DNA of 61,368 nucleotides, the filler included. It is 6 parts of 6 records of this genome, joined end to end, with 100 filler letters (N's around TTAATTAATTAA, not from the genome) between each part and the next. Parts side by side here need not be neighbours in the genome. Positions count along the whole stretch, not along the records: positions 37,208 to 43,272 come from DRR378314_805; 5 more parts are not named here. One strand, given 5' to 3'. A program made the translations under genes and the position numbers. The notes under the pieces were generated by a model, which searched no databases, had not been told where the DNA came from, and saw nothing but the letters and a program-made list of their open reading frames with translations. The first letter of the stretch is position 1. The number at the start of each line of letters is the position of its first letter. Below, one piece after another: positions 1 through 61,368 of the stretch.

Positions 1-3000
1 ATTCGCTTGGCTATGGCACGCGTGTATCTATACCCAGCGTACCATTGTTTCTCGCACATCGCGCATGTCTTCCTCGATCTTTCTGGCCGAGCGCTGTAGT
101 TCCAGATCGCTCTCATTATTGTACTTTTTCTGTTAAAATGAATAAGTTGCAGCGGGAGTACATATTTGGCGCAGGAGCCCCGTGGGAGAACCTTCTCTGC
201 CCTTGCTGTCTTGGTTCTTGCTTTGCAGTATCCAAGGTAACGCCCAAATAGCTGACCAAGAAAGATACTTCGGACACACGCCATGCAGCCTCCTGCCATG
301 TGAACGAGATCAACGGTAATAATACTGGCTTGCACACAAATATGTTTTACGTGCGTGTACATACATTGGTGAAGGTGATCGACTGGCTGCCGATTTGCTC
401 GGTGTTCTCACGTTCGCTGCTTCCTGCATATGGATGTTGTTCGGCGCCTGATTTCGACAGGTGGAGCTGCTGGAGCGTCTGGATTTCCACGGTATTGTGT
501 GGCGAGAAAAGAACGATTTTCGATCAGATTGAAAGTCGAAGGTGAGCATTCTATGAAATTTGTGCAGCATAATACATAAACGAATTTTATACCTTCTGCA
601 AGGGCAAAGGCGCGAACCAGTCGAGACAAAAGTGGAGATTGCAGCTGCTCGGCGCTAGACATCGTACCCGCAAGTTCTTTTGTATCCTCTTTCCAATCCG
701 AATAACGAGAATGCGCCCATTTTTGGTTGATGTTTCCTTTTGAAGCGATGCAAGTTCTCTGGATGCCTCATTTAGCTCCCCTACGCTTTGGGCAACTGCG
801 CAGAGGCGAAAGCGTCGGACGTCGGAGCGCATTCTCAGAAGGTGGCTGACGGCGCTGCGGTCAACAGGACAGCATTGTAGCCTCCTTTCCCCAGTGAAAG
901 AATACACTTCATGATGCGTACTTATCTAAGAGTGACAAAAGTGAATCATTATGAGCGACATAAAAACGTATTGCAACAAAGTTTTCGCTAAATTGTTGGT
1001 TTTCCAGAGACGCGCACGGTGTCGGGAGGACGTGCTTTCCCCAGCTACCGCAGAGCCATTTTCTGCGCGCTACACCCGCCTGTCACGGGGGCTGTGGTAG
1101 ATATCGATCTGCTCTTCCAAGTGTCAGGATAATCAAAGAATAATACAATGCAGAGACATGAAGAATTTGGATCCTGTAGTATTGATGGAGGATGCGACGT
1201 ATAGGAGGAAACCGAGGATCACAACAGTCCTTTTTGAAACTAACCATGTTTGGCGCGCGAGGAACCATCGGCGTGCTGAGCCTTTGCGATGAGCGAGGAA
1301 ATCCTCTCAACCTTCTCGGCAAGTGCGTGCAGGCTACGACGGGTTGTAAGACAGCATTTCACATAAAGATAGAATAAGAACATTTTTTTTCGTTATCGAG
1401 AAAAGTAGCAAAGTCGGTAACTGTGTCTATCGCACTCTCGCGCCGGGTATGCTGTGGCAATGCCAGCTGGACAGCTGTTGCTTTTTGGAATTGTAGCACT
1501 TTCCGCACTTTCGTCTGCGCCGCCGGAGATGCGATTCTTGTGTTTTTGAGAGGCGCGCGGCGCATTTCATTGTGGTCGTATACAATATCACCCGTAATGC
1601 TGAGCAGGAGACAAGCAGTTTTCTGCGGGATGCCCAAATGACAACATACCGCGTGTCTGTATCAGGGAGGAGTGGCTTGGTCTCGTTGATGGCAGGAAGC
1701 GACATCGCTGCACAATTGGACTTGCAGTCTTTTTCCTGTTCCCGATGCGTAGCGCGTAAGCAAACGAAGCCCAAAACTTTCCGAATATTCAGTATCGAAT
1801 AAAGTATCCAAGAAAGAACGGCGATCGATAGTATTCAGAAATCGTTATCCAGCCTTGGTTTTTGTTGCAAAAGAAGGTCGGCAAGGACTGCAAGATTGGA
1901 AGGCTTTTCAGGTATCGTCGTCCCTGGAAGCTTTACCCTGCAGGCTGCAGTCGCGTGCAAGCTCGCCCGCCTCGCGCGGCAGCGCCAGTATTTCAGAAAA
2001 TCCTCCACAGGATTACAATAAAGACATGTACAGAATTACTGCAGAGACCTTGGAAAGGAGAGCAATTGACAAAGTACCGCTTGTGCAGATGCTGCAAGTG
2101 GCTATTGGGGAGCGGTGCGAGGAGACCCTGGTCCGTGAAGTAGTCGTGACGGCCCCTCCTACTGATCAAATCCAAACTTGAAATAAACAATTTGTATTGT
2201 CAAGTACCAATCGGTTAACAAACTAGGTTTAATTTATTACCCCACATCGGACGTCCCTCGTCGCCCAAATACGAGCTGCGGTCTGCAAGTGCGCGCTGCG
2301 TTCTTCTCAGGCAAGTTTTTGGTTCATCTCTTCCTGCTCCACCGTGGGTCTCAGCGCTGTGCTGTGCAGCGCTGGAGCTAGCGCCGAACGCTTGCCGAGA
2401 ACATGACGCCCGAGGAATTTGAAAAATATGATTTTCGTGCCCTCCCCGCCGTACAGGACCCATGCTTGTATCCCGAATTGCTGTACGTTTTCATCATGGG
2501 TCTCTTGCGAGGCTTTAGCGGCGAGAAGAAAGCGCGTCTTCTCTCGTGACATGTCTGCTGCTTAGCTTAGCGCACCACTGGCTCTCGCGTGCCGGTTCTA
2601 GCGCAAGAGCGGTACTTGTCCTCTTGCTTCGCCTGTATGTGTGTACGGAAGCACTTGCTTCAGCGTTCATAAGCTCCAGGTCGACGGAATATGAAGATGA
2701 TATCCTATGATGTCGCGTAGAGGGCTGATTTTTTTGGGCGTACTTTGTGGAGTTTATTGTGCCTTGCTGCACGTTGCCTCTTTGTACTGCACTTTCCCGC
2801 CGAGCGGCGCTCACGCAGTGGCCCGCCTTTGGCCCCCTGTAGCGCTGCGCGCGCGCTCGCTTGACTGCGCTTCGGATCACCGTCACCTGGAGTTTTCTTT
2901 GCACCTCTGCGGCCAATATCGTTTGCTGAGAAGTTTGATCATATTTCCACGACAGTTTCGTGGGACCGGGAAATAGTTTGGAGCTGTGATTTGTGACAGG

Positions 3001-3514
3001 GAGAAGGTGTGGCGTTGCCCTTTGGCGCTCCTCGTGGTTTGGACGTGGTGATCAACGTGTATTTCACGCGCAGCGGTTTCTCATGCCCCAACTTGCCCAA
3101 TTCTCCCTGCTCGTAGTGGTGGCAAATTTCTCAGCACAAGCAGCGCGAAGTAACATATAGATAGGATTCATAGGGAATTTGTTACGTTGCGTTCACCAGT
3201 GTGAATGGTCTATATGGGAAGTGGGGCGGTGCTGCTGCTTGGGACGCTGCGCTTGTGTTCGCTCTTTCGTTTCGCTGAGCGCTGCGCGCACACTGCCAGT
3301 CGTGGCGGCTCTCCGGCGCTGCGCGCAGTTTTGCCAGTCATTCCTTTTCCCGCACCCCTGCTCGCCTCGCGCGCGTTTTCGCATCCCTTCTGACGTTTGG
3401 TGTTTCCGCACGTATTCTTTCGTACATCGCGCTCATCCTGTGCGCAGAGAATGTTTCTCGAAACCTGCTGGCGGTCTTGCTCGTTTGGCGCGCGCTGACA
3501 AGCTGCGCCTGAGC

Positions 3515-6500
3515 ATGGAGCTTCGCGCGCTCCGAGACGCTGCGCGCGACGCGGCTGCGAAGATTGCGTACGTTTCCCTCTTGTCCTGCGTCGTGACAAG
3601 CATGCCGAACACCGTGGTGGAGTACTGCAATTTTGCTGTGCATTTCTTGAAGAGATTGACGAGTAGGTCCGAATGATCCAGCGCAGCCAAGAAAATTCCT
3701 GTGCGCGAGAATGGTTCTCTGCCAGCAAACGTCGAAAGGTGCTGCGAGCGCTGCTGGTCGCCCACGCCCGTGTTGTGGAGAGAGCGCCTTTTATGTGCGC
3801 ACGCGCCCCGCGGCGGGAGGGGGCGATTACTCACGAGACAATAGGTCACTGTAGCGGCGTACGGCTTTTTCCTACAGCGTGCTTCTCTTATGCGGGCCGC
3901 CGCGGAAGTTTACAGGCAGCCATAGGAATCCTCTTCGTCCTGCCGCTGCCGCTGCGAGTATTGGCACAGCGAGACCGCCGCCTTGTAGTTGCCGGTCGCC
4001 ATTGCTTCCTGGACAGCCTATTGTATCGCCGCTCCTTGCCCTTGGATGCGCTTGTGTTTATGTACGAGAAGCGTGGAAATCGATGCATTTGTCTGCGTTC
4101 ACGTGGGTATATTCGCTGTGGTCTGAAGGCGATCCATGAATGCTTCGTGCCATCCACTTGGTTGCTGCGCTGTGTTCCTTGCGGACGTTCAGGGAGGAGC
4201 ATAAGCGCGTCCGAAGGGCTGTGACGTCTTGTGGGTGGAAAGCGGAGCGGTACCGCCCCGACGGGTCGAAGAAGCGCAAGTACGCGCGGATGCGACTTGA
4301 AGAACTGGACGATTTTGCCCTTGAAGATATCAATGACTTGGAGACACTCGGCATTCTGCGCGAGCGCATTGTGAAAAAACTTCGCGAGTTCAAGTACGAC
4401 TTACATGACGAAGTCGACGGCGTGTCACTGCCGGAAGACGACCCTGCACTCGCCCCGCTTGACTCTGTGTCACCTTCTTCCGTCCGCCAACTAGTGAACG
4501 AAGAACAATTGCGCGTGCTTCACAATCGTCTCGTCAAGGTACTTTTCAAGCAGACACGAGCCTCTGTGGGCCTCTTTTCGCGACATACAACGGCTGAACG
4601 CCCTCTGTTGGATGGATCGAGGCGCGAGGCTTGCGCGCGCTTGCACTGCTTCGCTGCGCTGGTCTGCTGCAGTAACAGTGCTCTGTGCGGCCTTGCGAGC
4701 GAGTAACGACCCGATATCCTCCCGCACGCAACTGCGCAGCACCAGCATACACGCGTGTGATATACACATGCCATAGTAAATTGCAGCTTTGCTGCGTGTC
4801 CGCCGGGCGCACTCAAATAGTGCCCGATCTTTCCGCGCTGGTAAGGCGGAAGTGCGGCTCGGTACCCAGTCGGCCACGCGGCTGGCTCAGCGGGCTTGTA
4901 GTATGGGATGCTCACGTTCTCGTGTTCTAAGCTGCCATGTATTCTCTCTCTCCCATCACTGAACTGTAGGAACTCGAGCAATTACAGGAAGAGTCGCAAG
5001 CCTCTCGAGCTGCCGACGAAGAAGACGAGCGAGTCGAATCGGCGCGCATGCGCGAAGGCAGCACAAGCGATGCGGGCGCGACAGATGCCGAAGACGCTGG
5101 GGAGATCGAAAGCGACGAGCACGGCGGTAGCGGACTGACTTCGGGGGATCTTCCGGATCCGGCGGCTGTGCCTGTGATCGAGATTCCGACGCGTCCCGAG
5201 AAGCGCGTTGTGCAGCGCACTCCGCTGACTGAGATCCAGCGCAAGGCGTGCTTCTCCGTCCTCGATCAGGTTGTGCAATCCGAGGATGCTGCGCCCTTTT
5301 TGGAGCCTGTCGATTACAAAGCGCTGGGCATCCTCATGTATCCGCTAGCGGTGCGCGACCCAATGGACCTGGGAACGCTTCGCCAGAACTTGGAAAACGC
5401 CTCACCGGAGGGCCGAGTGTGCTCCGCCTCTGATTTTGTGCGTGACATCATGCTGATCTGGGACAACGCCATGTACTTCAATGTCGAGTTTTCTTCGCTG
5501 TACCAGAACGCGCAGCGCATGCGGAATATGACGCGCAGCTTGCTGGACGGTCACTCGTCGCTGCGCGGTGTGCGCCCAACTGCCGGGCGATCTGTACGCG
5601 AGCGGGCGGAGCGCCCGGCGTGGACTGCCAAAATGCTCGAAATGGTAGAGAATATCCTCGACAACCCGGTTTCCGCTCCGTTCCGCCTTCCTGTGGACGC
5701 CGATGCACTGGGCATTCCCCTGTACAAGGCGGTGGTGCGCGAGCCGAAGTGCCTCTTCGAAGTCTACGAGGGCCTACAAGAAGGCGAGTACGAGAGCGCC
5801 GAAGACGCCGCGTACGACATCCTCCTCGTTTTCCGGAACGCCGTCCTTTTCAACACAGATGGTCATCCGCTGTGCCAGAGCGCGCGTAAACTCGCGCTGC
5901 AGTTTCTGCACGCCGCCGACAAAGTGCCGGAGCTCGCCTGGTATCACGGTATGTCGCGGTCGCGCGATGTGATGAATGTGGAGTGGCGCTGGGCGTGTCG
6001 ACGGGTGCTACGGAATGTGCAGCGCACGTCCTTTTCGGTGCCGTTTCTTGCGCCAGTTGACGCAGAGGCGCTTGGCATTCCGGATTATTACAATGTCATC
6101 GAATCGCCCATGGATCTTGGCACGGTCGAGGAAAAGCTGCGCGCGAACTCGTACGCTTCGATGGCAGACTTTGCGCGCGACGTCGATCTCGTGTGGAAAA
6201 ACGCCATGACATTCAATAAGCAAGGCACCGAGATGTTTGCGATTGCGTCTTCGATGGAAATGGTGTTTGCGAAAGCGTACACGAAGGCGGTCGTGGATGT
6301 CCTTGCGAGCCAGCGCCACGCCGTGTGGTTCATTGCGCCTGTCGATCCGGATGCGCTGGGGATCCCGTGGTACCGCGAGATTGTAAAGCGCCCTATGGAT
6401 CTCGGAACCATATCGAAGAAGCTCGCGCGCAATGCGTATCGATGCGTTGCGGTGCTGGAACGCGACGTGCTGTTCATGGCTGAGAACGCGCTCGTGTTCA

Positions 6501-8472
6501 ATGAGGAAGGCTCCGAGGCCCACGAGGCGGCAAAGCGGATTCGCTCCCAGTTCAACCGCTGGATCGCTCCGGTTGTTGACCTTCCGTTTGTGCTGGGCGC
6601 AGGCGGAGCGGCCGCGCGCCGGACCACCGAAAGCACGCTGGAGGCGTACGCCAAGACAACGCGCGAAGCGAAAGCCGCTGTGCTCGAGCGCATAGCAAAG
6701 GAGCCGCGCAAAGCCGCTGCCGACGGCGCGGCGCCGTCCAGCGCCGAGAAACCAGGCGCGCCTGCGAAGCGCGGTGCGGCAAAGCAGAGCAGCGGCGTTG
6801 CGACGCCGCGAGCAAGCTCTACGCCGCGTGCTCGCGCCCCACCTGCGGCGCGCCGGAGCGCCCCATCTACCGGGGAGAAGACGGACGGTCGCAGCGAGCG
6901 CCCGACGCGCACGCTCCGCTCGGGAGCCGCCTCTGCGGCAGCGGCATCGACTTCCTCGCCAGGCGCAGAAACGCGCCCGGTGCCAGCCGCGCAGCGCTCG
7001 TTCGACCCATCGGGGACGCGATCCTCAGGAAGTCCACGGTCGCCGAGGTCGGTAGGCGGCGCGCAGGGAGGGGCGCGATCGCCCGACGAAGGATCTGCGG
7101 CGATTACGCGGCGGCGCAGCTCCGGGGCGATGAGCACCGAGAGCGAGGGCTCGCGGCCTGCGCAGGCGGGAACGCGTGACCGCAGCGCGCGGCGCCTTTC
7201 CGCGACAGGAATATCGGATACCCGCGGTAGCCAGAATGTGGACGATCGCACATCCAGTGCCGGTGACGGCACGGTACGTTGATCGCAGCGAGGTGGTCTC
7301 GGTGAGGGACGGGGGGACGCGCGCGCGCCCGCCCAGGTTCTTGCTGCCGTTTCTGCGCAGGGTCGCCACTGCGCTCGCTGGTCACGCGGCCGCATGGTGC
7401 AGTGTGGTATATGAACGACGGCGCAACGTGTCGGCTCGTATACCTTGCGCACGTCCGTTTGCATGCGTGTCATCTGCAGTGTTCGTTCATGCTGGTTATG
7501 TGATTGCGGAGCCACGCACGGTTCACTGCCTTGTTTTTTGTTACTTAATGCGGCACTTTGCTGCGCAAAAGGTGCTGTACTCGCAGCCTGCTGGGTAATG
7601 CAATCGAATCCCGTCTTGGCCGTTCTCCCAGTTTCGGTTAGTTTGTATCATCTACACCGCTGCGAATCGCCAGTGGCGCTCGTCAAGAGAGCAGAGACGT
7701 CATCCTTCGTTGACGAGTGTATCGTACGGCTGCTCGCCGTTGTTATTTTTTTTTCGTCTGTTGTTGTTGTTGCTGTTGCGGTCTATGCTGCTGTTGTATG
7801 CTGTGGCTCGCTCTTGTGCCGGTGCAGGGCGCCCGTCCCAGTGTGAAGCCAATAAATGCGAGCCTACTGGAACAGGCTGGCGAGGTGCTCGACCACATTA
7901 TGCAGTTGAAGAAAGCGGAGCCGTTTCTTGAGCTGGTTGACCCGGTCCGCGATGGCGTTCCGCACTACCACGAGATTGTCAAGATCCCCGTGTGCTTGCG
8001 GATGGTCAAAACCAGGCTGACCGGGGTGCGTTGCCAACCGCTGCTCCTCCCGCGATCCATACCTTGGCCACATAAAAATTTCTTGCAGCAGCGGCTACGT
8101 CTACATGTTCGCTACGAGAGCTGCGTTTTCTTTGAAGTGAAGAGAAGAAAACGTCAACGACCCAACTGGTGTAGGACGAGCGCGACTCGATACGCGCGTA
8201 CGTGAAATTGACTGGGTCTTGTTCTCGTGAATTGTGTTATTGTGTCCCTCGACTTGGCTGTGCAGGGAATGTATGTTTCCGTGGAAGAGCTCCAGCGAGA
8301 CATTCGCCTGGTGTGGTCGAACGCAATGCTTTTCAACCAAGATGGATCGTACATATTCAAGGCAGCTGAAGACCTCTCATCGAAGTTCGAACACGCAATG
8401 GAACAGTTGCAGAGCGGTTCCTCGGCGGGGCTCGTTCCCGCTTCGCCGAGGAATCGCGAACGCTCCTCCGCG
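3515..8472 (+). CDS. Eukaryotic multi-exon gene encoding a protein with at least 5 bromodomains (3' end runs off the contig)
   Basis: Hand-spliced GT-AG model that keeps frame: 3515-3567 and 3682-3738 (both tentative), 4193-4538, 4970-7273, 7828-8025, 8266-8472, then another donor GTGCGT at 8473. The 4970-7273 exon carries four bromodomains (PFxxPVD...P(M)DL...NAxxFN). A fifth is split by intron 8026-8265 (EPFLELVD...RLTG|GMYVSVEELQRDIRLVWSNAMLFN). Confidence 0.9.
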
Positions 8473-8687
8473 GTGCGTTACTCCCTTTTCCCCACCTGTC
8501 CCGCGCACACACAGAGCCAGTACCGTTGGATAGTAGCTTGCGCTCTCTGATGTACAAGAATGGTTGCGCTCACGACTCAGACTGTGCGCTGCGCGCCTTG
8601 TGGAGAAATGGGGTTGGGCGCTTTGGGACGCAGCCGGGGGCTTGGCGCGATCGCGATTCCCGTTTGCTTCTCCCTCGCACGTCCGAG

Positions 8688-8787
8688 NNNNNNNNNNNNN
8701 NNNNNNNNNNNNNNNNNNNNNNNNNNNNNNNTTAATTAATTAANNNNNNNNNNNNNNNNNNNNNNNNNNNNNNNNNNNNNNNNNNNN
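8688..8787. other. Artificial contig linker
   Basis: 44 N + TTAATTAATTAA (stops in all six frames) + 44 N. Confidence 0.99.
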
Positions 8788-9151
8788 AATCACCGCTAGC
8801 CAGCGGCACGGCAATGGCGCGCCCCGCTTCCGCCAAGCCTTTTATAGCCAGCGTTGTCGCCAGCAACCAAAGCTCGGCAGCTAGCCCAAGCCAAGGGTGC
8901 ACCCAAGTCAGTAGCTCCAAACTCAGCCAAGCGAAACTAAACGTGCCCAGCACAATGGTGGCGGTGAGTAAAAAGCCTAAGAGCCGACGGCGCTTGTCAC
9001 TCCCCTGGTTCCAGCGCTGCTCAAGTACGCTGATGGCACGCCCAATTATGACCACTGGGTGCGGCAACGAACGCGGGTCACCAACGACTAAGTCGATGAC
9101 AATCGCCAGTGCAACAATAACGATCCCGCCATACATGAAGTTTCCAGTCAT
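8788..9151 (-). CDS. cbiB: Adenosylcobinamide-phosphate synthase CbiB/CobD (3' truncated)
   Basis: Hydrophobic N-terminus with DLVVGDPRSLPHPVVIIGRAI motif; overlaps the cobT stop. Confidence 0.9.
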
Positions 9152-10197
9152 GGCGCACTATTATCGTGAATACCCGCATCGGCAAAGGTGGCCATCTCAC
9201 TGAGCATCGCGGCAGCGGCCTGCAATAACGGAAACGCCAATGCCGCGCCACTGCCTTCTCCCAGGCGCATTCCCAAGGCTAACAGCGGCGAGGCATCAAG
9301 TGCCTCAAGGGCCGTGGCATGGCCAGGCTCTTCAGAGCGATGCCCAAAAATCAAATAACCACGTACCGCCGGACATAAACGGCAGGCCGTCAGGGCGGCT
9401 ACCGTAGCAATAAAGCCATCCACAATGGCAGGCAGTCGGTTTGCCGCCGTGGCCAAATAAGCCCCTGTCATGGCAGCGATCTCTAACCCGCCGAGCTTGG
9501 TTAGCACCTCCATGGGGTCTTCGGCATTGGCTTGGCGTGCCTTTAGCGCCCGCTCGATCACCGCTACTTTATGGGCCTGCTGGGCGCTGTTAATACCGGT
9601 GCCAGCGCCCACCAACTGGGCCACTGGCTTACCGGTTAGCGCCGCCAGCATAGCGCTGCTTGCCGTGGTATTAGCAATACCCATTTCACCAGCAATAATG
9701 CATTTCGCGCCCGCCTGAACGGCTCGCTCAACGGCTTCGCAGCCTACCTGTAACGCAGCCAGCGCTTCGTCACGGCTCATGGCATCTTCAAGCACCATAT
9801 TGGCGGTGCCCGCGCGCACTTTGGCATCAATCACGCCAGGCATTGCTAGCGGTGACGCAACACCAACATCCACAACCTCAATCTGGGCACTAATTTGTCT
9901 GGCAAAGACATTGATCGCCGCCCCGCCATGGGCAAAGTTAGCCACCATTTGCGCCGTCACTTCTTGTGGAAAGGCCGACACGCCCTCTTCAGCAACTCCG
10001 TGATCAGCAGCAAAAACAATGATCGCCGGTGGCGTGATGCTTGGCTGACATTCACCAGTGATCTCACTAAGCGTAACGGCCAATGCCTCTAACTGGCCGA
10101 GGCTGCCCGGCGGCTTAGTGAGCGTATCAATATAGCGAAGCGTTAATGCGCCAGTGTGACTATCAAGTGGCGTGACTTGGTTAACGATGGGATGCAT
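9148..10197 (-). CDS. cobT: Nicotinate-nucleotide--dimethylbenzimidazole phosphoribosyltransferase
   Basis: LTKPPGSLGQLE, FAADHGV, GEMGIANTT and MRLGEGSGA motifs. Confidence 0.97.
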   Translation of the reverse strand: MHPIVNQVTPLDSHTGALTLRYIDTLTKPPGSLGQLEALAVTLSEITGECQPSITPPAIIVFAADHGVAEEGVSAFPQEVTAQMVANFAHGGAAINVFARQISAQIEVVDVGVASPLAMPGVIDAKVRAGTANMVLEDAMSRDEALAALQVGCEAVERAVQAGAKCIIAGEMGIANTTASSAMLAALTGKPVAQLVGAGTGINSAQQAHKVAVIERALKARQANAEDPMEVLTKLGGLEIAAMTGAYLATAANRLPAIVDGFIATVAALTACRLCPAVRGYLIFGHRSEEPGHATALEALDASPLLALGMRLGEGSGAALAFPLLQAAAAMLSEMATFADAGIHDNSAP

Positions 10198-10377
10198 AGC
10201 AGCTCCAGGGCAGCAATCGAATTCATTTTGCGCAAGATGGTAGCAAAAGCGCGGCTGCTATACTTGCGCTTTAAGCTGCTTCAACACGCAACAACCCTAT
10301 CCGGGGACGGATTGCCCTGTTAGCGGTAATGTTCATAAAAGCATCATCATTTACGACGATAGTTGCTATCAACCAGG

Positions 10378-10454
10378 GGTAATAAAACTACAAATATGGT
10401 TTTTATTGCCGTAAAGTCTCTTATATCGACACAAAAAGATGTAAAATAACTACA
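10378..10454 (+). promoter_or_regulatory. Two putative HexR operators upstream of edd
   Basis: GGTAATAAAACTACA (10378-10392) and TGTAAAATAACTACA (10440-10454) fit TGTA-N7-TACA; the same motif occurs twice before zwf. Confidence 0.75.
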
Positions 10455-10490
10455 AACTTGACTCACCGTCTCTACCATGCAGAGGTCTCT

Positions 10491-12380
10491 ATGCCGAGCT
10501 CAACACCCGCTACTTTAAATCCTACCGTTGCAGAGGTTACCCAACGCATTCGTGAGCGCTCTGCTGAGCGGCGTGCTCTCTATGAGCAACGCATGGCGGA
10601 CCAGCATAAGCGTGGTGTGCACCGTGCAGAGCTATCCTGCGGTAACCTGGCCCACGGCTTTGCCGCGTGTAGCCCCCAAGAGAAAGACTCCCTGAAGCTA
10701 ATGAACAGCGCCAACTTGGGGATCATTTCTTCTTATAACGATATGCTGTCGGCCCACCAGCCGTTTGAAACCTTTCCGGAAACCATCAAAGCCGCTGCTA
10801 GCGCCATGGGCTCAACCGCCCAGTTTGCCGGTGGTGTTCCTGCCATGTGTGATGGAGTTACCCAAGGGCAACCGGGCATGGAACTGTCGCTGTTTTCCCG
10901 CGATGTGATTGCGATGGCTGCTGCGGTTGGGCTTTCACACAACATGTTTGATGCTGCCCTTTATCTGGGCGTGTGCGACAAGATTATCCCTGGTCTGTTT
11001 ATCGCAGCGGCACGCTTTGGTCACCTGCCTGCTATGTTCGTACCCGCCGGCCCAATGCCCAGCGGCCTGCCGAACAAAGAGAAAGCGCGCATCCGTCAGC
11101 TATACGCAGAAGGCAAAGTGGGCCGCGAAGAACTGCTGCAAGCGGAGTCTGACTCCTATCATAGTCCTGGCACCTGCACCTTCTACGGCACTGCCAACTC
11201 AAACCAGCTGATGATGGAAGTGATGGGGCTTCACCTGCCAGGCACCTCGTTTGTGAACCCAGGCACGGAAATGCGCGAAGCCCTGACCCGCTACGCGACC
11301 GAACAGGCTATTCGCAACACTGAACCTGGCGGCGACTACCGCCCTTTCTATAAGCAGATCGATGAACGCGCCATCGTCAACGCGGTGGTAGGTTTATTGG
11401 CATCTGGCGGTTCAACCAACCATACGATGCATTTGATTGCCATGGCCGCTGCGTCGGGTATTACGCTGAACTGGGACGACTTCACAGATCTCTCCGCCGT
11501 AACGCCCAGCCTGATGCAGGTATACCCTAACGGCCAAGCAGACATTAACCACTTCCAGGCGGCAGGCGGCATGAGTTACCTGTTCCGCGAACTGCTGGGT
11601 GCTGGCTTACTGCACGGCGATATCCCGACGGTGTTCGGCACCGACCTGACGGCCTACACACAAGAGCCCTTCCTGGAAAATGGCAAAGTGGTTTGGCGTG
11701 AAGGTCCAGAAAGCAGCTTAGATGAAAACGTTTTACGCCCAGTCGCTACCCCCTTCGCAGCGACTGGCGGCCTAACCGTAATGAAAGGCAACCTGGGACG
11801 CGGCGTGATCAAAGTATCCGCCGTTGCCGACGAACATCGTGTAGTAGAAGCACCGGTGAAAATCTTCGCCGACCAGAACGAAATGAAGGCTGCGTTTGAA
11901 TCCGGCGACTTAGATCGCGATGTCATCGTTGTGGTGCGCTTCCAGGGGCCAAAAGCCAATGGCATGCCGGAACTTCACAAACTGACGCCGTTCCTGGGCG
12001 TACTGCAGGACCGTGGCTTCAAAGTGGCACTGGTGACTGATGGCCGTATGTCTGGCGCGTCAGGTAAAGTGCCCGCAGCGATTCATATCAGCCCAGAAGC
12101 ACTGGACGGTGGCCCGCTATCGAAACTGCGCGACGGCGACATTGTGCGCCTGGACGCCAACGCAGGTACGCTGGAAGCCAAAGTAGAGGCGGCTACCTGG
12201 GCCGATCGCGAGCGCGTAGTGGCGAATTTGGACCACTACCACGTTGGCCTAGGCCGCGAACTGTTTAGCGGCTTCCGCCACCTGGCCATGCGTGGCGAAG
12301 AAGGCGCAGGCTCGCTGGGCGGCTTTGAAGCCGATGATCTCGCTCGCCAACAGGGCCAGATTCTTCAAGAGGATGCCTAA
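10491..12380 (+). CDS. edd: Phosphogluconate dehydratase
   Basis: [42 protein letters not shown] at 10491 after an AGAGG RBS. Confidence 0.98.
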
Positions 12381-13345
12381 TGCGACCGGCCTTAATTGGT
12401 GATATTGGCGGTACCAATGCCCGCCTGGCGCTCGTCACGCCAGGTGAGGTGACGCCCCACGATATTATTAATCTTCCCTGCGCGGACTACCCTGGGGTTA
12501 TCGACGCGATTCAGGACTACCTGGAGCGCGTGGGCGCCACGGGTGAAAATGCACCGGTGGAAGCCTGCTTGGCGTTTGCCTGCCCGGTTCACGCCGAGCG
12601 GGTCAAGATGACCAATAATCACTGGGATTTTATGAAAAGCGATGTTCAGCAGACGCTGAACCTATCGCTGTTTAAAGTGATTAATGACTTTACCGCACAG
12701 GCACTGGGCGTACCCCATGTGGACACCGACAACCTGGTGGAAGTGCAAGCAGGTGTGGCTCAGTCTCACTCTACCCGCTTGGTGATTGGCCCCGGCACAG
12801 GTCTGGGCGTTGCTGGCGTTTTTCCCGGCCAACACGCCTGGATACCGCTTCCCACCGAGGGCGGCCACGTCACGTTCGCCCCCACTGACAGCACCGAGCG
12901 GGCGCTGCTGGATGTTTTTCTACAGCGCTACCAACGGGTCAGCGTAGAACGTATTTTATGCGGCCAGGGCTTACTAGAGCTGTATCAGGCCCATTGTGCT
13001 CTGAACGAGCAAACGCCTAGCTGCACGACGCCAGCCGAAGTTACCCAAGCCGCCAACCAGGGTGACTCTATCGCCACCGCCAGCCTGCTGCGCTTTTTAA
13101 AAATCCTCGGCGATGTATGCGGCGACGCGACCCTAACAATGGGCGCAAGAGGCGGCGTTTATCTATGCGGCGGGATTTTACCGCGCCTACTGGAGTGGCT
13201 ACCCAAATCCGAACTGCGTGATAGCTTTGCGAACAAAGGCCGGATGGGCGCGTATAACGCCGATATTCCCGTGTGGATTGTTACTCACCCGTGGACAGGG
13301 CTGCTCGGCGCCGCCGAAGCGCTGCATAACGAAGAAGTCTTTTAA
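12380..13345 (+). CDS. glk: Glucokinase
   Basis: GDIGGTNARL, INDF, GPGTGLG, EGGH; start overlaps the edd stop. Confidence 0.97.
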   Translation: MRPALIGDIGGTNARLALVTPGEVTPHDIINLPCADYPGVIDAIQDYLERVGATGENAPVEACLAFACPVHAERVKMTNNHWDFMKSDVQQTLNLSLFKVINDFTAQALGVPHVDTDNLVEVQAGVAQSHSTRLVIGPGTGLGVAGVFPGQHAWIPLPTEGGHVTFAPTDSTERALLDVFLQRYQRVSVERILCGQGLLELYQAHCALNEQTPSCTTPAEVTQAANQGDSIATASLLRFLKILGDVCGDATLTMGARGGVYLCGGILPRLLEWLPKSELRDSFANKGRMGAYNADIPVWIVTHPWTGLLGAAEALHNEEVF

Positions 13346-13361
13346 CTTATTAGGAATGTCC

Positions 13362-14231
13362 ATGCCTGCTCACACCTTCGATGTGCCTTTTGTTCTCGGC
13401 ATGATGCGCCTGCATGAAGCACCAGAGATGCACCAGGCGAGCTATCTCGCCGACTGGATCGAAGCCCGTATCGAGCAGGGGTTGCACTGGTTCGACCATG
13501 CCGATATTTACGGGAACGGTGCGTGTGAGACGCTGTTTGGTCACGCGCTAAACACGCGCCCCGGACTGTCAAAACGGCTTAAGGTGGTGACAAAAGCGAG
13601 CATCGCCAACGATAACCCAGCCCACGGCTCTGGCAAGGTGAAACACTACAACGCCAGCCCGGATTATCTAAGCCGCGCCATCGACAATGCACTTAACCGC
13701 CTTGGCGTCGAGCGGCTAGATCACTTTTTAATTCATCGCCCTGACTTATTAATGAACGCAGAAGCAACTGGCCGTGCCCTTGATGATGCTATTGATGCAG
13801 GCAAAATTGGCGCTGCGGGCATTTCCAACCATTTGCCAAGTCAGTGGCGTAGGCTGCAAAACGCCATGCACCACCCTTTACGTGCCAACCAAATCGAGCT
13901 TTCCATTAGCCATAACGCCCCCCTGTTTGATGGTAGCTTTGATGATCTATGCGCCGACGGCCATTGGCCGATGGCCTGGTCACCACTAGCGGGCGGCACA
14001 CTAATGCAAGGCGACGTCGGTAACGTTCTTAACCGCGTAGCCCGAGAGCAAAACGGTACCTCTAACGCGTTAGCGCTGGCTTGGTTGCGATCACTGCCTG
14101 GTCGGCCGATTCCCGTTGTGGGCAGTGTGAAGCCTGAGCGTATTGCTGACATGCTCGACGGGCCTGAGACGCTCTCAAGAGAGACATGGTACGAGCTGTT
14201 AGAGGCCGCGCGGGGCCACTGCGTCGCGTAA
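13362..14231 (+). CDS. Aldo/keto reductase (YdhF-like)
   Basis: LGMMRL, FDHADIYG, LIHRPD, NQIELS, AWSPLAGG; start placed after an AGGA RBS. Confidence 0.88.
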   Translation: MPAHTFDVPFVLGMMRLHEAPEMHQASYLADWIEARIEQGLHWFDHADIYGNGACETLFGHALNTRPGLSKRLKVVTKASIANDNPAHGSGKVKHYNASPDYLSRAIDNALNRLGVERLDHFLIHRPDLLMNAEATGRALDDAIDAGKIGAAGISNHLPSQWRRLQNAMHHPLRANQIELSISHNAPLFDGSFDDLCADGHWPMAWSPLAGGTLMQGDVGNVLNRVAREQNGTSNALALAWLRSLPGRPIPVVGSVKPERIADMLDGPETLSRETWYELLEAARGHCVA

Positions 14232-14271
14232 CCCCTTCATCAATTAATAATATAATGACAAGGAATGACTT

Positions 14272-15231
14272 ATGACGCCGGTGATTGCTTTCGGTGAAGC
14301 CTTGGTTGATATGTTGTCCAGCCGCTTAGGCAATGACACTGGCCAAGAAACCTTCACGCCATACGCGGGCGGCGCGCCTGCTAACGTCGCGGTTGCCTGT
14401 GCCCGACTTAACGTACCCAGCCAGTTTTTAGGCATGGTGGGTGACGATACGTTTGGCCACTTCCTGATTCGTGAGCTGAAAAGCCATGGCATAGATACTC
14501 AGGGTGTGGTGTTGACCAAAGAGGCACGCACCGCGCTGGCGTTTGTTTCCCGGGACAGCAGCGGCGAGCGCACGTTTGATTTTTATCGCCCACCGGCGGC
14601 CGACCTGCTTTATCGCTTAGAGCACCTGCCCCACGGCGTGTTTGAACAACCGGCGATTGTTCACTTATGCAGCAACAGTTTGACTGACCCTGAGATTGCC
14701 GATACCACTTTAGCGATTGCCGCTATGGCAAAGCGCGCAGGCTGTTTAGTCAGCGTGGATGCCAACCTCCGTCACAATCTGTGGAGCGAAGGATCAGCCG
14801 ACCTCTGGCTGGTAACCGAGCTATTGGATAGCGCCGAGCTCGTTAAAGTCTCATTAGATGAGCTTGATTATCTTCGTGGCGGGCATTCTCAGGAAGCGTG
14901 GCTATCTCAGCGACTAGCCGCCGGGGTAAAAGTAATTTTAATCACCGACGGCCCTAACAAGGTGGTGCTGAAAGGTGTTGGCCTTGACCACACCATCACA
15001 CCGCCCCAAGTGACCGCTGTTGACACTACGGCTGGCGGTGATGCGTTTATTGGCGGCCTGCTGGCTGAGCTTTCACGGCACGGAATTGATGAGAACTGGT
15101 ACCAGGACAGTGACTTTCTAACCCGCGCGGTGGATATTGCCTGCCGCTGTGGTGCTCACGCAGTGACCCGCCCAGGCGCCTACGCCGCACTGCCGACCCA
15201 TAGTGATATTGAAGCGCTAAGAAATACGTAA
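14272..15231 (+). CDS. PfkB-family carbohydrate kinase, probably fructokinase
   Basis: FGEALVD, GGAPANVAV, VDTTAGGDAF; next to a GH32 gene. Confidence 0.88.
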   Translation: MTPVIAFGEALVDMLSSRLGNDTGQETFTPYAGGAPANVAVACARLNVPSQFLGMVGDDTFGHFLIRELKSHGIDTQGVVLTKEARTALAFVSRDSSGERTFDFYRPPAADLLYRLEHLPHGVFEQPAIVHLCSNSLTDPEIADTTLAIAAMAKRAGCLVSVDANLRHNLWSEGSADLWLVTELLDSAELVKVSLDELDYLRGGHSQEAWLSQRLAAGVKVILITDGPNKVVLKGVGLDHTITPPQVTAVDTTAGGDAFIGGLLAELSRHGIDENWYQDSDFLTRAVDIACRCGAHAVTRPGAYAALPTHSDIEALRNT

Positions 15232-15241
15232 CGTCTGTAGC

Positions 15242-15270
15242 AAAAAAAGGGCGTGCAACAGCACGCCCTT
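15242..15270 (-). terminator. Intrinsic terminator between the convergent kinase and GH32 genes
   Basis: AAGGGCGTGC-aaca-GCACGCCCTT stem with an A-run on the left (U-tract on the minus strand). Confidence 0.85.
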
Positions 15271-15297
15271 AACTATGTAATTACACGCTAAATCCTA

Positions 15298-16794
15298 CTA
15301 ACGCGCTACCGCTTCTTTACTCGATACCACACGGCCACCGAGCAACCCTGCGCGGCCTTCCAAGACGCTGACCTCAATCGAGCCTGCTGTTTGAGTTGTA
15401 AAGCTCACCTGGGTAATCGCTCGTTGTTGCGTATCACCGTTCACCAGAATCTCCAGCGAGCCATGATCACACCACCACTCTAGCGTGATCGTTAAACCAT
15501 CAACGCTGCCCGCCGCATGGTCACAGGCGAAATGGTCATCGAAAGCTGCTTGTCCGTTCACGCCTCTACGCGTGTAGCGAAGTGCAACATCCTCTTCTAC
15601 CGCTTCAAGCATGAGCTGTTGATGATCTCCCTGCTGAAGCGACAACGCCACTCGGCTGCCAGCCGTTAAGGTCAGTTCAAGCACACCACGACTTACCGGT
15701 GGCAACGAGGTTAAGACGCTATATTGCCCAACACCCAGCATCGCCTGTGGCGGGATAGTATGCGGTACGGCTGTCAGCGCCTCATGGCACTCGCTGGCGA
15801 TACGTTGGCAAAGCTGAATGCCGCTCGATGTCGCACGCAGGGTTAACTCTCTGGGCAGACTCATCATTCCCCGCCAGCCAGCTTCAGGCGCATGATTGGC
15901 ATACTGCCAATTATTCAGCCAAGCCACGGCTAAACGGCGCCCCGGAATATTCGACCAGCTCTGCACGGCGTAAAAGTCACGTCCTTCATCCATCATCATG
16001 ACGTCATCAGGCGAGTGGTCGTTAGTAAAACGCTGGCCGTCGAACTCGCCCACAAAATATTGCGTGAACGAGCCAAAGGCATTATCTGGCGTAGCCCCAA
16101 TGCCAACGATTAATACCCAGCGGCTAGATAGCTGCCCATTGCTAGCGCCTTCCACTGTCAGCTCGAACAAATCGGGGCACTCCCAAGGGTGCTGAGTATG
16201 CGCGCCGTGGCCCTCGCCAAACGCACTGGCAAACTGCCAGCCCAATAGGTTTTGCGAGGTGTAAAAATGAATTTCCTGACCACAAGCCAGCGCCATTACC
16301 CAACGCTGGGTAGCGGCATGCCACAACACTTTTGGGTCACGAAAATCTTTAAACCCTGGCGCGGGTAGCACGGGGTTATTGGCGTACTGATGCCAAGTGC
16401 GCCCCTTGTCGCGGCTATAAGCCAAACACTGTGACTGCTCATAATCCTCAGGGTCATCGGAAAGCACTCGGTGGCAGGTATAAAACGCCAGCAGCCCCGG
16501 CTGGCCGTCAAACAGCCCCGTCACATCATGCTCATCCACGATGGCACTACCTGAAAAACACGCCCCTTGGGCGTCTGGCATCAGTGCAATAGGTAAGTGT
16601 TCCCAACGGCAAAGATCGGTGCTTACCGCATGCCCCCAGTGCATGGCCCCCCATACCGTGTCGTGGGGATGGTATTGATAAAAGAGATGATACTCCCCTT
16701 CGAAATATACAAGCCCGTTGGGGTCATTCATCCAGCCAGTAGACGGCGTAAAATGCAGCGTTGGCCTAAGAGGAGTAAATTTGACGAGATTCAA
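15298..16794 (-). CDS. GH32 beta-fructofuranosidase/levanase-like glycosidase
   Basis: Catalytic motifs WMNDPNG, FRDP and WECP; no signal peptide seen. Confidence 0.94.
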   Translation of the reverse strand: MNLVKFTPLRPTLHFTPSTGWMNDPNGLVYFEGEYHLFYQYHPHDTVWGAMHWGHAVSTDLCRWEHLPIALMPDAQGACFSGSAIVDEHDVTGLFDGQPGLLAFYTCHRVLSDDPEDYEQSQCLAYSRDKGRTWHQYANNPVLPAPGFKDFRDPKVLWHAATQRWVMALACGQEIHFYTSQNLLGWQFASAFGEGHGAHTQHPWECPDLFELTVEGASNGQLSSRWVLIVGIGATPDNAFGSFTQYFVGEFDGQRFTNDHSPDDVMMMDEGRDFYAVQSWSNIPGRRLAVAWLNNWQYANHAPEAGWRGMMSLPRELTLRATSSGIQLCQRIASECHEALTAVPHTIPPQAMLGVGQYSVLTSLPPVSRGVLELTLTAGSRVALSLQQGDHQQLMLEAVEEDVALRYTRRGVNGQAAFDDHFACDHAAGSVDGLTITLEWWCDHGSLEILVNGDTQQRAITQVSFTTQTAGSIEVSVLEGRAGLLGGRVVSSKEAVAR

Positions 16795-16807
16795 TGTAAA
16801 AAACCCT

Positions 16808-16825
16808 AACTTAATCGATTAAGTT
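16808..16825. promoter_or_regulatory. Putative LacI-family operator for the GH32 gene
   Basis: Perfect 18-bp palindrome AACTTAATCGATTAAGTT with central CG, 14 bp upstream of the start. Confidence 0.7.
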
Positions 16826-17030
16826 GAGGCTATCACGCTTTTTTCTTCCCGGCTCTAGGTTTAGTACGAAAGCTCGGCTAAAGGAGGGTAAACAAGGGAA
16901 AAATTAACAAAAAACCATCACGCTGCCTATTCCTGCACTTCCTCGATGGCACTGAATAGAGATTGATCTAGCCGGGTCGATCTTTACGATGATTCAAAGA
17001 CTCAAACGTCGACATGGCACGAGAGGTTCT

Positions 17031-17843
17031 TCAAGCACTATCGACAGTGAACCTGCCAGGCTCCGCCTCCCACTGACCGTGCATATACTTCAGTGGCGTC
17101 ATCCCTGTGTGCTGACGGAAGAAATGAATAAAGGCGCTGTCCGAAGAGAACCCCAACAGGTAGGCCACATCGTTAACCTGACGTTGCATTGATAGCAGTT
17201 CGATAGCCGCAAGCAGACGCCATTGCTGGCGCCAGGCCTGGTAGCTCATCCCGGTTTCACGGCAAAAAATCCGGCTGACTGTCTTAGCACTAGCACCAAA
17301 CTCTCCTGCAAGCGAAATTAGAGTCGGCGGCAACTCCCCCTCAGGGCTCCAGCGTTCAACCAGCGCCTTCAAACGCGGGTGTAACGGTAGCGTCAGTTGC
17401 AGTGCCTCACGCTCAGCCTGCTGCATCTCTTCTATAAACAATGCCAGCGTGTTGTGCGTACTAACATCCGTTATATCCCAAGGCCACCAGGCCATACGTT
17501 CGATCAGTGCGCGCAAAAGCTCATTCACCACGACCACTTTCACCTCCTGGCCAAGTAACTGAGACACCTCGAGGCTGAAGTAGACGGAGCGATATGACAC
17601 CACATTGGTCATCATCGCCTGATGCTTAACCCCAGCAGGGATCCACGCCGCTCGAGTTGGCGGCAACACGCATCGCTGACCATCAAGCACAATGCGCATA
17701 CACCCACGGGGGGCATACAGCAGTTGCCCTTTGGCGTGACTGTGCATACCTGAATCATGGCGACCGACCTCGGCGGCAATTCCCACCACGTTGCCGACTA
17801 CCAAGTCCGGGTTAAAAGACTGCTGCTGGTTGATCAGTGCCAC
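17031..17843 (-). CDS. AraC-family regulator with N-terminal cupin
   Basis: HSHAKGQLLY and C-terminal VAYLLGFSSDSAFIHFFRQHTGMTP; GTG start inferred. Confidence 0.9.
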   Translation of the reverse strand: MALINQQQSFNPDLVVGNVVGIAAEVGRHDSGMHSHAKGQLLYAPRGCMRIVLDGQRCVLPPTRAAWIPAGVKHQAMMTNVVSYRSVYFSLEVSQLLGQEVKVVVVNELLRALIERMAWWPWDITDVSTHNTLALFIEEMQQAEREALQLTLPLHPRLKALVERWSPEGELPPTLISLAGEFGASAKTVSRIFCRETGMSYQAWRQQWRLLAAIELLSMQRQVNDVAYLLGFSSDSAFIHFFRQHTGMTPLKYMHGQWEAEPGRFTVDSA

Positions 17844-17941
17844 TGTCTTATTTTCGACATATTTGGTTTGAATAACGTTATTTGAACAACACAAGACTAA
17901 GTAAGCTAGCACCACGTTTCAAGAGACATGGAATCGTTACG

Positions 17942-19063
17942 ATGAACCCGCTACTTTTTTTGATCCTGGCACTGATGATGTTCCCCCAGGTGGTCGAGAC
18001 TATCTACAGCCCTGCACTACCGTCGATGGCGAGCTTTTTCGGCGTATCAGCCTCCACTGCGGGTCTGACTCTCTCCTGCTATTTTTTAGTATTTGCCTTC
18101 GGCGTAGTGTTCTGGGGCATGATGGCGGACAAGCTAGGTCGTCGCTCGGCAATGCTGCTTGGGCTGGGGTGCTACGCACTCGGTTCCGGCATTGCTATCT
18201 ACGCTCCAGATTTTCATTGGCTACTGCTAGCCCGAGCGCTAAGCGCCTTTGGCGCGGCGACCGGCTCTGTGGTCTGCCAGACAATCTTGCGTGACCGCTG
18301 GCAGGGAGCGAAACTGGCGCAGATTTTCTCTTACATGGGAATGGGTATCGCCCTTAGTCCGGTGGTCGGTCTGTTTACTGGCGGGCAGTTGGTCAGCTTT
18401 GGTGGTCATCAGGCAGTGTTCAGCGCACTGCTTGTGCTGGCACTCCTGCTGCTTGCCATCACCGCTAAAATACTGCCAGAAACCCGTCAGGTACAGGTGC
18501 CTGTTGACCTAGTCACGCTAGGAAAACAGATGGTGAAAGACGCTGCGCTATGGCGCGATGTCATTCTGGTAGCCTGCTTTAACGTACTGCTGTTTGGCTA
18601 TTATCTACAGGGCCCATTCCTATTTGATAGGCTTGGACTGAGCGCGCAGGCGTTCGGTTACAGCGGGTTAGCGCTGGCAACCGGCAGCATACTTGGCAGC
18701 TATGCCAACAAGACGCTACTCAAGAATGGCGGGGGCCCTCACCAACTTATCGCCCGAGCCTGTCAACTAGCGGTGGTCAGCGCCCTGGGCGTCTACACCC
18801 TGCAATCTTCCTTGCTATTCCTGTTACCGATGATGGGTATAGCAGCAGCGTTTGCGGTGGCTATTCCCAATATCCTCAGCCGAGCACTTAAAAACTACCA
18901 GCAGCAGTTGGGCAGCGCGGGCGCCCTATTCGGCCTCGGCTACTACCTGCTAATAGGAGTAGGGCTCGGAGCCAGCAGTTGGCTAAATAATATGGGCCAG
19001 AGTGCATTACTGTGTGCCATCACGGCACTACTCGCCACGCGCTGGGAAAGGTCGCGCCGGTAG
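17942..19063 (+). CDS. MFS drug:H+ antiporter (Bcr/CflA-like)
   Basis: ETIYSPALP, GMMADKLGRR motif A, many TM segments; divergent from the AraC gene. Confidence 0.9.
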   Translation: MNPLLFLILALMMFPQVVETIYSPALPSMASFFGVSASTAGLTLSCYFLVFAFGVVFWGMMADKLGRRSAMLLGLGCYALGSGIAIYAPDFHWLLLARALSAFGAATGSVVCQTILRDRWQGAKLAQIFSYMGMGIALSPVVGLFTGGQLVSFGGHQAVFSALLVLALLLLAITAKILPETRQVQVPVDLVTLGKQMVKDAALWRDVILVACFNVLLFGYYLQGPFLFDRLGLSAQAFGYSGLALATGSILGSYANKTLLKNGGGPHQLIARACQLAVVSALGVYTLQSSLLFLLPMMGIAAAFAVAIPNILSRALKNYQQQLGSAGALFGLGYYLLIGVGLGASSWLNNMGQSALLCAITALLATRWERSRR

Positions 19064-19082
19064 CCCCTACCTGGCGCACCAC

Positions 19083-19114
19083 AAAAAAGCCCGAGCATGG
19101 CAATATGCTCGGGC
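19083..19114 (-). terminator. Intrinsic terminator of zwf-pgl-eda
   Basis: GCCCGAGCAT/ATGCTCGGGC stem preceded by A6. Confidence 0.85.
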
Positions 19115-19189
19115 AAATGACTTACCCACACGACCCGATATCAGTGAGGCAAGTAACGAGAGTGCTCGTGTCGATTTACATCGTATTCG

Positions 19190-19852
19190 TTAGTGGTGAA
19201 AACGCTCAGCGGCCTGACGGGCCAGCTCGCGAATACCGTCCCAATCCTCTGCTTCAACCATGGCTTTCGGCGTTAGCCAAGAACCGCCTACACACATAAC
19301 ATTGGGTAGTGAAAGGTAGGTTTCAGCGTTATCAACCGTGATACCGCCGGTTGGGCAAAAGCGTGCTTCGGGAATCGGCGCGCCAAAGGCTTTAATGGCT
19401 TTGGCACCACCGCTGGACTCAGCCGGGAAAAACTTGAAGCGGCGATAGCCGTACTGCCAGCCTGTCATCAGCTCAGAGATCGTTGATACGCCGGGCAACA
19501 TCGGCACCGGGCTCTCTACGCCATAGCGATAAAGCGCTTCTGTCGCGCCGGGTGTCACTACAAAATCCGCACCTACCTGTTCAGCTTGGCGGTATTGCGC
19601 GGGCGTTAACACGGTACCTACACCGATGCTGGCTCCCGGCAGCGCTTCTTTCATGCGTTTAATTGCTTCCAACGCGCAGTCGGTACGCAAGGTAATTTCC
19701 AACACGCTTAAGCCACCTTCAACCAAGGCGCGACCTAGCGGTACCGCATCTTCAAGACGCTCAACGGTAATCACCGGAATGACCTCAGCCTTTAAGCAAA
19801 TGCTGTCAAGCTCGGCAGTGCGCGTTGAGGGTAGCTGTTTATCGATTGTCAT
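19190..19852 (-). CDS. eda: KDPG/KHG aldolase
   Basis: LEITLRT, GVGTVL, FKFFPA, FCPTGGI, VGGSWL. Confidence 0.97.
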   Translation of the reverse strand: MTIDKQLPSTRTAELDSICLKAEVIPVITVERLEDAVPLGRALVEGGLSVLEITLRTDCALEAIKRMKEALPGASIGVGTVLTPAQYRQAEQVGADFVVTPGATEALYRYGVESPVPMLPGVSTISELMTGWQYGYRRFKFFPAESSGGAKAIKAFGAPIPEARFCPTGGITVDNAETYLSLPNVMCVGGSWLTPKAMVEAEDWDGIRELARQAAERFHH

Positions 19853-19909
19853 CAGTGAGTCTCCAAGCAATTTTTATTGGCAAACGCTTTATTGGCGTAA
19901 GCCCAGGCG

Positions 19910-20575
19910 TTACGGCGCCCAGTAGATCGCTAACGGGCAAGATAAAAACGCGCGAATCGGCAGCTTACGGACATCATCACCATTCATGGCGTTTGCCAAT
20001 ACGCTGCGCTTATCATCGCCAGTAATATGTAAAATATGTCGATGCGCCTGATGCAGGCGATCTGCCGAGAAGGTAATACGCGGCTGCGGCTGACTAGGCG
20101 TGCGTACCGCGACAAGCGGCTCATCGGTAGAGAGCGCTAAACCTAGTTCTAGGCTGTCGGGGAACAGCGACGCCGTATGGCCATCGCCTCCCATTCCCAA
20201 GATCACAACGCTGGCGGGCCAAGGCAGAGATGCCGTGCGTTTGGCAACCTCATCAACCCCCTCTTCCGGCGTCGAGGCATCCGAGGTTAGCGGTACGAAG
20301 TTGGCGTTCGCCGCCGCTCCTTGAAGCAAGTTTTCGTGCACCAGCTTGGCATTGCTATCGCTACTTTCCTCATCCACCCAGCGCTCGTCGGCCAAGGTGA
20401 TATCAATGCGCTCCCAAGGCAGCGGTTTGGCTGCCAGCGCTTTAAAAAAAGGCACCGGCGTAGAGCCACCCGAGACGACTAGTAGCGCGCGCTCTTGGCG
20501 GCTCAAGTCTTCGGCCAATGCCTGGAAGACCGCTTCTGCCAGCTGTTGTGCTAGCGCTTGACGTGCTTCGCTCAT
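19910..20575 (-). CDS. pgl: 6-phosphogluconolactonase
   Basis: VSGGSTP, ADERWV, LGMGGDGHTASLFP; lies between zwf and eda. Confidence 0.96.
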   Translation of the reverse strand: MSEARQALAQQLAEAVFQALAEDLSRQERALLVVSGGSTPVPFFKALAAKPLPWERIDITLADERWVDEESSDSNAKLVHENLLQGAAANANFVPLTSDASTPEEGVDEVAKRTASLPWPASVVILGMGGDGHTASLFPDSLELGLALSTDEPLVAVRTPSQPQPRITFSADRLHQAHRHILHITGDDKRSVLANAMNGDDVRKLPIRAFLSCPLAIYWAP

Positions 20576-20576
20576 A

Positions 20577-22070
20577 TTAATAGTCCTCGTACCAACTGCG
20601 GCCATCTTGGGTAATCATGGCGATGGAGGCGACTGGCCCCCAAGAGCCTGCCGGATAACGGCGCGGCGGGGTTTCGCGGGCGTTCCAACCGTCGATGAGT
20701 TGGTCGCACCAACGCCAAGCGTGCTCAACTTCGTCTCGGCGCACGAACAGATACTGTTGGCCTTTCATGACTTCCAGTAGCAAGCGCTCATAGGCATCTG
20801 GGATACGTGATTTGGGGAACGCGCTGTTAAAGTCCAGGTGCAACGGACCAGGACGCAGACGCATGCCTTTATGCAAACCGCTGTCTTTGGTGAGCACCTG
20901 AAGCGCGATCCCTTCATCCGGCTGCAGGCGAATGATCAGCTTGTTAGACGCAATCCCCCGCTGATCAGGATCAAAAATGTAGTGCGGCTGCTGGCGGAAG
21001 TGGATCACGATTTGGGACAGTTTTTCAGGCATGCGCTTACCGGTACGCAGGTAGAACGGCACACCCGCCCAGCGCCAATTTGAAACCTCGGTTTTCATTG
21101 CCACAAAGGTTTCGGTCTGACTTTGGGTATTCGCCCCTTCTTCTTCCAGGTAGCCGGGTACCGGCTGACCATCGTTGGTGCCCGCAGTATATTGCCCACG
21201 AACTACATCACGCCCCAGCGCTTCACCGGTAAACGGCTTTAGGGCTTTCAGCACTTTTACTTTCTCATCACGAATCGCGTCGGCATCCAGGTTGGAAGGC
21301 GGGTCCATGGCAATCAAGCATAGCAATTGGAGCAAGTGGTTTTGCACCATATCGCGAAGCTGCCCGGCATCATCGAAGTAGCCCCAGCGCCCTTCAATGC
21401 CGACCTTTTCTGCAACGGTAATTTCCACATGGGAAATGTGGTTCTGATTCCATTGCGTCCCGAATAACGGGTTAGCAAAGCGCAGCGCAATCAGGTTCTG
21501 TACCGTTTCTTTACCTAAATAGTGGTCAATACGGTAAATACGCGACTCAGGAAAAACGGCCCCAATAGCGTCGTTAACTTCTTCTGATGACACTAGATCG
21601 TAGCCGATGGGCTTCTCAACGATGACCCGCGTTTGCTCGTCCAGGCTGCCACTCGCCTCAAGGTTGCGGCAAATATCGCCGTAGATCATTGCGCCAACGG
21701 ATAAATAAACCACCATGGGGCGATCAGAGCCTTCGCGCCATTCACGTATTTGCTCAAAACCCTCAGCTTTTTTGAAATCCAGCTGGCAATAGTCAAGCCG
21801 ATTTAGAAAACGCTCGAGACTCTCTTTATCCTGCTCATCTTTTTTTAGCCGCTTTTGCAGCGCGCCGCTGACCAATTGGCGGAATGCAGCGGTGTCATGC
21901 GCTTGACGTGCCAGCCCCATAATCCGCGTGCTTGCGGGCATTAAGCCCTCACGGTCAAGGTGATAAAGCGCAGGAAACAGCTTGCGCATCGCAAGATCGC
22001 CCAGCGCCCCAAACAGCGCTAAATCAATAGCGTGTTTCTGATCGCCCAGCGGGGAATGTGACTGGCTCAT
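20577..22070 (-). CDS. zwf: Glucose-6-phosphate 1-dehydrogenase
   Basis: [30 protein letters not shown]. Confidence 0.98.
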
Positions 22071-22101
22071 CTCAGCTCCTATTTATAATTAGATGATCTA
22101 A

Positions 22102-22171
22102 TGTAGTTAGATTACCTAAAATCTATCTGATATCGGGCATTATACGCAACATTACATGTAATTTTACTACA
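22102..22171 (-). promoter_or_regulatory. Two putative HexR operators upstream of zwf
   Basis: TGTAGTTAGATTACC (22102-22116) and TGTAATTTTACTACA (22157-22171). Confidence 0.75.
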
Positions 22172-22303
22172 AAAAAATAGCGTTGCCTCCCCAATTACGT
22201 CTTTTAACGTTATTTACGTCTCTCTTTAAGTAGTGCCGTCTCTGAGCAGCACCGATGCCGACACCTAACGTTATACCGCTTTATTGTTACCTTTCATTCC
22301 ACT

Positions 22304-22348
22304 CTACGCCCCTTGGATACGCCATCGCTACGCCCCTTGAGGATGAGG
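22304..22348 (+). promoter_or_regulatory. Putative MalT-type activator boxes upstream of malE
   Basis: Exact direct repeat CTACGCCCCTTG at 22304-22315 and 22328-22339, a partial TACGCC between them, and GGATGAGG at 22341-22348. Confidence 0.55.
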
Positions 22349-22446
22349 TGACGTTGCGCGTAATTGGCGACGCTGGCACTGACTAAAGCGCTGCTCATCA
22401 AAATATTCGCAGCACTCTACGACAACAACAATGAGGTATTTACATT

Positions 22447-23634
22447 ATGGCTACGTCTCGCCCCATTATGATGCCACTGTTAGCCGCCACGCTGGCTGCC
22501 AGTGCCGCCCTTCCCGCCGTTGCATTTGAGGACGACCGTCTGACTATCTGGATGGGTGATAATAAAGGTCAAGAAGGCATTCGCGCAGTTGCCGAGCAGT
22601 TTCTTGAAGAAACAGGCATCGAAGTTGAGGTGGTATTTCCCGACAACCTTACCGACCGCTTTCAGCAAGCGGCGGGAAGTGGCCAGGGGCCGGACATCGT
22701 CATCTGGGCTCACGACCGCATGGGCGAGTGGGCACAAAGCGGCTTATTGAAACAAGTCGCCCCAAGTGACAGCTTCCGCGAGGCGTTTTACGACTTCACC
22801 TGGGAAGCTGCGCTGTGGAATGGTGAAACCTACGGCTACCCGATATCGGTAGAGTCACTGGGCCTCATTTACAACAAAGCCTTGGTAGAAACACCGCCAG
22901 AAAGCTTTGCCGAACTGATGGAGCTTGACGAAACGCTCTCTCAAGACGGCAAAAAGGCCATCCTATTTGATTACAGTGAGCCGTATTACGGATGGACCTT
23001 GCTAGCGGCCAACGGCGGCTACCCTTTCAAGCAGACCGACAGCGGCTATGACGTCAACGATATAGGCGTTAACAACGAAGGTGCCTTACAAGGGGCAGAA
23101 CTGTTGGTTGAGTTGATCGAAAGCGATGTATTACCCCGCGGCACTGATTACAACTTGATGGACACCCGCTTTAACCAGGGCGAAGTGGCTACCATGATTA
23201 GCGGCCCATGGGCTTGGCCGAACCTGGAGCGTAGCGGAATTGACTACGGCGTCGCGTTACTGCCAAAAGTTGGGGATGAACGTGCTAAACCCATGTTTGG
23301 CGTGATGACGGCAATGATTAACTCCGCCACACCCAATGATTTTCTCGCCGTGGAGTTTTTAGAAAACTACCTGCTTAGCGAAGAGGGCATGCACACATTC
23401 AACAGCGACGGCTCACTGGGAGCGGTCGCCCATATCGATTATCAGGCTGAGCTTGCTGATAACCCTAACATTGCCGCGACGCTTGAAAATGCCGAAGTCG
23501 GTATGCCCATGCCAAATATTCCTGAAATGGGTGCTTTCTGGGCAGCCATGGAGCCCGCTCTGCAAAACATCGGCAGTGGACGCCAATCGCCCCAAGAAGC
23601 GCTGGATGCCGCTGCGCGGCGTATGCGCCAGTAA
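22447..23634 (+). CDS. malE: Maltose/maltodextrin ABC transporter substrate-binding protein
   Basis: Signal peptide; GPDIVIWAHDR, GPWAW, MPNIPEMGAFW. Confidence 0.93.
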   Translation: MATSRPIMMPLLAATLAASAALPAVAFEDDRLTIWMGDNKGQEGIRAVAEQFLEETGIEVEVVFPDNLTDRFQQAAGSGQGPDIVIWAHDRMGEWAQSGLLKQVAPSDSFREAFYDFTWEAALWNGETYGYPISVESLGLIYNKALVETPPESFAELMELDETLSQDGKKAILFDYSEPYYGWTLLAANGGYPFKQTDSGYDVNDIGVNNEGALQGAELLVELIESDVLPRGTDYNLMDTRFNQGEVATMISGPWAWPNLERSGIDYGVALLPKVGDERAKPMFGVMTAMINSATPNDFLAVEFLENYLLSEEGMHTFNSDGSLGAVAHIDYQAELADNPNIAATLENAEVGMPMPNIPEMGAFWAAMEPALQNIGSGRQSPQEALDAAARRMRQ

Positions 23635-23649
23635 GCTTTTTCTGCCCTT

Positions 23650-23677
23650 CTGCCCGGTAGCCAATGCCACCGGGCAG
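23650..23677 (+). other. Intercistronic malE-malF hairpin
   Basis: CTGCCCGGT...ACCGGGCAG stem just after the malE stop. Confidence 0.6.
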
Positions 23678-23693
23678 CTTTCAGGATGTCACT

Positions 23694-25262
23694 ATGTATA
23701 CCACTAACGCCTCTCGTGGCCTTCCCCGCCACCGCTCTCGCCATCTCACCGAACGTTACACCCGCTGGACACTTCGCTGCGTCATTGCCACTTTGGTAAT
23801 CGCGCTGTTATGGCTGGTAGTCGCCTTTCACCTTAATGGCCAGTGGATGTTCGCGCTGCTCTTTCTAGTGCTGGGCGCCTCGCTAGGCGTGGTGTTTACC
23901 AAACGCACGTTAATGAGCCACCGGTATATTTTTCCTGCCGTGGCGGGGCTGGGCGTATTTGTTATTTTCCCGCTGCTTTACACCATCGGCATTAGCTTTA
24001 GTAATTACAGCTCAAGCAACTTGTTATCGGAAGAGCGCGTGCGCGGCCAACTAATGAGCCAAACCTATCAACAGGAAGGTAACGCGTTTGAGCTAACGCT
24101 TTACCAAGCAGGTGAGCTTGTCCGCTTATACCTGGAAAACAGTGAGGCAGACACGACCCAGCGTTTCGTTTCTTCACCGCTCGACTTCGCCAACCATGAA
24201 ACCCGCCAAATAGGCATTCAGGCAGTAGACGCTTCGCCTGCCCAAGAGCCACTGGGAATGCGCGCTATTATCCAGGCACGTGATTCTCTGCAAGGGCTTA
24301 GGCTGCTGACACCGGATGGCGCGGAGCTGCGTATGGCAGGGTTACGCCAGTTTGCTCCTATGGTAGATCGCTATGAAGCACGTGGAGACGGCGCGCTTTA
24401 TGATCGCCGCGATGACCGCGTTCTTACCCCCGACCCCGCTAGTGGATTTTTTGTCGCTGATAACGGCGAAAGAATCACGCCGGGATGGCCAGTCAATGTA
24501 GGGTTTACCAACTATACGAAGATATTCACCGATCCCGACATTCGCGGTCCCTTCATGCAGATCTTTGTGTGGACCTTTGTGTTTGCCGCACTGACGGTGG
24601 TCTTCACCCTGGCCGTTGGCTTTGTGCTGGCGTCACTGTTGCAGTGGGACCAACTCAAGGGCAAAGCCGTTTATCGCACGCTGTTAATTCTGCCTTACGC
24701 TGTGCCCGCCTTTATCTCCATCCTGATTTTTAAAGGCATGTTTAATCAGCACTTCGGTGAAGTGAACATGATTCTGGACGCGCTGTTTGGTGTTCGTCCA
24801 GAGTGGTTTACCGACCCATGGCTGGCGCGCTCCATGCTGTTGATTGTTAATACGTGGTTGGGCTACCCCTATATGTTGCTACTGTGCATGGGGCTAATTC
24901 AAGCCATCCCCCAAGATCTCTACGAAGCCTCGGCAGTCGATGGCGGCGGCCCCATTACCAACTTGTTCAAGATTACCCTGCCACTGATTATTAAACCGCT
25001 AACACCGCTGTTAATTGCTGCCTTTGCATTTAACTTCAATAACTTTGTGCTAATTGCACTATTGACCGGCGGCAACCCTGACATTTTGGGCGCCAGCACA
25101 CCAGCAGGCACTACCGATCTCTTGGTCAGCTACACCTACCGTATTGCCTTCCAGGATGCCGGACAGAACTTTGGGCTGGCAGCCGCCATCGCAACGCTCA
25201 TTTTCCTCTTGGTTGCGGGTATGTCGTTGCTTAATTTGCGCCTTTCCAAGGTTAAGGTTTAG
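23694..25262 (+). CDS. malF: Maltose ABC transporter permease MalF
   Basis: Large periplasmic loop, [19 protein letters not shown] (EAA loop), FAFNFNNF. Confidence 0.95.
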
Positions 25263-25272
25263 GAGGTTACTC

Positions 25273-26163
25273 ATGGCCATGGTTCAACCGCGTTCTGTGG
25301 GTGCGCGCCGCTTGGGCGCACACCTTGCACTGATCTGCTTTGTTTCGCTGATTGTCCTCCCGCTGTTGTTGGTGATTTCAATCTCATTTCGTGAGGGTAA
25401 CTTTGCCTCTGGCAGCTTGATTCCCGAGAATTTCTCGTTGGAACACTGGTCGCTAGCACTGGGAATTCCCTGGGAACGCCCGGATGGCAGTATTGTTCAA
25501 CCGCCCTTTCCCGTGCTGTTGTGGCTTTGGAACTCGATAAAAGTGGCGGTAGTTTCTTCGGTGTTAATTCTAATGTTAGCGACGACGAGCGCTTACGCCT
25601 TCGCACGCATGCGCTTTAAAGGCAAAGAACCGCTTTTGAAAGGCATGCTGATTTTCCAGATGTTCCCAGCCGTACTGTCGCTTGTGGCGCTCTACGCCCT
25701 GTTTGATCGACTGGGACAGTTTGTTGGCTGGTTAGGCATCAACACCCACGGCGCGCTGATAGTGGCATCACTGGGCGCGGTCGCGCTGCATATCTGGACC
25801 ATTAAAGGCTACTTTGAGTCGATTGATGGCTCGCTGGAAGAAGCGGCTATGGTTGATGGCGCCAGCACCTGGCAAGCGTTCCGCTACATTCTGCTGCCGC
25901 TGTCGATTCCCATTTTGATGGTGGTTTTCATTCTGGCTTTTGTGATGAGCATCATGGAATACCCCATGGCCTCAGTACTGCTGGTGGATGAACACAAACT
26001 CACCCTGGCGGTAGGTGCCCAACAATACCTTGCCGACCACAACCAGCGCTGGGGCAACTTTGCCGCTGCTGCAGTGCTTTCCGGCCTGCCCATTACCGTT
26101 GCGTTCTTGATCTGCCAGCGCTGGATTATTGGCGGATTAACCGCTGGGGGCGTCAAAGGCTAA
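25273..26163 (+). CDS. malG: Maltose ABC transporter permease MalG
   Basis: [47 protein letters not shown]. Confidence 0.95.
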
Positions 26164-26221
26164 ATTCCTGGATTTAACTAGTGCAGTACTCCCGCTTCCT
26201 CGCTTGAGCACCTTGCTCGTT

Positions 26222-26250
26222 ACCGACCCTATTGATGGGGTCGGTTTTTT
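26222..26250 (+). terminator. Intrinsic terminator after malG
   Basis: ACCGACCC/GGGTCGGT stem followed by a T-run. Confidence 0.85.
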
Positions 26251-26278
26251 CATCACTGTGTTTATTACTTGAGTATTT

Positions 26279-26306
26279 TTTAGAGAAATTTTACGGACTT
26301 TTTGTG
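26279..26306 (+). promoter_or_regulatory. Possible KdpE/OmpR-type direct-repeat site upstream of trkH
   Basis: TTTAGA-N5-TTTACG-N5-TTTGTG with 11-bp period. Confidence 0.35.
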
Positions 26307-26359
26307 GTTGTCATGGTGTTATATCGCGATAAACATTAGGGCAATTTAAGAGCGGATCT

Positions 26360-27847
26360 ATGACCACCTTTCCCAGCGGAATTTACTATCGAGACGCTTA
26401 CCGCAATTGGGCACAAATATTTAAAATCATGGCAGTGTTATGGTTAGTGCTTGCCATGTTTATGGCACTGCCTTGGATTGTTCTCATTATTGAAAAAGAT
26501 CCTGACGCTCCCGCGTTCGGGATGTCGCTTCTCATTATTCTGAGCGCCACGCTGATCACTTGGTTGCTAACCCGCCGAGTATCGCTGGAGCTGAAGCCTT
26601 GGCAAATGTTTATATTGACGGCGGGCAGTTGGACCAGCATTAGCTGTTTTGCCAGCCTCCCGCTTATCTTAGGTGCGCCCCAACTTAGCGTTACGAATGC
26701 CGTCTTTGAGTCGGTCTCCGCGATTACCACTACCGGTTCCACCATTTTAACGGGGATCGAAGAGTTATCCGACGGATTAAAGCTGTGGCGAGGCTTAATG
26801 CAGTGGATGGGTGGTATCGGCATTATCGTCATGGGCATCGCTATTTTGCCATTTCTTAAAGTAGGCGGCATGCGGCTATTTCACACTGAATCTTCGGATT
26901 GGTCCGATAAAGTAATGCCTCGTACGGGAGGTATTGCAAAAGCAACGCTAACTATCTACGTGGCGCTGACACTACTGGCCATGTTGAGCTATTGGGTCGG
27001 TGGAATGCTGCCACTAGATGCCGTGGTTCACGGGATGACATCACTGGCGACCGGTGGCTTTGCCAACTCTGACGCCTCGTTTGGTGCCTACGCTGAGCAA
27101 CCGTGGTTGGTATGGATGGGTAGCCTTTTTATGCTGAGTGGTGCGCTACCCTTTGTCTTATATATTCGCTTTATTCGCACCTCCCGCAGCGCCCTGTGGA
27201 AAGACCAACAGGTGCGTGGTTTGTTAAAACTCCTGCTAGCGGCAATTTTAGTTCTTAGCACATGGCGCGTTTTACAAGGCGATGATTGGTTTGTCTCGCT
27301 CACCCACGTCACGTTTAACGTCATTTCAGTTGTAACCACCACTGGCTATGCATCCGACGACTATACGCTGTGGGGTTCATTACCCATCGCGGCGTTCTTC
27401 TATCTTACGTTTATAGGTGGCTGTAGCGGCTCTACCAGCGGTGGTATGAAAGTTTTCCGGTTCCAAATCGCTATGCTGATGCTGCGTAATCAGTTGCGCT
27501 ATCTGATTCACGCTAATGGTGTTTTCACAACGCGCTATAATCAGCAGCCGGTGACCAACGATATTTCCCGTAGCGTAGTTGCCTTCTCTTTCTTCTTTTT
27601 TATCACGATTGCAGTGCTTGCCTTGAGCCTTTCAGCATTGGGACTGGACTTAGTCACTGCCCTTTCCGGTGCGGCCACTGCGGTGGCAAATGTAGGCCCG
27701 GGCCTCGGTGACACCATTGGCCCGGCAGGTAACTTTGCAACACTACCCGATGCCGCTAAATGGCTACTGTGCATCGGCATGTTAATGGGCCGCCTGGAAA
27801 TTTTAACGGTCGTGGTGCTGCTCACACCGATGTTCTGGCGACGCTAA
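26360..27847 (+). CDS. trkH: TrkH/TrkI-family K+ uptake permease
   Basis: FESVSAITTTG, ATGGF, TTTGY, GGCSGSTSGGMK, ANVGPG, LMGRLE. Confidence 0.95.
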   Translation: MTTFPSGIYYRDAYRNWAQIFKIMAVLWLVLAMFMALPWIVLIIEKDPDAPAFGMSLLIILSATLITWLLTRRVSLELKPWQMFILTAGSWTSISCFASLPLILGAPQLSVTNAVFESVSAITTTGSTILTGIEELSDGLKLWRGLMQWMGGIGIIVMGIAILPFLKVGGMRLFHTESSDWSDKVMPRTGGIAKATLTIYVALTLLAMLSYWVGGMLPLDAVVHGMTSLATGGFANSDASFGAYAEQPWLVWMGSLFMLSGALPFVLYIRFIRTSRSALWKDQQVRGLLKLLLAAILVLSTWRVLQGDDWFVSLTHVTFNVISVVTTTGYASDDYTLWGSLPIAAFFYLTFIGGCSGSTSGGMKVFRFQIAMLMLRNQLRYLIHANGVFTTRYNQQPVTNDISRSVVAFSFFFFITIAVLALSLSALGLDLVTALSGAATAVANVGPGLGDTIGPAGNFATLPDAAKWLLCIGMLMGRLEILTVVVLLTPMFWRR

Positions 27848-27863
27848 CCTTGTTAGAACCGTG

Positions 27864-28586
27864 CTACGTTTCAGGGCGTAGCGCGGCTTCTACCAGCAAT
27901 CGATATCCGACGCCTGCTTCTGTTTGAAGCAAGGTGGGTGTTTGTGGGTCATCCCCCAGTTTCTGCCTTAGTCGGCTGATCACGATGCGCAAATAGTGCG
28001 TATCATCAACATGCGTTGGCCCCCATATCTCTTTTAACAGCTGGGTCTGGGTAACGACCCGCCCGGCGTAGCGGCACAGGCGCGCTAGCACAGCAAACTC
28101 TTTGCGCGTTAAATGTACATCGTCTTGCTGTAGTGTGACCCGCCTTAGCTCCAGATCAATCGCTAACCCCTGACTGACATAGTAACTTGATGTTTGCTCT
28201 CCCCGAGCTTTCTGGGCCAAGCGCAATACCGCTCTTATACGCGCTAGTAACTCTTGAATGCCAAAGGGCTTAGTAACGTAATCGTTGGCACCGTTATCCA
28301 ACGAAAAGACTTTCTCTTCTTCCCGATCACGCACAGATACCACAATGACCGGTACGGTACTGTGCTCACGTATACCCTGCAGTACTTCGTGGCCGTCCAT
28401 ATCAGGCAAGCCTAAATCGAGCAGCACGACGTCAGGGGCTTGGGTATACACCATGGCTAACGCTTGCTCGCCATTCTCTGCTTCCAATACTGCGTAGCCC
28501 TGAGAGGCTAAACTGATACGCAGAAATCGCCGAATCTGCTGCTCATCATCAACAATTAGAATGCGACCGCTGCCTTCACTCTTCAT
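27864..28586 (-). CDS. kdpE: KdpE-type response regulator
   Basis: ILIVDDEQQIRRFL, LDLGLPDMDG, winged helix with YLRIVISRLRQKL; overlaps the kdpD end. Confidence 0.92.
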   Translation of the reverse strand: MKSEGSGRILIVDDEQQIRRFLRISLASQGYAVLEAENGEQALAMVYTQAPDVVLLDLGLPDMDGHEVLQGIREHSTVPVIVVSVRDREEEKVFSLDNGANDYVTKPFGIQELLARIRAVLRLAQKARGEQTSSYYVSQGLAIDLELRRVTLQQDDVHLTRKEFAVLARLCRYAGRVVTQTQLLKEIWGPTHVDDTHYLRIVISRLRQKLGDDPQTPTLLQTEAGVGYRLLVEAALRPET

Positions 28587-31201
28587 CACCCCTCCTAATA
28601 TCTGCACCTAACAGTGGCAGCGTTATAATAATCGCGGTGCCTCGCCCACTTTCGCCCGTACCGGCCATAATAGTGCCGCCATGGGCACCAATCATGCCAC
28701 GACATATGGCTAAACCAAGGCCGCTGCCGTGGGCACTTCTATCGCCGTCGCCACCGCTGTAAAACATATCGAATACCTGCTCGCGCAGCTCGGGGGAAAT
28801 GCCTGGGCCTTGATCTTCAACAGTAATCACCAACGTTGCGGGGTCACCTTCAGTGAAGTGCGCCTTTATGCTCAATTCACCCCCAGGTGGTGAAAAACGT
28901 TGAGCGTTATCCAAGACATTGACCAGCGCTTGTTCTACCAGCGCAGGGTGGACATAAAGTAGCGGTAACGAAGGAGGCCAGGACTTGCGGACAACGACAT
29001 GCTTAAGCGACTGACCCAAGCGCTTGAGCGCTGAGTTAATAACGTCGTCAAACGCTACCCAGTCTCGCTCAATTTTTAACGTGCCGTGACCTAGTCGGGT
29101 CATATCCAACAAGTTTTGTATGTATCGATTGAGGCGCTCACTTTCGGACAAAATGCCATCAAGCAGCTCACGCTGGTCGCTATCGCTTAGCTGCGGTTTG
29201 AGTTCAATCAACGAACTGGCTGAGCCAATAATAGAAGAGAGTGGTGTACGTAGGTCATGAGACACCGATGAGAGTAACGCAGAGCGCAGGCGTTCGTTCT
29301 CTTCGGAGACACGGGTTGTATTCAACTCTGCCACTAGCCGGGTACGCTCTAGCGCCATACTAAGCTGACGCACCAGCGTATCCATTAACGACTCACGCTC
29401 GTAGGTGAGCGCTTTTAGGCTTTCCGACAGTTTAAGCGCCAACATCCCTACTTTTTCTCCCTGCACTGTCAGGGGTATCAAGCGCCAAGCCTGTTGACTC
29501 AGGGTGTCTGTGCCCTGGCCACTGGGCTTTTGATGCTGCCAACTCCACACCGCCGCTTGCTTAGCGGTCATGTCCAAACGCACCGAATCCGGCAGCGCAT
29601 GCACAACTCGAACTTCATTCGCGCTTTCGGCGCTTTCAATAAATACCGTGGGCACCGCAAAGCACTGCACCAATGTATCAACGCCAATTTTTGCTGCACT
29701 GGCGCTGTCTGTCGCGGTTGATAGCTGTTCGGCATAACGCAACAAAAGCTGGGTCTGATCGCGGCTAGCACGCAGTGCAATTAAACGCCGCCGCCCCCTA
29801 CCCGCAAGCTGCCCAACCACCACGGCTACGAGCAAGAAGAACACTGCGGTCAGCAGTTGCCCACGCTCCACCATGGCAAAGGTTAGACGTGGCTCGGTAA
29901 AGAAGAAGTTAAATACTAAAAAGCTCGCGATGGCACCAAACATCGCCATGGCGGTACCCGCCCATACCGCACTAAACAGTACGGCCACTAAAAACACTAG
30001 TGATAAGTTGGCCAGCTCAAGCCAGGGCTCTAGCATGACAGCCACCCCTAAAGATGCCGTCACCGCCAAGCTAGTGGCCAGTAATTGGGGAGGACGCAGT
30101 TTCCAGCCATGCCGCCATCTATTGGCGCGTTGTTTCACAGCCCCTTTAGCCACTACAACAATATCGAACGCTTCGGCATGCGCCATCAAGCGTTGGGCCA
30201 GTGGCCGTGACCATTTCCACCAGCAACGCTTCGCTTCGCGGCCGACCACAATGGTGGTCGCGTTAATTGAACGTGCATAGTTGAGAACTTCGCTTAGCTG
30301 ACTATGCCCTTGTAAACGTATTGAATCGCCACCCAGCCGAGTAACCAGGCTGAAAACTTGTTCAATGGCCAGTTGCTGCTCTGGGGAGGCAATTCCTTTA
30401 TCAACATAGACCGCTCGCCATACCGCCAAACGCCGCTCTGCCATCCGATGAGCCGCGCGAACCAGCGATACGTCGTCTTCACTGCCATTAATCACCACCA
30501 GCAGGTGCGGTCTTACCGGCCAGGGGCCTGCCCTACCACCCGCATCCATTGCCACTTTAACATCAGCATCCACTCGCTCGGCCATGGTTTGAATTGCCAG
30601 CTCACGCAGCGCGTTGAGATTGGATTCATTAAAGTAACCTTCCATGGCAGCACGGGCTTGTTCGGGTATATAGACTTTGCCACGCCTTAAGCGCTCAAGG
30701 AGCTCGTCAGGCGTTAAGTCAACAAGCGATACATCTCGGGCACGCTCTAACAGCGCATCGGGCACCGTTTCGCGCATGCGAATCCCAGTAATCCGCGCGA
30801 CATCATCATTCAAACTTTCGAGATGCTGGACGTTAACGGTTGTCCACACGTCAATACCTGCATCCAACAGCTCTTCAATATCCTGGTAACGACGCGGGTG
30901 CCGACTGCCGGGGATATTACGGTGGGCAAGTTCGTCCACCAGCAAAATAGTGGGACGCCGCGCCAGGGCGGCATCAATATCAAATTCATAGAAGGTTCGG
31001 CCATGGTGCTTTAAAGGCGCTAACGGAAGCCGTGCCACCCCATCACACAAGGCTTCGGTATCAGCGCGTCCGTGTGACTCCACCACGCCAATGACAATAT
31101 CTTCACCTTCCTCTGCCCGTTCACGGGCGGTGCGAAGCATGGTGTATGTTTTACCAACACCGGGTGCGGCTCCCAGAAATACACGCAAACAGCCGCGCGC
31201 C
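28576..31201 (-). CDS. kdpD: Sensor histidine kinase KdpD (5' truncated)
   Basis: FLGAAPGVGKT, DELAH, NVQHLESLND, Usp-like region, four TM segments, SVSHDLRTPL H-box, HATPase. Confidence 0.96.
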
Positions 31202-31301
31202 NNNNNNNNNNNNNNNNNNNNNNNNNNNNNNNNNNNNNNNNNNNNTTAATTAATTAANNNNNNNNNNNNNNNNNNNNNNNNNNNNNNNNNNNNNNNNNNN
31301 N
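31202..31301. other. Artificial contig linker
   Basis: N44-TTAATTAATTAA-N44. Confidence 0.99.
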
Positions 31302-32385
31302 GCGTCACAGGGATCGCGCAGCAAAGCACAGCCCGAGCGGTTCGTGGGGCGGCACGGGGAGCTTCCGATCACGTGGAACGGTGGCGGCGCGCGCGGAGAA
31401 ATCTCGTACCGTTTCCTGGGAGGCAGTCTGCAGGCAAGGCATTTTTTGACAAGAAAGAAAACGACCGTCGTGACTATGTTAGCGCGCCGTGTTATGTCGG
31501 AGAGAGAACAATGGCATCTGCGCTCGCGTGGCGAGCATGGGCTGTTGCAAAGCGCGCTGCGAAGGACGAGGCAGAAAGCGGAGACGAAGTGCAGCAGAAC
31601 AACCTGTCGAATCCACAGCTCGCTGCTGCGGGCTCACATGCAACGAGACGGGCGCGAAGACCACAGTCCGGAGAACTCGTGCGCGATATCGGACAAAAAG
31701 AAGTCCTACACAACACGTCGTGGGAAACGTGCATGCACATACCATTCTTGCGAGTATGGATTTAAAAGGGAAGGAAGAGAGCGGTTTCGACGACGCTACT
31801 TGAGGAGTTCCGGGCAAAGATCCTGCACGTACTACACGAATACGAGTTTGGTATGGCCTGCCGCGCGCTCGCAAGACGCTCCGTGCGACACAGTGTGCGA
31901 AGCCTCCGCGCGCCACGTGCAAGCAGCAAGTCACTGGGCTTATACAAAATAAGTACAATATGTATAATCTGATTTTGCACAGCTGTGGTAGGTCTCGGTG
32001 TTTGTTGTATGATCACTTGGAATTATGTTCGGTGGTTCATTCTTTGGTACAAACGGAGGCATTTTGACTACCATTCCTCGTATCACACCTGTGCCACCCC
32101 CGTCGTGTTTCTTTCTTCGCACGACTTCGCTGTAGGCGATGGGAGCTCAGCAGGCGCTGCTCCATGCTGATCACGACACGAGCTGCGCGTGCTCTGTCGG
32201 ACTTCCTGCGCTTCCCCGTGGCGAGAGTCCTGCGTGCTGAACCAGCGCCCATAGCTGGATGCCTTACCCGCGATACTTGCGATCTTGGAGGTGCACTCAC
32301 AGTTTCTTTGACTGTAGTAGTTTTTTGTGAGGTAACGCCCTCCTTTTTGTTCTTTGTCTCTTTTTTCTCCACTCGCTGTTGCAAT

Positions 32386-35300
32386 ATGGCGACTGTGAAT
32401 ATTGGCGGCGACGCGCACGACGCGAACTTCCGGTACAAGCGCCCAAAGTACGTGTGGATGTTGGCCCCTATGCGAAAGTGGCCGATATTTCGATCGAAAG
32501 CATTCCTTGTACCCCGCAAGGAGCATGGGCTTTACTGCTCTCTCTGAATGACAATACTCTCTGGCTGTGCGCTTATCCCGCCAATGCCGTTCGTATATTG
32601 CCGGCCTGGCGAGCTGGAGACGTGGGCGTGTCGTCGTTTTGGCCGCGCCTGCGCCTGTTGCCTTGTATAGTTCCGTGTGTGGTGGCGTGCGCGCAGCGGC
32701 AGACAGGTTTGCGCACTCGCGTGACTGCGACATTCTCCGCAAGCTCTATTAGGTTTTGTCTTTGTTCGTTTTTGTTTTATGTTTTCCGTATACTCATTTT
32801 ATATTGTAGAAATTTTTCTTTGTCACACAGTGGGCCCAGATTCTGCTTGAATGGGCGCTACTTGTTGCCAAATTGCGACCATTGTTCGTCGCGTTTATCG
32901 GAGCTGTGCAAGCAGCTAGCCGTGTGGCGCTTGTGTCGTGTCGTAGCGACGTGCACGGTGGCCTCCCGCGCCGTCTCTGCGCCGCCAGCCGTTGCATGCC
33001 GTGATTGATGTTAAGAAGCAACTTTCGGTGTCTACTCGCATTCGCGGCCCCGGGCATTTTTTCCTGCTCCTTAGCACTCGCGAACTCTGCGTGCCGCTGT
33101 GTCCTCAGCTTGCTGCCGCGCACAAAGTGCGGGGCATACCCCCCGTATTGCTGCGGCTGCAACGCTCCTTGTTCGTCTCGCGTTATCGGCCGAAATTTCA
33201 CTCCAATGCGCGCTCTGCCTCGTTCCTGTTTGGCGTATGAAGATTTACAGTAGTAGCATATTGCGTTGTGCGTTCTTGCGCGTGTGGGCGCGGCATGCGC
33301 ACGAGTTGCCACGCATTGTGTTGGACGTTCTTGTGCGCAGGGTGCGCTCGCTTGCGCCGCCTGTGCTCTGCCTTGCGCCTGCGCACTGCTCCCGCTGTCT
33401 TCGCCGCGGATGGTGCGCGAGAAGGCGATACACACTAAATTTCGCGTGGAAATGAGCCATTGTAGTGTATGGAAGGTGCATTCCACTTACTACCTATTTG
33501 CATTTTGTTAATTATGAGTCCATGGCCTGTATTCCTTCCTGGCGGCTGCCTATCCATGGTGCGAACGGTCCCTCCGGGGCGTTGTCTGACCCGTCCTGTT
33601 TCTTTCACTAAGTTCGTTATCCGCTGTACACCGCTTGCTACACTTGTCGGCAGGGTGCAAACCAAGGTCGAAGGCCGTGGCAATGGTATCAAGACCGTCA
33701 TTCCGAATATGCAAGACCTGTCGCGCGCCCTGCATCGTCCGGGATCCTACATCACGAAATTTTTTGGTGTTGAACTTGGCGCGCAGTCGCGCTACAACGA
33801 CGAGACCGGGTTTGGCGTGGTGAACGGGTGTTTCCAGACCCACGAACTCGAGACTGTGCTGGAGCTTTTCATTCGTCGTTGGGTTCTCTGCCCGAACTGC
33901 AATTTGCCCGAGACGATTATTGAGGTTGATAAGCGCAGCAACATTTCTTTTCAATGTGGTGCATGCGGCGCGGTATCGCCCGTGAACATGGGCGAGAAGC
34001 TCGTCACGTTTATCTTGAAGAATCCGCCGCAAGGCAGCAAGCTATCGAAAAAGGATAAGAAGTCGCGCAAGGACGAAAGGCGCCAAAAGAAGAAGAAGGA
34101 GCAGAAGCAGCGAGTACGTTTTGTGCCTGGCATCGATCGATTGTGAAGAGGCTCTATGCGTTCCACTAAGATTCGAAGTGCTGCAAGAATTGCCCGTGAA
34201 AGCAGCAGCATGCTGAAACCACGTTTTGGGCGACAGGTCTTTGCGCGACCCGAATCTGATCGCTGGCGTTGCGGATTCCGCGTTGCTTGTCACGGCACAG
34301 TGCCTGCTCTGCGATTGATTGCTACAAAATCTTTGGGCCGGTGTTTTGCACAGCAGCCGTTCCCCATCACTGCACTTTGCGTTCGCTGACCTGTGTGCTT
34401 TTCGTGTACTTTGTTGCCCGGCATCCTGCTAGGAAAAGGGCCGGCAGGAGGGCGAAGAGGGAGAAGAAGGCGGAAGCGGCGAGGATTCTACCCCCGCAAC
34501 CCCCACATCGCGATCCTCGAAAACGAGCAAAGACAAGTACTCGACGGGAGACTCCGAGTCGCAGGCCACCGGAACTACAAACGATCAGAATGAAGACGAT
34601 GAGTAAGTAGTGAAATCAAGGCGTTGGCGGAGTATGTATGAACGAGCGCGAGTATGTAAGCTCGTTTATGCGAAGGAGTACGCATCGGTCTGCCTGTTGA
34701 TGCTTTTGGCGTATTGGAGAATGGCAGCGGCATGCATTTGAACCTGGATCTCTGTTTCACAGTTGCCTGCTATTCGCTCTGCTGCTCTGAATTTGTCCCA
34801 CGTTTGTGCTGCAGTTGGACAGACGACTGGGATGATGCGTCTTTGTCACAGGAAGCCGTGGAAGCGCGCAAAGAGGCTCTGCGGAACGAACTCGACAGCA
34901 CGACGGCCGGCATCGCTGCGGTGAAGATTTCCACCGCCGCTATTGAAGCTGAGCTCCAAGCCTTTTGCGAGTCCGCTACCTCACTGTCCGAGGTGAAGCA
35001 GTGGTTCGAGACGAAGAAAGCCGCTGGCGTCATTCCTTCTGCCGATGGGCAGAGCCGTGCGGAATGGATTGTGCGGTCTCTATTTTCAGAGAATCTGCTC
35101 AAGGAGCTTAAGAAGCATAGCGCTCTTCTGGCTGTCGTGTTCAAGGGAAAGAAGAACCAGGTTCGTTTACGCGGGCAAGGCGTTGGTGGAATCTCCCGGG
35201 CGCTACTAGGCTATCGTGGCCCGGTGCGCATCTTGGAACTTCGCCCTCCGATGCGCAGATGTCGTTCCCGCCAATGTTTTGTGGTATGAACGGCTGGTTT

Positions 35301-36154
35301 CCACGAGCTTTCACTGCGTGCCCGTACCGAGAGAAGTGCTGAATGCTGTGCCGCTTCATGCCGCCTGCGAGAAAGGGGCCATGGAATCCTGCGGGCGCTT
35401 CTATCGCTATGTCGATGTACTTACGAGTACGATCCCGGTCCGCGGTTGCGCCGATGGGTGCGTTTGTTTCCTGCAGCGGTACTTCCTGGACGAAATAGCG
35501 AAACACTGTGTGGAACGCCATGATGCGCTGCGGAAAAAGCTGCCGTTTGCATTCCAAACTCTTTATGAGAAAGACATTGTATTGGAGCCTACTTTCCTGG
35601 CGTGGGATGCTGAAAGCGATGGCTCGGACGGCGCGAAAAAGGCGCGCAAACTAGCGCAGCCTTTCATCACTTGGCTCAAGTATGTTGATAGTCTAAGTTG
35701 AAGATGAAAGCAGTGGAGATGCACGTATATCGAATGAAAGCCTCGCATCGCTGCTTTTTTTATTCTATTGGTTGAGCTGCGATTGGGTGTACAATTCCTC
35801 TGATTTGTACCGTTTTGCAATATTTGGATTTGGAGATCAGCGTTTGTAATATGTTTAAATCCTTTGGAGTGGAAGGAGACTGGCCACCGTATGCCGCATT
35901 CTGTGCGAGTGGATGTGGCTAAGCCTGCGTGTTTGCTTCCGTCCGTCTCTACTTATTTGTTTGCGTGTGTGCGGTGATCGGGCTCACGCGAGCGAGTATG
36001 AATTTTTGCCGGTGGTCTTTTCCGCTGCAGGACGGCCGAGTCTGATGAATCGGAGGATGATGATGAGGAAGAAGACGAAGGTGGAGAGAATAATGGGAAT
36101 TCTGCTGCTGCAAACGAGAGCGACGATGAAGACTTGGATATTGATGACATCTAG
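32386..36154 (+). CDS. eIF5: Eukaryotic translation initiation factor 5, six exons, about 454 aa
   Basis: Exons 32386-32447, 33654-34113, 34433-34602, 34815-35160, 35477-35679 and 36031-36154 splice in frame with GT-AG introns. Motifs: NFRYKRPK|VQTKVEGRGNGIKT, FGVELGAQ, CPNC...CGAC Zn finger, W2 domain (LYEKDIV...AQPFITWLK) and acidic tail EDLDIDDI. Confidence 0.95.
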
Positions 36155-36734
36155 TGTGGCACGTTTTGCTCGTTCATGCCCGTATGTGCTCGTACTGTAG
36201 CCCAAATCCTGCGTGCGTGCCGCCGTCGCGATGACTGAGCGAAGCGCGCAGATATAAGACTTTTGCTCCTCTCCACACTTTTGGGTTTAGTTTTTTTGTT
36301 GTTTGTAGGGTCAGTACTTTTAGAGGGTAAGGGCTGTTTGTTTCTGTTGCGTGGCTTCGTGCCGGCTATGCCGGATCTCGAATACAGTCGCTGGAGTGCT
36401 TGCGAGGCTCCCGATCATATGCCGTCGCGTCCGCAGCGAGTATTTTCGCAACCGTGACATGCACTGCCGCGTAGAAGCTGTGAACAGACTGCAGCATCTA
36501 TCAGGGAAGAAAAACAGCAGTGGGCCAGCCTTATTCCCACTGTGCAAAAGCGCAAAGGTGGGTGTTCACAGCGTGACGCGCAACGTATGCGGCAAGGTAC
36601 GCATGCCCTCGCAGCGAAACGTCTTGACAATGCACCGCCGCGCGGATACCACCTTGCGTTAGACATCGTTGCAAGCACTGCGGTGCTCTGTATGCGACGA
36701 GCCCAGTTCATTACTTCCCACAGCAAGCGCCTTT

Positions 36735-36944
36735 TCATTGGTTTGCCTGAGGAGATGCGGCGATGCTACCGTGACGAGGGAGAAAACCACGGCACGCTGG
36801 TGCGCCACACATGCATTCTGTGCTACTGAAGTCGCCCGGCGTATTCTGTGAATAATCAATCGTCAGCTCTTCGCCAGCAGAAATCTTGCGGAGAGCGAAA
36901 AAGCTTGGCGTCGGGACTGCATGGGATATTCGCACGGGATGAAT
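36735..36944 (-). CDS. Terminal exon of a SET/post-SET lysine methyltransferase (SETMAR/SUVR3-like); upstream exons not recovered
   Basis: After acceptor CTCAG: IHPVRISHAVPTPSFFALRKISAGEELTIDY...CMCGAPACRGFLP. Confidence 0.85.
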   Translation of the reverse strand: MHPVRISHAVPTPSFFALRKISAGEELTIDYSQNTPGDFSSTECMCGAPACRGFLPRHGSIAASPQANQ

Positions 36945-37107
36945 CTGAGCGCGCAAAAGAAAACGTCAACGAGTTGGGCGAGCGAGAAACCCACCCGTTA
37001 GGAAGCAGCAGGCAATGGGCACACGTGGGAGCACAGAGGCCAACTCCGCGTCAAAGCCGGACGCGCACGGATCGGCCTACAAACATAAACGCCAGATCAA
37101 AAATAAA

Positions 37108-37207
37108 NNNNNNNNNNNNNNNNNNNNNNNNNNNNNNNNNNNNNNNNNNNNTTAATTAATTAANNNNNNNNNNNNNNNNNNNNNNNNNNNNNNNNNNNNN
37201 NNNNNNN
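37108..37207. other. Artificial contig linker
   Basis: N44-TTAATTAATTAA-N44. Confidence 0.99.
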
Positions 37208-37657
37208 GTTCATCTGGAAGGCGCGCGGGTTGCCGAATTCGTCGATCATCACAGAGTGGTCGATGACCAGATCAACAGGGTTCAGCGGGTTGATTTTCTC
37301 GGCGTCACCCCCAAGGGCAACCAGACCGTCACGCATCGCGGCAAGATCCACAACCGCCGGTACGCCGGTGAAATCCTGCATCAAGACGCGGGCAGGGCGA
37401 TAGGCGATCTCGCGCGGGTTCTGGCCCCCTTTGGCCCCCCATTCGGCAAATGCTTTGATATCGTCGACGGTAACGGTTTTTCCATCCTCGAAACGCAACA
37501 TGTTTTCCAGCACCACTTTCAACGCGGCGGGAAGGCGTGAAAAATCGCCCAGACCAGCCTCTTGTGCGGCGGGAATGGAATAATAGGCGATGCTTTGACC
37601 ACCGGCGGTGATCGTTTTACGTGTCTTGGCTGTGTCCTGTCCGACTTGAATGGTCAT
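37208..37657 (-). CDS. acnA: Aconitate hydratase A (3' truncated)
   Basis: PARVLMQDFTGVPAVVDLAAMRD, DLVIDHSV. Confidence 0.96.
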
Positions 37658-37757
37658 GGAACGGTCCCTTTCTGGGCTGCTGGCTATGGGATGTTGGGGC
37701 CTAAATGCCACTCTCCCGCTGGCTAATCAACCACTATTCATGGGGTTTGGGCATATT

Positions 37758-37775
37758 TGTATACCATGGTGTACA
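37758..37775. promoter_or_regulatory. Imperfect palindrome in the acnA/DUF1223 divergent region
   Basis: TGTATACCATGGTGTACA, 16 of 18 positions self-complementary. Confidence 0.45.
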
Positions 37776-37890
37776 GATTATGAAGAAATTCACGGTATTG
37801 GTGACACTTGTTTCAAGAAACCTTGATTGGTTATTTCATCCCCCTGCGTTTAGAAATGGGGCAACCTGCCTTGCCAGCCACTGGAATCAC

Positions 37891-38589
37891 ATGAAACAAA
37901 TTCTCCCTGCCTTCTTTGCTGCGATGCTGACATCGGCATTGCCTGTTGTCGCGCAGGATATGCCTGTGGTGGTTGAACTTTACACTTCTCAGGGCTGTTC
38001 CAGCTGCCCGCCGGCGGATGCCATCCTGCATGAGCTGGCAGCTCGTGATGATGTTATCGCGCTGGCGCTGCATGTGGATTACTGGGATTACATCGGCTGG
38101 AAAGACCCCTTTGGCGATCCCGCCCATGCGGCGCGCCAGCGGGCCTATGCGGCGGCGGGGAATCGCAGATCAATCTATACGCCCGAGATGATCGTCGGGG
38201 GAACAACGGATATCGTCGGGGCGAAGCCGATGAAACTGGCCAAGGCCATTGCAGAACATGCCAGCCAGCCGGAACAGGTGGAGATGGCATTGTCCCGATC
38301 AGATGATGAGTTGCGCATTGAGGCGCGGGCGATTGGCAAGGTCAGGGGCACATTGACCGTTCATATGCTGCGTTACACTCCGATCCATACCACCCGGATC
38401 AAACGCGGTGAAAACCGAGGCAAGACCCTGGAAAACGCTAATATTGTAGAGGGATGGACCGTTCTGGGCACATGGGACGGCAAGGCACCGCTGTCGCTCA
38501 AGACAGCCATAGCCGGGGACAAACCGGCGGTGGTGATCCTTCAGGAGGCAAATGCCGGACCAATTGTAGCTGCGGCGCGGCTGCGCTAG
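37891..38589 (+). CDS. DUF1223 secreted thioredoxin-fold protein
   Basis: Signal peptide, then VVVELYTSQGCSSCPPAD, LHVDYWDYIGWKD, YTP. Confidence 0.9.
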   Translation: MKQILPAFFAAMLTSALPVVAQDMPVVVELYTSQGCSSCPPADAILHELAARDDVIALALHVDYWDYIGWKDPFGDPAHAARQRAYAAAGNRRSIYTPEMIVGGTTDIVGAKPMKLAKAIAEHASQPEQVEMALSRSDDELRIEARAIGKVRGTLTVHMLRYTPIHTTRIKRGENRGKTLENANIVEGWTVLGTWDGKAPLSLKTAIAGDKPAVVILQEANAGPIVAAARLR

Positions 38590-38645
38590 CGGGCATGCCT
38601 TGAAGGGAAAGCGCTACGACGTTGGTAACAGTCTTGGCGCCGGCT

Positions 38646-39554
38646 TTAATCCTCGTCAGCGCGCCATCTTCTGTGAACCCAAAACCATTGATCCGGCGAC
38701 TGGTTGATCCGCGCCGACAAGCTGTCGTTCAGGGCCTGTGTCATGGTTGTGGGGTCGGAATGCGGCACCGGCGCTTCCAGAACGGTTTCAAAACTTAACC
38801 CATCGGGCCGACGAATGCCGTAAAATGGAATCAACTGCGCGTCATAACGCAGCGCGAGTTCAGCGGCGGACAGCGCCGTGCGCGCGGGTTCTCCCATAAA
38901 ATCCAGCACAGGTGCATAAAGCACATGCTGATCAAACAGCAACACTAGCTGGCCCCCGTCTTTGAGGTGACGCACAAAGCCTGCGGTGCCTTTGCGCCCC
39001 TGCGGAAAGACCGGCCCGCCAAAAGCTTCCATCGTTTTGACGTAATGTGCGTTGAAATAGGGGTTCTTCATGTCGCGGTAGAGGCCGCCGATATCATAGC
39101 CGCGCGCCACCAGCGCGGCCCGTGTCGCCTCGTAATTTCCGAAATGACCGCTGACAAGGATCACCGGGCGGTTGGCCTTTACCGCGTCTTCAAGGGCCGC
39201 TGCACCGGGGCCTTGCGGGGTGTTCTGCGCCATACGCGCGGGAAAATCCTTGGCTGAATAGTTTTCGATGAACGAACGGCCCACATTGTTCAGACAGCCA
39301 CGGGCAATCTCAAGGTGGCGTTCCTTGGGCATCTCGGGCCAGATCAGCGCCAGATTGTCGAGGGCCCGTTTGCGATAACCGGCAAGCGGGCCAATCAAAT
39401 GTTCCACCAGCCAGCCGACAAACCGGACACGGGTGGCATAGGGCAGGGCGAGCGCAAGCCGGATCACTCCTACAATCAACGCATTACTCAGAAAATCCCC
39501 AAGCCGCTGGGCGGGTTGCGCATGTGGGTCGTCTTGGGATTGTTGGTCTGACAT
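38646..39554 (-). CDS. Lipid A lauroyl/lysophospholipid acyltransferase (LpxL/HtrB family)
   Basis: SGHFGNYE, LLFDQH, PDQWFWVHRRW. Confidence 0.9.
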   Translation of the reverse strand: MSDQQSQDDPHAQPAQRLGDFLSNALIVGVIRLALALPYATRVRFVGWLVEHLIGPLAGYRKRALDNLALIWPEMPKERHLEIARGCLNNVGRSFIENYSAKDFPARMAQNTPQGPGAAALEDAVKANRPVILVSGHFGNYEATRAALVARGYDIGGLYRDMKNPYFNAHYVKTMEAFGGPVFPQGRKGTAGFVRHLKDGGQLVLLFDQHVLYAPVLDFMGEPARTALSAAELALRYDAQLIPFYGIRRPDGLSFETVLEAPVPHSDPTTMTQALNDSLSARINQSPDQWFWVHRRWRADED

Positions 39555-39646
39555 AGGGCTCTGACGCTTGGGGCAGTTGCGCCAGACATAGCCCGCGTAC
39601 CCCTGCGCAACAAGTCAGCTTTGCGCATCTACGTGAGGGGGGCGGA

Positions 39647-40723
39647 TTATCCTTCCTCCTCCTCGTCCTCTTCAACGATCAGCAAGAGGTCGCCAGCCTG
39701 TTCCATCCGGCGGATAACATCAACAACATCGGACATCGCCGCCTCTGCATCTGCGGGTTTCACCTTTCCGGCCCCTTCCATGTCTTCGCGCAGCTGATCT
39801 GCCATCCGGCCCGACATGTTTTCCAGCATGAAGTCACGCGAGGTAGCGAACCCTGCGGCTTCCGCCCCGGCAAGCGCGATCACCAATTTGGCCTGATCCA
39901 CCTCGCGCAAGACGCGCGGAATGTCGCGTGCGGCGATGCGGGTAGCGATATTGCCAAAGGTAAAGATCGCCTTTCGCACCGCATTGGCAAAGCCCTGATC
40001 GGTTTCATCAAGTCCGGTCAGCACATCGTCACGGGTCAAGGAAGTAGAGGAGTTCAGGATGGCGCCAACCCGTTCCACCGGATCATCCTCAAAGGCGCGG
40101 GCAGGTTGGGAATCAAGTTGCATGGCCAGTGACAGACCAATCCGGTCAACAGCATCGGGTGTGACCGCATTGGTCAGGGAAACCGCATAGGTAATCCGGC
40201 GCGCCTGTGAGCCGGGTATCCGGCCCAGCAGCTCTGCCGCCATCGACACCGGAAGCTTGGACAGCATGACAGCGGCAACTTCGATGCTTTCGATTTCCAG
40301 CACCGGCAACAACCGGTCCGGTCCCAACTCGCGCAGGCGTTTCCAGGGATCGCCAAACTGGCGCACCCCCGCCTCCTTGCGCAGACGGGCGGCGGTATGG
40401 GGGCTGATTTTACCGTCCAGCGCGTCCAGAGCCCCTGCCATGCCGGAAGGGAAGGACAATCCGATCTTTCCCAGTTCAGCGGAAAACTCCTCTACAACAG
40501 CGCTGAGCGTGTCGCGATCCACCGTGCGCATGGTGCCCATTTGATGGGTCAGTGCCACCTGTGCCTCATCCGGCAGATCTTCCAGCGGGATCTCTGCCCC
40601 CTCGTTCAGCAACAAGCGCACAACAATGGCCGCCTTGGCACGGCGGCTGAGCGATACAGTCGCGCCGCCCCCCGAAAGTCCGGGCAGCGGCGCGAAATTG
40701 TTCATTGCAACGATGTCGTTCAT
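39647..40723 (-). CDS. fliG: Flagellar motor switch protein FliG-like
   Basis: KAAIVVRLL N-terminus, ES.EVAAVML middle domain, VRKAIFTF..I and FMLENMSGRMA C-terminal domain. Confidence 0.85.
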   Translation of the reverse strand: MNDIVAMNNFAPLPGLSGGGATVSLSRRAKAAIVVRLLLNEGAEIPLEDLPDEAQVALTHQMGTMRTVDRDTLSAVVEEFSAELGKIGLSFPSGMAGALDALDGKISPHTAARLRKEAGVRQFGDPWKRLRELGPDRLLPVLEIESIEVAAVMLSKLPVSMAAELLGRIPGSQARRITYAVSLTNAVTPDAVDRIGLSLAMQLDSQPARAFEDDPVERVGAILNSSTSLTRDDVLTGLDETDQGFANAVRKAIFTFGNIATRIAARDIPRVLREVDQAKLVIALAGAEAAGFATSRDFMLENMSGRMADQLREDMEGAGKVKPADAEAAMSDVVDVIRRMEQAGDLLLIVEEDEEEEG

Positions 40724-40800
40724 CTATCACAAACCCCATGATTTAAGGGGCTTATCGGTGTTAAAGATGAAGAAACCTTGAAGGGTAAACCAGCCAAATC

Positions 40801-41328
40801 CTAATAATTAAAGGTTTTGCCTGTGGCGATGGCGGTCCGCAAAGACGCTTCGGCCCAGCTGCCGCTGCCACCATGGTTGCGGATTTCGCGCAGTTGGAAC
40901 ATGGCATCCGCCACCTTGCCCTGCTCAACCAGCGCTTGCCCCATGTAGGAACGTGCCAGCACATTGGCAGGGTTCACCCGCAGGGCGGCGTTGTAATAGG
41001 TCATTGCCGCGTCGACATTACCCATTTTGCGGCTGGTAAAACCCAGATAGGTCAATGTGCGGTCATCCTCTGCGGGCATCTGCGCCAGCACAGCCTGTGC
41101 CTCTGCATAGCGTCCGGCATAGGCCAGTTCACGCAGGTTTTCATAAAGGCTATCGACGTCCAGATTGCTTTCTTCCGCAGCAACGCAGGATTTTGTCTTT
41201 TTGTCGTAAACCTGACCGGTTTCGCATTTCGGCTTGCTTGGAGCCATTTCATCGCCGCCCCCGGCGGCCCAGGCACCGGAAGCCACAAAAGGCAGGGCAA
41301 CGGCGGTGGCGAGAATAAACTGTTTCAT
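40801..41328 (-). CDS. Secreted TPR protein with an N-terminal Cys-pair motif
   Basis: GGAG RBS, signal peptide (AWA), CETGQVYDKKTKSC, then TPR helices (TYLGFTSRKMG...YYNAAL.VNP...ARSYMGQ). Confidence 0.85.
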   Translation of the reverse strand: MKQFILATAVALPFVASGAWAAGGGDEMAPSKPKCETGQVYDKKTKSCVAAEESNLDVDSLYENLRELAYAGRYAEAQAVLAQMPAEDDRTLTYLGFTSRKMGNVDAAMTYYNAALRVNPANVLARSYMGQALVEQGKVADAMFQLREIRNHGGSGSWAEASLRTAIATGKTFNY

Positions 41329-41534
41329 AACTGACTCCATAAATGCAATTCCAGAAATGTAGCCTATCAACGGAACTTGCCAAGCATTTCCTGCCTCAGA
41401 ACACGGCTGTGTGAACGCCATGGGGGCGTGTGGGTTAAGATATCTGTGCGTTCTGGTCGCAGACACCGGGCCTTTGGTCAAAAATGTTCCAAAGGGCAGC
41501 GCCTGTCCGGGCACCAGGGGGAAAGGGTTGCGCC

Positions 41535-41696
41535 TCAGGTATTGACGGGCAGGCAGCTGTGGGTGCTGGTGTCATAGGCCGTTCCGGCGGCACAGGACAT
41601 CGCCTGTTTTTCCTTACCGTGGCTACAGCCTTCGGCAAAGGCCAAGCCCGGGGCGGTGGTCAGGGCGAGGGCAACAATAAACGTCTTGATCTTCAT
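41535..41696 (-). CDS. 53-aa secreted Cys-containing peptide (below the ORF-track cutoff)
   Basis: GAGGAGA RBS; MKIKTFIVALALTTAPGLAFA-EGCSHGKEKQAMSCAAGTAYDTSTHSCLPVNT*. Confidence 0.85.
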   Translation of the reverse strand: MKIKTFIVALALTTAPGLAFAEGCSHGKEKQAMSCAAGTAYDTSTHSCLPVNT

Positions 41697-41714
41697 GGTC
41701 CGTCTCCTCGTATT

Positions 41715-41745
41715 TATTGCGCAAACCTACAGGGTTTGCGCAATA
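41715..41745. promoter_or_regulatory. Perfect 13-bp inverted repeat just upstream of the peptide RBS
   Basis: TATTGCGCAAACC-tacag-GGTTTGCGCAATA. Confidence 0.6.
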
Positions 41746-41807
41746 TTTGAAACATTCGGAGTGGTCCGGAGGCAACTTGCGCAGAAACGCGCCGGTTTCT
41801 CAGGGTG

Positions 41808-43112
41808 TCAGTCGCCAAACACGCGTTTGAAAATCGTGTCGACATGTTTGGTGTGATAGCCGAGATCGAATTTCTCTTCGATCTCCTCGGGGCTCAGGGA
41901 CTTGAGCACATCTTCATCCGCCAGCAGCTCGGTTTTGAAGTCCTTGCCTTCTTCCCATACTTTCATCGCATTGCGCTGCACCAGCTTATAGGAATCCTCG
42001 CGCGATACGCCCGCTTGGGTCAGGGCCAGCAGAACCCGCTGCGACATCACCAAGCCGCGGAATTTATTCATATTCGCCAGCATGTTGTCCGGGTAAATCA
42101 CCAATTTGTCGATGACGCCGGTCAGGCGTGAAAGGGCGAAATCAAGGGTGACTGTTGTGTCAGGGCCGATGTTGCGCTCGACGGAGCTGTGCGAAATGTC
42201 CCGCTCGTGCCAGAGGGCGACGTTTTCCATGGCGGGCACAACAGACATGCGGCAGAGGCGCGCCAGACCGGTCAGGTTTTCCGTCAGTACCGGGTTGCGC
42301 TTATGCGGCATGGCGCTTGAGCCTTTTTGACCGGCAGAGAAGAACTCTTCGGCCTCCAGCACTTCGGTGCGCTGCATATGGCGGATTTCTGTGGCGATGT
42401 TTTCGATGGAAGAACCGACAACGCCGAGACAGGCAAAGAAGGCCGCGTGGCGGTCGCGGGGGATCACCTGAGTGGAAATCGGTTCGGGTTTCAGGCCAAG
42501 CTTTTCGCAGACATGCTCTTCGATGGCTGGATCGATATTGGCAAATGTTCCGACCGCACCGGAGATCGCGCCTGTGGCAATCTCATCGCGTGCGACGCGC
42601 AGGCGCGCGAGGTTGCGGTCCATTTCGGCGTAAAACCGTGCGAAGGTCAGCCCCATGGTTGTGGGTTCAGCGTGGATGCCGTGGCTGCGGCCAATGCGCA
42701 CCGTGTCCTTATGTTCCAGCGCGCGGCGCTTCAGCGCAGCCAGCAGCGCTTCAACGTCGGCAATCAGAATATCGGCGGCCCGTGTCAGCTGAACATTGAA
42801 ACAAGTGTCCAGCACATCCGAGCTGGTCATGCCCTGATGGACAAAGCGCGCTTCATCGCTGCCGATATGTTCTGCCAGATGGGTCAGGAAGGCGATGACA
42901 TCATGTTTGGTCACGGCCTCGATCTCGTCAATCCGGGCGACGTCGAATTCAACATCCTTGGCTTTCCAGACGGCTTCGGCGTTTTCACGCGGGATCACCC
43001 CCAGATCGGCCATGGCATCGCAGGCATTTGCCTCGATCTCGTACCAGATGCGGAACTTGGTCGCGGCGGACCAGATGTTAACCATTTCGGGGCGGGAATA
43101 GCGGAGGATCAT
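41808..43112 (-). CDS. purB: Adenylosuccinate lyase
   Basis: [40 protein letters not shown]. Confidence 0.98.
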
Positions 43113-43272
43113 GCGGGGCACACCTTTTTGTGACGGTTTTCAGGGTCACCGGCGGCATAGACTGATGGGGGGCGGAGGACAAGATGGCAGCGGTGGCTTA
43201 GCGTCCGGTTACTGTGGTAATCGCAGGCGGGGGGTGCGAGCGGAGAGTGCGGACAGTATATAAGGCCAAAAA

Positions 43273-43372
43273 NNNNNNNNNNNNNNNNNNNNNNNNNNNN
43301 NNNNNNNNNNNNNNNNTTAATTAATTAANNNNNNNNNNNNNNNNNNNNNNNNNNNNNNNNNNNNNNNNNNNN
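43273..43372. other. Artificial contig linker
   Basis: N44-TTAATTAATTAA-N44. Confidence 0.99.
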
Positions 43373-43682
43373 CACCGGCACCATCTGGTTCTTCACCCTG
43401 GGGCTGCTGTTCATCGGTTGGATCATCGACCTGTTCCTGATCCCAGCGATGGACCGGGAGGCGGACCAGCGCTTCCGGGAAGGCGAGGTCAGTTACAACA
43501 TCGGCTGGATACTGCTGACGTTCCTGGGGGTGTTTGGCATCCACCGCATGTACATGGGCAAGTGGATTACCGGGATAATTTACCTGCTCACCGGTGGTCT
43601 GTTCCTGGTAGGCGTGCTCTATGATTTCTGGACATTGAACAGCCAGATCTCCGAGCGTAACCAGGAAATGAAGTTCAGTTAG
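43373..43682 (+). CDS. TM2/NINE-domain membrane protein (5' truncated)
   Basis: FFTLGLLFIGWIIDLFLIP and LGVFGIHRMYMGKWITGIIYLLTGG tandem TM2 motifs. Confidence 0.85.
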
Positions 43683-43685
43683 GGG

Positions 43686-45050
43686 TTACAGTCCGGCTGC
43701 TGTCTCCAGTTCGGCCAACCCTTCCTCGAGATAATCGAGCATGCGCTGCAGGCTGGGTAAGGTGCGACGGCAGCCGATCAGACCGAATTCCACCTGGTCG
43801 CAGTAGCTGGTCAGGGTCATGTTCAAGGCGATCCGGTCCATGGCAATGGAAACCGGGTACATGCCTTCAAGCCTTGCGCCGTTCCAGTAGCTGGGCTCCT
43901 TCGGCCCTGGGACGTTGGAAATCACCACATTGAACGTCTGCCATTTCGGCGCCAGTCCGGTCAGCAAGTTGAAACCTGCCGGGGCCAGAAGCAAGGCCGT
44001 GTAATTCAGAATCTCTTCCGGCGACATCGTCGCATAGCGCTCCTTGGCGGCTTTCACGTCTTCGTGGATGTAGCGCAGCCGATCGGCGCCGTCATTCAGA
44101 TGAGTGCCCAACGACGCCAGGATGATGCCCACCTGGTTGCCGCCTGAGCTGTCATCGGTTCGCAGGGAGACGGGCACCATGGCCACCAGCGGCTTTTCCG
44201 GCAGTGCGTCCTGGTTCATCAGATAGGTTCGCAGTGCCGAGGCGCACATAGCCATGACCACATCGTTGACGGTGGTATCGTAGGCCACGCACACCGCGCG
44301 AATGCGTTTCAGGCAGTATGACTGGGCTGCAAAACGGCGAGAGCCGGTGATCTTGTCGTTCAGGACACAGCGCGGCGCGTGGAAAATGGAATCGTAGGCC
44401 GGATTCTTGCGAGCCCGGTTGACGGTGCTCAGCAATGCCTTCGAGACCGCTGGCACGGTGCCTAGCTGTTTGCCGGATTCGCCGAGCAGATGGGCTATAT
44501 TGCGCCACATGGAGGGGCCATCGTCGCTCTCGTTGCGACTGTGTCGTGGCAACGACCAGATCGGGGGCATGTTTCGTTCGTCCGGGTCCTGCGACAGCAT
44601 GCGCTGGAACAGTCGCATGGCGGACACGCCGTCCACCAGGGAGTGATGCACCTTGGTATACACGGCGAACTGCCGGTCCTTCAGGCCCTCGATGAGGTGG
44701 AATTCCCACATCGGCCGTTCCCGGTCCATCAGGTGGCTGTGCTCGGCGGACACAAACGCCAACAACTCCCGAATCCGGCCGGGGGTCGGCAGGGCCTCAA
44801 AGCGGAAATGGTGCTCCAGATCCAGGTGCTCGTCTTCCACCCACACGGGCTGACCGAACCGATTGCCCAGGCGCCGGTCGAAGGGGGGTGTGACGATGGT
44901 TTCCTCCCGCAACTGGTCCGCAAGTTGGGCCACATAGTCATCCGGTGCGTCCTCGGGGAACGAGAACAGCTGCAGGCCGCCAACGTGCATGGGCTGCTGG
45001 CGTTTTTCCAGCCACAGGAAAACTTGGTCAACAGGGCTCAGTGGTCTCAC
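43686..45050 (-). CDS. Wax ester synthase/diacylglycerol acyltransferase (WS/DGAT)
   Basis: LSPVDQVFL, QPMHVGGL, catalytic HHSLVDG, TVNDVV, FNVVISNVPGP. Confidence 0.95.
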   Translation of the reverse strand: MRPLSPVDQVFLWLEKRQQPMHVGGLQLFSFPEDAPDDYVAQLADQLREETIVTPPFDRRLGNRFGQPVWVEDEHLDLEHHFRFEALPTPGRIRELLAFVSAEHSHLMDRERPMWEFHLIEGLKDRQFAVYTKVHHSLVDGVSAMRLFQRMLSQDPDERNMPPIWSLPRHSRNESDDGPSMWRNIAHLLGESGKQLGTVPAVSKALLSTVNRARKNPAYDSIFHAPRCVLNDKITGSRRFAAQSYCLKRIRAVCVAYDTTVNDVVMAMCASALRTYLMNQDALPEKPLVAMVPVSLRTDDSSGGNQVGIILASLGTHLNDGADRLRYIHEDVKAAKERYATMSPEEILNYTALLLAPAGFNLLTGLAPKWQTFNVVISNVPGPKEPSYWNGARLEGMYPVSIAMDRIALNMTLTSYCDQVEFGLIGCRRTLPSLQRMLDYLEEGLAELETAAGL

Positions 45051-45262
45051 GGAAAGGATCTCGCATTATTGTGGTTGTTGTCAGTTAGCCAGTGTTGCAG
45101 CATTTCATGTCTGGTGGAAGCGCCGGAGTCTGGCTGAACAGGCCCGAAACCACTTCGGCGACTGGTCTGTCGGTGGATGGGGAGCGTAGTTCTGTATGAC
45201 TGAATCAGATGGTCAGATTTGTTGCTGGCAATGGCGCTCAGGAAATCCAAAGGGATAATTCA

Positions 45263-46339
45263 GTGAATGTTTTGATCAGGCACGTTTGCGCGGTGGTGGT
45301 TCTTCTCAGTTCCGTCGCGCTGCAGGCTCAGGAGCGTCCAGGGGTTGAGCTGGAAGAGGTGGTATCTGCCGACATCATCAGCGAGGTGACTCTGAACGGT
45401 ACGGTAAACGCCCTGCGCACCTCGGGACTGTCCACGGCAGTGGCGGGCCTTGTGGAAGACGTTCGGGTGGAAACCGGCGACCGGGTTTCCCGCGGTGACC
45501 TTTTGCTGGGCCTGGATGATGAACAGGCCGGGTATGAGCTGGCCAGCGCCCGGGCTGAGGTGGCTGAGGCGCGTACGAGGTTCCAAGAGGCGCAGCGCAG
45601 GCTGGCTGAAGCCCGTTCCGTGGGAGCAGGCAGGAACATCGCGGCGACCGAGGTCAGTGCCCGGGAGAGCGAAGTAGCGGCCCTCGAAGCGACCCTGGCC
45701 CGCCTCCAGGCAGAAGAGCGGCGTCATCAGGTCTTACTGCAGAGACACAGAATCGAGGCGCCGTTTGATGGCGTGGTCAGCCATCGGGCCAGTGACCTTG
45801 GCGAATGGGTCACCCCCGGCGATGAACTCCTGACACTGGTGGATATCACCAATCTGAGGCTGGATTTCCAAGTGCCGCAAGACTACTACCAGCGCATCGA
45901 TGATGACTCGGAACTGCTGGTGAATGTTGATGGAACGGGGCATGAGCCACTGCCAGTCACGATATCGTCTCTGGTACCGGTCAGCGATTCACGGGCCCGG
46001 ACTTTCCTGTTGAGAGCCACCGGCCCGACTTCTCTGGCTGTGCTTCCCGGCATGGCGGTGCAGGCGACTCTCCGGGTATCCACCGGTGAGCAGGGGCTGA
46101 CCGTGTCCAGAGATGCTATCAATCGTTATCCAGAGGGCCGAGTGACGGTATGGATTGCCGAGTCCGCCGGGGATGACCTGTACGAAGTGCGTGAAAAGCG
46201 GGTGGAAATCGGCGCCAGCTTCCAGAATCGGGTGGAAATCCTCAGCGGCTTGAAAGGCGAAGAGCAAGTCGTGGTGCGAGGCAACGAATCCCTTGAGGAA
46301 GGCGCCAGGGTAAAGCTGGCTGAGCGGGGCTCGGACTGA
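45263..46339 (+). CDS. RND efflux periplasmic adaptor (MFP)
   Basis: Signal sequence, V..GD.V..GD.L lipoyl half, coiled coil, IEAPFDG; GTG start inferred. Confidence 0.9.
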   Translation: MNVLIRHVCAVVVLLSSVALQAQERPGVELEEVVSADIISEVTLNGTVNALRTSGLSTAVAGLVEDVRVETGDRVSRGDLLLGLDDEQAGYELASARAEVAEARTRFQEAQRRLAEARSVGAGRNIAATEVSARESEVAALEATLARLQAEERRHQVLLQRHRIEAPFDGVVSHRASDLGEWVTPGDELLTLVDITNLRLDFQVPQDYYQRIDDDSELLVNVDGTGHEPLPVTISSLVPVSDSRARTFLLRATGPTSLAVLPGMAVQATLRVSTGEQGLTVSRDAINRYPEGRVTVWIAESAGDDLYEVREKRVEIGASFQNRVEILSGLKGEEQVVVRGNESLEEGARVKLAERGSD

Positions 46340-49300
46340 TGTTTGCCGGAGTGATCCGCCACGGCACCCTGGTGACCGTGGTCGCCCTGATTATCGCTGT
46401 GATCGGGGCAGCCGCAGCCCTTCGCATTCCCGTGCAGATGATTCCGGACCTGGAAGTGCGCACCGTCACCGTGGAAACCCGCTGGCCCGGCGCCACCCCC
46501 CAGGATATCGAGAAGGAAATCCTCATCGAGCAGGAACGCTTCCTGCGCAACGTGCCCAACCTCAGTGAAATGACCGCCACGGCCTCCAGCGGAGCGGCGG
46601 AAATCGAGCTGGAATTCCCCTTCGGTGTCGACATCACCGAGACCCTGATACAGGTCAACAACGCCCTCAGCCAGGTGTCGGACTATCCGCGCAACGTCGA
46701 TGAACCGCGGATTGTCGCGGCGTCGTTCTCTTCCAACGCGTTCATGTATTTCCGGGTGTCCACCCTGCCCGACAACCCCCGGGAACTGGACATCGACCTG
46801 ATGCGGGACTTCGTGGAGGACCGCGTGCGCCCGCGGATGGAAAGCGTTCCCGGCGTCTCCGAAGTGTCGGTGGGCGGTGGTGCCGACCGCCAGATGCAGA
46901 TCACCGTGGATGAGGCAAAACTTGCCCAGCGCGGACTGAGCCTGCTGGACCTGCGGGACGCCATCACCAGCCGCAACCAGGACGTCTCCGGTGGTGAAGT
47001 GGATGCTGGCAAGCGCCGTTACCTGCTGCGCACCGTGGGGCGGTTCCGGGATCTGGATGAACTGCGCAATCTGGTGGTTTCACGCACCGGCGACAGCGTG
47101 GTGCGCCTGTCCGAGGTAGCGAGCGTCCGCCAGGACCACGCCCGCATCCGCGAACTGTCCTACATCAACGGCCAGCGTGTGCTGGGTCTGCAGGTGCGGC
47201 GTGAAAGTGGCTCCAATGTTATCGACATCAAGCGGGCGATGCTGGAGCAGGTGGACATCATCAACCGGGACGTGTTGAACCCGGCGGGTATGCGGCTGGC
47301 GCTCACCGCTGATGATGCGCGATATGTGGAAGCCTCTGTTGCCAATGTCTGGACCAACCTCGGTATCGGTGCGGTGTTCGCCACTCTGGTGATGTTTCTG
47401 TTCCTGAGATCGTCCCGGGCCACGTTCGTAGGGGTGGTGGGCATTCCCCTATGTGCCATTGCGGCCTTCCTGGGGCTGATGATAACGGGCCGTACCATCA
47501 ACGTGATCTCCCTGGCCGGCGTCGCGTTTGCTATCGGCATGACCGTGGACAACAGCATTGTGGTGCTTGAGAACATCGAGCGACACCGGCGCCTGGGGCT
47601 GGACCGGTTCGAGTCGGCGCTCAAGGGTGTGCAGGAAGTCTGGCCCGCCGTGCTGGCATCCACCATGACCACCATGCTGGTGTTCCTGCCGATCCTGTTT
47701 ATCGAGGAAGAAGCCGGGCAGCTGTATTCCGATGTGGCGATTGCCATCTCGGCGGCCATTTTCGCGTCCATGCTGGTGGCGGTCACCCTGATTCCGACCT
47801 TCAGCGCGCGGCTGGATTTCGGATCCCGCAAGGGCACTATCGACCAGTACGGCAATACCGTGTCACCGGGCTGGGCCAGCAGGGTGGTGGCAGCCGTGCG
47901 CTGGATGGTCAGCGGCTCGATCCGGCGGCTGGTGGTCATCATCGGTACCGTTGCCTTGAGTGGCTGGATTATCGTATTCCTCACGCCCCCGGCCGAATAC
48001 CTCCCGGAAGGTGAGGAGCCGAAAACCTTCGCCTCCATGAACGCCCCGCCGGGTTACAACCTGGCGGAGATGGAAAGCATCGCCAAACAGGTGGAAGATC
48101 ATTTCCTGCCCCATGTGCAGGCGGACCCGGAAGCCTACGAAACCGGAGAAACCCCGATTCCACCCCTGGCCTACCTGAACATGCAGGTTAGCCCCACCAA
48201 CGTGCGGATTATCGCGGAGACGGTCAACGCCCGGCATATTGAAGTGCTGATGGAGCAGATCACCGGTTTCTATGAACAGTTCCCGGGTATGCGGGCTTTC
48301 GCCGCCAAGGGCTCGATCATTTCCAGCAACGACGGTGGTACCCGCAGCATCAACCTGGACATCTCCGGGCGGGACCTGGTGTCCATCTACAAGGTGGCCA
48401 ACACGGCCTACGACCGTGCCCAGGACATTTTCGACAACCCCCGCATACAGACCCAACCGTCCACATTGTCACTGGCCCAGCCGCTGATCCAGGTACAGCC
48501 GGACTGGGACCGAGCAGCGGAACTGGGCCTCAGTACCGAGGCCATTGGCTTTACCGTGGCGTCGCTGACCGAAGGCTCCTATGTGGATGATTTCTTCCTG
48601 GGCGACGACAAGATCGACATCTACCTCTATGGCAGCGAGGGCCGGAACACCGGCCTGGATGAGTTGCCGGACGTGATGGTACACACGCCCCAGGGCGCTA
48701 CCCTGCCACTGTCGAGCCTGGCGACCATTGATGAAACCGTGGACACCAGCACGGTACGCCGGCTGGATGGCCGCCGCACCGTCACCCTAAACGTCATTCC
48801 ACCAGACGATGTGCCGCTGGAAGCCGGGGTTGAGCGCGTGCGTACGGAACTGCTGGGTGCCATGCGCGACAGCGGCGAGTTGCCCACGGATGTTTCCATC
48901 AACATCTCTGGCGCCAGCGACCAGCTAAACGCCACCCGCGATGCCCTCACGGGTAATTTCATGATTGCGGTGGTGATCGTGTACCTGTTGCTGGTGGCGA
49001 TCTTCGCCCACTGGGGCTTCCCGCTACTGATCCTGACGGCGATTCCGTTGGGCGTTGCTGGCGGCATCGTGGGCCTGGCGCTGATGAACCTGGTGGGCGG
49101 ACTGCTGCCAAAAATCGGCCTTCTACCCCTGAGCCAGCCCTTCGACATGATTACCATGCTGGGCTTCCTGATACTGATGGGCACGGTGGTGAACAACCCG
49201 ATCCTGGTGGTGGAGCAGGCACGACAGAACCTGCGGCACCGGGATGTCTCGGTGGTGGATGCGGTCATTGGCGCGGTGGAAACCCGCTTGAGGCCGATCG

Positions 49301-49521
49301 CCATGACCACCCTGACGACCATTTGTGGTCTGTCGCCGCTGGTGTTCATACCCGGTGAAGGTACCGAGCTTTATCGAGGGGTGGGCGCTATCGTGTTGTT
49401 TGGACTGGCCGGTGCGGCTACAGTGACGGTGACATTCCTGCCGGCGTTGACTATTTTTGTACTGAGTTGGGGGAATCATGACTCCCATAAGAATTTGGCG
49501 CACTCTCGCACGTCTGTCTAA
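46339..49521 (+). CDS. RND efflux permease (AcrB/D/F family)
   Basis: 1060 aa; PGATP.DIE, GMTVDNSIVVLENI, GTVVNNPIL, RLRPIAMT; TGATG overlap with the adaptor. Confidence 0.95.
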   Translation: MFAGVIRHGTLVTVVALIIAVIGAAAALRIPVQMIPDLEVRTVTVETRWPGATPQDIEKEILIEQERFLRNVPNLSEMTATASSGAAEIELEFPFGVDITETLIQVNNALSQVSDYPRNVDEPRIVAASFSSNAFMYFRVSTLPDNPRELDIDLMRDFVEDRVRPRMESVPGVSEVSVGGGADRQMQITVDEAKLAQRGLSLLDLRDAITSRNQDVSGGEVDAGKRRYLLRTVGRFRDLDELRNLVVSRTGDSVVRLSEVASVRQDHARIRELSYINGQRVLGLQVRRESGSNVIDIKRAMLEQVDIINRDVLNPAGMRLALTADDARYVEASVANVWTNLGIGAVFATLVMFLFLRSSRATFVGVVGIPLCAIAAFLGLMITGRTINVISLAGVAFAIGMTVDNSIVVLENIERHRRLGLDRFESALKGVQEVWPAVLASTMTTMLVFLPILFIEEEAGQLYSDVAIAISAAIFASMLVAVTLIPTFSARLDFGSRKGTIDQYGNTVSPGWASRVVAAVRWMVSGSIRRLVVIIGTVALSGWIIVFLTPPAEYLPEGEEPKTFASMNAPPGYNLAEMESIAKQVEDHFLPHVQADPEAYETGETPIPPLAYLNMQVSPTNVRIIAETVNARHIEVLMEQITGFYEQFPGMRAFAAKGSIISSNDGGTRSINLDISGRDLVSIYKVANTAYDRAQDIFDNPRIQTQPSTLSLAQPLIQVQPDWDRAAELGLSTEAIGFTVASLTEGSYVDDFFLGDDKIDIYLYGSEGRNTGLDELPDVMVHTPQGATLPLSSLATIDETVDTSTVRRLDGRRTVTLNVIPPDDVPLEAGVERVRTELLGAMRDSGELPTDVSINISGASDQLNATRDALTGNFMIAVVIVYLLLVAIFAHWGFPLLILTAIPLGVAGGIVGLALMNLVGGLLPKIGLLPLSQPFDMITMLGFLILMGTVVNNPILVVEQARQNLRHRDVSVVDAVIGAVETRLRPIAMTTLTTICGLSPLVFIPGEGTELYRGVGAIVLFGLAGAATVTVTFLPALTIFVLSWGNHDSHKNLAHSRTSV

Positions 49522-49663
49522 GCTTGCCAGACAGGGCTGGTGAACGTTGTCTTGAGACGGAAGCGAGGCAAAGTCAGAACAGGACACAATCAGGCCCCTG
49601 TTAAATAGAGCATACACTTGAAACCGGGAGCTATTCCCGGTCTCCACTACGGCTGAACATGCT

Positions 49664-50614
49664 GTGACACGGGATGAACAGTGGTTCGTTGCCCCCACCC
49701 GTCGAATCGAGGATCTGCGGGATGCGGTCAAGGATGCAGGCCTCCGAGCACTGCAGATGGGGAATGGTCCGCTTGACGGTAGCCTTGCGTTTACGGATAG
49801 GGAGGAGATCTCCTTCACCAGTGGACGTATTGGATCCAAAGTTTCCCTCTCCGGGCCCCTCTCCGAGGATCGGCTTACCTTTGGTCTGGGCCTGCGAGTG
49901 GTTGATGGCACCTGGCACTGGTACGAGGAACGTCCCACCGGCAGTCTCGGCCTGTTTCACCCGGGGGATGAACACGATGCCCTCTACATGCCTGGTACAC
50001 TCTATGTGACCGCAAGCCTTGATATGGAAAGGCTCACACACCTCGCGGAACGACAGGAAGTCATTATCGACCAGAAAACCCTGGGTGGTACCGGCTTTCG
50101 GGAAGATACCGTGGATCGCAGGTTGATTGAGCGTATGGCTCTGGCGATGGACTGCATTCATGCAGGTCAGTTTTCGAGCGGTGAGCGGCTCTGTGACCAG
50201 ATGATGCATATTGTTATCCAGGAGTATTCGCGACCACCTGTATCGAGCACAGGCAAAAGGCGTTGCAACCAATATGGTCTGGTGGTGTCTCGTGCCAGAA
50301 ACTACGTGCAATCGGCGCTGGACAGGCCCATGTCCATTGATGAGCTGGCACATGCGGCACGAACCACCCCACGGACCGTTCATCGTGCGTTCCAGGCGGT
50401 GCTGGCGGAAACTCCGTTACATTACATCCAACGTCTCCGACTGCATCGCATTCGTCAGGACCTTGTCAGTGAGCCGGAGGCGCGCTGCACCATTGCCCTG
50501 TTGGCGGCCCGTTGGGGCATGAGGGAGGCTGGCCGCTTTTCAGCTCTGTACCGCGAACTGTTTGGTGAACTCCCCTCCTCAACCCGGAATGCTCTACGGC
50601 AAATCGGCCGTTAA
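49664..50614 (+). CDS. AraC-family regulator (EutR-like)
   Basis: C-terminal IDELA...RTVHRAF...TPLHYI...RLHRIR...ARWG...GRFSALYRELFGELPS. Confidence 0.88.
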   Translation: MTRDEQWFVAPTRRIEDLRDAVKDAGLRALQMGNGPLDGSLAFTDREEISFTSGRIGSKVSLSGPLSEDRLTFGLGLRVVDGTWHWYEERPTGSLGLFHPGDEHDALYMPGTLYVTASLDMERLTHLAERQEVIIDQKTLGGTGFREDTVDRRLIERMALAMDCIHAGQFSSGERLCDQMMHIVIQEYSRPPVSSTGKRRCNQYGLVVSRARNYVQSALDRPMSIDELAHAARTTPRTVHRAFQAVLAETPLHYIQRLRLHRIRQDLVSEPEARCTIALLAARWGMREAGRFSALYRELFGELPSSTRNALRQIGR

Positions 50615-50813
50615 ACGCCCTGAAAGTGTCATAACAATTGTCAGTATCTGCATAGAAATCAGTCTCGACTGTACTACTCTTTTTCATAGACTGCCGGAAC
50701 ACGGGCACCATGGTCGTTGTCGCAGTGGTGCTGTAAAGATAGTAGTCGTATGCCCGCCATAACCCAGTCGCCAGAACGCCCTTGAGTCGATTTTTCATTG
50801 GAAGGAAAGCGAT

Positions 50814-52310
50814 ATGATCAAGCTTCATGCCCTCTGGGTCTCAACGACACTGCTGTGCGGCAGCGTATTTCAGCCCGCTGCGGCGGAAGAAACAGTACCG
50901 ATGGCCGATGCCTCTCTGACAGGTGATGAGGTGATTGCTACTCCGATCGGAGATATCACCCTTGTTGACAGCTATTTTGACGAGCAGGCATCACAGCGGT
51001 TGTTCGACGAAATGGACTACCAAAGAGCATCGCAGCTCTACATCTGGAGCACCCCCCTCGTCAGTACGGCGGCCTGGCGGGATAGCCAGGGCGAGGCCTA
51101 CGGGGTCGAGAGCCCCACGGACTTCGTCGTGCTGGAGTCGCTCAAGGAGAAGCGCGGTATTGTCACTGGCAACCTGACGACTCCCTATATTTTCAATTTC
51201 ACCGACCTGTCTGATGGCCCGATCCAGATCGATCTTCCGGCCGGCCAGACTGCAGGTGGCGTACTCGACTTCTGGATGCGACCGGTGACAGATATGGGCC
51301 TGACGGGGCCTGATCAGGGTGAGGGTGGCACCTACATTATCGTTGGTCCCGAGGAAGACCCTGCTCAGTACCAGACGGATAATGTGGACGTCTTCCAGAG
51401 CGCCACTAACAATGTTCTCGTTGGATTGCGCCTGATTGATCCCGATCCTGCCTATTACGACACTTTTACCTCCGAGTTTAAAATGGGTCCCATTGACGAT
51501 GTTTCCACAAGCCGGTTCATTCGGGGAAAGGATGTGGAATGGAGTGCAACCGCTCCTCGTGGGCTCGATTATTGGCGCAAGCTCTCCGACATCGTTAACG
51601 AAGAGCCGGTCCGTGAAATCGACAAGCCCTGGATGGCCATGCTGGAGCCGCTGGGTATCGCAAAAGGTGAGGAATTCTCACCCACTGACCGTCAGCAAGA
51701 GATCCTGAAGAAAGGTGTGGTCATGGGGGAATTGATGGCCAGAAATCTTCAGGTCAACCCGCGATATGTAGAGCCATACTGGGACGGAACTTCCTGGTAC
51801 AAAAGTTTCGACTTTCAGATTGCCCAGGAAACCGACACCATTCAGCAGATTGATCAGCGTGTCACCTGGTTCTACGAGGCCGTGGGTTCAACCAAGGGCA
51901 TGGTGGAGCCCACGCCCGGCAAGGGCCAGGTCTACATGACAACCAAGCGCGACGCCAACGGGGACATGCTAAGGGCAGACAGGAATTACAAACTGCATGT
52001 ACCCCCGAATGTTCCTGTTGCGCAGTTCTGGTCAGTCACTCTCTACAGCGAGTCTACGCGACGACCCTACGACAATGGCGGCACTGAACTGTCCGATGTC
52101 AGCCTGGGCAACCGTACCGACGGTCTGCAGGAAAATGACGATGGTAGTGTCGATCTTTATATCGGCCCGGATGCACCAGAGGGTATGGAAAGCAACCACC
52201 TCAAAACCGTCGGTGATGATGGCTGGTTCGTCTACTTCAGGCTTTACGCACCGGAGCAGGCATATTTTGACAAGAGCTTCAAGCTCGCTGACTTCCAGGT
52301 GGTGGAGTAG
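50814..52310 (+). CDS. Secreted DUF1254/DUF1214 protein
   Basis: Signal peptide; TGNLTTPY, GPDQGEGGTY, FWSVTLY, NDDGSVDLYIGP, GWFVYFRLYAP. Confidence 0.9.
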   Translation: MIKLHALWVSTTLLCGSVFQPAAAEETVPMADASLTGDEVIATPIGDITLVDSYFDEQASQRLFDEMDYQRASQLYIWSTPLVSTAAWRDSQGEAYGVESPTDFVVLESLKEKRGIVTGNLTTPYIFNFTDLSDGPIQIDLPAGQTAGGVLDFWMRPVTDMGLTGPDQGEGGTYIIVGPEEDPAQYQTDNVDVFQSATNNVLVGLRLIDPDPAYYDTFTSEFKMGPIDDVSTSRFIRGKDVEWSATAPRGLDYWRKLSDIVNEEPVREIDKPWMAMLEPLGIAKGEEFSPTDRQQEILKKGVVMGELMARNLQVNPRYVEPYWDGTSWYKSFDFQIAQETDTIQQIDQRVTWFYEAVGSTKGMVEPTPGKGQVYMTTKRDANGDMLRADRNYKLHVPPNVPVAQFWSVTLYSESTRRPYDNGGTELSDVSLGNRTDGLQENDDGSVDLYIGPDAPEGMESNHLKTVGDDGWFVYFRLYAPEQAYFDKSFKLADFQVVE

Positions 52311-52404
52311 AGCCCGGTCAGGACAGCCTATTTATACCCCATCGTAAATGCGTACCGGAGATGTGCTGTTTCGCTTCGGTATGCAATTGAATCTGGAGAC
52401 TTTC

Positions 52405-53985
52405 ATGTCATTTCCCCTGTGTTGTATACCCCGGGTGATTGGCTCGGGTATCGTCAGTGCCACCTTATTGGTCAGTCTTGGATCTTTTTCATCCCCGACC
52501 TTCGCCGATGTTGCCGACCTGGAACGCTATCAGAAACTGGCCGAGATGCCTTTTGAGAACGACTACCCCACGGAGCAGGCGTTACAAGCATTGGAGGACG
52601 AGTTGTACTTCCAGCGCGCGGTTCAGGTCTATCTTTGGGCATTACCTGCCATGAACATGTATGCCATGAAAGAGGGCGCAGCCGAGAACTACGGCGAGGG
52701 CTACCATGTCATGAGCATCTGGAAAGAACGTCTTGATGCCAGCACGCTAATCACCACGCCGAACTCTGACGTGATATATGGAGTGGGGTTTCTCGACCTG
52801 GCCAAGGACGGGCCTATGGTCATTGATGCCCCGCCAAAACTACAGGCATTGATCGACGATTTCTGGCATCGGCCCATTGAAGGCCCGACCATTGACGGAC
52901 GAACGTACTATGCGGACATCGGCCTTCCAGGTCCCGATAAGGGAAAAGGAGGCAAATATCTGGTGCTGCCGCCCGACTACGATGGCAGCGTGCCGGAAGA
53001 CGACTACTATGTGTACCGCAGCAGAACCAACGGGGTTTTTGTATTCCTGCGCAGTTTCTTCGACGATCCGGATAACCTCAAGCCTGCCGTAGACAATATG
53101 CAGGGTATTCGTATCTATCCGTTTGGGAAGCAAGACAGCGCCAGTAAGATGCAATTCCCAGACGTATCGGGGCAGCCAGCGGACCTTTTGCCTCCCATGG
53201 ACGGTGGATATTTCGAGTTGCTTGATCGTTTCATACAGAACGAGGTGTCAGACTATCCTGACACTAAGTATGTGCGCGGCATGATGGCGGAAATTGGAAT
53301 TGCCAAAGGGCAGGAATTTTCGCCAACCGATCGACAGGAACAGCTTCTGGACTACGCCGCCAAGACGGCTTTCAAGATGTCGAAGGTCGTCTCGTTCGAC
53401 GAGTTCCCGGAGAAAACCAAAGCCAAGTGGTATGACGACCGGCAATGGTGGGGGCATATTCGGGACGGTGGAGATGATTTCTTCACTGCGCTGGTCAATT
53501 TCGACTTTGAGAGAGTGGGTGGCAACTATATCGATGTGGACTCCCAGATCCACATGTACACCAACTATTACTCGATGAGCCCCGGCATGGGGACTGCGAT
53601 TCCAGGCGTTGGTGCGAAGTACCTGGTGGGCGGCAAGGACGCGGATGGGGATTTCCTGAGTGGTGATCAGAATTACGAGTTGACCTTGCCGCCCAATGTT
53701 CCGGCCAACCTGTTCTGGTCTGTCACTGCCTATGATCCGATCACGGCCTCCGGGCTCGACAACGGTCAACCCTTTCCCTCAATCAACTCGAAGGATGACA
53801 TCCAGACGAACGACGACGGTTCTGTCACCCTTTATTTTGGCCCCCAAGCGCCGGAGGGCGAAGAGAGCAATTGGATAGCAACCATTCCGGGCAAGGGTTG
53901 GTTTTCGCTCTTACGTCTTTATGGGCCTGAAAAGCCGTTCTTTGACAAGTCGTGGGTGCCCGGTGACTTCGAGAAGGTCGAGTAA
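52405..53985 (+). CDS. Second secreted DUF1254/DUF1214 protein
   Basis: RAVQVYLWALP, TPNSDVIY, GPDKGKGGKY, FWSVTAYD, NDDGSVTLYFGP, GWFSLLRLYGP; ATG after GGAG. Confidence 0.9.
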   Translation: MSFPLCCIPRVIGSGIVSATLLVSLGSFSSPTFADVADLERYQKLAEMPFENDYPTEQALQALEDELYFQRAVQVYLWALPAMNMYAMKEGAAENYGEGYHVMSIWKERLDASTLITTPNSDVIYGVGFLDLAKDGPMVIDAPPKLQALIDDFWHRPIEGPTIDGRTYYADIGLPGPDKGKGGKYLVLPPDYDGSVPEDDYYVYRSRTNGVFVFLRSFFDDPDNLKPAVDNMQGIRIYPFGKQDSASKMQFPDVSGQPADLLPPMDGGYFELLDRFIQNEVSDYPDTKYVRGMMAEIGIAKGQEFSPTDRQEQLLDYAAKTAFKMSKVVSFDEFPEKTKAKWYDDRQWWGHIRDGGDDFFTALVNFDFERVGGNYIDVDSQIHMYTNYYSMSPGMGTAIPGVGAKYLVGGKDADGDFLSGDQNYELTLPPNVPANLFWSVTAYDPITASGLDNGQPFPSINSKDDIQTNDDGSVTLYFGPQAPEGEESNWIATIPGKGWFSLLRLYGPEKPFFDKSWVPGDFEKVE

Positions 53986-54070
53986 TAAACCGAGTCGGTC
54001 GTAAGATTCCGCCCCGACAACGGAGAACAGAAAAGTCGTATTCATGGACCCAGACGATCCGTGGCCGCGT

Positions 54071-54439
54071 TCAGGCGGCTGCGGTTTCAGAAACCTTGTC
54101 CGGGATTTCTACACGGACACGATCGCCGTCCAGAAGGACCTGGTAGGTCTTAACCTGCACGCCCTCATCTTCCAGGCACTGACCGGTCAGCAGGTTGAAG
54201 TGTTGCTTATACAACGGCGAAGCCACCACCGGCTGCCCTTTCAGATCCCCGGTAATACCCCGCGCCAGCACGTTCTTACCGGTAAACGGATCGGTGTGGC
54301 TGATCGCAAACAAAGCCGGCAACCGATGCGGCAGATAAAACACCGCCACCGGCCCGTCTTCCGTCCAGACCGCAACGCCGGACTCCGGCACAAGGTCATC
54401 AACGGTACAAACAACGTCCCAGGAAGTGCGTGCTTTCAT
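54071..54439 (-). CDS. nirD: Nitrite reductase small subunit
   Basis: DPFTGKNVLARGITGD, VASPLYKQHFNL.TGQCLED. Confidence 0.92.
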   Translation of the reverse strand: MKARTSWDVVCTVDDLVPESGVAVWTEDGPVAVFYLPHRLPALFAISHTDPFTGKNVLARGITGDLKGQPVVASPLYKQHFNLLTGQCLEDEGVQVKTYQVLLDGDRVRVEIPDKVSETAAA

Positions 54440-54553
54440 AACATTCTCCAATTTCATGTCGTTTACAGCGCGCCCATTCACAATTCAATAGTTCTGAGTA
54501 AAAGTGATGCGTCGCCCTGTTTGCTTATAAAAAGCGTTAACTCGTGCCTGGAT

Positions 54554-54612
54554 GAGCGTGGGGGCCGATATTTTTCCCGCCAGGAAAAAGGTGTCTGAGC
54601 GCAGCGAGTTCT
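54554..54612. repeat. REP-like intergenic element at the contig end
   Basis: Internal hairpin TTTTTCC-cgcca-GGAAAAA and GTGTCTGAGCGCAGCGAGTT, resembling Marinobacter intergenic repeats as I recall them; the assembly breaks inside it. Confidence 0.55.
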
Positions 54613-54712
54613 NNNNNNNNNNNNNNNNNNNNNNNNNNNNNNNNNNNNNNNNNNNNTTAATTAATTAANNNNNNNNNNNNNNNNNNNNNNNNNNNNNNNN
54701 NNNNNNNNNNNN
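54613..54712. other. Artificial contig linker
   Basis: N44-TTAATTAATTAA-N44. Confidence 0.99.
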
Positions 54713-54713
54713 T

Positions 54714-54860
54714 TATTTCGACGACCTGTCGATGCATCTGGTCTATGAAATCTACAAACAGGATTTTGAACTGTTCAAATACGATTTCGAGAACCCGGCG
54801 AACAAAATGCCAATTGCTGAGATCGATCTGAACGAAATCCACGCAAAACTGGGTGATTGA
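54714..54860 (+). CDS. C-terminal fragment, probably a sulfotransferase family 2 protein
   Basis: YFDDLSMHLVYEIYKQDFELFKYDF...HAKLGD*; YxxDFxxFxY is typical of that family's C-terminus. Confidence 0.6.
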   Translation, partial: YFDDLSMHLVYEIYKQDFELFKYDFENPANKMPIAEIDLNEIHAKLGD

Positions 54861-54917
54861 AGCCCAACCAGAAGCTCCCGCCCATCTTCAACGTCTCTGA
54901 CGAGACGCCTCCTCTGG

Positions 54918-55012
54918 TTGGGCCCGGCGCTGCGCAAAGCGTGGCGCCGGGCCCAAGTCCGCAAGGGGGTATTGGCGAAGCCGATGGCCCGCGCGGGCGC
55001 GGGAGAACTCCC
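54918..55012. repeat. GC-rich REP/MITE-like palindromic element between convergent genes
   Basis: TTGGGCCCGGCGC...GCGCCGGGCCCAA stem (54918-54956), then GGCGAAGCC and GCCCGCGCGGGC mini-palindromes. Confidence 0.6.
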
Positions 55013-55024
55013 CAATAGGCAGGA

Positions 55025-56857
55025 TCAAACCTGTCGTACTGCGCCTTTTGCGGCACTGGTCGCAAGTTTGGCATATGCCTTAAGTGCCGTCGAAACTTTG
55101 CGTTTACGCGGCTCTGCAGGCAGCCAGCCTTTTTCATCCTGTACCTCGCGCCGGGCCGCGAGATCTTCGTCGGACACCGCGAGGTGAATGGTGCGGTTGG
55201 GGATGTCGATCTCGATCTTGTCGCCGGTTTGCACCAGACCGATCTCACCGCCTTCGGCGGCTTCCGGTGAAACATGGCCGATCGACAAACCTGAGGTCCC
55301 GCCCGAGAACCGCCCGTCGGTCAGCAAGGCGCAGGCTTTGCCCAGTCCTTTGGATTTCAGATACGAGGTCGGATAAAGCATCTCTTGCATCCCGGGGCCG
55401 CCGCGTGGCCCCTCGTAGCGGATCACCACCACGTCGCCTTCCTTGACCTTGCCGGTCAAGATGTCGCTCACCGCCTGATCCTGGCTTTCGCAGACATAGG
55501 CCGAACCGGTGAATTTCAGGATGTTCTCGTCCACGCCGGCGGTTTTTACGATGCAGCCATCTCGGGCTATGTTGCCGAACAGCACCGCCAGACCGCCATC
55601 CTGACTGAACGCGTGTTCTTTCGAGCGGATTACGCCACCTTCGCGGTCGGTATCCAGTTCCTTATAGCGGTTCGACTGGCTGAAGGCCTGCGTAGTGCGC
55701 ACGCCTCCGGGCGCTGCCTTGAACAAATCCTGCGCCTTGGGATTGTTGGCAATCTTGATGTCCCAGTTGGCGATCGCCTCACCCATCGTACCTGAATGCA
55801 CCGTATTGCAGCCTTCGTGCAGCAGGCCCGCGCGGCTGAGTTCGCCGAGGATCGAGAAAATGCCCCCGGCGCGGTGGACGTCCTCCATATGCACGTTCTC
55901 GGTGTTCGGAGCGACCTTGCACAGGCAGGGCACCTTGCGGCTGAGGCGGTCCATATCGGACATGGTGAAATCAACCTCGCCCTCATGTGCGATGGCTAGC
56001 AGGTGCAGCACAGTGTTCGTTGACCCACCCATGGCGATATCCAGGCTCATCGCGTTTTCGAAGGCATCGAAGGTGGCGATTTCGCGGGGCAGGAAGCCCT
56101 TTTCGTCCAGATCATAGTGCCGCTTGGTAATTTCGACGATCCGGCGACCGGCCTCAAGGAACAGCTCTTTTCGGTCCGCGTGGGTCGCCAATGTCGAACC
56201 ATTGCCCGGCAGGGCCAAACCCAGCGCTTCGGCCAGACAGTTCATCGAGTTCGCGGTGAACATGCCGGAACAGGACCCACAGGTGGGGCAGGCGTTTTCT
56301 TCGATATGCTGGACCTGTTCGTCAGTGAACTTGTCGTCAGCAGCAGCGACCATCGCATCCACAAGGTCGATCTTCTTGGCGTCCAGATCGGCGATATCGA
56401 TTTTGCCAGCCTCCATCGGTCCGCCCGAGACGAAGATCGCCGGGATATTCAGGCGCATTGCGGCCATCAGCATGCCGGGGGTGATCTTGTCGCAGTTCGA
56501 AATACAGACCATCGCATCTGCGCAATGGGCATTGACCATGTATTCCACCGAATCCGCGATCACTTCACGCGATGGCAGGGAATACAGCATGCCGTCATGG
56601 CCCATGGCGATACCGTCATCCACAGCGATTGTGTTGAACTCTTTTGCGACACCGCCTGCGGCCTCGACCTCACGCGCGACCATCTGGCCAAGGTCCTTCA
56701 GGTGGACATGGCCGGGCACAAACTGGGTAAACGAGTTCACGATGGCGATGATCGGTTTGCCAAAATCATCGTCGCCCATTCCAGTGGCGCGCCACAGGCC
56801 ACGAGCACCGGCCATGTTTCGGCCATGGGTTGAGGTTCTGGATCGGTACAATGGCAT
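55025..56857 (-). CDS. ilvD: Dihydroxy-acid dehydratase
   Basis: [50 protein letters not shown]. Confidence 0.98.
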
Positions 56858-56896
56858 GATGCTGTTTCCCTATTACCCAAGCTGCGATATTGGGTG

Positions 56897-56938
56897 TGTA
56901 CGTTATAGCGCACGTATCATATGTACGTTATAACGCAC
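56897..56938. promoter_or_regulatory. Twin near-palindromic operators between ilvD and the XRE regulator
   Basis: TGTACGTTATAGCGCAC (56897-56913) and TGTACGTTATAACGCAC (56922-56938), 25-bp period. Confidence 0.8.
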
Positions 56939-56961
56939 AAGACAAATCGCAAGGCCTGGGT

Positions 56962-57534
56962 ATGGAATCGGACGAACTAACACTGAAACTCAGGGATGTT
57001 CGCGCAGCGTCTGGGCTGAGCCTGTCCAAGGTGGCCGAACTTACCGGGGTTAGCAAAGCCATGCTGGGTCAGATTGAGCGCGGCGAATCAAGCCCGACGA
57101 TCGCGACCTTGTGGAAGATCGCTAAAGGCTTCCAGCTTCCGCTAAGCGCTTTGATCGGTACCGCTGCAATGCGCGATACAAAAGATACCGGCGTATTCAG
57201 CACTGTAACTTTCCCGGGCAGTATCGAGGTCAAGATTGTCTTCCCCTTTGATCCCGCGTTGGGGGCAGAAACATTTCACGTCGATCTGTCACCGAATCAA
57301 AGCCATGAATCGCCCGCCCATGCAGCAGGCGTGACCGAAGAGGTTTTTGTACTGAACGGAACGCTGGACGTCCTGCGCAATGGAAACTGGGTTCCACTGC
57401 AAGCCGGTCAGGGGTTGCGGTTCGCGGCTGACGTGCCACACGGGTACCGCGCCGGTGATCTGGGCGCGGCCTTCCTGAACATGCACCACTACTCGCAATC
57501 GACCGAGATTTTGGAACAGGATCGAACACACTGA
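56962..57534 (+). CDS. XRE-family HTH + cupin regulator (SutR/YdcN-like)
   Basis: TGVSKAMLGQIERGESSPTIATLWKIAKG HTH; FPFDP...H.AGV.E.V...F.AD.PH.Y cupin. Confidence 0.9.
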   Translation: MESDELTLKLRDVRAASGLSLSKVAELTGVSKAMLGQIERGESSPTIATLWKIAKGFQLPLSALIGTAAMRDTKDTGVFSTVTFPGSIEVKIVFPFDPALGAETFHVDLSPNQSHESPAHAAGVTEEVFVLNGTLDVLRNGNWVPLQAGQGLRFAADVPHGYRAGDLGAAFLNMHHYSQSTEILEQDRTH

Positions 57535-57803
57535 TGACTGCATTTATTGACAGCCTGACCTTCGTGGATGCCATCGGTTCTTTCGAGGCATTGATTGTAG
57601 TTGCGGCTTATTTTGCCACCCAGATGCGAATGATGAACTCGGATGATCTGGCTTTTCCGATGGTGAATTTGATCGGCTCGGTTCTGATCGTGTTTTCGCT
57701 GATGCAGAACTTCAATCTTGCGTCGATGCTGATCGAAGGGTTCTGGATTATCATCAGCGTCATCGGGATCATTCAGTATTTTCGCCTGCGTCGGGTGCGG
57801 TAA
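57534..57803 (+). CDS. Small three-TM membrane protein (CBU_0592-like)
   Basis: AYF...NLIGSVLI..SL...FNLAS.LIEGFWIIIS; translationally coupled to the regulator. Confidence 0.75.
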   Translation: MTAFIDSLTFVDAIGSFEALIVVAAYFATQMRMMNSDDLAFPMVNLIGSVLIVFSLMQNFNLASMLIEGFWIIISVIGIIQYFRLRRVR

Positions 57804-57896
57804 ATCCAGAACGACTTGGGCGCTAGCGCTATCCAGCCTTGAACCAGCATCCCACCAAGTATAGGGAAAACCCAAGCTCGCTTAGGGGAGGCTTTG

Positions 57897-58751
57897 ATGC
57901 AGGACGATCCAAAAACCCTTGTTTCTACCGAATGGCTTGCCGCTCATATCAAGGATCCGGATTTACGGATTCTGGACGGGTCTTGGTATTTGCCGCAGCA
58001 AGCGCGGGATGCTAAGGCAGAATATGACGCGGCCCATATCCCGGGCGCACGCTTCTTCGATATTGATGAGATTTCAGACCATCGCTCGGACCTGCCGCAT
58101 ATGGCACCTCCGGTCGAGAAATTCATGTCCCGCCTGCGGGCCATGGGCGTTGGCGATGGCCATCAGGTAGTGGTCTATGACGGCGCCGGGCTGATGTCAG
58201 CGGCTCGCGTCTGGTGGATGTTCCGCCTGATGGGTCAGGAAAACATCGCTGTACTGGATGGTGGTTTTCCGAAATGGCAGGCTGAAGGGCGCGAGATTGA
58301 GGACCTGCCGCCGGTGATACGGGATCGTCATATGACTGTTCGGGTGCAAAACCATCTGGTTCGCGATGTTACGCAGGTCTCAGCCGCGGCCAAGCTGAAT
58401 GATCATGAGATCATCGATGCCCGCGCAGCTGCCCGTTTTGCGGGGGCCGAGGCCGAACCGCGTGAGGGTCTGCGTTCGGGCCATATCCCGGGCTCGCGCA
58501 ATGTGCCTTTTGGAATGCTGCTGAACAAGAACGGCACGATGAAATCGCCCAACGATTGCCGAGCAGTGTTCGAGGCCGCAGGTGTGGATTTGTCAAAGCC
58601 TGCCATAACATCTTGCGGGTCTGGCGTGACCGCCGCGATCCTCAGCCTTGCGTTGGAACGCATCGGAAAAAAAGACCATTCGCTTTATGACGGCTCCTGG
58701 GCTGAATGGGGTGCCTTCCCGACCCTGCCCGTCGCAACCGGAGAGAACTGA
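57897..58751 (+). CDS. sseA: 3-mercaptopyruvate sulfurtransferase
   Basis: HIPGARFFDID, LPHM, active-site loop CGSGVTA, LYDGSWAEW. Confidence 0.95.
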   Translation: MQDDPKTLVSTEWLAAHIKDPDLRILDGSWYLPQQARDAKAEYDAAHIPGARFFDIDEISDHRSDLPHMAPPVEKFMSRLRAMGVGDGHQVVVYDGAGLMSAARVWWMFRLMGQENIAVLDGGFPKWQAEGREIEDLPPVIRDRHMTVRVQNHLVRDVTQVSAAAKLNDHEIIDARAAARFAGAEAEPREGLRSGHIPGSRNVPFGMLLNKNGTMKSPNDCRAVFEAAGVDLSKPAITSCGSGVTAAILSLALERIGKKDHSLYDGSWAEWGAFPTLPVATGEN

Positions 58752-59935
58752 TGTTCGAGAACCTTAAACCGCAGCCTGCCGACAAGATTTTAGCGCTGAT
58801 GCAGATGTACCGCGAAGACCCGCGCGATCAGAAGATTGATCTGGGCGTAGGTGTCTACAAGAATGCCAAAGGCATAACCCCGGTAATGCGCGCGGTGAAG
58901 GCCGCCGAAAAGCGCATTCTCGAAGAGCAGGAGAGCAAGGCCTATACAGGTCTGGCGGGTGACCCGGCTTTCGCGGATGCAATGATCGGCCTGATCCTCG
59001 GGAATGCTGTGCCTCGCGCCAATATTGCGGCCGTCGCCACCCCCGGCGGCACCGGCGCGTGCCGTCAGGCGTTCGAGATGATCCGCATGGCCAATCCCTC
59101 GGCCCGTGTTTTTGTGTCGAACCCGACCTGGCCGAACCACCTGTCGATTCTGAATTATCTGGGGATCGAGACGGTCCAGTATCGTTATTTTGATGGCGAA
59201 ACCCGTGGCGTCGATTTTGACGGCATGATCGAGGACCTGAAAACTGCCAATGCGGGTGATGTGGTTCTGCTGCACGGCTGCTGTCACAACCCAACGGGTG
59301 CCAACCTGAACATCGTGCAGTGGCAGGAGGTTGTGAACCTGATCAACACCCGCGGCCTCGTTGCGATGATCGACATCGCCTATCAAGGCTTTGGCGACGG
59401 TCTGGAGGAGGATGCGCAAGCGGTCCGCCTGGTGGCCTCGTCGGTCAAGCGTTGCCTAATTGCGGCGTCTTGTTCGAAGAATTTCGGCGTTTACCGCGAA
59501 CGTACCGGCCTGCTGATGGCGATCAGCGACGATGCGGCGCAGACGGCGCTGAACCAGTCCACGTTGGCGTTTCTGAACCGCCAGAACTATTCGTTCCCGC
59601 CTGATCATGGTGCTCGTGTTGTTACGACGATCCTGAATGACGATGCCCTGCGCGCCGACTGGGCGACTGAATTGGAAGAGGTTCGGCTGTCCATGCTGGG
59701 TCTGCGTCAGCAATTGGCTGACGAATTGCAACGCCTTAGCGGATCGGATCGTTTTGGCTTTGTCGCGCAACACCGCGGCATGTTCTCGCGCCTTGGCGCG
59801 GCCCCGGAACTGGTCGAGAAGCTGCGCGTGGATCACGGCATATACATGGTGGGCGACAGCCGCCTAAACATCGCCGGATTGAACGCAACAACCGTGCCAA
59901 TTTTGGCGCAGGCCATCATCGACGTTGGGGTGTAA
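58751..59935 (+). CDS. Aspartate/aromatic amino acid aminotransferase (class I, AspC/TyrB)
   Basis: KIDLGVGVYK, LHGCCHNPTG, DIAYQGFG, SCSKNFGVY.ER.G; TGATG overlap with sseA. Confidence 0.94.
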   Translation: MFENLKPQPADKILALMQMYREDPRDQKIDLGVGVYKNAKGITPVMRAVKAAEKRILEEQESKAYTGLAGDPAFADAMIGLILGNAVPRANIAAVATPGGTGACRQAFEMIRMANPSARVFVSNPTWPNHLSILNYLGIETVQYRYFDGETRGVDFDGMIEDLKTANAGDVVLLHGCCHNPTGANLNIVQWQEVVNLINTRGLVAMIDIAYQGFGDGLEEDAQAVRLVASSVKRCLIAASCSKNFGVYRERTGLLMAISDDAAQTALNQSTLAFLNRQNYSFPPDHGARVVTTILNDDALRADWATELEEVRLSMLGLRQQLADELQRLSGSDRFGFVAQHRGMFSRLGAAPELVEKLRVDHGIYMVGDSRLNIAGLNATTVPILAQAIIDVGV

Positions 59936-60109
59936 CGTCGCCCCCTGAACTCAGGCCAACCCAGCAAAGCGACGCAATATGTTGGCCCCAATCCCCAATA
60001 TAGATCAGCATCTTGGGGGATTGGGGCGACTACGGTGGACTAGACGACGCGCTTGTATATTGGGTTTGCAAGATGCAAGAGCGTTCAACCAGTTACTTTG
60101 GAGCAGTCT

Positions 60110-60835
60110 ATGGAATTCAGGCGTTTCAAGTCCGATCAACTCGTTGACTTTCAGGTCTTTGGTGAACGGCGTTCAGGTACAAATTTTCTTTCTGCCCTCC
60201 TGGCAGAGACGTTTGAGCTGGACGAAACCTTTTCCTACGGCTGGAAGCACGGCGTACCTGTCATGCCCTGTATCCAATCTAGCAGCCTAATCGCCGTTAT
60301 TGTTCGTAATCCCCTTGATTGGGTTCTGAGCATGCATGCCCGGCCATTCGCAAGCCCGGCGATGACGGATCTGTCGTTTTCCGAGTTTATCCGAACGCCT
60401 TGGCAGTCGAACTACAGGCCCGGCGTACTTGGCCGCGTGAAGTTCGGACTTCGGGGATTTCCGGTGGCGCGGAACACACCACTTCAATACGACCGGCATC
60501 CCATTGAAGGGCGATGTTTTTCGAACGTATTCGAATTGCGCACGATCAAAATGAAAGCCCATATTGGATTTCTTGAGCGCGACGCCAATGTCGCTGTGGT
60601 GCGATACGAGGACCTCGCGGCCGATGCGGCCGGGTTTTTGAAGGCGATCTCGAAGACCTTCGATCTTCCGATAAAATCTAATGCCACCTTGCGCGTTGGC
60701 AGAGTTGGGCCAAAAACGGGGTCAAAGCGATTGACGCCTGCAGATATCAGCAGTGAGGACATGTGTTTCATGAACGACCAATTGGAGCAGACATTTGAAA
60801 TGCGGTTTAGCTATAATGAAGTGTTTAACCGATAA
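60110..60835 (+). CDS. Sulfotransferase-like protein
   Basis: VFGERRSGTNFL (5'-PSB-like), VIVRNPLDWVLS (3'-PB-like), VRYEDL; ATG after GGAG. Confidence 0.7.
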   Translation: MEFRRFKSDQLVDFQVFGERRSGTNFLSALLAETFELDETFSYGWKHGVPVMPCIQSSSLIAVIVRNPLDWVLSMHARPFASPAMTDLSFSEFIRTPWQSNYRPGVLGRVKFGLRGFPVARNTPLQYDRHPIEGRCFSNVFELRTIKMKAHIGFLERDANVAVVRYEDLAADAAGFLKAISKTFDLPIKSNATLRVGRVGPKTGSKRLTPADISSEDMCFMNDQLEQTFEMRFSYNEVFNR

Positions 60836-60867
60836 TCGGCACGAAACTCTGAACAGGTTTGCTAATG

Positions 60868-60896
60868 AAAACTGGCCCTGCAATATGCAGGGCCAG
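60868..60896 (-). terminator. Intrinsic terminator of amtB
   Basis: CTGGCCCTGCA/TGCAGGGCCAG stem with an A-run on the left. Confidence 0.75.
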
Positions 60897-60956
60897 CCAG
60901 TGTTTGAGGTTTTGGTGTAAGACTGATCCGGTGTGGATCCGACCGACGTCTATGGC

Positions 60957-61368
60957 TTAGCCCTTTGAGAACTCCGGATACGCTTCCATACCCAGCTCTG
61001 CCATGTCTAGGCCGTTGATCTCGTCCTCCTCGCTGACACGGATGCCGACGGTGGATTTCAGGATGGTCCAAAGGACTAGCGCGGCAGCAAATGTGAACAC
61101 ACCGTAGGCGATGATACCCAGCAGTTGGCTGCCAAGGTTGGCCTCACCATAGAAGATCACGGCGATGGTGCCCCAGATACCGGCGAACAGGTGAACCGGG
61201 ATCGCGCCAACGACGTCGTCGATCTTGAACTTGTCCAGCATTGGGACCGCAAAGACCACGATGATACCACCCACCGCACCAATCCAAAGTGCGCCAAACA
61301 GGGTCGGGGCCAGTGGCTCGGCGGTGATTGAAACCAGACCGGCCAGCGCGCCGTTCAGCACCATGGTG
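60957..61368 (-). CDS. amtB: Ammonium transporter (5' part outside the window)
   Basis: NGALAGLVSITA, KIDDVVGAIPVH, IRVSEEDE..GLD..E.G..AYP. Confidence 0.95.
   Translation of the reverse strand, partial: TMVLNGALAGLVSITAEPLAPTLFGALWIGAVGGIIVVFAVPMLDKFKIDDVVGAIPVHLFAGIWGTIAVIFYGEANLGSQLLGIIAYGVFTFAAALVLWTILKSTVGIRVSEEDEINGLDMAELGMEAYPEFSKG

Follow-up and report, generated by a model that had tools for sequence, protein, structure and literature searches.

Two small genes follow one another on the minus strand between purB and fliG, and the exported proteins that they encode, a mini-protein (hereafter pep) and a TPR protein, carry the same Cys hairpin. Does this hairpin mark two partners that act on each other, or a module that was copied once and now serves each protein separately? 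An earlier note, made from the sequence alone, had favoured the former, with pep as a competing ligand, decoy or disulfide-linked partner of the TPR protein in a two-gene module. Part of that interpretation stands, namely the reality and export of both genes, the stand-alone module, the likeness to CBM14 and the synteny, whereas the obligate pairing, the disulfide partnership and any link to fliG beyond position do not. Very probably, we are dealing with two Sec-type exported Rhodobacterales genes that occupy a conserved slot flanked by purB and fliG-lpxL, have a hairpin common by descent and form a pair that is neither obligate nor flagellar.

Organisation of the locus

The window (the whole stretch of DNA analysed, 61,368 nucleotides, filler included) holds both genes in tandem, each with its own ribosome-binding site and signal peptide, at the positions previously assigned to them, and domain matches confirm the neighbours as purB, fliG and a lipid A acyltransferase-family gene (Table 1). 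NCBIfam scores of the latter, LpxL-like gene lie under the equivalog cut-offs. An alternative GTG start at 41514 would extend the TPR protein to 237 aa, the extra upstream part not being conserved in orthologues.

Table 1 Features of the pep-TPR locus and its flanks (positions along the window)
Feature	Position	Strand	Basis or remark
pep, 53-aa exported mini-protein	41535-41696	-	ORF, stop codon included
TPR protein, 175 aa, exported	40801-41328	-	ORF from ATG, stop codon included
pep signal peptide, residues 1-21 (MKIKTFIVALALTTAPGLAFA)	41634-41696	-	Ends in A-x-A cleavage motif; read by eye
pep Cys hairpin, residues 35-48 (CAAGTAYDTSTHSC)	41553-41594	-	Conservation, AF2 strands, CBM_14 match
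Shine-Dalgarno-like GAGGAG, 7 nt 5' of pep ATG	41704-41709	-	Read from sequence
TPR-protein Cys hairpin, residues 35-48 (CETGQVYDKKTKSC)	41185-41226	-	Conservation, AF2 strands, CBM_14 match
TPR helical domain, residues 58-169, seven helices	40822-41157	-	AF2 model, Pfam TPR families
Shine-Dalgarno-like GGAG, 6 nt 5' of TPR ATG	41335-41338	-	Read from sequence
Weak sigma-70-like promoter match, pep-TPR spacer (206 bp)	41356-41383	-	9/12 matches
purB (adenylosuccinate lyase), upstream flank	41808-43121	-	TIGR00928, 514 bits
fliG, downstream flank	39647-40723	-	FliG_N, FliG_M, FliG_C domains
Lipid A biosynthesis acyltransferase-family gene (LpxL-like), further downstream	38646-39554	-	PF03279, 148 bits

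A promoter and terminator scan of the pep-TPR region returned two promoter-like sites against a shuffle mean of 1.4; since this number is not above the shuffles, the match in the spacer is a lead only, and the terminators likewise did not exceed the shuffles. The Rfam scan of 38000-44000 gave no match at E <= 1. A contig from one of four runs (the run is guessed to be RNA) covers 41590-41811, which does not count as evidence of transcription.

The mini-protein

The small ORF behaves in sequence comparison as a real, conserved gene: dN (0.10-0.43) is well under dS (0.54-2.1) in all 21 comparisons, and three Cys (C24, C35 and C48) are kept in 68/69 orthologues, the count in the 69th being an artefact of a signal-peptide Cys. 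Differences at codon positions 1, 2 and 3 number 2967, 2420 and 5557. Homologues of pep, on whose existence the earlier proposal depended, were found (35 in the homologue search), and the gene is present in 69/80 related loci; two close relatives that lack it (L013 and L021) showed no pep remnant in three-frame translations of the spacer. One source names a pep orthologue ‘adenylosuccinate lyase’.

By inspection, pep and the TPR protein both have the basic N-terminus, hydrophobic core and A-x-A of a substrate for Sec and signal peptidase I. In pep, read by eye, MKIK is followed by a hydrophobic stretch that leads to AFA; all aligned sequences have P16 and A21, AF2 places a helix at residues 3-19, and the mature form is predicted at about 30-32 aa. 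Pep was also considered as a lipoprotein and rejected: the lipobox is [LVI]-[ASTVI]-[GAS]-C, and in pep M, E, K and Q, besides G, can precede the first Cys (A-E-G-C in the window; FAM-C, FAE-C, FAK-C and YAQ-C in orthologues). Within the hairpin, no variation is seen at C35, G38 or C48, and D42 shows at least 90% conservation. Longer forms are represented by one 97-aa protein only among 8000 scored candidates, weak evidence that pep-like modules, the TPR family apart, are not fused to other domains.

The third Cys, outside the hairpin, raises the possibility that a Cys at the mature N-terminus makes pep thiol-reactive or metal-binding, with the hairpin as scaffold only. An odd number of Cys in an oxidising compartment does call for explanation, and in 68/69 orthologues this Cys is kept 0-2 residues past the predicted cleavage site and 9-12 residues from the hairpin. 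We nevertheless regard such a redox or metal function as highly unlikely, as pep has no His-/Met-rich or CxxC motifs, the residues beside the third Cys vary among orthologues, the TPR paralogue lacks it and the surrounding genes give no hint of metal or redox metabolism.

The TPR protein

The larger protein consists of a signal peptide, a Gly/Pro linker, the Cys hairpin and three TPR repeats with a capping helix, and ends in a conserved aromatic C-terminus; a conserved linker connects the hairpin with the three-repeat TPR domain. It begins with MK, a hydrophobic stretch and AWA (by eye), A21 being invariant in the alignment. Membership of the TPR family is indicated by Pfam scores above the cut-offs (TPR_19, 40.9 bits, cut-off 25; TPR_2, 34.5, cut-off 27; TPR_14, 32.5, cut-off 23.5) and by the helical repeat of seven helices with pLDDT >90 in the AF2 model (pLDDT 86.9 overall, pTM 0.80). 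No enzymatic, output or further domain was found beyond the TPR. In a Foldseek search against the PDB the top matches were all 3-repeat TPR domains, with a best E of 2e-3; these are generic TPR domains, none at E <= 1e-3, and they include the peptide-binding CHIP (with bound peptides), SycD and YbgF.

We collected 999 homologues. A search of the genome G001 and 40 relatives of it yielded no TPR-protein orthologue, and G001 showed no DNA match to window positions 38600-43200; the genomes behind the related loci were used instead. The pattern C-x5-[YFW][DN]-x5-C is found in 80/80 orthologues, as CxxG in 61, CxG in 17 and without Gly in two, so that the motif, whose loss would have counted against the earlier reading, has been kept throughout. 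Signal peptide, linker and Cys pair also persist in all 60 distant family representatives inspected, 57 of which have C-x12-C spacing, the other three having their Cys set apart by a long insert. Hairpin-less small secreted TPR proteins occur in other Alphaproteobacteria.

Exactly two Cys are present in each of the 80 orthologues, and pep’s third Cys has no counterpart there. As both of these Cys flank the hairpin, the disulfide-linked partnership that had been suggested for the two proteins is unlikely.

A Cys hairpin common to both proteins

The motif common to the two window proteins is C35-x2-G38-x2-Y41-D42-x5-C48. In pep, C24 is followed by C35-A-A-G38-T-A-Y41-D42-T-S-T45-H-S47-C48-L and the protein ends five residues later; the TPR protein has C35-E-T-G38-Q-V-Y41-D42-K-K-T45-K-S47-C48-V. 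The numbering was checked, and the seven identities reported earlier do fall at the same residue positions. The identical numbering 35-48 is confined to Sulfitobacter, offsets elsewhere being 31-36 or more.

The match is real and lies far above chance. Alignment of the two families by hhalign without signal peptides gave a probability of 94.3% (E 9.5e-8, score 37.7, 16 columns), and none of 200 column shuffles reached this score (mean 8.7, maximum 16.7); with signal peptides the probability was 95%. When the motif was run as a regular expression over six-frame translations of the 80 related loci (about 0.8 Mb), only the pep and TPR genes matched, with one extra loose match that has Leu at the aromatic position. 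Searched in DNA form in three whole genomes, it recovered the pep gene in 3/3 and the TPR gene in both of those with a CxxG hairpin, together with one unrelated secreted ORF; the remaining matches look non-coding and stay at the level of a reversed-pattern control.

AF2 predicts the same beta-hairpin in both proteins, with strands at residues 39-42 and 47-50 (pLDDT about 73-85 in pep and about 91-93 in the TPR hairpin, with 85 for the linker). In the TPR model the hairpin is predicted as part of one compact, confident unit and not as a loose tail. From these alignments we conclude that a signal peptide and a 14-residue Cys-to-Cys hairpin, C-x2-G-x2-[YFW]-D-x5-C, are common to both genes by descent; the hhalign match and the shared AF2 strands likewise support the proposal that pep is a stand-alone version of the N-terminal module of the TPR protein.

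Resemblance to CBM14 domains

Most known CBM14 domains come from animals, fungi and the viruses of these hosts, and the family pattern comprises six conserved Cys in three disulfides. Against CBM_14 (PF01607) the window pep scored 21.1 bits (E 3.4e-4, residues 24-50), short of the gathering cut-off of 22.1, and the TPR protein 14.4 bits (E 0.042, residues 32-53), also under the cut-off. The profile positions covered are 21-46 and 28-49 of 53, respectively, about 26 positions at most and thus a part of the domain only. A CBM_14 match at the hairpin recurs in 38/39 pep orthologues at E <= 0.01 (best 1.3e-5) and in 42/70 TPR-family members at E <= 0.1. The best PDB profile matches are CBM14-type chitin binders of solved structure, 8in3_A (25 kDa polyphenol-binding protein), 2mfk_A (Blo t 12) and 7bwe_A (chitin binding beak protein 3), and in the ESM Atlas the nearest cluster bears the automatic name CBM14, 30% of its members carrying CBM_14.

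The resemblance to the C-terminal half of CBM14/peritrophin-A noted earlier is thus supported by these weak profile matches and by the PDB matches. It resides in C-x9-12-(A/V)-M-S-C-x2-G-T-x-[FYW]-[DN]-x5-C, which corresponds to the third, fourth and fifth Cys of the profile together with the hairpin between the last two; like CBM14 proteins, the hairpin proteins are small, secreted and presumably disulfide-stabilised. They differ in offering a half-domain, with three Cys in pep (68/69 orthologues) and two in the TPR protein (80/80) versus six, and in their bacterial host and predicted periplasmic location. Judged by profile coverage and Cys content, the hairpin is CBM14-like, resembling the C4-C5 hairpin of CBM14/peritrophin-A, and not a member of CBM14. 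The likeness of so short a Cys-Gly-aromatic hairpin could be convergent.

Distribution and gene order

Among 301 Rhodobacterales genomes the pep model matches 203, of which 150 strongly (E <= 7.4e-11), and a TPR orthologue with hairpin (best E <= 7.9e-52) is present in 142. A strong pep match and a TPR orthologue coincide in 83 genomes, of which 68 have the two genes side by side in the same orientation and 15 have them unlinked; because the compared genomes are related, these adjacency counts overstate the independent support. Pep lies upstream of the TPR gene in 59 of the adjacent pairs and downstream in nine, an order that was confirmed in L164. With purB upstream in 79/80 related loci, the purB-peptide-TPR-fliG synteny that the earlier note wished to see surveyed proved widespread.

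An obligate two-gene module, on the other hand, does not agree with the counts. Pep is found without TPR orthologue in 67/301 genomes, and 59 genomes have a TPR orthologue without strong pep match, 23 of them without any pep-model match. On this genome content neither gene requires the other, and since many genomes have only one of the two, any interplay between pep and the TPR protein would be dispensable.

The slot from purB to fliG-lpxL is occupied in different genomes by pep-TPR, TPR-pep, pep alone, TPR alone or several hairpin mini-ORFs (three in tandem beside the TPR gene in L172), and therefore behaves as a locus of duplication, fusion or loss of hairpin units. A tandem duplication or a fusion may be all that the pep-TPR adjacency records. 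The two genes could be historical neighbours only, the products of a tandem partial duplication or of a pep copy fused to a hairpin-less periplasmic TPR protein, which now address separate targets without interplay. Besides the frequency of each gene without the other, this reading is favoured by the fact that pep stays at purB/fliG where the TPR gene has moved or is absent, and that the TPR gene, when separated from purB-pep in three genomes (L190-L192), still neighbours a fliG; the hairpin-less secreted TPR proteins of other Alphaproteobacteria provide a plausible fusion partner, and outside the hairpin the proteins differ, with the third Cys and a QAMS motif in pep and a Lys-rich turn in the TPR protein. 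Yet in nine genomes the genes are still adjacent although their order is reversed, and the same hairpin residues (G, the aromatic residue, D and both Cys) are strongly constrained in both families, which suggests the same kind of contact. We consider purely historical adjacency somewhat unlikely.

Position next to fliG

With fliG directly downstream, the locus also invites the view that pep and the TPR protein work for the flagellar motor, in the manner of periplasmic flagellar accessory proteins; for alphaproteobacterial flagella, such proteins are described in Cereibacter sphaeroides as MotE and MotK (PMC10954123). In its favour, fliG is found downstream in 74/80 related loci and after the TPR gene in 29/30 further loci, and the TPR gene remains beside a fliG in the three genomes where it has left purB-pep. 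Both genes persist, however, without FliG: Sulfitobacter G245, which has no FliG_C or FHIPEP match, keeps purB-pep-TPR-lpxL, the TPR orthologue is present in 7/17 genomes without FliG_C versus 135/284 with it, and pep occurs in at least two (G334 and G423) of these 17. In four genomes (L185, L186, L188 and L189) the TPR gene stands alone, away from fliG, and MotK, a protein of 652 aa, is unrelated. A flagellar accessory role, largely refuted by this co-occurrence, is very improbable, and the linkage to fliG is one of position only.

Do the two proteins interact?

That pep acts as a ligand or decoy, binding the TPR groove or competing there with the TPR protein’s own hairpin, would fit the adjacency and co-orientation in 68/83 genomes with both, in both gene orders, the Foldseek proximity to peptide-binding 3-repeat domains and the fact that pep reproduces a stretch of the TPR protein itself. 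It is nonetheless unlikely in view of the numerous genomes where one gene occurs without the other, of the 15/83 with unlinked copies, of a TPR protein without output domain and of an AF2 model that sets the TPR hairpin within one confident unit.

A related and still more doubtful idea is that pep and the TPR hairpin make up a split recognition system whose halves can be exchanged, in which pep docks and switches what the TPR scaffold binds. Docking would take place in the peptide groove, or by pairing of the two hairpins into a four-stranded, CBM14-like whole. If true, the two would form a peptide-TPR pair for signalling or competition in the periplasm, of which none is described in Gram-negatives in the literature searched.

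The closest precedent for such a pair is the RRNPP systems of Firmicutes, peptide-TPR receptor pairs such as Rap/Phr, NprR/NprX and PlcR/PapR. As there, a TPR gene is next to a short gene whose product is a secreted peptide carrying its own signal sequence. RRNPP receptors are cytoplasmic, carry an output domain and co-occur obligately with their peptides, none of which holds for pep and the TPR protein: the TPR protein is exported and contains neither a phosphatase nor a DNA-binding domain, pep is a presumed disulfide mini-domain and a paralogue of the N-terminus of its would-be receptor, and the genes often occur singly.

Periplasmic TPR adaptors provide another comparison. NlpI, LpoA and BamD are Gram-negative examples of such adaptors or scaffolds, and the TPR domain of a further one, YbgF/CpoB (2xev), appears at Foldseek rank 17 (2xev_B). 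Like it, the TPR protein is Sec-exported and has a TPR domain of about 115 residues that consists of three repeats and a capping helix. Sequence-level orthology is lacking, though, with NCBIfam equivalog scores far under the cut-offs, and the N-terminal disulfide hairpin and the aromatic C-terminus are absent from the adaptor matches.

A proposed duplicated binding knob

The reading that we tentatively place first is that of a duplicated binding knob, present once free, as pep, and once fused to a TPR scaffold. The two hairpin Cys would form a disulfide in the periplasm, and the hairpin would be a self-contained knob for one shared target in the envelope, most plausibly a glycan of the GlcNAc type such as peptidoglycan strands or chito-oligosaccharides. 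Both proteins are predicted to be periplasmic, where chitin is not expected; peptidoglycan is a putative target. The TPR protein would join the knob, via the conserved linker, to a scaffold that holds a second protein, and pep would act as the free, monovalent knob, whose spare Cys could dimerise or tether it.

Implications for the Rhodobacterales

A literature search on CBM14/peritrophin in bacteria, on Rhodobacterales and on Roseobacter fliG/TPR, which covered few subscription journals, yielded no study of either protein. A CAZy-style table does count a ‘CBM14’ in a Rhodobacteraceae genome (PMC5259889, Table 6). The hairpin described here is a truncated, CBM14-like one that also occurs fused to TPR, so such matches are poor evidence of chitin binding or use in marine roseobacters.

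More generally, a 53-residue secreted protein encoded by roughly half or more of the Rhodobacterales genomes sampled exemplifies a type of gene that annotation pipelines skip or misname. The locus offers a compact system in which two small proteins share one 14-residue, putatively disulfide-bonded knob, and genomes with one gene, with both or with none exist in nature. Should the knob prove to bind peptidoglycan or chito-oligosaccharides, it would rank among the smallest bacterial glycan-binding modules known; if pep binds the TPR protein, the two would constitute a new kind of periplasmic peptide-receptor pair.

Two adjacent genes for predicted exported proteins

The gene pep, for a predicted exported mini-protein, and the neighbouring gene for a predicted exported TPR protein share one orientation on the minus strand. 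By inspection, both products begin with a signal-peptide-like segment ending in A-x-A, and each gene has its own Shine-Dalgarno-like site, as an earlier note on this DNA had stated; the fliG and lipid A acyltransferase neighbours that it listed are also named by Pfam/NCBIfam. The hairpin, the Cys-to-Cys stretch of residues 35-48 in both proteins, carries seven identical residues at the same positions (C35, G38, Y41, D42, T45, S47 and C48), which coincide with the first reading. Pep has an additional C24 and ends five residues past C48. A masked N stretch (window about 43270-43330) lies just upstream of purB, and runs of X from it appear in ORFs 43214-43324 and 43317-43544.

Positions and assignments of the features (window coordinates unless a genome and contig are named)
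Feature	Position	Strand	Description
pep ORF	41535-41696	-	53 aa, reads MKIKTFIVALALTTAPGLAFAEGCSHGKEKQAMSCAAGTAYDTSTHSCLPVNT
TPR gene ORF	40801-41328, from ATG	-	175 aa, start MKQFILATAVALPFVASGAWAAGGGDEMAPSKPKCETGQVYDKKTKSCVAAEES
Shine-Dalgarno-like GAGGAG of pep	41704-41709	-	read by inspection
Shine-Dalgarno-like GGAG of TPR gene	41335-41338	-	read by inspection
Last four residues of TPR protein	40804-40815	-	family variants TFNY, TYNY, TYSY, TFNW
purB, neighbour			TIGR00928, 514 bits
fliG, neighbour			FliG_N + FliG_M + FliG_C domains
Lipid A acyltransferase-family gene, neighbour			PF03279
FliG_C / FHIPEP matches in G042	C1:532970-533302, C7:442875-443195, C7:431786-433750, C7:825655-827631		
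Locus L104, secreted ORF	G042:C1:1399033-1402074, about 1501	+	about 143 aa
Locus L159, pep orthologue	G452:C13:63869-67411, about 1000-1160	+	...STTNTRVPVAT
Locus L164	G472:C14:65027-68554		purB-TPR-pep-fliG
Locus L172, mini-ORFs	G308:C3:242397-245921, about 989-1450	+	three in tandem, 47-56 aa

Conservation of pep and of the TPR family

The earlier note had reckoned with a peptide ORF devoid of homologues; we found 35, of 49-89 aa, those named being mostly from Sulfitobacter. In an alignment of 34 of them (the 89-aa P0007 was left out) C35, G38, D42 and C48 are invariant and C24 is nearly so. A thiol or metal role for this third cysteine of pep is conceivable on that conservation, but very improbable. 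Pairwise differences among 22 gap-free orthologues number 2967, 2420 and 5557 at the three codon positions, and dN is 0.10-0.43 versus dS of 0.54-2.1 in all 21 comparisons with the window. Expression of pep and the TPR gene is predicted on evolutionary evidence. A lipoprotein nature of pep was rejected, as several orthologues have M, E, K or Q before the first cysteine. One 53-aa orthologue, P0020, is labelled ‘adenylosuccinate lyase’ by one source, a name evidently carried over from the neighbouring purB. In L159 the last hairpin cysteine is replaced by Arg, so the disulfide is impossible there; the gene could be decaying, the change could be tolerated, or the sequence could contain an error.

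The TPR protein has 999 homologues among 1263 candidates; aligning 23 of the 120 listed shows C35, G38, D42 and C48 to be invariant. Of 1.84 billion representatives searched with a profile, 124 matched at E ≤ 1e-30; signal peptide, Pro/Thr-rich linker and Cys pair are kept in all 60 single-stretch representatives inspected, with C-x12-C spacing in 57 and a long insert between the cysteines in three. The two named representatives, Marinibacterium and Neptunicoccus, both belong to the Rhodobacterales. Loss of the motif from TPR orthologues, which the earlier note had considered, is not seen in the best 80 of 284 confirmed genome loci: C-x5-[YFW][DN]-x5-C occurs in 80/80, the Gly taking the form CxxG in 61 and CxG in 17 and being absent in two. 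Each of these 80 orthologues has exactly two cysteines, and a disulfide link between pep and the TPR protein, proposed earlier, is unlikely because the latter has no spare cysteine.

Several TPR families scored above cut-off for the protein, and no NCBIfam equivalog came near its own. Its AlphaFold2 model (pLDDT 86.9, pTM 0.80) has seven helices at residues 58-169 and lies nearest to three-repeat peptide-binding TPR domains, namely CHIP with bound peptides, SycD and the YbgF TPR, with Foldseek E-values all ≥ 2e-3. The fold would suit the suggestion that the TPR domain binds pep as a ligand or decoy; we regard that as improbable. An aromatic C-terminal residue (Y or W) is present in 77 of the 80 orthologues, most often in the pattern T-[FY]-x-[YW]. 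Outer-membrane proteins have an aromatic C-terminal signature, which this end could recall; alternatively, it could be a tail able to dock in a TPR/PDZ groove.

Outside the Rhodobacterales, 3 of 201 genomes of a class-wide sample match most of the TPR model (E ≤ 9.6e-45), and many others give weaker matches to small secreted TPR proteins without the hairpin. Ten such loci of other Alphaproteobacteria (L128, L130, L132, L134, L137, L138, L140, L141, L143 and L145) fit the model's TPR portion at about E 1e-20 and combine a linker rich in Gly/Ser with the motif NP-x-H-x-GAHEY[LI], but lack a Cys hairpin. The hairpin-less proteins are possibly an ancestor or a sister family.

A shared, CBM14-like hairpin

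Profile-profile comparison of the two families gave 95% probability (E 3.5e-8, columns 1-50) and, without signal peptides, 94.3% (E 9.5e-8, score 37.7, 16 hairpin columns); none of 200 column-shuffled controls reached this score (mean 8.7, maximum 16.7). Across 80 related loci translated in six frames, the motif regex found pep and TPR genes only, plus one loose match. A DNA motif recovered pep in each of three whole genomes and, in the two with a CxxG-form TPR hairpin, the TPR gene as well; its other matches lay in frames that were not coding-looking, in numbers close to a reversed-pattern control, with the exception of L104. That locus encodes a secreted ORF whose CKEGEWYDANGLIC fits the motif regex; it has no further likeness to either protein and is unrelated. 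For both proteins AlphaFold2 predicted strands at 39-42 and 47-50, with hairpin pLDDT of 91-93 in the TPR model and 73-85 in that of pep (overall 67.8). The shared hairpin is real, conserved and statistically solid, and shows that pep and the TPR gene share one module by descent; the reading of pep as a stand-alone copy of the TPR protein's N-terminal module was thereby borne out.

The hairpin also resembles the C-terminal half of CBM14, as had been noticed. CBM_14 scored 21.1 bits with pep (cut-off 22.1; profile positions 21-46 of 53) and a sub-threshold 14.4 bits with the TPR protein (positions 28-49), at the hairpin in both; it matched 38 of 39 pep orthologues at E ≤ 0.01 (best 1.3e-5) and 42 of 70 TPR-family members at E ≤ 0.1, always at the hairpin. 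Against PDB sequences the pep profile gave weak matches only, the top domain-level ones being CBM14-type: 8in3_A at E 0.01, where VMSCALGTVFNPNTRNC pairs with the consensus of pep, Blo t 12 (2mfk_A) at E 0.18 and chitin binding beak protein 3 (7bwe_A) at E 0.36. In the ESM Atlas the nearest cluster bears the automatic name ‘Carbohydrate-binding module family 14 protein’, with the Pfam family in 30% of its 70 members. However, the CBM14 domain has six cysteines, whereas pep has three and the TPR hairpin two, and the match spans only its third to fifth. With this partial match, the fewer cysteines and a window protein below cut-off, the hairpin is, on sequence grounds, CBM14-like and not a CBM14 member. 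One genome paper lists a single ‘CBM14’ gene for a Rhodobacteraceae genome (PMC5259889), and another takes PF01607 as a chitin-binding marker (PMC11537107). Our search of mainly open-access literature found no study of pep or the TPR protein.

Locus arrangement and distribution

The expected order purB-pep-TPR-fliG was recovered in most of the best 80 of 284 loci: purB is upstream in 79, fliG is downstream in 74, and 69 have a pep ORF between purB and the TPR gene. No pep remnant was visible in two close relatives without pep (L013 and L021). Among 301 Rhodobacterales genomes, which are kin so that counts are not independent events, the pep model matches 203 (150 strongly, at E ≤ 7.4e-11) and the TPR model 142 (at E ≤ 1e-25, the best E being ≤ 7.9e-52 in each). 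As to co-occurrence, which the earlier note had questioned, the two genes are found together in 83 genomes; in 68 of these they are adjacent and share one orientation, with pep on the upstream side in 59 and on the downstream side in nine (among them the swapped L164), and in 15 they are unlinked. A further 67 genomes have a strong pep match without a TPR orthologue, and 59 have a TPR orthologue without a strong pep match; of the latter, 23 have no pep-model match and 36 a weak one that could come from a divergent pep or from the N-terminus of the TPR protein itself. Divergent pep genes were seen beside the TPR gene on inspection of L171 and L175. In unlinked genomes pep remains with purB and/or fliG-lpxL, and the TPR gene stands alone in four and beside another fliG in three. 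These patterns show that neither gene requires the other and that the slot between purB and fliG accommodates several different arrangements of the hairpin unit. The proposed two-gene module therefore stands as a frequent adjacency (68/83), but a dispensable one. That the two are historical neighbours with separate functions would agree with their independent occurrence and less with their common hairpin; we consider this unlikely, though not negligible.

The mini-ORFs of L172 lie directly upstream of a TPR orthologue, are secreted, and each has a C-x-P-G-x2-[WY]-D-x5-C hairpin; the hairpin unit has expanded locally here. Genome G001, named as nearest, shares 22% of sampled words with the window, does not match positions 38600-43200 at the DNA level and has no TPR orthologue; its similarity is therefore probably to a different part of the window. 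Another 24 genomes of that genus likewise lack both.

A flagellar role for the two proteins, to which the adjoining fliG might point, is very unlikely. Neither FliG_C nor FHIPEP is matched in genome G245 (locus L008), yet it keeps purB-pep-TPR-lpxL. FliG_C is missing from 17 of the 301 genomes, and seven of these have the TPR orthologue, versus 135 of the 284 with FliG_C; among the 17, pep was found in G334 (strong match) and G423 (seen in the locus). Neither gene, this shows, requires a flagellum. The MotK/MotE study of Cereibacter sphaeroides concerns other, larger proteins (PMC10954123). The Sulfitobacter genome G042, which holds L005, has two FliG_C and two FHIPEP (FlhA-type) matches, suggesting that it has two flagellar systems; of its two fliG genes, the one next to the TPR gene is on another contig than both FlhA genes, and the other has an FlhA gene at a distance of about 10 kb.

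Possible function

We tentatively favour, at somewhat less than even odds, a joint mechanism in which the two hairpin cysteines would form a periplasmic disulfide and the hairpin would act as a binding knob for a target common to both proteins, plausibly a GlcNAc-type glycan because the hairpin is CBM14-like. Pep would be the free form of the knob, and the TPR protein would couple it to a scaffold. The parts are of known kinds; what is new is a truncated CBM14-like hairpin that occurs both on its own and joined to a periplasmic TPR domain.
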